Below, piece after piece: positions 1 through 64,000 of a stretch of 64,000 nt of DNA; position 1 is the first letter of the stretch; the number at the start of each line of letters is the position of its first letter. The DNA lies in contig CAVZFY010000003.1 of assembly GCA_963774695.1 (NCBI GenBank), positions 107,043 to 171,042 on the forward strand. The letters are read 5' to 3'. Under the pieces are notes generated by a model that was not told the DNA's origin, did no database searches, and saw nothing but the letters and a program-made list of their open reading frames with translations. The position numbers were made by a program, and so were the translations under genes. The stretch comes from an uncultured Chloroflexia bacterium. Its GTDB lineage: Bacteria > Chloroflexota > Limnocylindria > Limnocylindrales > CSP1-4.

Positions 1-98
1 CCGGCTGGCGAAACCGTGCCCGTCGACGCGGGCGTATCGACGGCAAGGGGTGCGAGGCGCACCATGTCGAGTGCCCAATCGAGCCTGGAGAACACACC

Positions 99-522
99 GT
101 GACCAGTCGCAGCCGCGTCGGCGTCCTCATCGCGACCGTCGCCCTCGTCCTCGCCGCCTGCTCGAGCAGCTCGGCCACCGCGGCGCCGGCGTCACAGGCC
201 CCGGCGTCGCAGGCACCCGCCGCCAGCGCCGCCGGCTCCCCCGCCGCTGCCGGTGCCTGCGCAACCTCCGCCGAGGGCAACGGGACCCCGGCCCAGATCA
301 TGAACTTCGCCTTCCCGACCGGCCTCAGCGTCACCGCCGGCCAGGCGATCGCGTGGACGAACGGCGACACCGCCAACCACACGGTCACCTTCGACGACGG
401 CTCGTGCAGCACGCCCGTCGACGCGGGCGCCACGGTCGTGGTGACCTACACCACGCCGGGGACGCACGCCTTCCACTGCTCGATCCACCCGAGCATGACG
501 GGGATCGATCGAGGTCAAGTAG
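99..522 (+). CDS. cupredoxin / type-1 blue copper protein with lipoprotein-type signal (1 frameshift in this assembly)
   Basis: N-terminal part of ORF 99-845. Signal plus lipobox (LVLAAC) and a type-1 Cu ligand pattern (HAFHCSIHPSM). Removing one G from the GGGG run at 500-503 gives a canonical ending MTGSIEVK* with TAG at 520-522. The rest of the ORF is antisense read-through of the next gene. Confidence 0.75.
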
Positions 523-541
523 GCCGCGTCGCCCGAGGGCG

Positions 542-1553
542 TCAGGCGCGCTGGGCGACGATCGCGCTGGCGCCCGACGGGAGGTCGATCAGCGAGGGCG
601 ACGGGACGCCCGCCGCCGCGAACCAGCCGAGCGCCTCGGACCGCGTCACGAGGCGCGTGCCCTGGATGAGCTCGTCCAGCTGCACGCCCGCGATCAGCTC
701 GGCGTGCCGGGTGCGCAGCTCGTCGGGGTCCGTCGGCAGGTACCAGTCGAGCGCGACGAGCCAGCCGCCCGGCCGGAGCGCCTGCCACGCGGACGCGATC
801 GCGACGGTGGGATACACCAGCTGGTGGAGCGCGTACTGGAAGTAGGCGAGCGTCATCTCGCCGGCGTGGCCGACGGACCCGATATCGCCGTGCTCGATCG
901 TGATCCGGCTCGGCCAGGCCGCTCTCCTCGACGTGCGCGCGGGCCCGGGCGACGGAATCCGCCTCGAACTCGACGCCGATCAGGCGCGTGCCCGGGAACC
1001 GCCTGGCCATCGCGATGAGCCACCGGCCGCCGCCGCAGTGCACGTCGACGATCCCGGCGCCGTCGCCGAGGTCCACGACGAGCTGCGGGAGGGCCGCGAG
1101 GACCTCCTGGAAGAACACCGCGACGTCCTGGACCGTCAGCCGCTCGATCGCCATCCGGTAGCGGTCGGGCCGCGTCGGCAGCACGGACCCCGTCCGCAGG
1201 ACGTCGGGCAGGACGTCGAAGTCGAGGCTGCCGATGGCGGCGTGGAGGAACTGGCCGCCCAGGTACTCGGGCCGGTCCGCGTCGAGCAGGACGGCCGCCA
1301 CCTCGTCGAACAGGACGATCCGGTCGCCGTCGAGCTCGACGAGGTCGTGGACGTCGGCGCCCCACGCCCAGCGCCGGACGAGCTCGGGCTGCGTGCCCGT
1401 GCGCTCCGCGAGCTCCGCCGCCGTGAGACCGCCCTCGCCCGCCCCGTGGAGCGCCTCGAGCAGGCCGAGCTCGAGGCCCACGTAGACGTACCACGTGCGG
1501 TAGAAGCCGCCGAGGCTGACCACCAGCTCGTCGAACGGGTCGTCGAGTCGCAT
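542..1553 (-). CDS. SAM-dependent methyltransferase with N-terminal winged-helix/dimerisation-like region (1 frameshift)
   Basis: Stitched from ORF 192-1664(-) (from the Met at 1553, MRLDDPF...) and ORF 542-856(-). Motif I-like VDVHCGGG. Frame break near 900-915. Length is 3n+1. Confidence 0.7.
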
Positions 1554-1629
1554 GGCCGGATTGTGACATGCTGCTTGCGGGCCTCCGGGGACGATTCGGG
1601 GACGGGATGCAACCGTCCCGGCGTCGCGC

Positions 1630-2220
1630 GTGTTCTGGGTGGTGATGGACGACGACGAGCTCACCGAATCGCTCGCGCGCGACCTCGACGCCTCGTTCGA
1701 GGCGCTCGTGCGGGCGCACGCGGACCGCTGCTACTCGATCGCGCTGCGCGTGCTCGGGAACCCCCACGACGCCGAGGAGGTGGCCCAGGACGCCCTGGTC
1801 CGCGCCTACCGAGCCATCGACGGCTACCACCCCGACCGGGTCCGCGCCCTCCGGCTGCGGCCGTGGCTGGCGACGATCGTCGTCAACCTGTGCCGCAACC
1901 GCACCCGCCGGCACGCGCCGGCCTCCGTGGCGCTGGACCCGCTCGTCGAGGTCGGGCTCGAACCCGCCGCCGCGACCGCGGACGAGCCCCCGAACGTCGC
2001 GGCCCGTGCCGCCGATCGCGAGCGCCTCGCGGCGCTGCTGGCGACGCTCCCCGACCGCTACCGCGTGCCGGTGGTGCTGCGCCACGTCGACGACCTGTCC
2101 TATGCCGAGCTGGCCGAGATCCTCGGCCGGCCCGAGGGCACGCTCAAGTCCCAGGTCTCCCGGGGCCTCGCGATGCTCCGTGCCGCCGCCGGAACCGAGC
2201 TCGAGGAGCTGACCGCATGA
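1630..2220 (+). CDS. ECF (group 4) RNA polymerase sigma factor
   Basis: ORF 1630-2220, intact. Region 2 (DAEEVAQDALVRAYRAI, RPWLATIVVNLCRNRTRR) and region 4 HTH (LSYAELAEILGRPEGTLKSQVSRGLAMLR). The true start may be the ATG at 1645. Confidence 0.85.
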   Translation: MFWVVMDDDELTESLARDLDASFEALVRAHADRCYSIALRVLGNPHDAEEVAQDALVRAYRAIDGYHPDRVRALRLRPWLATIVVNLCRNRTRRHAPASVALDPLVEVGLEPAAATADEPPNVAARAADRERLAALLATLPDRYRVPVVLRHVDDLSYAELAEILGRPEGTLKSQVSRGLAMLRAAAGTELEELTA

Positions 2221-3030
2221 ACCGCACCTACCTCCGATCCCTCGCCGACGACGCGCCCGGCGGCCTCGCGACGCTCAGGGTCCGGGCGCCCGCGTCCGTG
2301 GGCGAGGGCGCCCTCGTCGAGGTCGGCCTGGCCGACCGGATGGCGCCGATGGACTCGCCGCTCGGCACGCTGTGGGTCGCGTGGAACGGGCGCGGCGTGT
2401 CCGAGGTGGAGCTCGCGCGCCGACGGGGTCGAGGCCGCCGCCCGCCACGAGGCGCGCACCGGCCGGCCGACGTCGGTCGCCGACGCCCTGCCCGCGTCCC
2501 TGGCCGATGCCATCGCACGTCGCCTCGCCGGGGAGCGGCGGGTCCGGATCCCGCTCGACCTGCGTGGCCGCACCGAGTTCGAGGTCGCCGTCTGGACGAA
2601 GGCGCTCGAGATCCCGCGCGGCGAGGTCCGCCCGTACGGGTGGATCGCGGCCGAGATCGGCCGGCCGAAGGCGGTCCGGGCGGTCGGGACGGCGCTCGGC
2701 CACAACCCGGTGCCGCTGATCGTGCCCTGCCACCGCGTGGTGCGGACGGACGGGACGATCGGCCAGTACAGCCTCGGCGGTCCCGGCAACAAGCGGACGG
2801 TCCTGGCGGCCGAGGGACTCGATCCCGAGGCCATGGAGGCCGCGGCCCGGGGCGGCGAGCGGCTGTCCGGCTCGACGACGACGCACATCGTGTGCTGGCC
2901 CACGTGCCGCCACGCGCGCCGCGTCCAGGACCGCTACCGCGTGTCGTTCCGGTCGCTCCGCGAGGCGCGGTCGCGCGGCTACCGGCCGTGCAAGATCTGC
3001 CGCCCGGTGGCGGTCGACGCGGCGGCCTGA
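2217..3030 (+). CDS. methylated-DNA-protein-cysteine methyltransferase (Ogt/MGMT) fused to a C-terminal Ada-type zinc-finger-like domain (1 frameshift)
   Basis: The ATG at 2217 overlaps the sigma stop (ATGA). N-terminal part lies in the frame of ORF 900-4655 (MNRTYL...SPLGTLWVAWNGRGV). After a break near 2410-2425 it continues in the frame of ORF 2710-3030. Active site PCHRVV. C-terminal part has four Cys (CWPTC...YRPCKICRP). Confidence 0.8.
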
Positions 3031-3134
3031 CGCGCCTCCGAGCGCCGGCCCCGGCGACTTGGCCTAGCGGACTAGCGCAAGGCCGTCGGAGTCGCTACAC
3101 TCCGGCCAACCTCGCAGCCGGAGCCCACATCGCG

Positions 3135-4111
3135 ATGCGACCGTCCGCCAGCCCGATCGCCGTCTGGATCGGGCTCGTCGTCCTCTACTTCGTCTGGGGC
3201 TCGACGTACATCGGCATCAAGGTCGCCGTGGAGACGATCCCGGCGTTCGTGATGGGCTTCCTCCGCTTCGTCCCGGCCGGGATCCTGCTCGCGGGCACCG
3301 TCGCGCTCGTCAACCGCCGCACCATCCGGCGGCCGAACCGCCGCGAGGTCGTCGACGCCTCCATCGTCGGCACGTGCCTGCTGCTCGGCGGGATGGGCCT
3401 CGTCGCGTGGGGCGAGCAGACGATCCCCTCGGGCATCGCCGCGCTGCTGGTCGCGCTGATGCCGATGTGGCTCGCGATCTTCGGCCTGGCGTTCTTCGGC
3501 GAGCGGCTCCCGCGCGCCGGCGTCGTCGGCATCGCCGTCGGCCTGCTCGGCGTCGCGATCCTCGCCTGGCCAACCGCCGGCGTCGACGACCTCGACCCTG
3601 CCGGCCTCCTCGCCCTGCTCGTCTCGCCCGTCCTGTGGGCGCTCGGCTCGATCTACGCGGCGCGCCGGGCCGTGCTGCCCGCGCCCGCGCTGTTCGCGAC
3701 CGGCGCCGAGATGGTGGCGGGCGGGATCGCCCTGCTGATCGCCAGCGCGCTGACCGGCGAGCTCGGCTCGTTCGACGTCGCCGCGGTCTCGCCGCAGAGC
3801 TGGGCCGGCCTGCTGTACCTGCTCGTGGTCGGCAGCCTCGTCGGGTACACGACGTTCGCCTGGCTGCTGACGGTCGCGCCGCTGCCGCGGGTCGCCACGT
3901 ACGCCTACGTGAACCCGGTGGTCGCCGTCATCCTCGGGGCGATCATCCTGCAGGAGCCGCTGACGCCGCGCACGATCGTCGCGAGCGTCGTGATCATCGC
4001 GGCCGTCGTGCTGATCGTCACCGCGAGGGGCCGGGTCGCGCCGCGGGTCGCCGCGGTGACGCCGGAGCCCGCGGCCGAGCGCGAGCAGGCTCGGAGCCGG
4101 CCGCGGCCTGA
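3135..4111 (+). CDS. EamA/DMT-family transporter
   Basis: Frame of ORF 900-4655 from the ATG at 3135. About 10 hydrophobic helices and two EamA-like halves (YFVWGSTYIGIKVA..., LLYLLVVGSLVGYTTFAWLL). The 3' end is unresolved: the in-frame ORF runs on to 4655 over the next gene, and there is a TGA at 4109-4111 in the adjacent frame. Confidence 0.78.
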
Positions 4112-4124
4112 TCGGCCGCGCCGA

Positions 4125-6208
4125 TCAGCCGCGCGGCGCCTCGGCGAGCACCGTTCGTGCGACGCGGCGCGCCCAGACCATCGTCGTGATCATCGGGTTC
4201 ACGCCGAGCGCCGTCGGGAACAGCGAGGCGTCCCCGACGTAGAGCCCGCGGATCGTCGCGTCGCGGCCAGGCCGGGCGTCGGCCGTCCGGACCCGGCCCC
4301 ACGGATCGCACGGGTAGTCGTCGGCGGGCCGCGCCGGCGCGCGCGGAGCCCATCTGGTGGGCCGACGCGACCGTGCCCCGGTTGGGCCGGAAGTCGAACG
4401 TCCGCAGGCTCGCCTCGTAGGCCGCGAACGCGGCGGCGTCGTCGGCGCGCGCTCCAGCTCGCGGCGGCCTCGAACCACGCCGGCGGCGTCCCGACCGCGA
4501 GCATCCGCCGCGACCCGCCCTCCCAGGCGATGCGGGCGCACGTCGCGAGGCCCTCCTGGAGCGCCCGCCGATCCTCCGTTCGCGACCGTGTAGTCGATGC
4601 GCGGCCGGCCGGTCCGCGAGATGCCGGACGCGGCCCGATCCGCGGTCGGCGGTGATCGCCAGCAGCGGGGCGACGTGGCGGATGTCGCCCATCAGGCGGC
4701 CGAACGCGGCGCGCCCGACCCAGGGAACACGAGGCCGATCAACCCCGGCGTGCCGGGCGCCGACTCCACGATGAACCCGCCGCCGTCGGCGTCGGGGTCC
4801 GTCCGCGAGGTGCTCGATCGAGCGCGCCGCCTGCATCGTGCCGCGCCACATCGTCACGTCCTCGTCGAGGAAGGCGCCGAGGATCGACACCGGGTGGAGG
4901 CGCAGGTGGCGGCCCATCGCCGGGTGGTCGACGCCCGACCGGAGGAGGACGACGGGCGTGCGCAGCGTGCCCGCGGCGACGACGACCGACGCGGCGCGAA
5001 CGACGAGGCGGCGCAGGCCGGCCGTCCACGGTGACCGACGCCTCGACGCCGCTGGCCCGCCCGTCCTCGATCAGCACCCGTTCGACCGGCGCGTCGGGCA
5101 CGATCCGCGCCCCGTGGCGCCACGCCTCGGCGAGGTGCACGCGCAGGCCGGACTGCTTGGCGCCGCGCCGGCAGCCGAACCCGCAGCGGCCGCAGTCGCC
5201 GCAGTCGACCCCGTTGCGCCGCGTCTGCGCCGCCTCCAGCCCGAGGGCCGCGGCGCCGCGGAGGATCAGCTGCGTCCTTCGGCGGCACGTTCGGGGGCTC
5301 GCGCACGCCGAGCTCCCGCTCGATCGCCGCGATGTCGGCGTCGACCACGGGCCCGTCCATCCCCTCGACGCCGTGGTGGCGCGGCCCAGCGCCGCCGCAC
5401 GCGGTCGGGCGGCGCGATGCGACGTCGTCCAGTTCACGACCGTCCCGCCGCCGACGGCGCCGCCGACGAGCGTGAGGATCGAGGCGTCCCACGAGGCGTT
5501 GAGCGCCGTGGTTCAGGTACAGGCGGTCGAACGCGGCCAGCTCGTCGACCGGCATCTCGGGCTCGGGGACGAACGGCCCGGCCTCGAGCACGATGACGGA
5601 CCGGCCGGCGCGGGCCAGGTCCGCGGCGACGACGCCGCCACCGGCTCCCGATCCCACGACGACGACGTCGGCCTCGAGGACGATCGGGTCGTCGGGCGAC
5701 GTCGCGGCCGCGGCCGGGCGCAGGTCGAACGGGACGATCGGCGTCGGGATCGTCCGTCACGGGCTCGGGACGATGCTCGTAGCCGGTCGACGCGAGCCGC
5801 GGGTTCCCGCCGCCGGATCCCGGGTCGGCGTAGGCGATGAAGGTCAGCAGGCGCTTGAGGCCCTGGTACGCGGTCCGCCGCTGCGGGACGCGCGATCTCG
5901 CCCAGCCCGAGCAGGTACGCCTCGCGCGCCGGGAGGTCGAGCGAGCGGAACCGGACCGCGTGCCCCGTGAGCAGGAGGTTCGCGAGCCGCGAGTCGAACG
6001 CCCGCAGGACCAGGCGCAGCTGGAGCACCTGGTCGGGATCGGCGGCGAGGTTGAGGGCGTCGGCCGCGAGCCGTGCGCGGCGTGGGGCGTCGCCGGAGAC
6101 GAACGTGTCGGCGACCGCGGTCAGCGTGTCGATCTCGCCCGTCGACCAGCCCATCGGGTCGGGCGTGGGCGGGCCGACCGGGGGCAGCGACGACGCCTCG
6201 CGCGTCAT
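4125..6208 (-). CDS. GMC-family FAD oxidoreductase with ~170 aa N-terminal extension (at least 5 frame breaks)
   Basis: Stitched from ORFs 5513-8728(-) (tail, MTREASS... from 6208), 4854-5657(-), 4739-5437(-), 4018-4917(-) and 4125-4541(-). FAD motif [17 protein letters not shown]-terminus [25 protein letters not shown]. The start overlaps the upstream ACAD stop (TCAT at 6205-6208). Confidence 0.7.
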
Positions 6209-7417
6209 CCCGCGCTCGGGCGCTCGAACCCCTGCGCCGGCCACGGCTCGCAGCGCAGCGGCCGGTCCTCGCGGTAGCCCAGGGCGTAGTCGGCCTGGAT
6301 GAGCGTGTGCAGCTGGCTCGTGCCCTCGTAGATCACGGCGGCCTTGCTGTTGCGCAGGTAGCGCTCGACCGGGAACTCGTTGCTGTACCCGTTGGCGCCG
6401 TGGATCTGGATCGCGTCGAGCGCGGCCTGGACCGAGTGGTCGGTCGCGTGCCACTTGGCGAGCGAGGTCTCGCGCGTGTTGCGCACGCCCCGGTTCTTGA
6501 GCGCGCCCGCCTGGAACACGAGCAGCCGCCCGATCTCGGTGCCCTTGGCCATGTTGGCGATCATCTGCTTGACGAGCTGGTGGTGGCCGATCTCCTCGCC
6601 GAACGTCTCGCGCTCGTGGGCGTACCGGATCGACGCGTCGAGGCAGGCCTGCGCGAGGCCCACGGCGCCGGCGGCCACCGTGAACCGGCCCTGGTCGATG
6701 GCGCTCATCGCGATCAGGAAGCCCTCGCCCTCCTCGCCGATCCGGTGCTCGACCGGGACGCGGACGTCCTCCATGTCGATGAGCCCGGTGTTGCCGGCGC
6801 GGATCCCGAGCTTGCCGTGCAGCGTGCCGGTGGTCAGGCCGGGCATCCCGCGCTCGAGGACGAACGCCGTGATGCCCGCGGTGCTTCTTCTCGCGGTCGA
6901 CGCTCGCGAAGACCAGGAAGTGGTCGGCGAGGTCGGCGAGGCTGATCCAGATCTTGTGGCCGTTGAGGACGTACGAATCGCCGTCGCGGCGCGCGGTCGA
7001 GGCGAGGTTGCCGGCGTCGGTCCCGACGCCCGGCTCGGTCAGCGCGAACGTCGCCAGCTTCTCGCCCTTCGCCTGCGGGACGAGCCAGCGCTGTCGCTGC
7101 TCCTCGGTCCCCCACTGGAGCAGCGTGAGGCTGTTGAGCCCGACGTGGACGCTCTGGACGACGCGGTACGCGGTGTCGGCGCGCTCGAGCTCCTCGCACA
7201 GCAGCGCGAAGCTGATGTAGTCCATGCCCGCGCCGCCGTAGCGCTCCGGGATCGGCGCGCCCAGGAACCCGAGCTCGCCCATCTTCGCGAAGACCTCGGG
7301 GTGCGCCTCGCCCTGCTCGTCCCACTCGCGGATGTGCGGCAGGATCTCGGCCTCGACGAACGCGCGGGCGCTCTCGCGCACGAGGCGCTGCTCGTCGGTC
7401 AGGGTGAAGTCGATCAC
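6205..7417 (-). CDS. acyl-CoA dehydrogenase (1 frameshift)
   Basis: N-terminal part in ORF 5513-8728(-) from the GTG at 7417 ([18 protein letters not shown]...). C-terminal part is ORF 6205-6846(-) (...[19 protein letters not shown]). The break is an extra C in the CCC run at 6875-6877. Confidence 0.87.
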
Positions 7418-7501
7418 GGCGGGTGGCGGGCCTCGGCTGCGGGACGCGTGCCGCATCCTACCGCCCCGCGTCGGCCCGGCGCGCCTCCCTATACTCGGCC
7501 G

Positions 7502-8818
7502 GTGGACACCATCGACGACACGAACGCCGCCCCCGACCACGGCCTCGACCTCGCCGCGCTCGCGGCGCCGAACATGTCGCCGGTCATCGGCCGCTACATG
7601 GACCGCAGCTGGTCGCACGGCGTCGGCCACCGCCTCGTGGACACCGACGGCCGCGAGTACCTCGACTTCGCCAACGGCATCGCGGTCACGGCGCTCGGGC
7701 ACGCGCACCCGCGGGTCACGGCCGCGGTCCACGCCCAGGTCGACCGGATCATGGGCCCCGTCCACGCGATCGGGTTCTCGGAGCCGACGGTCAGGCTCGC
7801 GGCGATGCTCGCGGACACGTTCCCCGACCCGCTGGACTCGGTCCTGTTCCTCAACTCCGGCTCGGAGGCGATCGACGGCGCGCTGAAGCTCGCCCGGCGG
7901 GTCACCGGGCGGCCCGGGATCATCGCGTTCCGCGGGGCGTTCCACGGCCGCACGTTCGGCGCGACGAGCGTGACCACGTCGAGCATCAACTACCGGACCG
8001 GGTACGAGCCGCTGCTGCCCGGGGTCTACTTCGCGCCATTCCCGGCGGTCTACCCGGAGTTCGGTGGCGACGAGGCGGCCGCGACCGCGTCGAGCCTCGC
8101 CATCCTGGGCTCGCTCCTGAAGACGGTGATCGCCCCGTCGCAGGTCGCCGCGATCCTGATCGAGCCCGTCCAGGGCGAGGGCGGCTACTACCCCGCCCCG
8201 GTGGCCTTCCTGCAGGGCCTGCGCGCCCTGTGCGACGAGCACGGCATCCTGCTGATCGCCGACGAGGTCCAGTCGGGCTACGGCCGGACCGGCGAGATGT
8301 GGGCCTTCGAGCACGCCGGCATCGTCCCCGACGTCGTGTGCGTGGCGAAGGCCATCGCGAACGGCCTGCCGCTGTCGGCGATCGTGACGCGGACCGACCT
8401 CGCGCGGCGGTGGGGCCGCGGCGCCCACGGCACGACGTACGGCGGCAACCCGGTCGCCTGCGCGGCCGGCCTGGCGGTCCTCGAGACCATCCGCGACGAG
8501 GGCCTCGTGGAGAACGCCCGTGCACGGGGCGTGGAGCTGACCGGCGGCCTGCGGGAGCTGATGGCCGACCACCCGGGCATCGGCGACGTCCGCGGCCCGG
8601 GCCTGATGATCGGCGTCGAGTTCGTGAAGGACCGCGCGACCGGCGAGCCGGACGGCGCGACGGCCGAGGCGGTGACGGCGCGGGCGACCGAGGCGGGGCT
8701 GATCCTGCTGACCTGCGGCATCGACCACCAGGTGATCCGGTGGATCGCGCCGCTCGACGTCACGGTGCCGGAGGTCGAGGAGGCGCTCCGGATCTTCGAG
8801 GGCGCCCTCGCGGGCTAG
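7502..8818 (+). CDS. class-III (omega/GABA-type) PLP aminotransferase
   Basis: Frame of ORF 6380-8818 from the GTG at 7502, intact. LNSGSEAIDGALKLAR, IADEVQSGYGRTGEMWAFEH and the PLP-Lys region VVCVAKAIANGLPL. Confidence 0.86.
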   Translation: MDTIDDTNAAPDHGLDLAALAAPNMSPVIGRYMDRSWSHGVGHRLVDTDGREYLDFANGIAVTALGHAHPRVTAAVHAQVDRIMGPVHAIGFSEPTVRLAAMLADTFPDPLDSVLFLNSGSEAIDGALKLARRVTGRPGIIAFRGAFHGRTFGATSVTTSSINYRTGYEPLLPGVYFAPFPAVYPEFGGDEAAATASSLAILGSLLKTVIAPSQVAAILIEPVQGEGGYYPAPVAFLQGLRALCDEHGILLIADEVQSGYGRTGEMWAFEHAGIVPDVVCVAKAIANGLPLSAIVTRTDLARRWGRGAHGTTYGGNPVACAAGLAVLETIRDEGLVENARARGVELTGGLRELMADHPGIGDVRGPGLMIGVEFVKDRATGEPDGATAEAVTARATEAGLILLTCGIDHQVIRWIAPLDVTVPEVEEALRIFEGALAG

Positions 8819-8831
8819 GCGAGGCCCGGCG

Positions 8832-10205
8832 TCAGCGGACGCGCTTGAAGCTCAGGTAGACGTAGCGGTTCCGGCTCGCGGACTGCGTGTGCGCGGTCAC
8901 CGTGATCGTCTTCTTCGTCGTCGCCGTCGTGATCACCTGGGTGCTGGTCGCGCGCCCGTGGGCGTCCGTGATCGCGTGCGTGTGCACCCGGTGGCCGTTG
9001 TAGTTCCAGGTCCAGGTCACGAGCAGGTTGGGGACGGGGCGGCCCTTCGTGTCGTGCGCCACGGACGTGACCGTGACGACCTGGCCCGGGACGACGGTCT
9101 TGTCGCTGACGACGGTGCGGAACCCCTTGCCGCCCGAGCGCAACGGGGGCGTGATCGCCCACCACGCGTTCGCGGTCTTGACCTGGTCGCGGACGGTGGT
9201 CGTGGCGGTCACGATCATCGGGCGGAGGCGCGGCGAGGTCCCCACCGGGCCGATCCGCTTCTGCCGGCCGCTCGCATCGGTGTAGAGGTACTCGTGGCGC
9301 GTGCCGGTCGCCGTCGGCCAGGCCACGTCGACCTTGAGGCCCTCGATCGGCTTCCCGTTCACGTCCTTCGCGGTCACGAAGACGGCCTCGGCGGTCGAGC
9401 CCGGAGCGGACCCCGACCCACTTCACCGACAGCTTGAGCGACCCGACCTTCGGCGCGGCGCCCGTGCCCTGCGAGATCGCCCAGATCACGTCCGCGAGGT
9501 CGCCCGTGGCGCGTCGCAGGACCTTGCCGGTGATGTCGCTGACCTTGGCGTCGAGCCGCGACTGGTTCTTGATGAACTCCGCGTACAGCGGCGCGAAGTA
9601 CTTGCGCGAGTACGCGGCCGCGGCGATGGCCTTCGTGCGGATGTTGGCGAAGCCGTAGACCGTCCGGCGCGGGTTGGCCCAGCCGGGCGAGTCGCCGGGG
9701 TGACGGGTCTTCGCGTTGACCAGCAGCTCGTAGTGCAGGTGCGGGGTCTTGTGGCCGCTCGCCGCGTACGCGGTGTGGAACGGCTGGAGGATGTCGCCGT
9801 AGAAGTGCGACAGCAGGCCGATGTGGTAGCTCGCGTCCGAGTAGTCGCCTCGCGCGTAGGCGGCCTGGGCGAGGTCGAACTCGAGCGAGATCCGGTCGAT
9901 CGCGCCGCCGCGCCGGCCGACGCCGTTGTAGACGTGGTCGATGCCGCGCGACGGGTCGTTCTTGACCTCGATGGTGTCGGGATCGTCGCTGGCGAGGCGC
10001 GCGATGCTGGCGTCGAACCAGCCGTCGACGCGGCCGTTGAGCACCTTGACGGCCTGGTCGACGATCCAGTCGTGCGTCCCGTACCCGTCGCCGTCGCCGT
10101 TCGCCCAGGCCTTGACCGGCGCCGCGGGAACGCGAACGCGCCCGCCAGGACGGCGAGCGCGAGGAAGGCGCGAGCGAGGCTGCTCGGGAGGCGTCGAGGC
10201 CGCAT
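8832..10205 (-). CDS. secreted zinc-dependent phospholipase C-like protein with C-terminal Ig-like beta-sandwich region (2 frame breaks)
   Basis: Stitched from ORFs 9486-10205(-) (signal peptide MRPRRLPSSLARAFLALAVLAGAFA), 8815-10044(-) and 8832-9377(-). GTHDWIVDQAVKVL resembles the N-terminal Zn-binding helix of bacterial PLC. Also GLLSHFYGDILQPFH. Breaks near 10120 and at the CCCC run at 9411-9414. Confidence 0.6.
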
Positions 10206-10230
10206 CAGGAGATCGTCGATCGGCTGTCGG

Positions 10231-10425
10231 CTATCGATTGCGGGCCAGGAAGGCCATGACGTCGTCCAGGCGGAACCGACGGTCGCCCCGCTTGCACACG
10301 CGGTAGTACGGAAGCTCGCCTCGGTCGCCCAGGCGCTTCACGGTATTGACGTGGAGGTGGAGCATTTCGGCGACCTCGCTCGCGGTGAGCATGGGGCCGA
10401 GGTCGGTGATCGCCATTGACGCCAT
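10231..10425 (-). CDS. small excisionase-family / MerR-like HTH DNA-binding protein (BldC-like size)
   Basis: ORF 10231-10476(-), probable start at the Met at 10425. Motif LTASEVAEMLHLHVNTVKRLGDRGELPYYRV. Confidence 0.7.
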   Translation of the reverse strand: MASMAITDLGPMLTASEVAEMLHLHVNTVKRLGDRGELPYYRVCKRGDRRFRLDDVMAFLARNR

Positions 10426-10865
10426 TCGCGGTCTTGCCTCGTCTGTGTACCCGAACCGGGCGGTCCGTGGGGGCACTGCGGTGTGGTCCGGCTCGTTCCT
10501 GTCCGGAGTGTCGGAGTGAAGAGCGGCTCCATCAAGCCGTACTCTCGTCTACCCGGTGGTACCAAACGCTCTGGGCAGGGTACCGGGGTCGACGACCGGA
10601 CGGGTTCGAGGGGAGCCCTGCCGGGCCGGCGCCGCGCGGGCGACGCGTGGTGGCACAACCATGCGTCGACAGGTTCGCGACGGCCGGCCCCGGGCATCGT
10701 CTCTCCCCGGGAGGACCGGTTCGTACTCGACCCTCTGAGTCTGCCGCCGGCGGGGCGCCACGCCAAGATCGCAAAGGTCTTGCAGACGCGTAACACGGGT
10801 CCCGGGCGGGCAGTTGGACACGCGCGACCCGCCGCCGTTACCGTCAGCCGCGTGGTGACCCCCCG

Positions 10866-11775
10866 ATGACGCTCCAGATCGGCCTCTACGCCCCGACCTG
10901 GCCCGGGGCCGACCGCGCGACGCCGCGATGGCCCGCGATCCGCGCGCTCGGGCGCGACGCCGAGGCGCTCGGGGTGGACACCTTCTGGGTCGCCGACGAG
11001 CCCGGCTTCTGGGAGTGCTGGACGATCCTGACGGCGCTCGCCGAGGCGACGACGACGATCGGGATCGGGCCGCTGATCGCCTGCACGCGCTATCGGTCGC
11101 CGGCATTGTTCGCGACGATGGTGCGGGCGCTCGACGAGGTGAGCGGCGGGCGCGTGACCCTGGGGCTCGGCAGCGGCAGCGGGCCATCGGACCGTCGCTG
11201 GACGGCGTTCGGCTTCGACGCGCACGGCCCACGTGTCGAGGTTCGGCGAGGCGGTCGAGATCGTCGCGCGGCTGGTCCGCGACGGCCCGACGACGTTCGA
11301 CGGCCGCTTCTACACGATCGCCGATCCCGACATCGGACCGGCGGGACCGACCGCCGGCGGACCACCGATCTGGGTCGCCGGCGGCAAGCCGCGCACGATG
11401 GAGGTCGCGGCGCGCTGGGGCGACGCGATCAACGACCACAACGCCCTGCCCGACGCGGCCGCGGTCGCCGCGTTCCGCGAGCGCGCCGAGGTCGCGTGCG
11501 CGACCGCCGGCCGCGACCCGGCCTCCGTCGACGCTCACGGGCTGGGTGCGCGTGGCGCCGTCCCCCGACGGGCGGCTGGACGCGGACCGGGAGGACACGA
11601 TCGCTGGCACGCCGGCGGCGATCGCCGAGCGGCTCGCGGCGATCCACGAGGCCGGCATCTCGCACCTGACCGTCTTCATCGGCGACGAGGAGGACGGGCA
11701 CGTGTACCCGGCCCTCACCGCCCGCGCGCTCGAGCGCTTCGCGCCGGTCCTCGAGGCGCTCCGCGCATCCGGGGC
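10866..11775 (+). CDS. luciferase-like (LLM class, probably F420-dependent) oxidoreductase (2 frame breaks, 3' end unresolved)
   Basis: Stitched from ORFs 10866-11669, 11233-11799 and 10928-11842 (frames 0 to 1 to 2). Motifs DTFWVADEPGFWE, GRVTLGLGSGS, PPIWVAGGKPRTMEVAARWGDA. All three frames run into the tRNA, so the stop cannot be placed. Confidence 0.7.
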
Positions 11776-11777
11776 AT

Positions 11778-11853
11778 TGGCGCCCCCGGCAGGAATTGAA
11801 CCTGCGACCTCGGGTTTAGAAGACCCTCGCTCTATCCGCTGAGCTACGGGGGC
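11778..11853 (-). tRNA. tRNA-Arg (anticodon TCT)
   Basis: 76 nt cloverleaf read by hand. Acceptor GCCCCCG/CGGGGGC, D arm GCTC-AGCGGAT-AGAGC, anticodon arm AGGGT-CTTCTAA-ACCCG, T arm GCAGG-TTCAATT-CCTGC. CCA is encoded. Confidence 0.93.
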
Positions 11854-12005
11854 GCGCGGCGACGAGTCTACCCGTCACCCAGAGGCCCGGTCCGAGCCCG
11901 CCGATGCGTCGTTCGACGCAGTTCCAGGCCCCGAATTCCTGCGTGGTATGCTCCGCGCCCCTCGCGCCGGGAGCCCATTGCCCGCGCGACCGACGACCGC
12001 GGGAC

Positions 12006-13399
12006 ATGCCCGAACCGACCATCCGCCAGGACCCCGGCCAGCTCGCGCTCGAGCTTCCCGCCGCGCTCCCGACCCTCGGCCTCGAGCCCGAGTGGAAGGC
12101 GCAGCAGCGGCTGTGGGGCCACAGCCTGCACCCGATGTGCTCGTACCTCGCGAGCTTCCCGGCGGCCCTCGCCCACGCGTTCATCGCCCGCTACAGCCGG
12201 CCCGGCGACGTGGTCCTCGACCCGTTCTCCGGCCGCGGCACCGCGCCGGTCCAGGCGGCGGCCGAGGGGCGCATCGGCGTCGGCAACGACCTCAACCCCC
12301 TCGCGCACGTCCTGACCGCCGCGAAGCTCGAGCCCGCCACGCCCGCCGAGGCACGCCTCCGGCTCGCGGCGCTGCGGCTCGCGTGGGCCGGGGAGGCCGG
12401 CCACTGGCTCGACCTCGCCGACCGCGTGCTGGCGCGGCCCGGCCATCCCTCGGCGTTCGTCCCCGCGGCGGGCAGCGGCGACGGCCCCGACGCCCGCACG
12501 GAGGCCGTCCCGACCGAGGTCAGCGTCGCGTTCCACGCGCGCACGCTCGCCCAGCTGCTGCTCGTCCGCTCGCAGCTCCGCCTCGACGACCGCACGGACC
12601 GCTTCCTCGCCGGCGCCCTCGCGGGCATCCTCCACGGGAAGACGCCGTCGTACCTGTCCACGATCATGCCCAACACGTTCAGCATGGCGCCGCGCTACGT
12701 GCTCGACTTCGTGGCCCGCACCGGCTACGAGCCGCCGGAGCGGGACGTCTTCGACGCGCTGTCGGCCAAGCTCGACCGCCTGTACCGCCAGCCGTTGCCC
12801 GCCACCACGGGGATCAGCCTGCTCGGCGACGCGCGGACCGCCGGGCGCGCTCCCGGGCGGCGCTCCGCGCCCGCGGCCTGCCGGACCGGGCCCGCCTGAT
12901 CGTCACGTCGCCGCCCTACCTGCGCGTGCTCAAGTACGGCTACTACAACTGGCTGCGGACGTGGCTGCTCGGCTTCGACGCCCGGCTGATCGACGAGACG
13001 CTCGACGACGCCCACACGCGCAAGCCCTATCTCGCGTTCATGCGCGACGTCCTCGCCGACCTCCGGCCGGCGCTCACCGACGACGGCATCGCGGTGATCA
13101 TCGTCGGCGACGTCGAGACGGACCGCGGCAAGCCGTCGACCGCCGGGCACGGGCTGGCCGAGGCCGTCTGGGAGCAGGCCGCGTTCCCCGCGGGCTTCCG
13201 CCTCGCCGGCCTCGTGCGCGACGAGGTCGCGGCCAACCGCAAGATGACCCGGCTGTGGGGCGAGGAGGCCGGCCAGGCGACCAAGACCGACAGGATCCTG
13301 GTCCTCGGCGCGACCGAGGCCGGCCGGCGGCGCGCGCTGGCGTCCGCGTCGACCCCGATCGACTGGCAGTGGCCGCCGACGCGGCTCCGCGCGCTCTAG
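12006..13399 (+). CDS. site-specific DNA methyltransferase (N4-C or N6-A), no adjacent nuclease (1 frameshift)
   Basis: Stitched from ORF 11904-12899 (from the ATG at 12006) and ORF 11948-13399. AdoMet motif I DPFSGRGT comes first and catalytic motif IV TSPPY comes about 220 aa later. Break near 12845-12870. Confidence 0.75.
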
Positions 13400-13454
13400 C
13401 GACGTCCCTCGGGCCCCGCCCCGGGGGTCATGGTTCGGCTAGCATGACCTCGCG

Positions 13455-13682
13455 ATGAAGCAGATGTACCCGCCGTCCGACCTCGCCGCGATGGACCCGC
13501 TGGTCCTGATGAAGAACCTCGACCACGTGCGCATGACGAGCCGGCGGCTGTCGTACATCCTCCAGCAGCAGGTCCACCTCTACACGCCCGAGGCGAACGA
13601 GCTGCGCGAGCAGATCGACCGCTACGTCGAGGCGGAGCGGCAGATCGAAGGCGAGATGGCCCGGCGCAAGATCCGCGCCTGA
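13455..13682 (+). CDS. hypothetical small protein (75 aa, predicted helical)
   Basis: ORF 13455-13682 is intact, with genome-typical GC3 codon usage and non-degenerate composition. No family recognised. Confidence 0.5.
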   Translation: MKQMYPPSDLAAMDPLVLMKNLDHVRMTSRRLSYILQQQVHLYTPEANELREQIDRYVEAERQIEGEMARRKIRA

Positions 13683-13701
13683 CCCCGGCCCGCCCGGTCG
13701 C

Positions 13702-14083
13702 TCAGGCCGCCGACACCGCCTGCAGCGGCGACACGGATACCCGCACCTCGACCGCCTCGCCGGTCTCGACGTCGACCGCCTGGGCCGCTCGCGCCACCTC
13801 GGCCGCATCGATCATCGCGGCGCGCGCCGCCCGCCGCGCGGCCTGCTCCTCGGCCACGACCCGGGTCACGAGCTGCGCCAGCCGTCGGGGTCTCGAACAG
13901 GCTGAACCCGACGCCGATCTCCGCCAGCGCCTCGTGGCCCATCCCCCGGTACAGGCCTCGCGTCGCCACGGCGCACATCTCGTCGTACAGCTCAGGCCAC
14001 CCCACGCGACGGCGCTGGTAGCAGAAGCGCACGAAGGCCTCGGCCTCGGGCGATGGGCAGGCGGCGGCGCCGGCAGGCAGCAT
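13702..14083 (-). CDS. conserved-looking hypothetical protein (1 frameshift)
   Basis: Stitched from ORF 13622-14290(-) (from the Met at 14083: MLPAGAAACPSPEAEAFVRFCYQRRRVGWPELYDEMCAVA...) and the tail of ORF 13702-15561(-). Break near 13890. Confidence 0.5.
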
Positions 14084-14124
14084 CGATGACGGTCTCCTCG
14101 CCCATTCGGGCGTGCGTTGACAAT

Positions 14125-14155
14125 CCGGCGGCGGACCGGGGCAGCCCGCCGCCGG
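14125..14155 (-). other. perfect 10-bp GC stem-loop (CCGGCGGCGG-N11-CCGCCGCCGG)
   Basis: Read directly from the sequence. It lies between the epimerase stop and the next minus-strand gene start and has no U tract. It could be a terminator-like or 5'UTR structure. Confidence 0.3.
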
Positions 14156-14372
14156 GGATAAGTGCGTGCTCGCCGAGCGCTCCCTCCCTCGGGCCCTCCC
14201 TCGGCCGTCGGCGATCGGCACATCGTAGGCCCAGCGGCGCAGCCGTCGGTAGGGGCTTCTCCACCATGTTCCACCCCGACTTGTCCACACGCCGCAACGA
14301 TCGGTGGACAGGGCTCCGGGCCGTCCGTGAAACCTGTGGATGCATCGGCCACGAGGCCTGTCGGGCGGTCCG

Positions 14373-15464
14373 TCAGCCCGGGCGCGACCCCGTCCACGTC
14401 AGGCCGAGCCCCGGGCCGTCCGACGAGCCGCCAGCGCTTGTCGGGACCGAGCTCGAGGCCGGTGACCGGGTCGTCGGCGAGCAGGAGGCAGCCGTCGAGG
14501 TCGACCCAGTCCGCCAGCGGCGCGACGACGGCCGAGGCGGCGATCCCGACCGACGTCTCCTCCATGCAGCCCAGGAACGTCCGGAACCCGAGGGCGCGGG
14601 CGCGCTCGAGCATCCGCCGCGCCGGGCCGATCCCGCCGCACTTGGCGAGCTTGACGTTGACGCCGGCCACGACCCCGACCAGCCCGTCGAGGTCGTCGAT
14701 CGTCACGGCGCTCTCGTCCGCGACGAGCGGCAGCGGCGAGCGCGCCTGGAGCGCGCGGAGGTCGTCGAGGCGGTGGGCCGGGAACGGCTGCTCGATCAGC
14801 TCGACGCCGAGCCGCTCCAGCTCCGGCAGCAGGTCCGCGGCCTCATCGAGCGACCAGCCGGTGTTGGCGTCGACGCGGATCGGGCCCGCCGAACACCGAG
14901 CGGACCGCGCGCACCGTCGCGACGTCCGTCGGGCCGCCGACCTTGACCTTGAGGGCCGGGAAGTCCGCCGCCCGCCGCGCGCGCTCCGCGACGACCTCCG
15001 GCTCGTCGATGCCCAGCGTGAAGTCGGTCGGCGGGATCTCGCCGTCGACGCCCAGCAGCGTCGCCACCGGGAGGCCGAGCCGCTTGCCGACGAGGTCGTG
15101 GAGGGCGATGTCGATCGCGCACTTGGCCGCGCCGTTGTGGCCGATGGCCGCCGCCATGCGGTCGGCCGCGTCCTCGAGGGCCGCGAGCGCCTCGGCGCGA
15201 TCCCCGCGGAGGCCGGCCGCCGCGGGTTCGATCGCCTCGAGCAGGACGGGGAGGACCGCGGCCACCGTGCCCGGCGTCTCCCCGTAGAACGCGTCCGGGA
15301 AACCCCTCCCCGAGGCCGACCGGGCCGTCCCCGCCGTCGGCGTCGTCCCGCAGCTCCACGAGGACCGTGGTCGCCGTGCGGCCGGAGCCGTGCGACGCCC
15401 GCGCGATCACGAACGGGTCGCGCAGCGCCAGGACCAGCGTGGTGGCGGTGACCGAGAAGGTCAC
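14373..15464 (-). CDS. L-Ala-D/L-Glu (dipeptide) epimerase, enolase superfamily (about 3 frame breaks)
   Basis: Stitched from ORFs 14796-16637(-) (from the GTG at 15464), 14843-15265(-) and 13702-15561(-). Motifs AKCAIDIALHDLVGKRLGLP, KVKVGG, IRVDANTGW, IEQP, LVADES, NVKLAKCGGI. Removing one C from the CCCC run at 14409-14412 gives ...RPGLGLTWTGSRPG* with its stop at 14373. Confidence 0.8.
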
Positions 15465-16601
15465 GCGGGCGCGCGCTCCGCCTCGGGGGCGTCGGCCGGC
15501 GCCTCGAGGGTGACCCAGGGCAGGGCGTCCACGCCCGCCTCGATGTCCTGCCACAGGCCATCGCCGCCGAACCGCACGGGGTCCGCGCACGGCAGCCCGG
15601 TCTCGGCCGCCGTCGCGTCGATCACGCGTCGAGCCTCCTCGTCGTCGGCGATGAGCGAGGTGTTGAGCGCGATCGCGACGACCTTGCGTCGGGGCGACCA
15701 GCGCGGCCACCGTCTCGTGCGCGGCGATGTACGGGCCCAGCGGCGCGATCGGGAACCGGGCGTCGGGCAGGTGGTCGAAGTCGTGGTCGGCCATGCCCGG
15801 CTTGTGGACCATGACCATCGCGTGCGGCGTCGCGCCGTGGATCAGCCCGAGCGTGACGCTGCTGTACGCCGGGTGGTCGAGCGAGCCCTGGCCCTCGACG
15901 ATGACCCAGTCGCCGCGCGACTCGCCCTCCTCGACCAGCCACTCGACGGTCCCCTGGAGGAAGTCGGCGATGACGCGGTCGACGGCCACGCCCCAGCCCT
16001 CGATCATGATCCCGGTCTGACCCGTGGCGACGAACGCCGCCGAGCGGCCGGCGGCCTGCGCCGCCCGCCGGAGCTCGAGCGCGACGGACATCTTGCCGAT
16101 CGCGCAGTCGGTGCCCACCGTCAGGATCACGCGCTTGCCCGGGAGGTGCCGGCGCCCGACGGCCGTGTCCATGCGCTCCGGCGGCCGGCGGAAGTCGATC
16201 AGCCGGACGCCGGACGTGCGCGCGGCCTCGGCGAACTCGGGGTCGTCGCCGAGGAACGTGTGCAGGCCGGAGAGCACGTCGAGGCCGGACTTGATCGCGG
16301 CGAGGATCACGACGCGCCAGTCGTCGGGCAGCTTGCCGCCGGTGGGCGCGATGCCGATCAGCAGCGCGTTGGCACGGGGCAGGAGACCCAGCGCGGAGTT
16401 GAGCGAGCCGACGATCGGGATGTCGTTGCGACCCGAGTCACCGAGCCACTCGCGGACGTTGTGCCCGGCCTGCGTCGAGTCGATGACCGCGACGACCTTG
16501 TCGTGCCCGAAGCGGATCACGCCCATCGCGGTCTTGCCGTGGTGGAACCCGAAGTTGCCCTCGGCGAGGATCACGAGGCGGCGCTCGATGGACGGCGGCA
16601 T
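15461..16601 (-). CDS. DUF1611-family protein (DgcN-like; usual partner of dipeptide epimerases) (1 frameshift)
   Basis: ORF 14796-16637(-) from the Met at 16601 (MPPSIERRLVILAEGNFGFHHGKTAMGVIRF..., GTDCAIGKM). Break near 15685-15700. The corrected tail ends ...EAERAPA* at 15461, overlapping the epimerase GTG (GTGA). Confidence 0.75.
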
Positions 16602-16649
16602 GGGCCCTTCCCGCGGGATCGGCGGCGCGCGCCGCACAGGACCGGGAGT

Positions 16650-17892
16650 CTATGTCATCGGCCAGAGATCGCCCCGCCCGGCCGACCCGCCGACGCCGGC
16701 CAGGCGGCGCTCGAGCAGCCGCCGTTCCGCATCCGTCCCCACGAGCTCGAGCGCCCGTCGATAGGCGGCCGCCGCCTCGCGATGGCGGCCGGCGCGCCGG
16801 AGGAAGTCCGCACGCGTCGCCTCGACGAGGTGGTAGCCGGGGAGGTCGACCTCGTCGAGCGCCGCCAGGCCCGCGTCGGGGCCGTCGCGAAAGCCGATCG
16901 CCACGGCCCGGTTCAGGGCGACGACCGGGTTCGGCGCCTCGAGCAGGGCGTCGTACAGGACGACGATCGAGGCCCAGTCGGTCTCGGCGGCGGTGGCCGC
17001 GGACGCGTGCCGAGCCGCGATCTCGGCCTGGAGCCGGTACGGCCCCGCCGGCCGCGCGTGCGCGCGGGCCCGATCCAGCTCCGCGAGGCCGCGCTCGATC
17101 GACGCCCGGTCCCATCGGCCCCGGTCCTGCTCCTCCATCGTCCGCAGCTCGCCGTCGTCCCCGGCCCGGGCGTCCGCGACGCGAGTGCTGCAGCAGGAGC
17201 AGCGCGTGGAGGCCGGCCACCTCGTCGTCATCGGGGAGCAGCGCCGCCAGCAACCCGGCCAGCCGGACCGCCTCCGACGCGACGTCCGGGCGGAGCGTCT
17301 CGCCTTCGGTCGCCGCGTAGCCCTCGTTGAACAGCAGGTAGACCACGGCGAGCACGCCGCCCGTCCGCTCCGCGAGCCGGTGCGCCGGCGGCATCCGGAA
17401 GCTGATGCCCGCGTGCTCGATCTTCTGCTTGGTGCGCAGCAGCCGCTTGCTCATCGTGGCCTCGGTCACGACGAACGCGCGGGCGATCTCGCGCGTCGAG
17501 AGGCCCGTGACCGTCTTGAGCGTGAGCGCGACGCGACCGGCGAGCGGCAGGGCCGGGTGGCAGCACATGAACAGCAGGGCCAGCCGGTCGTCGAACGCCT
17601 CGTCCTCCCCCACCGGGCCACCGATCTCGACCATCGCCTCCAGCTCCCGCACCTTGTCCTGCTCGAGCCGCCGCCGGCGGAGCACGTCGAGCGCCCGCCG
17701 GTGCGCGGCCGTCGTCAGCCACGCCGCCGGGTTGTCCGGGACGCCGTCGATCGGCCAGCGCCGAAGCGCCCGCTCGACGGCGTCCTGGTAGCTGTCCTCG
17801 GCGAGGTCGAAGTCGCGCGTGCGCCGGACGAGGCCCGCGACGATCCGCAGGCGCTCGGCGGCGACGACCTCGGCGAGGCGTGCCTCGATCAG
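16650..17892 (-). CDS. ECF42-type sigma factor with C-terminal TPR-like extension (1 frameshift; start codon unclear)
   Basis: Stitched from ORF 16438-18579(-) (...LAEDSYQDAVERALRRWP..., LSTREIARAFVVTEATMSKRLLRTKQKI, LLFNEGY) and ORF 16650-17231(-). Break near 17180-17215. The only candidate start at the junction is the CTG at 17892. Confidence 0.8.
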
Positions 17893-18231
17893 TCCTCCGG
17901 CCCGCCCATCGAGTGGATCGGCCGAAGCTCGATCCGTCCTTCGAACGCCATCGGGTTCCGGGCCGCGAGCTCGATCGCCGCGTCGAGGTCCGGGGCGTCG
18001 AGGATGGCGAAGCCCGGCGATCCACTCCTTGCTCTCGGTGAACGGGCCGTCCGTCACCAGGAGCTTGCCGTCGCGCACGCGCACGACGGTGGCGTCCTCG
18101 ACGGGCTGCAGGCGCACGCCCTGCTGGTAGATGCCGCGCGCCGCCTCGAACCACGGTTCGAGGGGCGGTGCCGCCGCCTCGTCGGCGGCGCTGTGGTCCG
18201 GGTCGCCGCAGATGAACATCGCGTACTTCAC
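17889..18231 (-). CDS. YciI-like / DGPF-domain protein (1 frameshift)
   Basis: The GTG at 18231 overlaps the upstream stop. VKYAMFICGDPDH...LLVTDGPFTESKEWIAGF. The break is an extra C in the CCC run at 18013-18015. The corrected tail is ...NPMAFEGRIELRPIHSMGGPED*. Confidence 0.7.
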
Positions 18232-18579
18232 GCCTGGTCCCCCTCGCCCTCGGCCAGCGGCCAGAAGGCGCGGACCTCGATCCGCCCGGCGTACGCCATC
18301 GGGATGCGCGGCCGCGATGTCGATGGCCTGCTCGATCGTGTCGCACTCGAGGACGTCGAACCCGGCGATCCACTCCTTGCTCTCGGTGTACGGCCCGTCG
18401 GTGACGAGTCGCTCGCCGCCGCGCACGCGCACGGTGCGGGCATCCGCCGTGGGCCGCAGGCGGTCGCCGATCACCCAGTTGGGCTCGACCGACGTCCCCC
18501 AGGTCTCGATGTCGGGCGCGGCCGCCGCGTCCTCGGCGGTGTGCTCCGGGTCAACGCAGACGAACATGATGTAGCGCAT
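18228..18579 (-). CDS. YciI-like / DGPF-domain protein (1 frameshift)
   Basis: Stitched from ORF 16438-18579(-) (MRYIMFVCVDPEH...LVTDGPYTESKEWIAGFDVLECD) and ORF 18228-18443(-) (tail ...MAYAGRIEVRAFWPL). Confidence 0.7.
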
Positions 18580-18682
18580 CGTGCCTCCGATCTGCCGGCT
18601 CGATCTGTCCGACTGCCCAGACGACGATCCGGATCTCGATTCCGGACAATTGATTCACCGAACCATCGAAGGAGATCGAACG

Positions 18683-19078
18683 GTGCTTGGCAACTGGCCG
18701 CTGTACGCGAACGTCCTCGTCGGAGACATCGATCGGGCACGAGCGTTCTACGAAGGGATCCTGGGCATGGAGCCGATCCGGACCGCCGAGTCCGAGGTCG
18801 TGTACCGGTCCGGCACGACGCGGTTCGCGATCTCGCGGGTCGACGACGCCGGCAAGACGGCCCACACGGTCGGCAGCTTCGTCGTCGACGACATCGAGCC
18901 CATCGTCGCGGGCCTGCGCGCCAAGGGCGTGCGGTTCGAGGACTACGACCTGCCGGGGCTCGTGACGGTCGAGGGGATCGCGACCTTCGCCGCCGATGGC
19001 GTCACGCTGCCCGATCGGGTCGCCTGGTTCCGCGACCCCGACGGGAACCTACTGTCGATCGTCCAGGAAGGCTCGTAG
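18683..19078 (+). CDS. VOC-family (glyoxalase/bleomycin-resistance fold) protein
   Basis: ORF 18581-19078. Probable start is the GTG at 18683, preceded by GAAGGAG. Motifs FYEGILGMEP and VAWFRDPDGNLLSI. Confidence 0.75.
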   Translation: MLGNWPLYANVLVGDIDRARAFYEGILGMEPIRTAESEVVYRSGTTRFAISRVDDAGKTAHTVGSFVVDDIEPIVAGLRAKGVRFEDYDLPGLVTVEGIATFAADGVTLPDRVAWFRDPDGNLLSIVQEGS

Positions 19079-19125
19079 CGAAGCCCGACGCGGGCGCGCC
19101 GATGCCCGGTCGACGATCGGGGGGC

Positions 19126-19202
19126 TGGTACCGCATACCGGATTCGAACCGGTGATCTCCGCCTTGAGAGGGCGGTGTCCTGGGCCTCTAGACGAATGCG
19201 GC
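19126..19202 (-). tRNA. tRNA-Glu (anticodon CTC)
   Basis: 77 nt cloverleaf read by hand. Acceptor GCCGCAT/ATGCGGT (G1-U72 wobble), GTCTAGAGGCCCAGGAC D region typical of tRNA-Glu, anticodon arm CCGCC-CTCTCAA-GGCGG, T arm ACCGG-TTCGAAT-CCGGT. CCA is encoded. Confidence 0.93.
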
Positions 19203-19299
19203 GCAGGGTCGGCGCGGGGCCGGACCGGTGGCGGAGGATATCGCGATCGGCGCGCTTTCGGCAAGCACGCCGGGACCCCGCGAGCGCCTCGAGCCGCGC

Positions 19300-20176
19300 C
19301 TAGAGGCGGTTCGTCTCCAGGAACATCCGCAGGGTCTCGGCGACCTGCAGGTAGCTCTGCTCGCCGAGGACGAGGCCGTAGTGCGAGTGGGCGCCGAACG
19401 GCTCGTAGTCCGCGTCGAGCCACTCCGCCAGCCGCTCGACGTCCCGCTCGGGGACGTACGGGTCGAGCCCGGCGCCGATGACGAGCCGCGGGACGTCCGG
19501 GAGCGAGGAACGGTCGACCGGCACGCCCTGGAGCACCTGGCGCTTGGACCGGCCCGGACTCGAACGGCTTCTGGCCCAGCATGTGCTGGATCCGCAGGAC
19601 GTCGCCCAGCGTGAGGTCGCGGTGCTCGCGCAGGAGCTTCTCGGGCAGCGTCTCCCAGCCGAGCTCGGCGCGGCCGTAGGCGTCCGGGACGTCGCGCACG
19701 ACGTGGGGCCGCGCCGGGTCGCGCAGGTCGCGCGGCAGCTCCGGGGCGATCAGCACGTACGCGGACGCGGGCACCCGCTCCAGGGCCTTCAGGACCAGCA
19801 GCCCGCCGAGGCCGTGCCCGACGACGACCGTCGACGGCCCGAGGCGCTCCAGCGCCGCGACGACGTCCTCGGTGTAGGTGCCGACGTCGAGCGTCGCCGG
19901 GTCCGCGGTCTGCGACCAGAAGTGGTTGCGCAGGTTGAGCGCGTGGCCCTCCCAGCCGCGGCCCGCGAAGTGGTGGAGGTAGCGCTCCCACACCCAGGAC
20001 CCGCCCAGCTCGCCGTGGACGAACAGGACCGGCTTGCGCCGCGACCGCCGCTCGGGCAGCCAGGACTCGATGTACAGGCCGCGGTCCACGATCTCGATCT
20101 CGTCCTTGCGGACGGGACGGCCGTTGGTCGGCGCGGTGCGGGCGAGGAGGCGCTCGGAGGTGGTCTGGTCTGTCAT
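19300..20176 (-). CDS. alpha/beta-fold hydrolase (1 frameshift)
   Basis: Stitched from ORF 19049-20176(-) (VLFVHGELGGSWVWERY, nucleophile elbow VVVGHGLGG) and ORF 19300-19536(-). Break near 19550. Confidence 0.7.
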
Positions 20177-20192
20177 CGGTCCTGTCGCTTGC

Positions 20193-21514
20193 CTACCACT
20201 CGTGCGGGTTGAACACGAGCCCGGTGAGGGCCTTGGGATAGAAATAGGTCGACTTCTGGGGCATCACGTCGCCGGCGCCGGCGACATCGAGGATCGACGC
20301 CACGGGCGTCGGTTCGAGCAGGAACGCGGCATCGGCGCCGTCCGTCCCGGCGTCCACGAGCGCGGCCGCCTCGGCCGCCGACTTGGTATAGCGGATCCGC
20401 TCGCCGCCCGCCACGGCCGCGGCATCGATCCCCGCGAGGGCCTCGAGCGTCGCGGCGAGGATGCGAGACGTCCAGCCGGCGGACCGCGTCGCCGCCCGCC
20501 GTGATCAGCGGTTCGAACGCGGCGCGGCGCGCGGTGAGGAGCCAGGCGACGTCCCGCGTGAGGAGGCCGAACCGGCCCTCGCCGCCGGCGAGCCCGCCCG
20601 CGGCGCCGAAGCGGTCCACCAGCGCGTCGGCGGTGGTCGGCACGACCTCGAACAGGTCGCCCAGCCCGCCGCGGAGCCGCGCGAGCCCCTCCTCGCCGAG
20701 GCCGCGCACGACCCGGTGCGTCGGCAGCACCGTCAGCGCGTCGTCGGCGTCGAGGAACAGGGCCAGCAGGAAGTCGAACGGCGGATCGGGCTCGCACGAG
20801 CGCGTCATGCGTCGCTCGTCGCGGTAGCGCAGGGCCGTCTCGTAGCGGTGGTGCCCGTCGGCGATGTACACGGGCGCCGCGGCTCGCGACCGCGACCAGC
20901 CTCGACGCGGCGCCGTCCGTGGCCGTCGTCGGTCACGACCCACAGGCGGTGGCGCACGCCGTCGTCGTCGGCGAGGTCGACCGCCGGCGCGGTCGCGGCG
21001 ATCGTCGCGAGGTCCGCCGCGGCCGAGCGCGCGGGATCCGCGTACAGGACCACGACGGGCGACGTGTTGACGCCGGTCGCGCGCAGCAGCCGGTAGCGGT
21101 CCTCGCGCGCGGCCGCGAGCGTGCGCTCGTGCGGGAGGACGCCGCCGTCGGGCCCGAACGGCTCGAGCTTCAGTCGGGCGAAGAAGCCGCGCTGGGTGCG
21201 CTCGATCGTCGGTGCCGGGGACGCGCGTAGACCTGCTCGTAGACGTAGACCGCGGGCTTGGGATCCTTGCGCAGCGCCCCGTCCGAACGCCACGCGGCGA
21301 ACGTCCGCGCGACCCGCCGGTAGCGCTCGTCGGGATCCTCGCCCGGCTCGCCGAACGGGAGGTCGAGCCGGACCGCGTTGCGCGGGCTGCGCGCCAGCAG
21401 CGACCCGCGCAGCTCCTCGCCGATGACGTCGTACGGGGGCGCGACGATCGGCCCCAGCCCGCCGACGATCTCTGGATCGAAGCGGAGCGCGCGGAACGGG
21501 CGGATCTCGGGCAA
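20193..21514 (-). CDS. DUF1015-family protein (several frame breaks)
   Basis: Stitched from ORFs 21170-22069(-) (TTG at 21514: LPEIRPFRALRFDP...VAPPYDVI), 20805-21542(-), 20173-21789(-) (YIADGHHRYETAL) and 20193-20414(-) (MPQKSTYFYPK). Confidence 0.75.
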
Positions 21515-21731
21515 TGGGTCCCTCTGGGCGATGACGGGACATCGGCGGGCACCCCGCGACTGGGCGGGCGACACCGACGGGTCCGGGGCCGAAGCATCGT
21601 ACGATAGGCCGCGCCCAACGGCCACCGGGAGCGGACGGTGAGCCAGGGCGAAATCATCGAGGTGCAACTTTTCAGGGGGTTGGCACGTCGATGCTCCGAC
21701 CGCCTCCCCAGCCGTCGGCCCAGGAGCCCGC

Positions 21732-24177
21732 TTGACCCGTCCGAGTCTGCCCGCCCCGGGGCGCATCGCGCGCCTGCTCGCCGCCGCATCGCTCGTCCTG
21801 TGTGCGCTGCTGGTTCCGGCGACCCCGGCGCTGGCCGCCGACGGGCTGAAGATCGACGCGCACGTCCTCCTGCAGGGCCACGTTCGGGCCGGTTCGTGGT
21901 TCGGGATCGCGGTCAACCTCCAGAACGACGGCCCGACGGTCACCGGCGAGCTGCGGATCTCGGGCGGCACGGATTCGCGGACCCGGTTCGCGACGCCGGT
22001 CGAGCTCGCCACCGGGTCGCGCAAGCAGTACGTCCTGTACGCGCTCCCGCCCGCGTTCGGCGGCAACATGACGGTCGAGCTCGTCGACGGCGAGCAAGGT
22101 CGTCGCCAGCTCGAAGGTGGCGATCGCGCTCCACGACCAGACCCAGCTCGTCGTCGGCCTCGTGGCGGAGAACCCGGCCCGGCTCGTCGGCCAGCTCGAC
22201 CTGCTCCCCAACCAGAACGGCCTCGCGCCGGTCATCGTCCCGATGACGACCGCCGATCTCCCGGAGCGCGTCCAGGCGTGGGCGGCGCTCGACCGGCTGA
22301 TCTGGCAGGACACGGACAGCGCCTCGCTGACGCCCGGCCAGCTCGCCGCCATGCGCACGTGGATCGCCGGCGGCGGGCGCCTCGTGATCGTGGGTGGCAG
22401 CTCGCCCGCCGACGAGCTGACCGCGTTCCCGGACGACCTCCTCCCGTATCGGCCGTCCAGCCTCGTCGACGTCGACCCCAGCAGCCTGGCGTCGGTGCTC
22501 GGCCCGATCCCGGCCGGCGCGACGGCGGTCCCGGCCTTCGCCGGCGATCCCGGCGCCGGACGGACGCTCGCGACGTCCGGCGACCGCGTGATCGCGGCGG
22601 ACCGGACGTTCGGCTCGGGCTCCGTGACGCTGCTCGGCTTCGACCCGGCCACGCAGTGGATCGCGGACGGCGACACCGTCGACGTCCCGCTGTGGCGCCG
22701 GCTCCTCCCGCCCCGGTCCGGCGGCACGGTGTCGCTGGTCGACGACCAGACGATCGTCAGCGCGGTCTCCAACCTGCCCAGCCTCGCGCTGCCGCCGATC
22801 GGCGGCCTGCTCGTGCTCCTGTTCGGCTACATCGTGCTCGTCGGTCCGGTGAACTACCTCGTCCTGCGCTCGATCGACCGCCGCGAGTGGGCGTGGGTCA
22901 CGGTCCCGGTGCTGATCGCCGTGTTCACCGTGGGCTCGTTCGGGATCGGCGCCGTGCTGCGCGGCTCGGACGTGATCGTCAACGAGGTCGCGATCGTCCG
23001 CGGCGCCCCCGGGACCGACGCCGCGACCACGCAGTCGTACATCGGCATCTTCAGCCCGTCGCGGGCGACCTACCAGCTGCGCGTCGCGGGCGACGCCCTC
23101 CTCGCCGCGCCGATGAACGGGGACGTCCGGGCGACGGCGGCAGCAACCTCGACGTCCTCCAGGGCGACCCGTCGCGCGTCCGCGACCTCGCCGTCGGCTT
23201 CGGTTCCATGCGCACCGTCCGCGCCGAGGCCAGCGCCACCGGCCCGACGGTGACCTCCGACCTGCGGCTCGACGGCGGACGGATCAAGGGCACGGTCACC
23301 AACGGCTCGAGCCGGACGCTGATCGCGCCGGCGGTCGTGCTCGGCGTCTCGGCGGTGAAGATCGGCGACATCGCGCCCGGCCAGTCGGCCAAGGTCGACC
23401 TCGTGCTCAGCAGCAATGCCTTCAACGGGACCGCGCTCTCCGACTCGGTCGTCGGCCCGTTCGACTGGGGCGGCGGCACGATCACCGACGACCAGCAACG
23501 AGCCTTCGTCCGCCGGTCGATCGTCGACCAGCTGTCGTTCGACCCGAACACCGGGATCAACACCGGTCTCGCCGGGCGACACGCCCACGCTGCTCGCCTG
23601 GGGCGACGAGCCGGTCGTGTCCGCGGAGCTGGACGGCGCCCAGGTCCGGCGCGAGGCCAACGTCCTGTACGAGGTCCCGCTCCCGCTCACGGTCCGCGGC
23701 AAGACCACGTTCTCGGGCGACCTGCTCCGCAGCAGCGCCATCGACGTGAGCGCGAACTTCTTCTCGAAGGACCCGTGGAACATCAGCTTCGGGATCGGGC
23801 AGGTCACGATGGCCTACCAGCCCCTGCCGTTCGAGGGCTCGCTCAAGCCGGAGCAGGTCGTCGTCGCGATGGGCTTCGGCGGCGACATCACGACCCTCGC
23901 CGGGACGCAGGCGGTCCTGCGCGAGTCCCCGCGCTGCGACCCGGCGGCCGACGGCTGCATCGTGCCCCAGGACGGGCTGCCCGGACCTCGAGGCGCTCGA
24001 CGTGCGCACCGGCAAGTGGGTCCAGTTCGCCCACATGTCCGGCGGGCAGGTCTTCGAGCTCGAGAACGCCGCCCGCTGGGTCGACCCGACGAGCGGCCAG
24101 GTGCAGGTCAAGTTCGTCAACGAGAAGCAGGACGGCATCGGCTTCCAGTTCCAGGTCCAGATCACGGGGACCGTCCA

Positions 24178-24181
<4 letters not shown>
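21732..24181 (+). CDS. large signal-peptide/membrane protein, first gene of the ABC/MoxR/VWA operon (about 4 frame breaks)
   Basis: Stitched from ORFs 21732-24455 (start), 22117-23253, 21732-24455 again, 23416-24945, plus an unlisted frame for the tail (...VKFVNEKQDGIGFQFQVQITGTVQ*). Signal peptide, a WIAGGGRLVIVGG segment, and mid-protein TM helices (LLVLLFGYIVLVGPVNYLVL, WVTVPVLIAVFTVGSFGIGAVL). Confidence 0.6.
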
Positions 24182-25144
<963 letters not shown>

Positions 25145-25148
<4 letters not shown>

Positions 25149-26248
25149 GCGCGGTCGTGACGCCGCCGGTCCGCCGGTTCGGGGCGCTGCGGGACGTGGG
25201 CTCGGGCATCGCCGCGGTCGGCGTCAAGGAGCTCCGCGGCCGGATGCGCGGGCGGCGCGCGTTCGTCGTGCTCACGATCCACCTGCTCGTCGTCGCGGGC
25301 TTCGCCTGGATGATCGAGAGCATCGCCGAGCGATCGATGAACAGCGGGTTCAACAGCAGCGTGTCCGCCTCGGCCGACATCGGGCGGGCGATGTTCACGG
25401 GCCTGATCATGCTGCTGACGCTGATCGTGCTCGTGCTCGCACCCGCATCGACCGCCGGCGCCATCAGCCTGGAGCGCGAGAAGCAGACGCTCGACCTGCT
25501 GACCACCACCCCGATCTCGTCGCTCGCGATCATCCTGGGCAAGCTGCTGTCGGCGCTGAGCTGGGTCTTCCTGCTGCTGCTGGCGTCGATCCCCGTCGCC
25601 GCGCTCGTGTTCACGTTCGGCGGCGTCGGGCCCGAGGACCTCGTGCGCGCGTACGTGGTGCTGTTCGCGACGGCGATCGCGTTCGGGTCGATGGGCCTGT
25701 TCGTGTCCGCGTTCGTCAAGCGCACGCAGGCGGCGACCGTGATCAACCTCGTCATGACGATCGTGCTGACCGCGGGCGCCACGTTCGTCTTCGTCTTCTG
25801 GTCCTCGATGACGGCGAACGGGCTCCTGCCGAACCAGCCCGGCGCGGTGCGCGACACCTCGTTGATCGCGACGCTCACGCGCCGGCCGCCCGCGGCGCTC
25901 CTCTACTACAACCCGTTCCTCGCCCAGCTCGACGTCATCTGCGGCACCGAGACCGGGTTCGGCGGCACGTGCAGCGTGATCGCGTCCGTGAACGATGACC
26001 AGACCGCGATCAACGGCGACCTCGGCGGGCAGGGCTTCGGGGTCGACCACGACTCGTTCTGGCCGACGGCGGTCGCGGTGATGCTCGTGACCTCGGTGGT
26101 CCTCGTGGTCCTGTCCGTGCAGCTCGTGGCGCCGACGCGCGCTGGCGTCTCCACCGTCGCCGGCCGCGGCGACCCGTCGAGGAAGCGGCGTGAAGGCGCG
26201 CCGGCCTCCGGTCGCGCGCCGCCGGCGAGCATCCCGCGCCGTCGATGA
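25145..26248 (+). CDS. ABC-2-type permease
   Basis: Frame of ORF 24422-26248 from the GTG at 25145 (GTGA overlap). Six or more TM helices. Motif ISLEREKQTLDLLTTTPIS is typical of ABC-2/NosY/GldF-like permeases. The C-terminal ~30 aa are uncertain. Confidence 0.72.
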
Positions 26249-28191
26249 TCCCCGCCGATCCCGCGCGCCTGGGCGTCGAGCTCGATCCCGACCTGATCGC
26301 CCTGCGCGCCGGCCTCGTCAGCCACCGCCGCCGGCTGTGGCTGCGGCGCTCGGTCCGCCGCGCGTGGTACGTGCTGGCGGCCGTCGCGGGGATCGAGCTC
26401 GGCCTCGCGATCGCGATGCGCATCTGGCCGATCGAGTGGGCGCCGGCGCTCGCCGCGGCCATCCCCGCCATCGGGATGCTGGTGCTGCTGGTGCTCGTCG
26501 CCCGCGCACGGCCGTCGATCGGCGAGACCGCGCTCGCGGTGGACGCGGAAGGCGGCTCGGGCGACGCGCTCGCCTCGGCGCTCGCGTTCGCGCAGGCCAA
26601 GCCGGCGACGGCCGGTCCCGGCGACCCCGCGGACGACGACACCATCGCCGTCGGGGACGGGTTCGAGCTCGGCGCCGCGGAGGCCCGCTTCGTGCGGCGC
26701 CAGCGACGGGACGCCCTTCGCCGCCTGCGAACGATCGAGCCGGGCCTGTTCCGGCCGCGACTGGCGCGGCGCCCGGCCGTCGTCTCGTTCGTCGCCCTCG
26801 CCCTGCTCGTGCCGGCGGTGCTGCTCCCGAACCCGCAGGACGCCGCCATCGCGGCCAACCGCGCAGGTCCGCGACGAGGCCAACCGGCAGGCGCAGCGCA
26901 TCGACGAGGTCGCCAAGGACCTCGCCGACAAGGGCGCCAACGCCGAGGATCCGCGGACGCGCCTCTCCGAGGAGCTGCGACAGCTCGCCGCGCGGCTCCG
27001 CGCGAACCCGGGCGACCTCGACCTCAACCTCTCGCAGCTCGGGCTCGCTCGAGGACGAGGTGCGGGCCCAGCTCGACCCGTCCAACGAGCAGCGCGCGGC
27101 CTCGATCGCGTCGCTGTCCCGGTCCCTGTCGCGGGCCGCGACGAGCAACCCGCAGGCGAACGCCGGCGGCGACCCGCACCAGGCGCGCCAGGACCTCCAC
27201 GAGCTCGGCGACAAGCTCGACCAGATGACGCCCGAGCAGCGCGACGCCGTCGCTCGCGACCTCGCCGAGCAGCAGGGCCTCGCGAACCAGGCCGACGGGG
27301 CCGCCGGCCAGGCGCTCAAGGACGCGGTCGCGAGCATCAGCCAGGGCGACACGGCCGGCGCGAAGAGCGCCCTCGACCGGTTGGGCGAGGCGCTCGACGC
27401 GGCCAACTCGCGGACGCAGGTCAACCGCGACCTCGCGGCGGCGGCCTCGAGCCTGCAGGACGCGCGGCGGAACCTCGCGAACGCGGGCGGGCAGCCCGGC
27501 AGCCAGAACGGCCAGACGGGCCAGCAGGGCAACGGGCAACAGGGCAACGGCCAGCCGGGCGGGTCGCCCGGCGCGAGCGGCGGCACGGGCCAGGGCCAGT
27601 CGTCGGGGCAGCCCGGCCAGTCGGCGGGCGCCGGTCAGGGCCAAGGTCAAGGCCAGGGGCAGGGCCAGGGCCAGGGGCAAGGCCAGGGCCAGGGCCAGGG
27701 TCAGGGCCAGGGGCAAGGTCAGGGCCAGGGGCAGGGCCAGGGTCAGGGCCAGGGCCAAGGTCAGGGCCAGGGCCAGGGTCAGGGTCAGGGCCAGGGCCAG
27801 GGTCAAGGCCAGGGCCGGCACCGGCTCCCTCGGCGGCGGCGGCTCGAACGCCGCGTACCTCGGCAGCGGGACGTCGAACGGGCGCCCGGGCGGCCCGACG
27901 CAGCCCGAACCGGCCGAGCGTCCTCGGGCCCGACCTCGGGTCGGTCTTCGCGCCCTTCGACCGCATCGGCAAGCCGGGCGACCCGTCGTACGTCGCCGGC
28001 ACCGGCGGCGACGGCCAGACGCAGCAGGGCAGCCAGCAGGGCCAGGGCTCGAACAACGGCTCCTACGTGCCCTACTCGCAGGTCTACAGCGACTTCTACC
28101 AGTACGCGCTGACGACCCTCGACCGCTCGTACGTCCCGCTGTCGGTCAAGGACTACGTGCGCGACTACTTCAGCTCGCTCGACCCCAAGCC

Positions 28192-28195
<4 letters not shown>
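26245..28195 (+). CDS. membrane-anchored coiled-coil protein with (Gly-Gln)x30 tract (about 3 frame breaks)
   Basis: The ATG at 26245 overlaps the permease stop (ATGA). Stitched from ORFs 26245-27228 and 26190-28112, plus an unlisted frame for the tail (...YVPLSVKDYVRDYFSSLDPKP*). Two N-terminal TM helices, a long helical Q/A/D/L-rich region, then the GQ repeat. Confidence 0.6.
27633..27812 (+). repeat. 180-bp imperfect hexanucleotide tandem repeat (GGN-CAR)x30 encoding (Gly-Gln)30
   Basis: Read directly. Units vary among ggc/ggt/ggg and cag/caa. Lies inside CDS 26245-28195. Confidence 0.9.
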
Positions 28196-29257
<1,062 letters not shown>

Positions 29258-29277
29258 CGGATCCGGCACGCAGCGCC

Positions 29278-30262
29278 ATGACGGCCTCCCCCACCCCGCC
29301 CGCCGACACGCCGGACGAGGCGTCGACCCCGGCCGTCCCCGCGCGCCCGGCAGGCGTCAAGGCGTTCCTGCCCAACGAGCTCGACCCGACGGTCTTCGAC
29401 GAGGGCTTCCTGCGGCAGCTCGAGCGCCTCGGCGTCCTGATGAAGCAGCCGGTCCGCGGCGGGCTCAAGGGCGGCCGGCGGAGCGTCAAGCGCGGGCAGT
29501 CGGTCGAGTTCGCGGACTACCGCGAGTACACGCTCGGGGACGACCTCCGCCAGCTCGACTGGAACGTGCTTCGCCCGCCTCGAGAAGCTGTTCGTGAAGC
29601 TGTTCATCGAGGAGGAGGACGTGACGATCACGTTCCTCATCGATGCCAGCCCGTCGATGGCGTTCGGGCGACCGCAGAAGCTGCTGTTCGCCAAGCGGGC
29701 CGCGGCGGCGCTCGGGTACATCGGCCTCGCGTCGGAGGACCGGATCGTGGTCGCGGCGCTCACCGGGCGCACGGCCCGGCGCCAGGGCGGGCTGCGCGGC
29801 TCGGGGCGCGTGTTCCGGCTGCTGGCGAACCTGTCGTCGATCCAGCCCGCCGACGGCCCGACCGACCTCGTCGCCTCCGCGCGGCACGCCGCGGCGATGC
29901 TGTCGGGGCGCGGCGTCGTCGTGCTGCTGTCGGACCTCCTCGACCCGGGCGCCGACCGCGTGATCCGCGAGCTCGCGGCGACCGGTTCGGACCTGATCGT
30001 GCTCCACCTCCTGTCGCCCGACGAGCTCGACCCGGCGCTCGAGGGCGACCTGCGGCTCGTCGACAGCGAGTCGGGCGAGGGCATCGACGTCACCGTCGAC
30101 CTCGCGACGCTCGACGACTACAAGGCCCGCCTGGCGGCGTGGCAGGACGGGCTCGCCGAGATCGCGACGAAGCGGCGCGCCTCGTACGTGCCGCTGTCCA
30201 CGGACGTCCCGCTCGCCGACCTCGTGTTCGCCGAGCTGCGGCGCCGGCGCGTGGTCGGGTAG
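29278..30262 (+). CDS. DUF58-family protein (VWA-like, MoxR partner) (1 frameshift)
   Basis: Stitched from ORFs 29278-31353 (start) and 29594-30262. Motifs GQSVEFADYREYTLGDDLRQLDW and FLIDASPSM (MIDAS-like). Confidence 0.85.
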
Positions 30263-30268
30263 GCAGCG

Positions 30269-32386
30269 ATGCCGTTCCTCGCGCCGCTGGCGCTCGCCGG
30301 GCTCGTGTTCGTGCCGCTGGTCGTCGCGATGTACCTGCTCAAGCTGCGCCGCGACGAGGCGGTCGTGCCCTCGACGCTGCTGTGGCAGCGGCTCGTGGCG
30401 GACGTCGAGGCGAACGCGCCGTGGCAGCGCCTGCGCCGGAGCCTGCTGCTGCTGCTCCAGCTGCTCCTCGTCCTGATCCTCGTGCTGCTCGCGGCGCGGC
30501 CGTTCGTCGAGCGGCCGGCCGGCCTGGCGGGCGACCTCGTGCTCGTGATCGACACGTCGGCCTCGATGCAGGCGACGGACGTGACGCCGAACCGCCTCGA
30601 GGCGGCGAAGTCGGCGGCCATCGACGCGCTCAAGGACCTGCCGGCGGGCGGCAAGGTCAGCGTGATCGCCGCGGGCCGGACGGCCAAGGTGATCGCCAAC
30701 GGCACGGGCGACATCGGCCGGGTCAAGCAGGCGATCGCGAGCGTCACGCCCACGTCGGACATCGGCAACCTGTCCGACGCGCTGCGACTCGCGTCCGCCC
30801 TCGCCGCCCGCTCGGGCGACGCGGAGATCCTGGTCGCGACCGATGCCGCGCTGGCGACCCCGCCGGTGGGCTCGCTCGAGGCGCCGGTCCGGGTCCTGCG
30901 CGTGGGCCGCGACGCCGCGAACCAGGCGATCGTCGCGCTCGCCGTGCGGACCGCGCCGAGCGGCCTGTCGCACAGCGCGTTCATCTCGGTCGCGAACGTC
31001 GGCCTCGAGCAGGCGGACCGCCAGCTGCAGCTCTACGCCGACGGGCGGCTGCGCGACTCACGCACCCTGCACCTCGACCCCCAGCGCCGCACCGACGTCT
31101 CCATCGACGACATCGACGACACGCTCCACCCGGCGTCCGTGGTCGAGGTCCGCCTCGTCGAGGCGGAGGGCACGGCGACCCCGACCGTCGACGGGCTCGG
31201 CGTCGACGACCGTGCCTGGGCCGTCGTGCCGCCCAAGCAGACGCGCCAGGTGCTGCTCGCGGGCGAGCCGGATCCGTACCTCGAGACGGCGCTCAGCTAC
31301 CTGCCCGGACACCGAGCTCTACTTCCGCGACGGGAAGGACTGGTCGAGCCTGACCGGCCTCGACCAGTTCGAGCTCGTCATCTTCAACCGCTTCCTGCCC
31401 GACACGCTCCCGCGCGCGGCCGATCCTCGCGATCGCGCCACCGACGACCTCGGCCCTCGGCACGCCGGCCGGCACGCTCACGAACCCGGGCATCGGCGCG
31501 CTCGACCCGTCCGATCCGGTCCTGCGCTACGTCGACCTCTCGACCGTCCACATCGGCGAGGCGACGAAGCTCGACCTGCCGCCGTGGGCGCGCTCGGTGA
31601 TCCCCGGGCCGTCCGGCTCACCGCTCCTGTACTCGGGCACGCTCGACGGCCGGGCCGCCGCGGTCATGGCGTTCGAGCCACGCCACTCGGACCTGCCGCT
31701 CCAGGTCGCGTTCCCGCTGCTGCTCGCGAACCTGTCGGGCGAGCTGATGGGCGGCTCCGACACCCCGCTCGACGCCGTCGCCCCCGGCGCCCCGGTCACG
31801 CTGCCGGTCCCCGAGGGCGCGCTCGGGCGTCCGCGTGGAGCGACCCGACGGCAGCGCCGACGAGCTCGTCGCGCCGACGAAGGGCGCCGCGAGCGTGACG
31901 TTCGCGCGGACCGACCTGCTCGGGATCTACACGGTCACCGCCATCGCCGACCCGGATGCGTCCGCGGCGCCGTCTGGCGCGTCGCCGGACGCCCCGTCGG
32001 GCGCCCCGTCCGCCGCCGCCGGGGCGGTCACCTCGCCGGACCCCTCCGCCGGCCCGACGTTCCGGCCGCCCGAGGCGGGCGCACCGACCCGGTTCGCGGT
32101 CGACCTCCTCGACGTCGACGAGTCGAACATCGCCCCCGGGGACGCGGCCAGGCTCACGGCGCTCGGCGCCACGACGGGCGGCTCGGGCACGGGCGCCGGG
32201 ACCGGCTCCGGCGGCGCCGTCGAGCGGCCCAACGCCCGCGACGAGCTCTGGATCCCGATCGTGCTGCTGGCGCTCGTCCTGCTCACGCTGGAGTGGCTCG
32301 TCTACGAGCGCGACACGCTCGCGCGGGTCCGGCGCGCCGTCGCCGCGCGGCTCGGGCGACCACGCCCGACGGGCCGGAGCGCCTGA
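30269..32386 (+). CDS. BatA-type N-terminal double-TM anchor plus VWA-domain protein (3 frame breaks, each +1)
   Basis: Stitched from ORFs 30269-31600, 30843-31898, 31597-33504 and 31835-32386 (frames 2 to 0 to 1 to 2). MPFLAPLALAGLVFVPLVVAMYLLKLRR, MIDAS VIDTSASM, C-terminal TM helix. Confidence 0.8.
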
Positions 32387-35300
32387 TGGGCATCACGTTC
32401 GACGTCCCGGTCGCGCTGCTCCTCCTGCCGCCGCTGCTCGCGGTCGTCATCGCGCTCCACCTGACGTCGCGGCGACGGCTCGGCAAGGGCCGGCGGCGCG
32501 CGGCGCTCGCCGTCCGCGGGCTCCTGCTCGCCTGCCTCGTGGGCGCGCTCGCGGGTCTCCAGCTCGTGCTGCCGGTCGACCGCCTCGCCGTCGTCTACGT
32601 CGTCGACATGTCGGACTCGGTCGGGCAGGCCGGGCAGTCCGAGGCGCTCGCCTACCTTCGCGAGTCGCTGGCCGCCAAGAAGGACGAGGACGTCGCCGGG
32701 ATCGTCGCGTTCGGGTCGGACGCGCTCGTCGAGCGCCTGCCGTCGGACCTCGCCGAGATCGACCGCATCGCGTCGACGCCCGTCCGCGACGCGACCGACA
32801 TCGGGTCCGCGCTGCGCCTCGCGGCAGCGCTGTTCCCGGACGACGCCCAGAAGCGCATCGTCCTGCTGTCCGACGGCAACGACACCACGGGCTCGGGCCA
32901 GTCCGAGGCGGCGCTGGCGGCCGCGCGCGGCATCCAGGTGGAGACGGTGCTCACCGGGCTCGCCGGTCGCGACGAGGTCCTCGTCCAGCGGCTCACCGCG
33001 CCGTCGACGGCCCGCCGCGGCGAGTCGATCGAGGTCTCGGGCGACATCACGTCCACCGTCGCCCAGGCCGCGACCGTCCGCCTGTTCGTCAACGGCGAGC
33101 TCGCGGGCACCCAGCCCGTCGACCTGCCCGCGGGGACGACCCGCGTCAAGTTCACCGTCACGCCGAAGGACCCCGGGTTCAAGCGCTTCCGGATGGTCGT
33201 CGAGGCCGGCCGCGACACGTTCAACCAGAACGACCGGGCCGAGGCCGACACGATCATCAAGGGCGAGCCCAAGGTGCTGGTCGTCAAGGGCGACGAGGAG
33301 GTGGCCGCCGAGCTCGTCACCGCCCTGCGAGACCGAGCAGCAGGTCGTCGACACGATCATCCCCGAGGCGGTCCCGTCCGACCTCGCCGGCCTCGCCGAC
33401 TACGACTCGATCGTGCTGGTCGACGTGCCCGCGGCTGCGCCTCAACGACAAGACGATGGCCGCGCTCCAGTCCTACGTGCGCGACCTCGGGCGGGGGCTC
33501 GTGATGGTCGGCGGGCCGCGCAGCTACGGCGCCGGCGGCTACGCCGACACGCCGCTCGAGGCGACGCTCCCGGTCGACATGGGCGTCCGCGACCGGGAGA
33601 AGCAGCCGGACGTCGCGCTCGTCGTCGTCATCGACAAGTCGGGCTCGATGGACGCCTGCCACTGCAACAGCTTCAACGGCGGCATGGGCGGCGGGTCGAG
33701 CGGGACCGGCGGCGTGCGCAAGGTCGACATCGGCAAGGAGGCCATCCTGCGCGCGGCCTCGGCGCTGAGCGCCAAGGACGAGCTCGGGGTCGTCGCGTTC
33801 GACGAGGCGGCCCACTGGGTCATCCAGACCGCGCCGCTCGGCGGCCTCCAGGACATCCAGGCGCAGATCGCCGGGATCAATCCCAACGGCCAGACCAACA
33901 TCTACGCCGGCCTCGACCAGGCCGTCCAGTCGCTGGAGAAGGCCTCGGCGACCCGGCGCCACATCATCCTGCTGACCGACGGCTGGTCGACGAGCGGCCA
34001 GTACGACGCGATCCTCGCCAAGATGAAGGCCGACGGGATCACGCTCTCGACGGTCGGGGCGGGCGGCGGCGCCAACCCGTTCCTCGAGCAGCTCGCCAAG
34101 GCCGGGCGGCGGCCGGTTCTACGCGGCGACCAACCCGGCATCGATCCCGGACATCTTCCTCAAGGAGACGCAGCAGGTCTCGGGACAGCAGATCGTCGAG
34201 GAGCCGTTCTTCCCGATCCAGACCTCGAGCTCGCCGGTCCTGCGCGGCATCGACAACGGCCTGCCGCAGCTCCTCGGCTACAACGGCACGACCGCCAAGG
34301 CGGCGGCGCAGACGGTGCTCGTGTCGGACCGCGACGACCCGGTGCTCGCCCAGTGGCAGTACGGCCTCGGGCGGGCGGTCGCGTGGACCTCGGACTCGAC
34401 CGGGCACTGGGCGAGGAACTGGGTCGCCGTGGCAGGGCTTCTCGAAGTTCTTCAGCCAGATGGTCGGCTGGACGTTCCCGGGCGAGGAGAGCGGCGGCAT
34501 CGAGGCCTCGTTCGTGGACCGCGGTGGTCGCACGTACCTGCGCGTCGAGAGCCAGAACAGCGACGGCTCGGGGCGGGACTTCTACTCGACGACGGTGGCG
34601 ATGGTCGGGCCCGACCTCGAGCCGACGACCGTGAACCTGAACCAGGTCGCCTCGGGCGTGTACGAGGCGCCGGTGACGAACCTCGCGAGCGGCGCCTACG
34701 CGGTCCGCGTCACCCAGCAGCGAGCCGGCGAGGCGCCGCTCGCCCGGACGCTCGGGCTCGTCGCGCCGACGGCGGCCGAGTACCGGCTGCTCGGCGCCAA
34801 CGAGGCGCTGCTCGCCGCCATCCGCGCCGCGACGGGCGGCCGCGAGGTCGACGCACCCGCCGACGTCTGGATCCACGATCTCCAGACCACCAGCCAGCTC
34901 ACCGAGCTGTGGCCGTGGCTGCTCGTGCTCGCGCTGCTGCTGTGGCCGCTGGACATCGCCCTGCGCCGCGTGTCGCTCGGCCGCCGCGAGCTGGCGGACG
35001 GACGGCGGTGGATCGGCGATCGCCTGCACGGGCGGCGGGTCGCGGCCCGCACGGAGCAGGCCGAGGGCCTGTTCGCGGCTCGGGAGCGGGCCGGCGCGTC
35101 GAGCGCCCGGTCCGCGATCATGCGCGAGGCCGCCGAGCGCCCGGAGCCGGGGAGCACCGCGTCATCGACCTCGCCTGCGTCGACCGCGCCGGCCACTGCG
35201 CCGCGCCCGCTTCGCCGGCGCCCGCGACCCGCGCCCCGGCCTGTCGCCCGCCCCTGCCCCGTCGGCGTCCGTCGCGCCCGCTCCCACACCCGCGCCGGAC

Positions 35301-35396
35301 CCGGGGCAGACGCCCGCGAAGACCGCGTCGCCGCCCGCCGGGCCGGAGGACACCCTCGCCCGACTCCGCGAGGCGAAGCGCCGCTCGCGCGGCTGA
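32386..35396 (+). CDS. large double-VWA membrane protein (5 frame breaks, each +1)
   Basis: The ATG at 32386 overlaps the previous stop (TGATG). Frames go 1 to 2 to 0 to 1 to 2 to 0 through ORFs 31597-33504, 33413-35602, 31956-34634, 34315-35946 and 33413-35602, plus an unlisted tail ending ...LARLREAKRRSRG* (TGA at 35394-35396). MIDAS motifs VVDMSDSVG and VIDKSGSM. C-terminal TM helix LWPWLLVLALLLWPL. Confidence 0.75.
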
Positions 35397-35445
35397 CCGA
35401 CCGCGCCCGGGGCGCCCACGGGGCGCCGGTGCTAGCCTCCCGTCG

Positions 35446-35946
35446 ATGGCACCGTCACCCGTCGGGCGCGCCCGCCCCCGCGCCGCCCGCGGCTTCGTCG
35501 CCGCCACGGTCGCGTCGCTCGTGCTCCCGCTCCTGCTCGCGGCGTGCGGGGCCATCAACGTCACCCCGGAGCCCGCGACCCCGACCGACTTCCCCGGCCT
35601 GACCGGTCGGTTCAACGCGGCCCAGGTGAAGGTTCGCGACTGGGTGTCGGGAGACGCCGGGTGCACCGACCCGGACCTGATCAAGTCGGCGATCAGCTTC
35701 ACGGCGAGCGGGCTCGATCAGGTCCAGCCGGTCAAGGTCTACCTGTACATCTTCTCCACCAAGGACGCCTTCGACCGCCACCTCGGCCAGGTCGGCCCGT
35801 GCGCGAAGTCCTTCGTCACGGACGCGGCGACGTTCGAGCAGGTCGCCCAGTCGCCGTACGTCCTCGTGGGCCAGGGGCCATGGGCGCCGGGCTTCACGAC
35901 GGCCGTGCAGCAGGTCCTGCAGAAGGCGGCCGGCACCGGGGACTGA
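35446..35946 (+). CDS. putative lipoprotein, unknown function
   Basis: Tail of ORF 34315-35946 from the ATG at 35446. Lipobox LLLAACG. No family recognised. Confidence 0.6.
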   Translation: MAPSPVGRARPRAARGFVAATVASLVLPLLLAACGAINVTPEPATPTDFPGLTGRFNAAQVKVRDWVSGDAGCTDPDLIKSAISFTASGLDQVQPVKVYLYIFSTKDAFDRHLGQVGPCAKSFVTDAATFEQVAQSPYVLVGQGPWAPGFTTAVQQVLQKAAGTGD

Positions 35947-36181
35947 GCGGCCCGGACCGGGCGCGAAATTGTTGCGCGTCTGCAACGCCCGTCCGACGGG
36001 TTCGTGTCGCATCCCCGACATCCTGAAGACCAAGGTCCCCATGGCGATCCCGCTGTCCGGCGTGTGCCCACGATCCGGACCGTGATCGCGGTGGGGAGCA
36101 TCGATGGCCATGGAGGCTCGGCCGCGGGTACTGCACGTATCCGCCACAGACCGCACTCCAGCGCACCAGGACCGGGAGGAC

Positions 36182-36202
36182 GGTCCCGATCCGATCGGGA
36201 CC
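36182..36202. promoter_or_regulatory. perfect 21-bp palindrome GGTCCCGATC-C-GATCGGGACC abutting the sortase RBS
   Basis: Read directly. AAGGAG follows at 36203-36208. GGAGCC (36205-36210) can also pair with GGCTCC (36222-36227). Confidence 0.3.
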
Positions 36203-36235
36203 AAGGAGCCGTCGAGCCCGAGGCTCCGGCGCCCG

Positions 36236-37051
36236 ATGCTCACGGACATGGAGATCACGCCTCGGCGCCGACGCGTCTTCGCGACGGCCCTCGCGTTCGT
36301 GCTCGCGATCGAGTCGGTGTCCGCCGTCGCGGCCGCGGGCCTCGCGACGACGGCGCTCCGGGACGCGCCTCGCGCGGCTCCCGCTCCGGTCGCGAACCTG
36401 GCGCACGCGACGGCGTCGGTCGCCCGCAAGGCGCGCGTCACCGCGGCCGTCGCCTGCCAGCCAGTCACCCGCGGGTCGCCGCGCGCCGGCGGTCGCGACC
36501 GCGCCCAAGGCCGCCGAGACCAGCCGGCGCCACGGAATCGAAGGCAGGCCACGCGCCGGCGCCTCGACCCGCCGACGATCCGGATCAAGCCGGCAGCGCA
36601 TCGCACCAGCCGCGCAACGCCCGCCGCGGGCAAGCAGGTCAGGCCCGCCTCGTTCACCGGCCGGAACCACGTGTGGATCCCGGCCCTCGGGATGAACCGG
36701 TCGATCTCGTCGTTCGCCTGCAGCCGCAGCCGCGAGCCCGACAACTACGTGTACCGCTGGGGTTGCGCCGGGTCGAACAACGTCTACCTGCTCGGCCACG
36801 CCTGGGGCGTGATGAAGCCACTCCATGACGCGTACACCAGTGGCCGCCTGAAGGTCGGCATGAAGGTCTGGTACGCCGATTCCAGCGGCCGCGTCACCGC
36901 CTACGCGGTGCGCTGGTGGAAGGTCGTGAAGCCGACGACGGCCGCGAGCTGGGCGTGGGCGTCGCAGGCGACGCGGTCGATGACGCTCCAGACGTGCGTC
37001 GGGGCGAAGAGCCAGAACCGGCTGATGGTGCGGCTGACGGCGGTCCACTGA
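36236..37051 (+). CDS. sortase-family transpeptidase-like protein (class F-like)
   Basis: ORF 36104-37051 from the Met at 36236. N-terminal TM anchor, His region NNVYLLGHAWG and catalytic-Cys motif MTLQTCVG (TLxTC). The basic Pro/Arg-rich linker may hide an indel. Confidence 0.6.
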   Translation: MLTDMEITPRRRRVFATALAFVLAIESVSAVAAAGLATTALRDAPRAAPAPVANLAHATASVARKARVTAAVACQPVTRGSPRAGGRDRAQGRRDQPAPRNRRQATRRRLDPPTIRIKPAAHRTSRATPAAGKQVRPASFTGRNHVWIPALGMNRSISSFACSRSREPDNYVYRWGCAGSNNVYLLGHAWGVMKPLHDAYTSGRLKVGMKVWYADSSGRVTAYAVRWWKVVKPTTAASWAWASQATRSMTLQTCVGAKSQNRLMVRLTAVH

Positions 37052-37055
37052 CCGC

Positions 37056-38223
37056 TCAGACGATCCGCAGCCCCAGGATCCGGCGCGCGATCACGAGCCG
37101 CTGGACCTGGCTCGTCCCCTCCCCGATCTCGGTCAGCTTGGCGTCGCGCAGGAAGCGCTCGACCTTGTAGTCCTCGGTGTAGCCGTAGCCGCCGTGGACC
37201 TGGATCGCCGCGTTGGTCGACGCGCGACGACACCTCGGACGCGAACAGCTTCGCCTGTGCCGAGGCCAGCGCGTAGTCGCGGCCCTGGTCCTTGAGCCAC
37301 GCCGAGCGGTAGACGAGGGCTCGCGCCGCCTCGATCTCGGTCGCCATGTCGGCGATCATGAACGCGACCCCCTGGAAGGTCCCGATCGGGCGCCCGAACT
37401 GCTCGCGCTCCTTCGCGTACGGGACCGCGGCGTCGAGCGCCGCCTGCGCGAGGCCGAGGGCCAGCGCGCCGATCGAGATCCGGCCGCCGTCGAGCACCTT
37501 GAGGAACGACCGGAAGCCGGCGCCCTCCTCGCCCAGCAGGTTGGCCGCCGGGACGCGCACGCCGTCGAAGCGCAGCTCGCCGGTCGCCGACGCGTGGAGG
37601 CCCATCTTCTCCTCGAGCCGGCCGACGCTGAACCCGTCGGCATCGGCCGGGACGATGAACGCGGAGATGCGCGCCGCGCCGTCGTCGGTCGTGCCCGTGC
37701 GGGCCGTGATCACGTACGTCCCGGCGTGGCCGGCGTTCGTGATGAACCGCTTCTGGCCGTCGATGACCCAGGTCCCGCCGTCGGCGCCGTCCTCGTGACG
37801 GGCCGTCGTCCGCGTGCCGCCGGCGTCCGAGCCCGCGGACGGCTCCGTGAGCCCGTACGCGCCGATCACCTTGCCCGAGGCGAGCGGGGTGAGCCAGCGG
37901 TCGCGCTGCTCGTCGGTGCCCGCGATCATCAGCGGGCCGCAGCCGAGGCTCGTGTGGGCCGCGACGATGAGCCCGAGCGAGCCCCACACGCGGCCGATCT
38001 CCTCGACCGCGATCGCGTAGGCGAGCGTGTCCATCCCGGCGCCGCCCCATCGCTCGGGGACGTTGATCCCGAGCCAGCCGAGCTCGCCGATCCGCCGCAC
38101 GATCTCGATCGGGAATCGCCGCGCGTGCTCGTGCTCGTCGACGACGGGCGCGACCTCCGCCTCCATGAACTCGCGGATGGTGTCCCGGAGGAGCACGTGG
38201 TCGGGCGAGAGGTCGAGATCCAT
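37056..38223 (-). CDS. acyl-CoA dehydrogenase (1 frameshift)
   Basis: ORF 36901-38223(-) ([24 protein letters not shown]..., [11 protein letters not shown]) plus a corrected tail ...[49 protein letters not shown] with its stop at 37056. Break near 37215. Confidence 0.87.
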
Positions 38224-38227
38224 CGGC

Positions 38228-39284
38228 CTAGCCCTCTTCGCGCTCCACGACCTTGCGGCGCGCGGGCTCGAGGCGCGGCGCCGGCACGTCCGAGACGTTG
38301 GGCACGAACGATGCGGCGAGCGAGGTCGCGGCGATCCGCTCCTGCTGCTCGAGCGACAGGATGCCGAGCCGCCCGAGCGTCGCGAGCTCGTCGCGGATGT
38401 ACGTCTTGAGCATCTCCGGGCCGTCGGTGCTGATCGTGTATCGCACGCCGTTGCGGTGCAGCTGGTCGAAGATCCAGCGGAACTCGTCCCAGCCCGACAC
38501 GACGCCGGTGTTGAGGTTCGAGGTCGGGCAGATCTCGAGCACGATGCCGCGCTCGCGGAGCATCGACATCGCCCGCGGGTCGTAGGCCGCCTTCACGCCG
38601 TGGCCGATGCGGTCGGGCTCCAGCAGCTCGATCACGCGGGCGACCTCCTCGACCGGGCCCGGCCTCGCCGGTGTGGATCGTGATCCCGAGCCCGAACTGG
38701 CGGGCGCGGCGCAGGAGGCGCTTGTAGTCGGCCACCCGGAACGTCGCGGACTCGGGGCCGGCGATGTCGACGCCGACGACGCCCCGATCGCGCCACAGGA
38801 TCGCCTTCTCGACGATGATCTCGTTGAGCTCGTACGGGAAGGCGCGGTCGAGGCAGAAGATCAGGCCCGGCTTCACCGGGTACTCGAGCGTCGCGCGGTC
38901 CATGCCCCGCACCGCCGCGGCGATGATGTGGTCGAGGTCCTGCTCGCCGCCCCGGTTGCGCTTCATCGGGTTGAAGCGCAGCTCCATCGTGGTGACGTTG
39001 TTCTTGCGGTACGCCCCGCCGACGACCTCGTACACCGCGCGCTCGACCGCGATCGGGCTCGACTGGATGAGCTCGGTCCAGTGGAACAGCTGCAGGTAGC
39101 CGTCGAAGCTCTTGGTCCGCCCGGGATGGACCGTGATCAGGTCACGGAAGTCCCAGTAGTTCCGGGTGGGGAGCTTGATGCCCTGCGCGTGGGCGATCGA
39201 CCACATGATCGCCGGGGTGACCGCCGCCCCGAGGTGGCAATGGAGCTCCGCGAGCGGGACCTTGCGACTCAGGGTCTTGGGCAT
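38228..39284 (-). CDS. adenosine/adenine deaminase-family protein (1 frameshift)
   Basis: Stitched from ORF 37929-40052(-) (from the Met at 39284: [22 protein letters not shown]...) and ORF 38228-38635(-) ([20 protein letters not shown]). Break near 38640-38660. Confidence 0.8.
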
Positions 39285-39319
39285 CGACCCAAGGATAGCC
39301 GAGAGCGGTCCGGCGGACC

Positions 39320-40371
39320 CTAGCCCGCCGCAGGCACCACGCGGCCGTCCGCGTCGATCGTCGCCTGGCGGCGGAGCGCCTTGAGCTCGGCGCCCGGGAC
39401 CTGGTCGCGGGCGTGGTAGCTCGAGCGGACGAGCGGGCCCGGACTCGACGTGCTTGAAGCCGAGCGCGAGCGCCTCGGTCTTCATCTCGGCGAACTCGTC
39501 GGGGTGGTAGTAGCGGATCAGCGGCAGGTGCTGCTCGGTCGGGCGCAGGTACTGGCCGATGGTGAGGATGTCGACGTCGACCTCGCGCAGCGCCTCGAAC
39601 GCCTCGGTCATCTCGTCGCGGGTCTCGCCGAGGCCGACCATGAGCGAGCTCTTCGTGTGCGCCGCGTGGCCGTACTCGGTCGCGTACGACTTCGCCCGCT
39701 CGAGCACGCCCAGCGTGCGGTCCCAGCGGGCCCGCTTGCGGACCGGCTTCTGGAGCCGCCGGACGGTCTCCAGGTTGTGGTTGAGGATGTCGGGACCGGC
39801 CTCCATGACCGCGCGAAGGGGCGCCTCGGCGCCGTTGAAGTCCGGGATCAGCACCTCGACGCCCATGCCCGGGCATTCGGTCGCGCAGCTCGCGGATGGT
39901 CGCGGCGAAGGCCCCGGCGCCGCCGTCGGGCAGGTCGTCGCGGGCGACCGAGGTGACCACGACGTGCTCGAGGCGCATCTGCGCCACGGCTTCGGCGACC
40001 CGACGCGGCTCGTCGTCGTCGAACCAGGTCGGGCGACCGGTCTTGATCGCACAGAAGCCGCAGGCCCGGGTGCAGGTGTCGCCCAGGATCATCACCGTGG
40101 CGGTGCGCTGGTCCCAGCAGTCCCCGATGTTGGGGCAGCGGGCCTCCTCGCACACGGTGTTGAGGTTCAGGCCACGCAGCAGGCCCTTGAGGTCGTGGTA
40201 GTTGTCGCCCGACGGCATCCGCGCCTTGATCCAGTCGGGATGGCGGCGGAGCGGGATCGTGCCGTCGGCGGCCGGGCCGAACGGGCCGCCGCCCATCGCG
40301 ATCGAGATGTCGCCCGGGCTCGGCGCATGGTGGCCCCCCGCCGGTTCGAACATCGGGAGCTCGCGAGCCAT
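39320..40371 (-). CDS. lipA: lipoyl synthase (2 frame breaks)
   Basis: Stitched from ORF 39142-41082(-) (from the Met at 40371), ORF 37929-40052(-) and an unlisted tail. Cluster motifs [12 protein letters not shown] and the radical-[20 protein letters not shown]. Confidence 0.9.
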
Positions 40372-40385
40372 GGGTCGAGTGTAGG

Positions 40386-41342
40386 TCAGGCCTTCGCGAC
40401 CGTGTCGCGGATGGCCGTGGCGGCGTCCCGCGGCGCGTAGCCGAGCTCGTCCTTGGCCCGCTGGGACGACGCCCAGTACGTCACGCCGGCGGACGACGAC
40501 ACCACCTCGCCCGCGTTCCGCTGCCCGACGAGGCGGCCGAACGGCACCATCGCGCGCAGGAACCCGTCGCGGAGCCGGATCCGCGGGAGCGTGTGCCCGC
40601 CGGCCTCGGCCGCGATCTCGAGGGCCTCGCCGAACCGGATGCAGTCGCCCGCGATCACGTACGAACGGCCGACCTCGCCGCGGGCCAGGGCGGACGTGAT
40701 CCCGGCGGCGACGTCGTCGACGTGGGCCGGCGCGATGCCCAGGTCGGCCGCCGCGACGTACGGCAGGCGGCCGTCGTGCGCCTGCACGAGCTGCTCGCCG
40801 ATGGCCGTGTGATCGCCGGGCCCGACGACCGTGCCGGGCATCGCGATCACGATCGGCGCGCCGGCCACGATCCGCGCCTCGGCGACCTCGTGGGCCCGGT
40901 GCTTGGTCTCGTCGTAGTAGCTGAGGAACCCACCGGTGAGGTCGCGGCGATACGACTCGTCCACGATCCGGCCCTGCGTGTTGCCGAACACGTTCACCGT
41001 CGAGACGTAGACGATCCGCGGCACGCGCGCCGCCTCGGCCGCCTCGAGGACCCGCGTCGTCGTGCCGACGTTCGCGTCCCACATCGCCGGCCGCTCGTCG
41101 GCGGTGATCCCGATCCGGTAGGAGCCCGCGGCGTGGATGACCGCGTCCGCGGCGTCGAGATGCTCGCGGAGCCGGGCGGGATCCGACAGGTCGTCGGCGA
41201 CGAGCTCCGCGCCCAGCCCGTCCAGCGCAGCGGCCTTCGCCGGGTCACGCACGAGCGCCACGACCTGCTCGCCTCGATCGCGGAGCCGCGCGACCACGCG
41301 ACTGCCGATGAACCCGGCGCCGCCCGTGACGACGATCCGCAT
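40386..41342 (-). CDS. NAD-dependent epimerase/dehydratase-family SDR
   Basis: ORF 40386-41546(-) from the Met at 41342, intact (319 aa). Rossmann motif [10 protein letters not shown]. Confidence 0.8.
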
Positions 41343-41776
41343 CAGGACGGGCCCGGGTCGCTGGGGATCGGCGAATCCTGGATGGGCTGGACCAGCACGT
41401 CCGAAACCCCGGGGTGACCGGTCACGGCCAGAAACCACGGCGGCCCGGAACTCAGGAACGCATCGCGCAGGCCGGGTTGAAGGACGTCGACGTCGAACCG
41501 CGCGGTGAAGGTGCTGCCGCCCATCGTCGACGCGATCGGCTGGCACTGGGCGCCGACGGCAGGAAGCGGGTGGCTCGTCGTGAACTCAGCGCCGGGCCGG
41601 TGCAGGCACAGGAACGCGACCGAGTCGAGGTCGTGCCACGGGTCGAGCGTGAACGTCGCCCCACGCGGGTCGAACGTCGTCGTGAGGGTCGGGGCGTCCT
41701 CAGGGGGGTGCGGCAGCAGTCCGCAGCCTGACGCGAGCAGGGCGGTCAACGCGACGCTCACGGCGAGCGTCCGCAT
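41342..41776 (-). CDS. putative lipoprotein, unknown function
   Basis: Tail of ORF 41342-43183(-) from the Met at 41776. Lipobox LLASGCG. The stop overlaps the SDR start. Confidence 0.55.
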
Positions 41777-41778
41777 CC

Positions 41779-43183
41779 CTAGTAGACGGCCGTGTCCGGA
41801 CCGACGCCCTCGAGCCAGGCCTTGATGTCGCGCAGCAGCGCGGCGCCGCCGGCGCCGTCGTTGGCCCGGTGGTCGACGCCGAGGACCATGTTCATGATCG
41901 GGCGGATCGCGATGACGTCGCCGTCGTCGGTCGAGACGACGACCGCGCGCTTCGTGATCGCCTCCATCGTGACGATGCCGACCTCGGGCACGTTGATGAT
42001 CGGCATCACGAGGTTGGTGCCGAGGTACCCGGTGTTGTCGACGGTGAACGTGCCGCCGCCGAAGTCGTCGAGGCGGAGCTTGTTCGCGCGGGCACGGTTC
42101 GCGACGTCGAGGATCGCGGCGTTGAGGCCGTGGACCGAGAGCTGGTCCGCGTCCCGGATCACCGGCACGATCAGCCCGTCGTCGACCGCGACCGCCACGC
42201 CGATGTTGATCCGCCGCTTGGCCAGGAGGCCGTCGTCGGTCCAGTGGGCGTTGAACGTCGGGTTGCGCTTGAGCGCCTCGGCGGCCGCCTTGACCACGAA
42301 CGGGACGTAGCTGAGCGAGAGGCCTTCCTTGGCCTGGTACGCCTTCTTCGTGCGCTCGCGGAGCGCGACGAGGCGCGTCGCGTCGATCTCCATCTGCACG
42401 TAGGCGTGCGGGACCGCCAGGGCACGCGTCATCTGCGCCGCGATGCCCTTGCGCATCTGGGTCATCGGGACGAGGACCTCGTCCGCGCCGGCGGGGAACG
42501 TGATCCCGGCGCCGGTGGACGCGGCGCTGGCCGGGGCGGGCCTGCGTCGCCGGTGCCGCGGGTGTCGACGCGGGCGCCGCCGGAGCGGTGCCCGTGCGCT
42601 GGGCCTCGACGACGGCGATGACGTCCTCGCGCGTGATCCGCCCGCCACCGCCGGTCCCGACGACCTGCGATGCCTCGAGGCCGTGCTCGCGGAGCAGGCG
42701 GCGGACGGCCGGGGTCATGCGGGCGTTCGGGTCGCCATCGGCGGTGAGCGTCGGCGCCGCCGTGGCGGCGGCCTGGAAGACGGGCGCCGGCGCCGGTGCG
42801 GCGGGCGCCGGAGCCGGGGTTGCGGCAACCGCCGTCGCGGCGACGGGTCGCTCGTCGGAGCCCGCGGGACCGTGGGCGGGCTCGGGGGTCGGTGCCGGAG
42901 ACGGCGCCGGGGCGGCCGGTGCCTCGGTCCCGCCCGAGAGCGCCTCGTCCTCGGTCTCGATGACCGCGATCTCGGCGTTGTTGGGGACGGTGTCGCCCTC
43001 CTGCGCGAGGATCTCCTTGAGCACGCCCGCGAAGGGCGATGGAACCTCGGCATTGACCTTGTCGGTGATGACCTCGAGCAGCGGCTCGTACTTGGCCACC
43101 GTGTCGCCCGGCTGCTTCAGCCAGCGTCCGATCGTCCCCTCCGCCACGCTCTCGCCGAGCTGGGGCATCGTCACCTTGGCCAC
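41779..43183 (-). CDS. dihydrolipoamide acyltransferase (E2) of a 2-oxoacid dehydrogenase complex (1 frameshift)
   Basis: Stitched from ORF 41342-43183(-) (lipoyl domain ...[14 protein letters not shown]3-binding [14 protein letters not shown]) and ORF 41779-42648(-) (catalytic DHRANDGA). Break near 42540. Confidence 0.9.
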
Positions 43184-43283
43184 TGGATCTCGTCCTCCGA
43201 TGAAGCGCCGTTGCGAGGGCCCTGCCCTTCGTTCCTAGTGTCGCGCATCACGGCCGGGCATGCCGCAGGCGCGTGCGACCGCC

Positions 43284-43631
43284 TCAGCCCGGCTCCTCGT
43301 CACGGTCCGTGTCCTTGACCCAGCCGAGGTGCTTGCGGAGCCAGCCGACCGACGCGAGGTGGTAGGTCGACGCCTCGTCGTAGGCCGGGAGGGCCTCGGT
43401 CGCGGCGACGTTCGTCGCGATGCTCTCGCTGCTGATGGTCGTGATCCGCTCGGCCGCGACCATCGCGTCGTGCTTCGCGTCGCCATCCCGGCCGACGCGC
43501 ACGCCGTGGAAGATGTCGTCGGCGTCGGATCCCAGCACCTCGCGCACGGTGCCCAGGCGCGTCCCGTCGGCGGCGACGACGGGCGTGCCGTAGACGATGG
43601 CCCGCCAGGCGATCGGCGTGGGATCCGTCAT
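43284..43631 (-). CDS. small PRC-barrel/DUF2171-like protein (tentative)
   Basis: ORF 43284-43874(-) from the Met at 43631, intact. The family call is by weak resemblance only. Confidence 0.45.
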   Translation of the reverse strand: MTDPTPIAWRAIVYGTPVVAADGTRLGTVREVLGSDADDIFHGVRVGRDGDAKHDAMVAAERITTISSESIATNVAATEALPAYDEASTYHLASVGWLRKHLGWVKDTDRDEEPG

Positions 43632-43753
43632 GAAGCGCCTCCTCGTCGCGTGAGCGTGGTCGTGTGCGACCCGACCATCTTCGTCCACACGCGCCACACG
43701 GGCGAATCCGCGAACGTGACACGTCTCGACGACCGCGTCGGTACGCTCGGACG

Positions 43754-44886
43754 GTGATCGAGACGACCTGGGAGCAGATCGCCGCGCTCCGGATGGAGCG
43801 TCACCACCTGGAGGAGCGCGCCCCGGATCGGGAGATGCTCGACGTCGTCCGTGGCCTCGTCGCCGTCCAGGCACAGGTCATGGGCTCCGCGGAGCTCGCG
43901 ATCCACGCCCGCGTCGACGGCCTGCGACGGGACGACGTCCGCGACGCGCTGTGGCGCGACCGGACGCTGGTCAAGACGTGGGCGATGCGCGGGACGCTGC
44001 ACCTCGTCGCGTCGGACGAGCTGCCGGAGCTCGTCGGCGCCCTCGGCACGCGCATCAACTGGCTGCGGCCGGTCTGGCTCCGCTACTTCGAGGTCACCGC
44101 CGACGAGATGCTCGCGCTGCAGGACGCGATCGGCGACGTCCTCTCGGACACGCCGATGACCCGGGCCGCGCTGGCGACGGCCCTGGCGCGGCACCTCGGC
44201 AACGAGGCGTTCGCCGACCGCGTGTCCTCGGGCTGGGGCACGTTCCTCAAGCCGGCCGCGAGCCGCGGGCTGCTGTGCTTCGGGCCCGACGACGGCCGCA
44301 ACGTGACGTTCGTCGATCCCCGCGCCTGGCTCGGGCGCCCGATGCCCGAGCCCTCCGAGGACGCCATCGGCGCCGTCATCGAGCGCCAGCTCGCCGCGTT
44401 CCCCGGGCAGCTCGAGGGGCGAGCTCGCGCGGTGGTGGGGCGTCCAGGGCGGCGCGCCGCTGCGGAAGCCGATCGCGGGTCTCGGCGATCGCGTGGTCGA
44501 GGTGCTGGCCGACGGCACGAAGGTGCTGGTCCGTCGAGACGACCTCGACGAGCTCCGGAACGTGGCGCCGTCGACGCGGGTGCGACTGCTGCCCGGCTTC
44601 GATCCGTACACGCTCTCGCTGCAGAAGGAGGCCGAGCCGCTGCTGCCGCTGGCCCGACGACCGCTCGTGTCGCGGACGGCGGGCTGGATCAGCCAGGTCG
44701 TCATCGTCGGCGGGGCGGTGGTCGGGACGTGGACGCACGAGCAGAAGAAGGGCCGGCTCGCCGATCGAGGTCGCGCCGTGGCGGCGCCTGACGAGGCTCG
44801 AGCGCGGCGCGATCGACGAGGAGGCGGCGAGGATCGGCGCGTTCCTGGACGCGCAGCCGGACGTGACGATCGGCGACCCGGTCTAG
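43754..44886 (+). CDS. winged-helix YcaQ-family (DUF1006) protein, putative DNA crosslink glycosylase (2 frame breaks)
   Basis: Stitched from ORFs 43664-44791 (GTG at 43754), 44493-45281 and 43951-44886. Motifs AVQAQVMGSAELAIHAR, LVKTWAMRGTLHLV, LLPGFDPYTL. Confidence 0.7.
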
Positions 44887-45224
44887 CCGGCGACGTACCG
44901 CTCGTACGCCCGGGCGACGAGCGCCTCGAGGTCCGCGAACAGCGCCTCGTCCACCGCCGGGAAGGCGAAGGCCGTCTTCGCCTGCCGCCGCGCCAGCAGC
45001 GCCGGCGAGCAGCCGTCGAGCAGGTCGGGCCAGGTCACCATCGGCATCAGGAAGAAGCTGACGTGCTTCGACGCCGGCTTCACGAACGCGAACCAGTCGT
45101 GGGCCTTCGCGCCGGTGCGCCGCAGGGTCGGGATGTTGTAGATCGTGGCCGACTCGAGGCGGTCGCGGTACGGATCCAGGATCTGCTCCAGGCGGGCCTC
45201 GACGGCGGCCAGGTCCGCCATCAC
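44883..45224 (-). CDS. small hypothetical protein (DUF1801/YdhG-like, tentative)
   Basis: ORF 44883-45224(-), intact, 113 aa. Confidence 0.45.
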
Positions 45225-45231
45225 CGACGCC

Positions 45232-46216
45232 TCAGTACGCGGCGAGCTTGCGGATCGCGTCGGCGATCTTCGCCGGGCTGAGCATGAACCAGTCCTCGAG
45301 CGCGTGGTTGTACGGCACGCCCGGCACGTCGGGGCCGGCGATCCGCGACACCGGGCCGTCGAGGTAGTCGAACGCCTCCTCGGCGACCATCGCGCAGATC
45401 TCGGCGCCGTAGCCGCCGAACCGGTTGTCCTCGTACGCCACCAGGCACTTGCCGGTCTTGCGCACCGAGGACAGGATCGTGTCCCGGTCGAGCGGCCGCA
45501 GCGACCGCACGTCGATCACCTCGACGTCGATGTCCTCGTTCCCGACCCGCTCCGCGGCCTCGAGCGCGTACAGCGTCATCAGCCCGTAGGCGATCACGGT
45601 GACCTGGCTGCCGGTCCGGCGCACCGCCGCGCGAGCCCAGCGGCACCGCGTAGTCGCCGTCGGGCACCTCGCCGCGGACGCTGCGGTACATCTTCTTGTG
45701 CTCGAAGAACAGCACCGGGTCGTCGTCGCGGATCGCCGTCCGCAGCAGCCCCTTCGCGTCGTACGGCGTCGACGGGATGACCACCTTGAGCCCGGGCACG
45801 TGCGTGAAGAACGCCTCGACCGACTGCGAGTGGTACAGCGCGCCGTGCACCCCGCCGCCGTACGGCGCGCGGACGACCATCGGGACGCTGAAGCCGTTGT
45901 TCGAGCGGTAGCGCATCCGCGCGGCCTCGGACACCAGCTGGTTGAACGCCGGGTGGATGAAGTCGGCGAACTGGATCTCGGCGACCGGGCGCAGGCCGTT
46001 GATGGCCGCGCCGATCGAGGCGCCGATGATCATCGACTCGGTCAGCGGCGTGTCGATGACCCGGTCGTCGCCGAACTCGCCCCACAGCCCGTCGGTCGCC
46101 AGGAACACGCCGCCCTTCTTGCCGACGTCCTCGCCCAGGACGATGACCGACTCGTCGCGCCGCATCTCCTCGGCCATGCCGTCGCGGATCGCCTCGATGA
46201 ACGTGCGGACCGGCAT
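45232..46216 (-). CDS. 2-oxoacid dehydrogenase E1 beta subunit (1 frameshift)
   Basis: Stitched from ORF 45221-46216(-) ([18 protein letters not shown]..., [11 protein letters not shown]) and ORF 45232-45624(-). Break near 45630. Confidence 0.9.
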
Positions 46217-47294
46217 CAGTGCGCGCCCCCGGCGTGCCGCCGTGCCACGGCGGCGGCGTCTCGCCCGGCCAGTGCTCGCCGTAGACCCAGTCGAGCGCCG
46301 TCGCCGGGTCCGGGTCCGGCTGGCCCTCGGCGTAGTCGGTGGCGTCGTCGACGATGCCGGAGATCTCGGCGGTCATCGCGGCCTCGATCTCGTCGGTCAG
46401 CACGCCCGCGTCGCGCAGCTGCGCCCGGAAGATCGGCACCGGGTCGTTGGCCTTGCCGGCCTCGAGGTCGTCGGCCGATCGGTACTTGGTCTGCTGGTCG
46501 TCGGACGAGTGCGCGGTCAGCCGCGTCACCTTCGCCTCGATCAGGGTCGGGCCGCCGCCGTTGCGGGCGAGGTCGACCGCCTCGCGGGCCGCGACGAAGC
46601 AGGCGAGCACGTCCGTGCCGTCCACGATCACGCCCGGCATCCCGTACCCGGACGCCCGCACGGCCACGTCCTTGACGCTCAGCTCCTTCTCGGCCGGGAC
46701 GCTGATCGCGTAGCCGTTGTTCTCGACGACGAACACGAACGGCAGCTTGTGGATCGCCGCGAAGTTGAGCGCCTCGTGGACGTCGCCCTGGTTCGAGCTC
46801 CCCTCGCCCATCACCGCGACCGCGACCTGGCCGGTGTGCCGGATCTTCGCCGCCAGCGCGATCCCGACCGCGTGGAGGATCTGGGTCGCGACCGGCGACG
46901 AGACCGAGACGAGGTGGTGCTCGGCGTAGCCGTAGTGGCCGGGCATCTGGCGGCCGCCCGAGGACGGGTCGCTGGCCGTGGCGTACTGCGCGGTCATGAT
47001 GTCGCGCGCGCTCATGCCGAAGGCGAGGCACGTGGCGATCGAGCGGTAGAACGGGGCGATCCAGTCGTGGCCCTTCTGCAGGGGCCAGGTCAGGCCGACC
47101 TGCGCGCCCTCGTGGCCCTGGCCGCTGATCACGAACGGGATGCGGCCGGCGCGGTTGAGGATCCACATCCGCTCGTCGACCGCCCTGGCCAGCGCGACCG
47201 TGCGGTACATGGCGACGAGGTCGACGTCGGCGAGGCCGACCGAGGCGGCGAGCGGGCTCGTCGCGGCGTCCCCGCTGCGATCCGTGACCGTCAT
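46216..47294 (-). CDS. 2-oxoacid dehydrogenase E1 alpha subunit, TPP-dependent (frame break near 3' end)
   Basis: ORF 45594-48902(-) from the Met at 47294. Motif [36 protein letters not shown]. The stop at 46216-46218 is reached only after a frame change near 46225-46235. Confidence 0.88.
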
Positions 47295-47335
47295 CGCGTC
47301 CTCCGTGGACCGGTCCCCGGCGCGCCGGCCGCCGG

Positions 47336-48778
47336 CTAGAAGTTGATCGACCGTCCGTCGACCGCCATCGCGGTCTCGCCGAGGATCTCCGAGAACGTCG
47401 GGTGCGCGTGGGTCGAGGCGCCGATCTCCCACGGCGTCGCGTCGAGGTAGAGGGCCAGCGACGCCTCGGCGATGAGGTCGGTCGCGTGCGGGCCGATGAT
47501 GTGGATGCCGAGCGTGTCCTCGGTCTCCTTGTTGCCGATGACCTTGGCGAAGCCCTCGTACTCGCCGCCGATGATCGCCTTGGCGATCGCCTGGAACGGG
47601 ACCTTGGCGACCTTGATCGGCAGGCCCCGCTCCTCGCACTGCTGCTCGGTGAGGCCGACCGACGCGATCTCGGGCCGGCAGTACGTGGCCCGCGGCTGCA
47701 TCACGTAGTCCATCGGGTGGACGTCGGGGTCGCCGGCGATCGTGTGGGCCGCGGTGATCCCCTCGTGCGCCGCCGTGTGCGCGAGCATCAGGCCGCCGAC
47801 GATGTCGCCGATCGCGTACAGGTGCGGCTCCTTCGTGCGCATGTGGCCGTCGACCTTGACGATGCCGCGGTCGACCTCGGCGCTCGTCGTGTCCAGGCCG
47901 ACGTCCTCGACGTTCGTGGCGCGGCCCGCGGCGACGAGCAGGATCTCGGCCTCGATCTCGCTCGCGTCCTTGCCCTCGGGGCCCACCGTCAGCTTCACGC
48001 AGTCGGCCTCGACCTTGACGGACTTCGCGTCGAAGCGGGCGTTGGTGATGACCTTGATCCCGCGCCGGCTGAAGCTCCGCTCGAGCTCCTTGCTCACGTC
48101 GCGGTCCTCGAGCGGCACGATCGCCGGCAGGTACTCGAGCACGGTCACGGTCGAGCCGAGGTCGTGGTACATCGACGCGAACTCGACGCCGACGGCGCCC
48201 GCGCCGATCACGATGACGCTGGCGGGCAGCGTGTCCATCTTCAGGACGTCGTCCGAGGTCACGATCCGCTTGCCGTCGGGCTCGATGCCGGGGAGCGACT
48301 TCACCCGCGATCCGGTCGCGAGGATGATGTCGGTCGCGTTGAGCACGCGCTCGCCGCCGGCGCCCGGCGTGCCGTCGTCGCCCGCCATCTGGACCCGCAC
48401 CTTGTGCGCGCCGTCGAGCTTGCCGCGGCCCTGGATCCACGTCACGTCGTACTTCTTGACGAGCGTCTGGACGCCCTTCCACATGCGCGTGACGACCTGG
48501 TCGCGGCGCTTCGCCATCTGGGCGTAGTCGATGGTGGCCTCGCCCGGCAGGTTGATCCCGAAGTCGGCGGCGTGGCGGATGCGCTCGGCGAAGGCGGCCG
48601 ACTCGAGCAGGGCCTTGGTCGGGATGCAGCCACGGTGGAGGCACGTGCCGCCGAGCTTGTCCTCGTCGACGAGGGCCACCTTGAGCCCGAGCTGCGATGC
48701 GCGGAAGGCGGCGGCATAGCCACCGGTGCCGGCGCCGAGGACGACGAGGTCGAAGTCGTTGGAAGAGCCGACGGCCAT
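47336..48778 (-). CDS. lpd: dihydrolipoyl dehydrogenase (E3)
   Basis: ORF 47336-48778(-), intact, 480 aa. FAD motif GAGTGGY, redox disulfide GGTCLHRGCIPTK, C-terminal HAHPTFSE. Confidence 0.93.
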   Translation of the reverse strand: MAVGSSNDFDLVVLGAGTGGYAAAFRASQLGLKVALVDEDKLGGTCLHRGCIPTKALLESAAFAERIRHAADFGINLPGEATIDYAQMAKRRDQVVTRMWKGVQTLVKKYDVTWIQGRGKLDGAHKVRVQMAGDDGTPGAGGERVLNATDIILATGSRVKSLPGIEPDGKRIVTSDDVLKMDTLPASVIVIGAGAVGVEFASMYHDLGSTVTVLEYLPAIVPLEDRDVSKELERSFSRRGIKVITNARFDAKSVKVEADCVKLTVGPEGKDASEIEAEILLVAAGRATNVEDVGLDTTSAEVDRGIVKVDGHMRTKEPHLYAIGDIVGGLMLAHTAAHEGITAAHTIAGDPDVHPMDYVMQPRATYCRPEIASVGLTEQQCEERGLPIKVAKVPFQAIAKAIIGGEYEGFAKVIGNKETEDTLGIHIIGPHATDLIAEASLALYLDATPWEIGASTHAHPTFSEILGETAMAVDGRSINF

Positions 48779-48918
48779 CGGTCAGGGAGTCTCCGCTGGG
48801 GTCACGCGCGGGCCGGCGTGGGAGGTTCGGGGCATCGGGTCGATCGTACACCGGGCCCGATCGGCGGCGGGCGACGGCGGTCGGGCGCGCCGGCACCGGC
48901 ACCGGCCAGCGCCCGGCG

Positions 48919-49106
48919 TAGCACTCCCACTGCTATCCGGCAGCAAAGACCCGCGCTCGAGACGTCGCGAGCCCTCTCTGGCGACGCTCCCAGCACTCCC
49001 GGTGCTATTTGCGCTGTTGGCGAGGTTGCCCGGGCGCGGATCGCGGCGTCTGAGCACTCAGGGTGCTACGCGAGCGAACGGTGTTGCCCGTGCAGGCGCG
49101 GTGCTA
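48919..49106. promoter_or_regulatory. array of three 17-bp palindromes (nAGCAC-N5-GTGCTA) plus a fourth degenerate half-site
   Basis: Read directly: 48919-48935 TAGCACTCCCACTGCTA, 48991-49007 CAGCACTCCCGGTGCTA, 49052-49068 GAGCACTCAGGGTGCTA, 49091-49106 TGCAGGCGCGGTGCTA. The array lies between the divergent lpd and plsY genes. Confidence 0.45.
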
Positions 49107-49158
49107 GATTCCGGCGAGAAGCTGCCGGCGTCGACCGGCGTCCCGGAGGTGCCGCGGC

Positions 49159-49797
49159 GTGAGCGCGGAGCAGATCCTCGTCGCCATCGTGCTTGCCGGG
49201 TTGTCGTACGTCGCGGGCTCGATCCCCTTCGGCATCGTCGTCGCCCGCCTGACCAACGCCCCCGACCCGCGGACCCTCGGCAGCGGCCGGACCGGCGGCA
49301 CGAATGCGCTCCGCGCGATGGGCCGCAAGCGGGCGCTGGTCGTCGTGACCGGCGACGTCCTCAAGGGCGTCATCCCCGTCCTCGTCGCTCGCTACGTGAC
49401 CGGGAACGCGGCGGTCGAGGTCCTGTGCGCGATCGCCGCGATCCTCGGCTCCACCCGCTCGATGTTCGTGGGCTTCAAGGGCGGCCGGGGCGTGGCCACG
49501 AGCGTCGGCACGATGCTGGTCATCTTCCCGCCCGCGATCCTGGTCGGGGCGCCCGTGTTCATCGGCGTGATCCTGATCACGCGCTACGTGTCGCTCGGCT
49601 CGCTGCTCGCGATCACGGCCGGCGCGATCCTCGTCGGCATCTGGTGGCTGGCCGCGAACGGCACCGTCCCGTTCGCCTACCCCGTGTACGCGACGCTCGG
49701 CACGATCCTCGTCTGGCTCGCGCACGCCGACAACGTGGACCGCCTGATCCACGGCACGGAGCGCCGCTTCGACCTGGGGCTGCTCAGCCGCGACTGA
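49159..49797 (+). CDS. plsY: glycerol-3-phosphate acyltransferase PlsY
   Basis: ORF 49159-49797, intact. Motifs GSIPFG, GSGRTGGTNALR, FKGGRGVAT. GGAGG RBS upstream. Confidence 0.9.
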   Translation: MSAEQILVAIVLAGLSYVAGSIPFGIVVARLTNAPDPRTLGSGRTGGTNALRAMGRKRALVVVTGDVLKGVIPVLVARYVTGNAAVEVLCAIAAILGSTRSMFVGFKGGRGVATSVGTMLVIFPPAILVGAPVFIGVILITRYVSLGSLLAITAGAILVGIWWLAANGTVPFAYPVYATLGTILVWLAHADNVDRLIHGTERRFDLGLLSRD

Positions 49798-49856
49798 CCC
49801 CGTTAAACGCGAAGACCGGGCCGCGTTTCCGTGGCCCGGTCCGTGCGAGGTGCTGG

Positions 49857-50267
49857 TCAGCCGCCGCGCATCGTGCGGAAGCAGTCCGAGCAATAGACCG
49901 GCTTGCCATTGGTAGGCCGGAACGGGACGCGGGCTTCCTTGCCGCAGCTGGAGCAGGTCGCCGTGAACATCTCACGAGGCCCGCTGCTGCGGTTGCCGTA
50001 GCCACCGCCACCGCCATAGCCACCGGCGGAATAGCCGCCGCCACCGCCGTACCCGGAGTCATAACCGCCGCCGCCGCCGCTCGAATACGAGCTGCTGCCG
50101 CCGCCGTACCCGCTGTCGCCACCCGAGCGCGCTGCCTTGCGGCTGGCGCGGCACGAGGGGCAGCGTCGGGGCTCCGAGAATCCCTTCTCGGCGTAGAAGG
50201 CCTGTTCGCGCTCCGTGAATGCGAACTCCATTCCGCAGTCGGAACAGGTCAGGGTCTTGTCGGCCAC
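49857..50267 (-). CDS. double zinc-ribbon protein with Gly/Ser/Tyr-rich low-complexity linker
   Basis: ORF 49857-50402(-) from the GTG at 50267 (GGAGGAG RBS upstream). N-terminal CSDCG...RCPSC and C-terminal CSSCG...YCSDC flank a ~60 aa G/S/Y tract. Confidence 0.65.
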   Translation of the reverse strand: MADKTLTCSDCGMEFAFTEREQAFYAEKGFSEPRRCPSCRASRKAARSGGDSGYGGGSSSYSSGGGGGYDSGYGGGGGYSAGGYGGGGGYGNRSSGPREMFTATCSSCGKEARVPFRPTNGKPVYCSDCFRTMRGG

Positions 50268-50407
50268 TTGCCGATCTCCTCCGTTAGTCGCCGCCTCTTG
50301 CCCGGGTCCTCGAGTGTCTGATGCCGGAGGAGACCAAGTGTCGAACGTGCGAACGAGTCTGTGCAGGCGCGGCGTTCCGCGCCACGCGCAGTCTAGGAGC
50401 AATCATC

Positions 50408-50445
50408 GAGCGTGGCGATACCCTATTTTTCGATGCGCCACGCTC
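50408..50445 (-). terminator. 10-bp stem hairpin downstream of glpK (GAGCGTGGCG-N18-CGCCACGCTC), no clear U tract
   Basis: Read directly. The hairpin starts 13 nt after the glpK stop on the minus strand. The loop is unusually AT-rich for this sequence. Confidence 0.35.
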
Positions 50446-50457
50446 AGGACGATCGGC

Positions 50458-51963
<1,506 letters not shown>

Positions 51964-51967
<4 letters not shown>

Positions 51968-53614
51968 GCCGGAACGTCGAACTGGCGGTGGGCGGCGTCG
52001 AGGTAGGCCGACACCTCCGCCGCCTGGCGCGCCGCGTCCCAGCCGAGGATCGGGGCCAGGAGCGCGGCCACGCACGGGGCGATCGAGGCGCCACGGTCGC
52101 GGAGCTCGGGGGCGAGGCGGATCCGCCGGACGAGGACGTCCTCGAGCGACAGGGCGAGCTCGTGCTCGGCAGCCCAGGCGACCTCGGCCTCGAGGAACGG
52201 GAAGCCGTCGACCAGGCGGCGTCGGCGCCGCCCGCGAGCACGCGCTCGGCCTCCGTCCCGTGCCGGTCGACGAGCGAGGTCGCGACATCCGGCGAGGCGG
52301 CTCCCGTGGCGGCGAGCCGCGCCGCGAGCGCATCGAGGTCCGCGCGAGCGGCGGCGCCGAGGATCGGCAGCTCGGCCGTGGTGCTCGGACGACGTCGGGC
52401 CTCGGTCCCCCCGAGCACCGCGTCGACCGCGTCGCGGGCCATCAGGCGATAGGTCGTGTACTTGCCGCCGCTCACGCGGACGAGGCCCTCGCCCTCGACG
52501 CTGACGCGGTGCTCGCGCGAGACCTTGACCGTCGTGCTCGCGTCCGACGGCGCGATCAGCGGCCGCAGCCCCGCGTACGTGCCGACGACGTCGTCCCGCG
52601 TCAGCTCGATGTCCAGCGCCCCGTTCACCGTCCCGAGGAGCTCGTCGACGTCCTCGGCGCTCGCCGCCGGCCGGTCGACCGGGCCGTGGTACGGCTTGTC
52701 GGTCGTGCCGATGAGCCAGTGGCGCGGCCACGGCACCAGGAACGCGACGCGGCCCGGGATCCGCAGCGTCATGCCGCCACGAGCCGGGATGCGCTCGCGC
52801 GGCACGACGAGGTGGCTGCCCAGCGATGGCAGGACGCTGAACGATCCGGCGCCGAACGGCCGGTCGGGCATCGACCCCCAGACGCCCGTCGCATCGAGCA
52901 CCGCGGAGGCACGCGCGTCGACGGTCGCACCGGACACCAGGTCCTGGAGCACGGCGCCCGCGACCCGGTCGCCATCGCGGATCGCGCGCCGTCGCCCGCA
53001 CCCGGGTCACCGCGATCGCCGCCCCGGCCGCGTGCTCGACGGCGGTCCGGGCGACCGCGAGCGGCGAACCGCGCGTCGTCCTCCATCCCGTCGTGGTAGA
53101 CGAGGCCGCCGCGCAGGCCCTTCCGCCGCAGGTTCGGCGCGTACTCGAGGGTCGACGCCGTCGAGAGCTGCCGATGCCGTCCGCCGGACTTCGCCGACCC
53201 GAGCACGTCGTACATCGTCATGCCGGTGCCGTAGAAGGCCCGCGTGACGATCGGCAGCCCGTAGAGCGGGAACAGGAACTCCTCGAGCCGGACGAGGTGG
53301 GGCGCCAGCCGCAGGAGCCGCGCCCGCTCGTCGAGCGCCTCGCGCACCAGCCCGACGTGGAATTGCTGCAGGTAGCGGAGGCCGCCGTGGATCAGGCGGC
53401 TGGACCGCGACGAGGTCCCCGATGCGATGTCGTCCTGCTCGACGAGCGCGACCCGCAGCCCGCGCGACGCCGCGTCGAGCAACGCCCCGACGCCGACGAT
53501 GCCGCCGCCGACGATGAGCAGGTCCCACGGCTCGTCCGCGAGCCGCCGGAGGTCGGCCGCCCGCCGGTCGAGCGGCGGCACCACCGGAGGACCGACGGGC
53601 ACGTCCGAGGCCAC
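51964..53614 (-). CDS. glpD: FAD-dependent glycerol-3-phosphate dehydrogenase (several frame breaks)
   Basis: Stitched from ORFs 52769-53614(-) ([35 protein letters not shown]), 51345-52952(-) and 51964-53010(-). The stop overlaps the glpK start (TCAT). Confidence 0.85.
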
Positions 53615-53625
53615 GGAGCTGTCGG

Positions 53626-53832
53626 TCAGGCCTTGGGCGCGCGCAGGATGCGCCAGAGCACGAACGCCGTGCCGCCGACGAGGACCGCGATCAGGAGCGG
53701 CGTGTGGAAGACCACCGCCTGCCCTTCGCGCGGCAGCACCGCGGTGATCCCCGCCGCGAGCAGGACGACGGCGACCGCGACGGCCGCCACCAGCAGCACG
53801 TCCCGGATCCCGGGCTGGCGAACGTCAGGCAC
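53626..53832 (-). CDS. possible small two-TM membrane protein
   Basis: ORF 53626-53832(-), 68 aa with two hydrophobic segments, sitting between the YjeF_N gene and glpD. It could be spurious. Confidence 0.4.
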   Translation of the reverse strand: MPDVRQPGIRDVLLVAAVAVAVVLLAAGITAVLPREGQAVVFHTPLLIAVLVGGTAFVLWRILRAPKA

Positions 53833-54664
53833 GATCCACCTCAGTGCTGATCCCGATCGGGGCGACGAGCACGCGGCCCGCGAGCGCCCGTCCCATCTTC
53901 GTCCGCAGCCCGCTCTTGGGCCGATGGAAGGTCACCGTGAGGTCGGCCCGGACGACGGGATCGGACGGGTCGCCCGAGGTCAGGTCGACGGCGGTGGGCG
54001 TGTCGACGGCCAGCACGGGCACGCCGGCCGCACGGGCCCGACCGATCACCTCGACGGCGGCCCGGATCGGGTCGCGCAGCTGGCCGCGGACGCCGGTGCC
54101 CAGCAGGGCGTCGACGACGACCCCGGCCTTCTCGATCCCCTGGCCGAGGATGGCCACGTCGCGCGCGACCGGGGCGTGCACCTGCGTCACGCCCTCGATG
54201 CCGTCCAGGCGCTTCCAGTTGAGGGCCGCGTCGTGCGTCCCGGGCCGCTCCTCGGCGGCGACGAGCACGACGATCGACGCGAGGCCCCACGCGGCCAGGC
54301 GCCGCGCGGCGACGAACCCGTCCCCGCCGTTGTTGCCGGGTCCCGCGAGGATCAGCACCGGGCGGTCCTCGCGCCCGTTGCGCAGCGCCAGGGCGTGCGC
54401 GGCCGCCGCGACCGCCGTCCCGGCGTGCTCCATGAGGGTCGCGCCGGCGACGCCCGAGGCCTGGGCCTTGCGGTCGAGGCCGGTCATCGTCTCGGCGGAG
54501 ATGGCGCCGCGGGCGGCGGCGTCGGCCCAGCGGAGCTCGAGCTCGTCGAGCGTGAGGGACTGGAGGTCGGGGTCGTCCGCCGGGAGCGGAACCGTCTCGG
54601 TGGGCACGACGCAGAGGGTACCGCGCGCGACCTGCCCGGGCGCCGAAATGAAGGGTCGGCCCAC
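53825..54664 (-). CDS. NAD(P)H-hydrate epimerase (YjeF N-terminal domain family)
   Basis: ORF 53825-54664(-). Hallmark ILAGPGNNGGDGFVAARRL. The real start may be internal (for example the Met near 54490). Confidence 0.75.
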   Translation of the reverse strand: MGRPFISAPGQVARGTLCVVPTETVPLPADDPDLQSLTLDELELRWADAAARGAISAETMTGLDRKAQASGVAGATLMEHAGTAVAAAAHALALRNGREDRPVLILAGPGNNGGDGFVAARRLAAWGLASIVVLVAAEERPGTHDAALNWKRLDGIEGVTQVHAPVARDVAILGQGIEKAGVVVDALLGTGVRGQLRDPIRAAVEVIGRARAAGVPVLAVDTPTAVDLTSGDPSDPVVRADLTVTFHRPKSGLRTKMGRALAGRVLVAPIGISTEVDRA

Positions 54665-54721
54665 CCTCGGCTATCGAACATCGCAGATGCCGGCCCATCG
54701 CGGCGACGGCACCCTGTGGCG

Positions 54722-57700
54722 ATGGTCGAACTCCTGGTCCCCGATCCCGATAATGCGGACGTGGATGCCCGCGTCTCCAGCCCGATCTTCATCGGCCGGT
54801 CCGACGAGCTCGCCCGCCTGCGGGCCGCGATCGATGCCGCCGGACAGGGCCGGAGCAGCAAGTTCGTCCTGTCCGGCGAGGCCGGCGTCGGCAAGACGCG
54901 CCTGACCTCGGAGCTGGCCGATGTCGCCCGCCGCGAGGGCGCGCTCGTCCTGTCGGGCGGATGCGTGGACGTCGGCGACGGCGGGATCGCGTTCGGGCCG
55001 ATCGTCGAGGCGCTGCGGACCTGGGCACGCGGCATGCCGGCGGACGACCTCGAGCGGATCGCCGGCGCCGGGCGAGCCAGCCTCGCCCGCCTGATCCCTG
55101 ACCTGCTGTCGGGCGACGGCCAGGGCAGGTCCGAGGCGGAGGCCGCCGTCGCATCGGCCGCCGCTGCGCTCGACGTGGGCTCGGCCCAGGGGACGCTGTT
55201 CGAGCACATCCTCGCGCTGCTGGAGCGGCTCGCCGAACGGTCGCCGGTCCTCCTCGTCGTCGAGGACCTGCACTGGTCCGACCGGTCGACCCGCGACCTG
55301 CTCGCGTTCCTCGTCCGGAACCTGCGTGACACCGGCGTCGTGCTCCTCATGACCTACCGGTCGGACGAGCTGCACCGCCGCCACCCGCTGCTGCCGTTCC
55401 TCGCCGAGCTCGACCGCTCCGGCCGGGTCGAGCGGCTGGACCTGCATCGCTTCGACGGAGCCGAGCTCACCGCCCAGCTCCGGGCGATCAACGGACGCGA
55501 GGTCGAGCCGGGCCTCGTCGAGTCGATCCACGCGCGGTCACACGGGAACCCGTTCTTCGCCGAGGAGCTCCTGTGCTCGGCGCGGGACACCGGCACGGCC
55601 GAGCTCCCGCCGACGCTCCGCGACGTCCTGCTCGCCCGCGTCGCGCGCCTGACGGACGCGACCCAGGAGGTCCTGCGCGTGGCCTCCGCCGCGGGCCAGC
55701 ACGTCGACCCGGACCTGCTCGTGGACGCGGCGGGCATCGACGCCCAGGCCCTGTACGCCGCGCTGCGCGAAGCCGTCGGCCAGCACGTCCTGGTGCCCGA
55801 GGCCGGTGCCGGCGACGAGCACTACGCGTTCCGCCACGCGCTGCTCCAGGAGGCGATCTACGACGACCTGCTCCCGGGCGAGCGGACGCGCCTGCACGCC
55901 GCCTTCGCGCGCAGCCTCGAGCAGGCACGGGCCAACGGCGACGACACGCGCCTGGCCGAGCTCGCGTGGCACTGGTACGCGGCCCACGACCTGCCGCGCG
56001 CCTTCGACGCGTCCCTCGCAGCGGCCGGCGCGGCCGAGGCGCGGTACGCCTTCCCCGAGGCGCTCGCGCACTACGAGCGCGCGCTCGAGCTCTGGGACCA
56101 GGTCCCCGAGGCCGAGACGCGTGCGGGCCGCGACCGCGTGGACCTCCACGCCGCCGCCGCGGGCGTCGCGCGCTTCACCGACCCGACCCGGGCGGTGCAC
56201 AACGCGAAGGCGGCGCTCGCGCTCGTCGACGCCGACGCCGAGCCGATCCGGGCGGGCCTGCTCTACGAGCGCCTCGGCCGCTACGCGTGGATCGCCGGGC
56301 TCGGCGCCCAGTCGATCGAGGCGCATCGCACGGCCGTGCGCCTCATCCCCGCCGATCCGCCCACGCCGGCGCGCGCCCGGGTGCTCGCCGGTCTCGCCGC
56401 GATCCTCATGCTCCAGCGGGGCTACCTGGAGTCGCGGGTCGTCGCGGATGAGGCGATCGCCATGGCACGGTCCACGGGCACGCGCCAGATCGAGGGCCAC
56501 GCGCTCAACACGCGGGCCGAGGACCGCGTGCACGAGGGCGAGGTCGACGAGGCGCTCGAGGACATGGCGGAGGCCATGCGCATCGCGCGAGAGACCGCGA
56601 ACCTGGACGACATCGGCCGCGCCTACGCCAACGTCATCGACGTGCTCGAGGTGTCCGGGCGCCTCGAGGAGGCGGTGGCCGCCGCATTCGAGGGCCTCGA
56701 GGACACGCGCCGGCTCGGGCTGCTCACGTTCTTCGGCACCCATCTGCTGTGCAACGCCGGCAGCCTCCTGTACCGGCTCGGGCGCTGGGACGACGCCGAC
56801 GCGGCGATCGTGCGGGCGGACGAGATCGGGGCGTCGGGCGTGAACGAGATCCTCGTCCGTGAGATGCGGGCGAGGCTCGCGCTGGCCCGCGGCCAGTTCG
56901 AGGTGGCGGCGGAGGAGCTGCGGACGGCGCGGCCGATGGCCGAGCGGGCGGCCGATGGGCAGGTCATCGGGCCCGTCCACGCGAGCCTCGCGGAGCTGGC
57001 GCTGTGGCAGCACCGGCCCGCCGAGGCGGCCGAGGTCATCGAGACCGGGATCGTCGGGCTCGCGCACAGCAGCGACATCCGGTACGCCGAGGTGTGGACG
57101 CTCGGGATCCGGGCGTACGCCGATCTCGCAGACCTCGCCCGCGCGCGCCGTTCGACGTCCGACGCCGAGGTGGCGATCGCGGCCGGCAACACCATTCGCG
57201 ACGGCCTGCGGCGACGGCACGGTGAGCGCGTTCCGCCGGCGATCGCGGACCAGGCCGAGCTCTGGACGCTCCTCGCGGACGCCGAGGCGCGGCGGCTCGA
57301 GGGCGTCGCCGGACCCCGACGCCTGGGCAACGGCGGCGCAGGCGTGGGCCGACGCCGGCCGGCCGTATCCGGCGGCGTACGCGCGATGGCGCGAGGCGGA
57401 GGCGGCCATGGCCCTCGACGGCGACCGGCGTCGCGCGTCGGCGGCGATCGCGACGACGCTCGAGACGGCGTCCGCACTGGGCGCCCTGCCGCTCGAGCGG
57501 GAGGCCGCGGCGCTCGTGGCGCGGGCGCGGTTGACCGTCGCCGACGGCGCCCGACATCGCGCCGGGCGAGCCCGGACCCGCCGTGGTGGACGAAGCGGCG
57601 CGGTTCGGGCTCACCGCGCGCGAGCGCGACGTCCTCGCGCTGGTCGCCCTCGGGCGCACGAACCGCCAGATCGGCGAGGCGCTGTTCATCACCGAGAACA

Positions 57701-57834
57701 CCGCCGGCGTCCACGTGTCGAACATCCTGTCCAAGTTCGGCGTGTCCGGGCGCGGCGAGGCGGCCGCGATGGCCTACCACCTCGGACTGGTCGATCCCGC
57801 CGCCGTCCCGATGACCGAGGACGCCCTCGACTGA
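54722..57834 (+). CDS. LAL-type large ATP-binding LuxR-family regulator (AAA/NTPase, TPR-like repeats, LuxR HTH) (2 frame breaks)
   Basis: Stitched from ORF 53093-57814 (from the ATG at 54722), ORF 56859-58880 and ORF 57583-57834. Walker A GEAGVGKT, Walker B LLVVEDLHWSD. C-terminal HTH LTARERDVLALVALGRTNRQIGEALFITENTAGVHVSNILSKFGV. Confidence 0.85.
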
Positions 57835-57838
57835 GGCG

Positions 57839-58754
57839 TCAGGCGTCGATCGGGAGCCTCGCCTCGGGGCCTTCTGCCGTGTCGCGGGCCTCGAGGAGCC
57901 CCTCCGACGCGAGCGCCGCGACGGCTTCCCGGACGGCGTGGCGGTCGTGGTCGCCGATCGGGGCGACGAACGGCACCCAGGCGCCGTCGCTCGCGTCGCG
58001 GGCCCGGGCCACGATGCGCCCGCGCAGCCAGCGCGTGGTCGCCGGGAACGCGGTCGACTTCGTCGTCCCCTTCGCGGCGACGGTGACCTCGGCGCGCTCG
58101 CCGGCGGCGTATCGGCACCACGCCACGGCCGGGCACTGCCGCACATCGCGGCGAGCGGGCACGACACGGCCCCGCACCGACGTCCATCAGCGCGTGGGTC
58201 CAGTCCCCTGCCCGGTCCGCCGGCACCACGGCGTCGGCGAGGGCCTGGATCTCGCTGGACGTGAACGCCTCCGCGCCGCCCGCGGCCACGCGCCCGAGGA
58301 CGCGCCGGACGTTGGTGTCGACCGCCCCGACCCGCTGCCCGAACGCGATCGCCGCCACGGCCCTCGCGGTGTACGGCCCGACCCCGGGCAGCGTCATGAG
58401 CCCCTCGACCGTGTCTGGAACGCGGCCGCCGTGCTCGGTCATGACCGCCTTGGCCGCGCGATGGAGGTTGATCGCGCGCCGGTTGTAGCCGAGGCCGGCC
58501 CACGCGCGGACCACGTCGGCGACCGGTGCGTCCGCGAGCGCCGCGACCGTCGGAAAGCGGTGCATCCAGCGTGTCCACGCCTCGGCCGCGCGCTCCGCCT
58601 GCGTCTGCTGTGCCATGAGCTCCGAGACGAGCACGGCGTAGGGGTCGCGCGTGGCGCGGAAGGCGAGTCCGCGGCCGTTCTCGTCGTACCACGCCAGGAC
58701 CGCGTCACGCAGCGCGGGCGGGACCAGCGCGTCGGGGTCGAGCGATGCTGCCAC
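57839..58754 (-). CDS. mutY: HhH-GPD adenine glycosylase (MutY-like) with 4Fe-4S loop (1 frameshift)
   Basis: Stitched from ORF 57774-58841(-) (from the GTG at 58754: ...PYAVLVSELMAQQTQ, LPGVGPYTARAV, DTNVRRVL) and ORF 57839-58177(-). The corrected sequence gives C-x6-C-x2-C-x5-C (CRARSPRCAACPAVAWC). Confidence 0.72.
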
Positions 58755-58797
58755 GACCCTACGATACGGGCGAGGGCGCCCGGCGTTCGCCGGAGCG

Positions 58798-60132
58798 TCA
58801 GGGGGCGAGGGTGCCCAGCCACGCCGAGCCGCTCGAGCCATCCTGGGCCAGGAGCCCGATCGGGAGCAGGTTCATCGTGAACGGATACGTCCCGTCCACC
58901 CAGCCCGTCGGCGGCGTGCCCGCGACGGCGAGCTGGTCCCAGTTGCGACCATCCACCGATGCCCAGGCCGCCTGCCTGCCGAGCCCGCGATAGGCGACGA
59001 AGCGCTGCCCGTCTGCGACGAGGATCCCGTTCGGGCAGACGTCGCGACACTCGTCCTTCAGCTTCGACGCCCCGACCGGCGGGTAGCCGTCGAGCGGCTG
59101 CCACACGCGTCCGCCCGACGCGCACCACACCCACTGGATGTTCCCGCCGGCCAGGTCCTCGAACCCCTGGCCGATGAGCCCGCCCGCGCCCGCCGCAAGC
59201 GGCTCGAGCATCGATCGCGAGACGTCCGGGGTCCCGCAGCGTGGCCGCCACGCGGTCGACGTCCAGTGCCGGCCGTCCGCCGACGACACCACGTACGCCC
59301 CGCCAGTCCCCGACCCGATCCCGAGGTACGTGCCCGCGAAGGCCGTCGCGCCCGACGCACGCCAGCCTTTCGGGAGGCCGCCCGACGCGGGGCTGCCCCA
59401 CGCGATGCCGTCGTCGGAGACCGCGGGCCAGCCGCCGTCCGCGCGGACGATCAGCAGCGGCGCGACGGCCGGCTCGAGCACGGGATAGTCGCCGTCGTTG
59501 CCGGACATCTCCGCGGGGAGCTTCACGCCGGTGACCGGATGCGGGGTCCACGCAACGCCATCGGTCGACGTCCACGACTGCAGCGGTCCGGCCAGGGTGT
59601 GACACTCGAGGACATCCGGCGGGTCGTCGCACGTGCCAACGAGCGTCAGCGTCAGGGCGACGACACCGTCGCGGGTCGCCGCGACGGAGACCACCGCCGT
59701 GGACGGCCCGAACGTGCCCGGCCGGAAGGCATCGACCACGTCGCGCCGTCGGGCGACGTCGAGACCTCGCTCCGACCCGCAGGATCCGCTGTAAGCGGCC
59801 GGCCCACGGCGACGTAGCCATGCGCCCACGGCGTCACGGATCGCGACGACGTGAGGGTGTCACCGGCGCGCCAGCTGCCGCCACGTGATGGTCGTCCATC
59901 CCGAGGACGTCCCCGGCGCCCGGGGCGTCGCCTCTGGCGTCGGTGCGGCCGAGGCTTCCGGCGTCGACGACGGGCTCGCGGACGGCGATGACAGCGCCTC
60001 GGCGCTCGGGGAGGGTTCGACCGAGGGTGAGGCTGCGATCTCGCTTCCGGCGGGCGCCTCGCTTGCCGCCGGGGACGGCGTTGGGGGCGTGCCGGCGCAG
60101 GCGCCGACGATCGCCGCGAGGACCGAGACCAT
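58798..60132 (-). CDS. lipoprotein with Asp-box (BNR-like) repeats, probable beta-propeller (2 frame breaks)
   Basis: Stitched from ORFs 59860-60210(-) (lipobox AIVGACAG, Pro/Ser/Ala linker), 59652-61463(-) (tail) and 58798-59829(-). Repeated SxDGxxW motifs: SPDGATW, STDGVAWT, SDDGIAW, SADGRHWT, SVDGRNW. Confidence 0.6.
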
Positions 60133-60225
60133 GACGATGTGCCGGCTTCGATGGATGCACGCAAACGCTCCGATCGCGCGGACCATACGTCGCGCCGGAT
60201 GCGGTGCCAATGGGGTGACTGCCCC

Positions 60226-61674
60226 TTATTGATCGGCCGCGCCGAGGAGCCAGCGCATCCCCTCGCGCGGCGCCCAGAGCCAGGACGGCAGCACGGTCGC
60301 CGCGTACTCGAACTCGTAGGCCTCCTTGGCGACCTCGAACGCGTCGAGGAGGTCGAGGTCGACGACGATCGGCGCGCCGGCACCGCGGAGGCCCGCGGCA
60401 TAGGCGGTGATGAACCGCTCCCGCGCACGCCCGATCCACGCGTCCACGTCGAGGCCGGGCCGGGCGATCGGACCGCCGTTGCGCCGGTCCGCGCGTCGGC
60501 GCGCGCTTCGGGCGACGTGGTCGAGCGACCGCAGCATCGAGGCGACGTCGCGCAACGGCGAGTCCGGCCGGCGCCGGTCCTCGATCGGGCGCAGGGGCTC
60601 GCCCTCGAAGTCGATGACGCGATACCCATCCTCCGCGACCAGCACCTGGCCGAGGTGCAGGTCGGCGTGGATGCGCATGACCAGCGGGGTCGTGGCGACG
60701 GCCTCGAAGCGCGAGAACCGGGCGGTGATCTCCGGCGCGGCGTCGCGCAGCTCGTCCGCCGCCGCGCGATCGACGACCGCCGAGCGCGGCGATGGCCGCG
60801 TTCAGCTGGCGCACGGCGCTCGATCCGCCATGCTCGCAGCTCGTCGTGGGTCGCCGGCCGCGCGGCGAGGTCCGGCGCGTCCGCCGGCGCCGAGGCGAGC
60901 GCCGCGTGGAGGCCGGCGACCAGCAGGCCCAGGTCCTCCGCGATGCCCGTGAGCGCCTCGAGGTCGGCGGGGATCGGCGCCGCGACGGCGGTCGCCAGGC
61001 GCTCGGCCGTGTCCTCGTACGCGTCGCCGGCGTCGGCGACGTACGCCTGGAGCATCGCGACGGTCGACGCGCCGTCCTCCCGCGTGACGACCTCCGCCCA
61101 GCCGGCCAGCCGCGGCACGCCGCCGAACGCCGCCTCCTCGGACAGGTAGGCCGTCATCTCGAGATCCGGGTTGAGGCCCGGCTGGACCCGCCGGTACGCC
61201 TTGAGCAGCAGCCGCTCGCCGAGCACGACCGACGTGTTCGACTGGTCGCGGCCGAGGGCCCGCTCGGCGGCAGTGGCCAGGGAGCCCGCGGCCGCCGTCC
61301 CACAGGTCGGCAAGCCCGGGTGAGGGCCGGCAGACGAGCGCGGCGTCCGGGGACCCGGACGCGCCCTCGCGCGGCATCGCCCCGATCGTCCGTCCAGCCG
61401 CGATCGCAGCGGCCAGCGCCCGCCACGTGCCGTCCCCCTCGACCGCCTCGCGGGCGACGTCACCCGCGGCCGTGAACGGGACGAGGTAGCGCTGGGTCGC
61501 CTCGCCCAGGCGGACGTCGACGAGGGCGAGCGCCGCGTCGTCGGCGAGCGCGAACGCGTGGGCGAGCCGCGCGGAGGACGCGACGACGCCCTTCGACGCG
61601 AACCAGCGGCGGCCGGCGAGGTCCTCGAGGTCGAGGTCGCGGACGGCCGCCGCGATCGTGGCGCGGTCGATGCG
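60226..61674 (-). CDS. mak: maltokinase (Mak/Pep2-like aminoglycoside-phosphotransferase fold) (several frame breaks; no canonical start)
   Basis: Stitched from an unlisted frame just after the ALDH stop (RIDRATIAAAVRDLDLEDLAGRRWFASKG...), then ORFs 59652-61463(-), 59834-60814(-) and 60226-60678(-). Motifs DQSNTSVVLGERLLLKAYRRVQPGLNPDLE, RIHADLHLGQVL, IDFEGEPLRPIEDRRRPDSPLRDVASMLRS. Confidence 0.7.
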
Positions 61675-63142
61675 TCAGATACCCGTGTTGATCGTGATGT
61701 GCTTCACGGTCGTGTAGTCCTCGAGCGCGTACTTGGAGCCGTCCTTGCCGTAGCCCGACTCCTTGACGCCGCCGTGCGGGGTCTCCGACGCGAGCGTGAA
61801 GTGCTCGTTGATCCACACGGTCCCGAACTGGAGCCGGCGCGCGGTCCGCATGGCCTTGCTGATCGAGCCCGTGAACACCGACGACGCGAGCCCGAACTTC
61901 ACGTCGTTCGCCCACTGGACCGCCTGCTCCTCGTCCGAGAAGCGCTGGACGGTGACGACGGGGCCGAAGACCTCGTCCTGGACGATCTCGCTGCCCTGGT
62001 CGGGGTTGGCGATGACGGTGGGCTCGAAGTAGGCGCCGGGTCGGTCCGGACGGTGGCCGCCGACGACGAGCTCGGCCTTCGCCTCCAGCGCGCGGTCGAC
62101 CATGCCCTCGACCTTGTCGGCCTGCGCCTGGGCGATCAGCGAGCCCATGTCGAGGTCGTCGGCATCGGCCGGGTTGCCCCACTTGATCGACTTGACCTGG
62201 TCCGACAGGGCGGCGACGAAGCTGTCGTAGACGGCCGGGCCGGCGATGACGCGGCAGGCCGCGGTGCAGTCCTGGCCGCTGTTCCAGTAGCCGGCCGACT
62301 TGATGATCTCGGCCGCGAGCTCGACGTCGGCATCGTCGAACACGATGACCGGGGCCTTGCCGCCGAGCTCGAGGTGGAGGCGCTTGACGGTGCCGGCCGC
62401 GATCTCCGCGATGTGCTTGCCGGTCACCGTGTCGCCGGTGATCGAGACCATCCGGACCTTCGGGTGGCCGACCAGCAGGTCGCCGATGGCGTTGCCGGAG
62501 CCCGAGAGGACGTTCAGGACGCCCTCGGGGAGCTCGCCCGCCACGAGCTCGGCGAACCGGAGCGCCGAGAGCGGCGTCCGGACGGACGGCTTGAGCACGA
62601 CCGTGTTGCCGGTCGCGAGCGCGGGCCCGAGCTTCCAGGCCGCCATGTACAGCGGGTAGTTCCAGGGCGCGATCGACGCGACCACGCCGACCGGGTCGCG
62701 GCGGACCATCGAGGTGTGGCCCTCGAGGTACTCGGTGACCGCGAGGCCCTCCATCACGCGGCAGGCGCCGGCGAAGAAGCGGAACAGGTCCGACGACGTC
62801 GTCATCTCGTCGATCGCGGCGCCCGTCGGCTTGCCCGTCTGGCTGGACTCGAGGCGCCCGAGCTCGTCCGCGTTGGCGTCGAGGATGTCGGCGATCTTGA
62901 GCAGCGCGAGGCTGCGCGTCTGCGGGCGTCGTCAGGGACCACGACTCGAAGGCCGTCGATGCCGCCTCGACGGCCCGGTTGACGTCCGCCTCGGCCGACG
63001 CCGGGACGGTGGCGACGACCTCGCCCGTGGCCGGGTTCTCGACGTCGAGCGTCTGCCCCGAGGCCGCATCGACCCACTGGCCGCCGATGAACTGCTGGTA
63101 CGCCTTGACGGGGACGAGGGTGTCGGTCACGTGGGCCTCCAT
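61675..63142 (-). CDS. NAD(P)-dependent aldehyde dehydrogenase (1 frameshift)
   Basis: Stitched from ORF 61460-63205(-) (from the Met at 63142) and ORF 61675-62805(-). Motifs LELGGKAP, catalytic-Cys region WNSGQDCTAACR, EVFGPV. Break near 62925. Confidence 0.88.
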
Positions 63143-63320
63143 GGCGCGCCGACGAGCGCGCTTGCCGCGGATCGGGGTGGTGATCCGCGGATTGTGCCTC
63201 TCCACGCGCCGCGCGACCAGCGCAGACCGTCCCGCGCGACGAGGCGCGACGGGCGCCAGGCCGAAGTACTGCCCCCATTCGGTGGTGGTCGAGGCGAGAG
63301 GGCGGGCGTAGCGTCGCGGC

Positions 63321-64000
63321 GTGGATCAGCCCACGCAGCGGTTTGGCGCGCCCGACGGCGTTCACGTCGTCGGCTTGTTCGGCGGCGCGATCGTCCTCGG
63401 GGTCGTCGGGCTCGCGGCGATCCTCGGCGCGACGGCGACCGGCTCGACCACCGTGCTCGTCGTCGTCGCCGTCGGCGCGCTCGCCCTCGTCCTCGGCTGC
63501 GGGGCGATCCTGCTCCGGCGCCTGCGCTCCGCCGCCACGAGCCTGGAACGGACCACCCGCGAGGCGAGCGAGTCGGCGACACGCCTCAAGGTGCTCGTCG
63601 AGCACGTCCCGGCCGCGGTCTACATCGACATGGCCGATCCCGACGTCTCGGACGGCGGTCGCCTCGCCTACATGAGCCCGCAGATCGCCGGCATCCTCGG
63701 CTACGAGCCCGACGAGTTCGTCAGCGACCCCGAGCTATGGCCGAGCCTCATCCATCCCGACGACCGAGCGGCCGCGCTCGCGGCCTACGACGACCACTGG
63801 CAGACCGGCGCGCCACTCCGGGCGGAGTACCGGATGCTCGCGCGCGACGGCTCCGAGGTCTGGCTCCGGGACGAGGCGTTCGCGATGGCGGACGACACCC
63901 GCAGCGGCCTTCGCGTGTCGCAGGGCCTCCTCGTCGACACGACCGACCGCAAGCGCCTGGAGTCGCAGCTGATCCACGACGCGCTGCACGATCCACTGAC
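63321..64000 (+). CDS. membrane-anchored PAS-domain sensor, probably continuing into a GGDEF domain (partial, runs off the window)
   Basis: Frame-0 ORF not in the track because it has no stop. The GTG at 63321 follows a TAG at 63309. Two TM helices, then a PAS-like segment (VEHVPAAVYIDMADP...YMSPQIAGILGYEPDEF...HPDD...EYRMLARDGSEVW). It ends ...LIHDALHDPL, a linker typical just before GGDEF. Confidence 0.7.
   Translation, partial: MDQPTQRFGAPDGVHVVGLFGGAIVLGVVGLAAILGATATGSTTVLVVVAVGALALVLGCGAILLRRLRSAATSLERTTREASESATRLKVLVEHVPAAVYIDMADPDVSDGGRLAYMSPQIAGILGYEPDEFVSDPELWPSLIHPDDRAAALAAYDDHWQTGAPLRAEYRMLARDGSEVWLRDEAFAMADDTRSGLRVSQGLLVDTTDRKRLESQLIHDALHDPL

Follow-up and report, generated by a model that had tools for sequence, protein, structure and literature searches.

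The window (the whole 64 kb stretch of DNA that was analysed) carries a two-gene module on its forward strand. The upstream gene (1645..2220; ATG at 1645, stop TGA at 2218-2220) encodes a protein of 191 aa that the first-pass annotation had taken for an ECF sigma factor, and profile searches bear this out, with matches to Sigma70_r2 (4.4e-17), Sigma70_r4_2 (5.9e-16) and the superfamily model TIGR02937 (90.7 bits, cut-off 42.9). Having regions 2 and 4 only, it corresponds to an ECF (group 4) sigma-70 factor. Its true start is most likely ATG 1645 rather than the first GTG at 1630, because this ATG is conserved in the relatives. A database search with the window sigma as query returned only close Limnocylindrales relatives.

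Just upstream, a possible ECF-type promoter had been noted (TGCAAC-N15-CGTGTT, 1608..1634, forward strand; -35 element TGCAAC at 1608-1613, -10 element CGTGTT at 1629-1634). It is real to judge by its conservation: 83 of 84 related loci have it in the corresponding place, with GCAAC and GTT unchanged at a constant offset of 23 nt while spacer and flanks vary, and in 81 of 83 loci the motif occurs once per locus and in the same place. The same motif with the same geometry was found upstream of the corresponding modules of Streptomyces, Rubrobacter and Nonomuraea; the candidate promoter is footprinted phylogenetically, across phyla. The site at 1608-1634 is the sole match to GCAAC-N18-GTT in the 64 kb window (0.27 expected by chance), and no second copy that would indicate further regulon members was found there. 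Alignment of the related loci gave no further conserved box upstream of the sigma gene besides the -35 and -10 elements, and a search for sigma-70-type promoters and intrinsic terminators in 1400-3300 found none. The end of the promoter and the sigma ATG are 10 nt apart, from which a leaderless or almost leaderless mRNA is predicted. An Rfam scan of the window gave two tRNAs and nothing else.

The stop codon of the sigma gene overlaps the ATG of the downstream gene (ATGA, 2217-2220) as first reported, and the same 4-nt overlap is present in 82 of 84 related loci. The downstream partner gene lies in two parts on the forward strand, between which the MGMT N-terminal domain is divided. Its beginning follows the leader in the 5' part (2217..2417, in the frame of ATG 2217), and its remainder precedes the catalytic domain and the Ada zinc module in the 3' part (2420..3030, in the +1 frame, stop at 3028-3030). 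The motifs listed for it in the first pass (SPLGTLWVAWNGRGV, PCHRVV and CWPTC...CKICRP) were all found. All profile scores of the partner refer to the frame-repaired protein, from which the extra base at ~2418 was removed. The MGMT DNA-binding/catalytic domain (DNA_binding_1, PF01035; 2575..2817, forward strand) matched at 1.2e-29 and TIGR00589 at 93.1 bits (cut-off 46.4); the match to Methyltransf_1N was weak (0.14). The residues that characterize MGMT/Ogt proteins are in place, namely the PCHR acceptor motif (acceptor Cys of PCHRVV at 2728-2730), the Asn hinge, the Arg finger and the Tyr, and P-C-H-R, N163, Y140, R154 and E199 were invariant in alignments of 25 to 90 sequences. Foldseek matched this domain to 1SFE, 1YFH and 4WX9.

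The C-terminal four-Cys module (2866..3006, forward strand; Cys codons at 2893-2895, 2905-2907, 2989-2991 and 2998-3000), which had been likened to the zinc domain of Ada, matched Ada_Zn_binding (PF02805) at 2e-8 and 34.5 bits against a gathering cut-off of 23, with partial coverage (profile positions 19-64 of 65). In phmmer comparisons with 1ADN, 1WPK, 1U8B and 1ZGW its four cysteines (C-x3-C...C-x2-C), all invariant in the family alignments, aligned to C38, C42, C69 and C72 of E. coli Ada, and Foldseek superposed the module on 1U8B with an rmsd of 1.9 A over 51 columns. In the leader, which spans residues 1 to ~40, there are a helix (~26-36) and an AP motif that is conserved. The first 20 residues vary among relatives; in the AF2 model helix 26-36 is confident and residues 1-20 are of low confidence. 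A Pfam scan of the window partner agreed with the first reading in detecting neither zf-HC2 nor HxxxCxxC, and neither HTH_AraC nor any other sequence-specific DNA-binding domain was found in it by Pfam and NCBIfam.

The first-pass annotation described the partner as one ORF and overlooked a frameshift. Translation rules out a single intact ORF, as the gene is split over two frames: residues 1 to ~67 are read in the frame of ATG 2217, and the remainder (DGVEAAARH... to the stop at 3030) in the +1 frame, owing to one extra base within GCGCGCC (2417..2419, forward strand; which base is extra is ambiguous). If the extra base at ~2418 were real, the module would be broken in this genome and this copy of the partner gene would be a genuine pseudogene. 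The gene as given does stand in two frames, and the extra base is missing from every aligned relative (six relatives, plus L001, L082 and L083). However, single-base indels relative to the relatives are present in at least three other window genes within 7.5 kb, i.e., the methyltransferase gene (~909-910), the GMC oxidoreductase gene (several sites, 4331-5015) and the acyl-CoA dehydrogenase gene (~6875-6981); the two closest contigs (L082 and L083) also have indels in the partner gene, different from this one; the relatives compared come largely from long-read MAG assemblies; and both halves of the partner are 87-93% identical to intact homologues, with no other disabling changes. We therefore give a pseudogene only a small chance. 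The frameshift is most likely an assembly error and not biology, because the partner gene is intact in more than 80 relatives and the neighbouring genes show similar indels; intact homologues are 270 aa long and up to 91% identical to the window protein. A programmed +1 frameshift at ~2418 was also considered and rejected, the extra base being unique to the window and absent from all aligned relatives, and the close contigs having other random indels.

Conservation of the sigma-partner adjacency in related genomes, on which the first-pass annotation had let its reading hinge, was found throughout: in 81 of 81 Limnocylindrales genomes the sigma gene lies directly upstream of the MGMT-Ada zinc gene. 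Among divergent metagenome loci the sigma gene adjoins the partner in all 28 that could be tested, whereas only one of ten ordinary Ogt genes in the metagenome sample was adjacent to a sigma gene. (Two loci that looked like exceptions, L152 and L166, encode a classical Ada with an N-terminal zinc domain and fall outside this family.) The pair also occurs on Acidobacteriota-type, Longimicrobiales and other contigs with unrelated flanking genes, and in three cultured Actinomycetota (Rubrobacter, Streptomyces and Nonomuraea); the pairing spans four bacterial phyla. Common descent within a single clade falls far short of explaining so wide a conservation of the adjacency. Thousands of sequences, from soil Chloroflexota, Acidobacteriota, Gemmatimonadota and Actinomycetota, make this a large family. 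The sigma factors paired with MGMT-Ada zinc proteins belong to a single family, being 39-44% identical and sharing an insertion in region 2; the window sigma is 44% identical to its counterparts with this partner in Streptomyces and Nonomuraea, and has the region-2 insertion in common with the actinomycete ones.

Relatives of the partner with a longer N-terminus were found in Acidobacteriota, Gemmatimonadota and Chloroflexota, in which zf-HC2 is fused in front of the MGMT-Ada body. There are at least 1475 of these long forms of ~298 aa, many with a precomputed PF13490 assignment; hmmscan placed zf-HC2 above cut-off in P0147, P0165 and P0176, and the long forms contain the complete C...HxxxCxxC ZAS motif. 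The AF2 model of one of them (P0441) shows a three-helix N-terminal bundle and a linker, followed by the same helix and the same MGMT and Ada zinc body as in the short form. The leader of the window protein aligns with the segment and helix that follow the ZAS three-helix bundle of the long forms, and in both the AP motif hardly varies; the window short form lacks helices 1-3 of the anti-sigma domain and keeps only the helix after them. It is because zf-HC2 is fused to the same MGMT-Ada zinc body that we mark the family as a putative anti-sigma family, and these fusions are the best available evidence for such a role.

The first-pass annotation had left open whether the pairing was already on record. 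It has been catalogued: for group ECF122 (Casas-Pastor et al. 2021; an example is WP_057211282.1 of Cellulomonas sp. Root930), a review from 2022 names 6-O-methylguanine DNA methyltransferases as conserved neighbours, with 'unknown mechanism'. [quoted passage not shown] A full-text search of the literature found an MGMT-associated ECF group mentioned only in that review, as ECF122; the main text and preprint of Casas-Pastor 2021 mention neither ECF122 nor MGMT. The sigma/MGMT pairing is thus catalogued and has never been studied experimentally, and because the review names MGMT as the ECF122 neighbour the window module, which has such a methyltransferase gene next to its sigma gene, is placed as a further example of that uncharacterised kind. 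The likeness to ECF122 is drawn from the MGMT neighbour and, indirectly, from the 44% sigma identity to the actinomycete pairs. The pairs of Streptomyces and Nonomuraea have the same MGMT-Ada zinc partner and the same promoter motif as the window module. In contrast to ECF122, the window module comes from Chloroflexota (Limnocylindrales) and not from Actinomycetota.

Comparison with better known systems sets the partner apart from each of them. With E. coli Ada it shares both suicide acceptor modules, the zinc cysteines aligned to C38, C42, C69 and C72 and the PCHR motif, but E. coli Ada consists of the N-Ada zinc domain, an AraC-type HTH and a C-terminal MGMT domain, whereas the order in the window protein is reversed (MGMT first, zinc last) and the helix-turn-helix is missing; against the Ada equivalog NF011964 it scored 104.7 bits (cut-off 345). 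The output of E. coli Ada is direct promoter binding, and the window module would instead use a separate ECF sigma factor. Like the class I ZAS anti-sigma factors (zf-HC2; RsrA, RshA, ChrR, RslA), the partner is encoded by a gene coupled directly downstream of an autoregulated ECF sigma gene. The C...HxxxCxxC domain of the ZAS proteins is shared by the long-form relatives (PF13490 and HxxxCxxC in P0147, P0165 and P0176), but PF13490 and HxxxCxxC are both missing from the window protein, which lacks the zinc-binding three-helix part; the sensor body in its family is a DNA-repair alkyltransferase, unlike the membrane, periplasmic or redox-only modules of ZAS proteins. Stand-alone Ogt and split Ada proteins (B. 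subtilis AdaA/AdaB, M. tuberculosis AdaA-AlkA/Ogt) have the same MGMT fold and active site, and the top structural matches of the window partner include M. tuberculosis OGT and E. coli Ada-C, but these proteins lack the N-terminal leader, the C-terminal zinc module and the sigma partner.

Our preferred reading, which we regard as evenly balanced between right and wrong, is that the module is an alkylation-sensing switch, a two-gene autoregulated operon with the MGMT-Ada zinc protein in the place of the anti-sigma factor. The order of the module would be an autoregulated, near-leaderless promoter, the sigma gene and the translationally coupled partner gene, and the partner would be a bifunctional suicide alkyl acceptor that combines an Ogt-type O6-alkylguanine transferase with a C-terminal Ada-type Zn(Cys)4 module and dispenses with the AraC-type HTH. 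Unalkylated partner would keep the sigma factor inactive; irreversible transfer of alkyl groups from damaged DNA to the MGMT Cys, the Ada-module Cys or both would leave the partner changed, relocated or destabilised; and the freed sigma factor would transcribe its own operon from GCAAC-N18-GTT, so that new synthesis makes good the loss of repair protein and the circuit is closed. In this scheme we infer both that the window short form binds sigma and that alkylation is the signal for release (a methylation switch). A more specific version, which we find conceivable if tilted slightly towards doubt, takes the partner for a consumable anti-sigma factor: one alkyl transfer would inactivate one molecule and free one sigma factor, lesions would be counted stoichiometrically and exactly the used-up protein would be re-made, and the short form would bind sigma not through a canonical anti-sigma domain but through the single leader helix on the MGMT N-terminal domain, as a minimal, previously undescribed sigma-binding element. 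We know of no case in which the single remaining helix is a sufficient sigma-binding unit.

Co-transcription alone would also be expected if the repair protein were simply the main target of the sigma factor. The MGMT-Ada zinc protein would then be cargo, the main product of the operon and not its regulator, with the sigma factor controlled by transcription, proteolysis or an unlinked factor, and an ancestral anti-sigma function of the long forms would have been lost in the short ones. The missing anti-sigma domain of the short form fits this, as do the catalytic residues of both repair modules, which are fully conserved as in a working enzyme, and the listing of ECF122 as without anti-sigma factor (PMC8999054). 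Yet the 4-nt overlap is nearly universal in the related loci, the pairing holds in every testable divergent short-form locus, ordinary Ogt genes are not linked to sigma genes, and short and long forms have kept the leader helix and AP motif in common; we consider it unlikely, if worth serious attention, that the partner is mere cargo.

Two further readings give the partner a regulatory role of another kind. In some ZAS anti-sigma factors (e.g., RsrA), zinc-ligand cysteines are oxidised or alkylated and the sigma factor is released. Oxidants or soft electrophiles could likewise be sensed by the Zn(Cys)4 module and, in the long forms, also by the ZAS zinc site; the partner would be a thiol/redox or general electrophile sensor with MGMT as a passenger, and the complete ZAS motif of the long forms agrees with this. 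The short form, however, keeps the pairing without the ZAS site, the invariant acceptor Cys, Arg finger, Tyr, Asn and Glu of the MGMT domain would be hard to explain, and the C-terminal module aligns specifically with N-Ada, acceptor Cys38 included, so that a redox sensor appears improbable. In E. coli, methylation of Cys38 raises the DNA affinity of Ada, and methylated Ada contacts RNA polymerase; given that the zinc module aligns with N-Ada, a methylated partner might similarly bind DNA as a co-activator and bring in or position the ECF holoenzyme, acting positively instead of sequestering sigma. This we hold to be very improbable, as the partner has no AraC-type HTH or other sequence-specific DNA-binding domain, upstream conservation is confined to the -35 and -10 elements, and the anti-sigma domain of the long forms is inhibitory.

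The adaptive response to alkylation is the textbook case of a repair protein turned into a transcription factor by self-methylation, and to our knowledge this wiring is known only in its Ada (AraC-type) form. The mechanism of ECF122 is directly testable, because the module occurs in culturable Streptomyces, Nonomuraea and Rubrobacter. The family is large and its promoter is simple and well defined, and the module may offer an orthogonal alkylation-responsive switch for synthetic biology. If the alkylation-sensing switch proposed here is true, the Ada chemistry would have been wired a second time and independently, into sigma-factor control, and the partner would be the first anti-sigma factor signalled by a covalent, irreversible DNA-repair event.

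Two same-strand genes occupy this region of the window, the upstream of which encodes an ECF sigma factor (Pfam Sigma70_r2, 4.4e-17, and Sigma70_r4_2, 5.9e-16; 90.7 bits against the ECF superfamily model TIGR02937, cut-off 42.9). ORF calling placed its start at GTG 1630; the predicted start is ATG 1645, which is kept in nearly all related loci (n = 84) and yields a 191-aa protein. The sigma stop codon (TGA, 2218-2220) shares bases with the start codon of the following gene, the partner (ATG at 2217), as the first-pass annotation had described, and a 4-nt overlap of the sigma stop by a partner start codon recurs in 82 of the 84 loci, the window counted. The putative ECF-type promoter proposed upstream of sigma (TGCAAC-N15-CGTGTT, 1608-1634) was supported by comparison: of 84 aligned upstream regions, 83 carry GCAAC and GTT unchanged and offset by a constant 23 nt, and neither spacer nor flanks are conserved. 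The pattern matches once in the whole window (chance expectation 0.27), is single and equally placed in 81 of 83 loci, and precedes sigma with the same geometry in Streptomyces, Rubrobacter and Nonomuraea, as expected for an autoregulated ECF promoter. Only 10 nt separate the end of GTT from the sigma ATG, which predicts a leaderless or almost leaderless mRNA.

The partner gene of the window is split over two frames and is not a single ORF. The frame of ATG 2217 reads MNRTY...SPLGTLWVAWNGRGVSEVELAR and nonsense after that, and the +1 frame carries ...DGVEAAARH...PCHRVV...CWPTC...CKICRP to the stop at 3030. One surplus base was located within GCGCGCC at ~2417-2419 by DNA alignment with six relatives, and at 2419 by BLASTN against the three closest contigs; intact 270-aa homologues of the partner reach 91% identity. 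The first-pass annotation is partly confirmed: each element that it named is real, but it overlooked this frameshift, and the sigma start is ATG 1645. Relative to close relatives, single-base indels in the window disrupt at least three further genes within 7.5 kb, each broken into several frames: the divergent SAM-dependent methyltransferase (~909-910), a GMC oxidoreductase (4331-5015; indels at 4331, 4461, 4578, 4622, 4799, 4996 and 5015) and an acyl-CoA dehydrogenase (~6875-6981). In the two closest contigs, which are 93% identical in nucleotide sequence, the same partner gene carries other indels and was called as a protein of 661 aa that reads on into the next gene (contig L082) or as one of 277 aa without the zinc module; many of the relatives are long-read MAG assemblies. 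The frameshift of the window is probably not biological. A programmed frameshift was ruled out because the surplus base occurs in the window alone, and it is improbable that this copy is a true pseudogene in the strain.

Many isolated single-base indels lie inside coding regions of window positions 1-7500 when compared with close relatives, and a GC3 frame plot (G+C by codon position) suggests frequent frame switching throughout the 64 kb. The assembly looks indel-prone, of the long-read kind, and ORF-based readings of it therefore need care. Three public proteins of 435-554 aa (P0128, P0222, P0265) are read-through chimeras, produced by assembly frameshifts, in which sigma and the MGMT partner are joined with stretches translated out of frame, and the 661-aa call of L082 joins MGMT to an EamA transporter in the same manner; such database entries can look like domain fusions.

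With the surplus base taken out, the partner matched DNA_binding_1 (PF01035, 1.2e-29), Methyltransf_1N weakly, and Ada_Zn_binding (PF02805, 2e-8; 34.5 bits, cut-off 23; profile positions 19-64 of 65), which bears out the suggestion of an Ada-like C-terminal Cys module; it scored 104.7 bits against the Ada equivalog model, far under the cut-off of 345. Neither zf-HC2 nor a helix-turn-helix was found in the repaired protein by the Pfam search, in agreement with the earlier statement that no ZAS domain is present. Its last 70 residues align with solved E. coli N-Ada (1ADN, 1WPK, 1U8B, 1ZGW), and its four cysteines match Ada C38, C42, C69 and C72, of which C38 is the residue that accepts the methyl group from methyl-phosphotriesters. 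Confidence was high (pLDDT 90.9, pTM 0.84) for an AlphaFold2 model of the closest intact homologue, in which residues 1-20 are of low confidence and a confident helix at 26-36 is followed by the MGMT N-terminal domain; Foldseek matched its body to E. coli Ada-C (1SFE), human AGT and M. tuberculosis OGT, and its tail to methylated N-Ada (1U8B, rmsd 1.9 A). In family alignments of 25 and 90 members the PCHR motif, the MGMT Asn, Tyr, Arg-finger and Glu positions and all four zinc cysteines are invariant, so that both suicide acceptor sites appear to be under selection.

The sigma-MGMT adjacency proposed from the single locus proved to be conserved. Scanning a single genome for each species gave 80 loci, all from Limnocylindrales (Chloroflexota), and together with the related locus L001 sigma lies immediately 5' of the partner on the same strand in 81 of 81. 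A metagenome scan that started from divergent short forms, 45-50% identical to the window protein, found an ECF sigma directly 5' in 28/28 testable loci with the leader, MGMT and C-terminal zinc architecture; ordinary Ogt genes of the same sample adjoined a sigma in one case of ten. Two seeming exceptions were classical Ada proteins. The partner-linked sigmas form one family, with 39-44% identity to the window sigma and a common insertion in region 2. Cultured Actinomycetota also carry the pair: Rubrobacter radiotolerans (plasmid 2, WP_051590067.1 + WP_084264190.1), Streptomyces sp. NBC_00503 (plasmid, WP_330301510.1 + WP_330301391.1) and Nonomuraea gerenzanensis. The operon on the Streptomyces plasmid (NZ_CP107856.1, 1842-3844) is a variant in which sigma is followed by an "Ada metal-binding domain-containing protein" and then by a further MGMT gene of the ordinary type. 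PCHR and the four Cys are retained in the first of these partners, which by eye has seemingly lost the MGMT Tyr and Arg-finger positions; this suggests that a sensor copy has been separated from an enzyme copy. A metagenomic sub-family (L136-L143) has diverged too far, ahead of the MGMT catalytic domain, for the family HMM to match there; its proteins still start with a leader-like P...P..L...V helix, and an ECF sigma still precedes, ~215-235 nt before the HMM match.

A representative-sequence search returned about 200 clusters at E <= 1e-30, among which a subset of ~298-aa relatives has an N-terminal extension bearing C...HxxxCxxC, with zf-HC2 over the Pfam cut-off in three of them (P0147, P0165, P0176). 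Class I anti-sigma factors are recognised by their zf-HC2 domain, and its fusion to the partner is evidence for an anti-sigma role. These long forms number at least 1475 proteins from Acidobacteriota, Longimicrobiales and Chloroflexota, and in three genomic contexts that are unrelated to one another the long-form gene follows an ECF sigma directly or overlaps it; two of their loci show a similar AAC-N18-GTT farther upstream. In the AF2 model of one long form, P0441 (pLDDT 91.4, pTM 0.75), a bundle of three helices at the N-terminus is joined by a linker of lower confidence to a helix at 59-69, after which comes an MGMT and zinc body like that of the window. In alignment, the window leader matches the linker and the helix found after the bundle (consensus LxxLxxxAPxxLxxxVLxxxGxxDxY, its AP motif nearly invariant in short and long forms alike); the window partner is therefore a short version, in which the portion of the anti-sigma domain that binds zinc is missing.

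In Limnocylindrales the pair lies within a conserved four-gene neighbourhood, with the divergent methyltransferase upstream (545-1556, minus strand; same place in 75 of 81 loci) and an EamA/DMT-type transporter ~100 nt downstream on the strand of the pair (3135-4070, plus; 71 of 81). The flanks differ outside this order, so the neighbourhood may be plain synteny and not function. A small cupredoxin-like ORF upstream of the methyltransferase (~99-503, plus) is the counterpart of the Cupredoxin_1 gene annotated on contigs L082 and L083, and appears to be hit by indels in the window too. Rfam and ARAGORN gave no matches over the window besides tRNA-Arg(TCT) (11778-11853) and tRNA-Glu(CTC) (19126-19202), both on the minus strand.

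The anatomy of the module, its conservation and the domain fusion in the long forms are shown by the data; that the short form binds sigma, and that alkylation is the switch, we infer. The best reading, held with about even confidence, is an alkylation-responsive module of the sigma/anti-sigma type: the unalkylated partner would restrain sigma, irreversible alkyl transfer onto one or both acceptor cysteines would release it, and the freed sigma would re-express the operon and so replace the spent partner protein. It is rather doubtful that the partner is cargo only; sensing of thiol or redox stress instead of DNA alkylation seems improbable, and action of the partner as an Ada-like co-activator highly improbable. 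The initial interpretation, an ECF sigma coupled to an MGMT-Ada fusion as an alkylation sensor, is partly supported.

According to a 2022 review (PMC8999054), group ECF122 as classified by Casas-Pastor et al. (2021) has 6-O-methylguanine DNA methyltransferases as conserved neighbour. The review places the group with the sigmas that lack an anti-sigma factor, labels it "unknown mechanism" and gives a Cellulomonas example; its ECF122 summary is silent on the Ada zinc module and on the relatives with zf-HC2. A full-text literature search found no experimental study of the sigma-MGMT pairing, which is thus catalogued but uncharacterised. ECF specialists will not be surprised by the locus; it offers a well-defined, testable way into an unstudied signalling mechanism.
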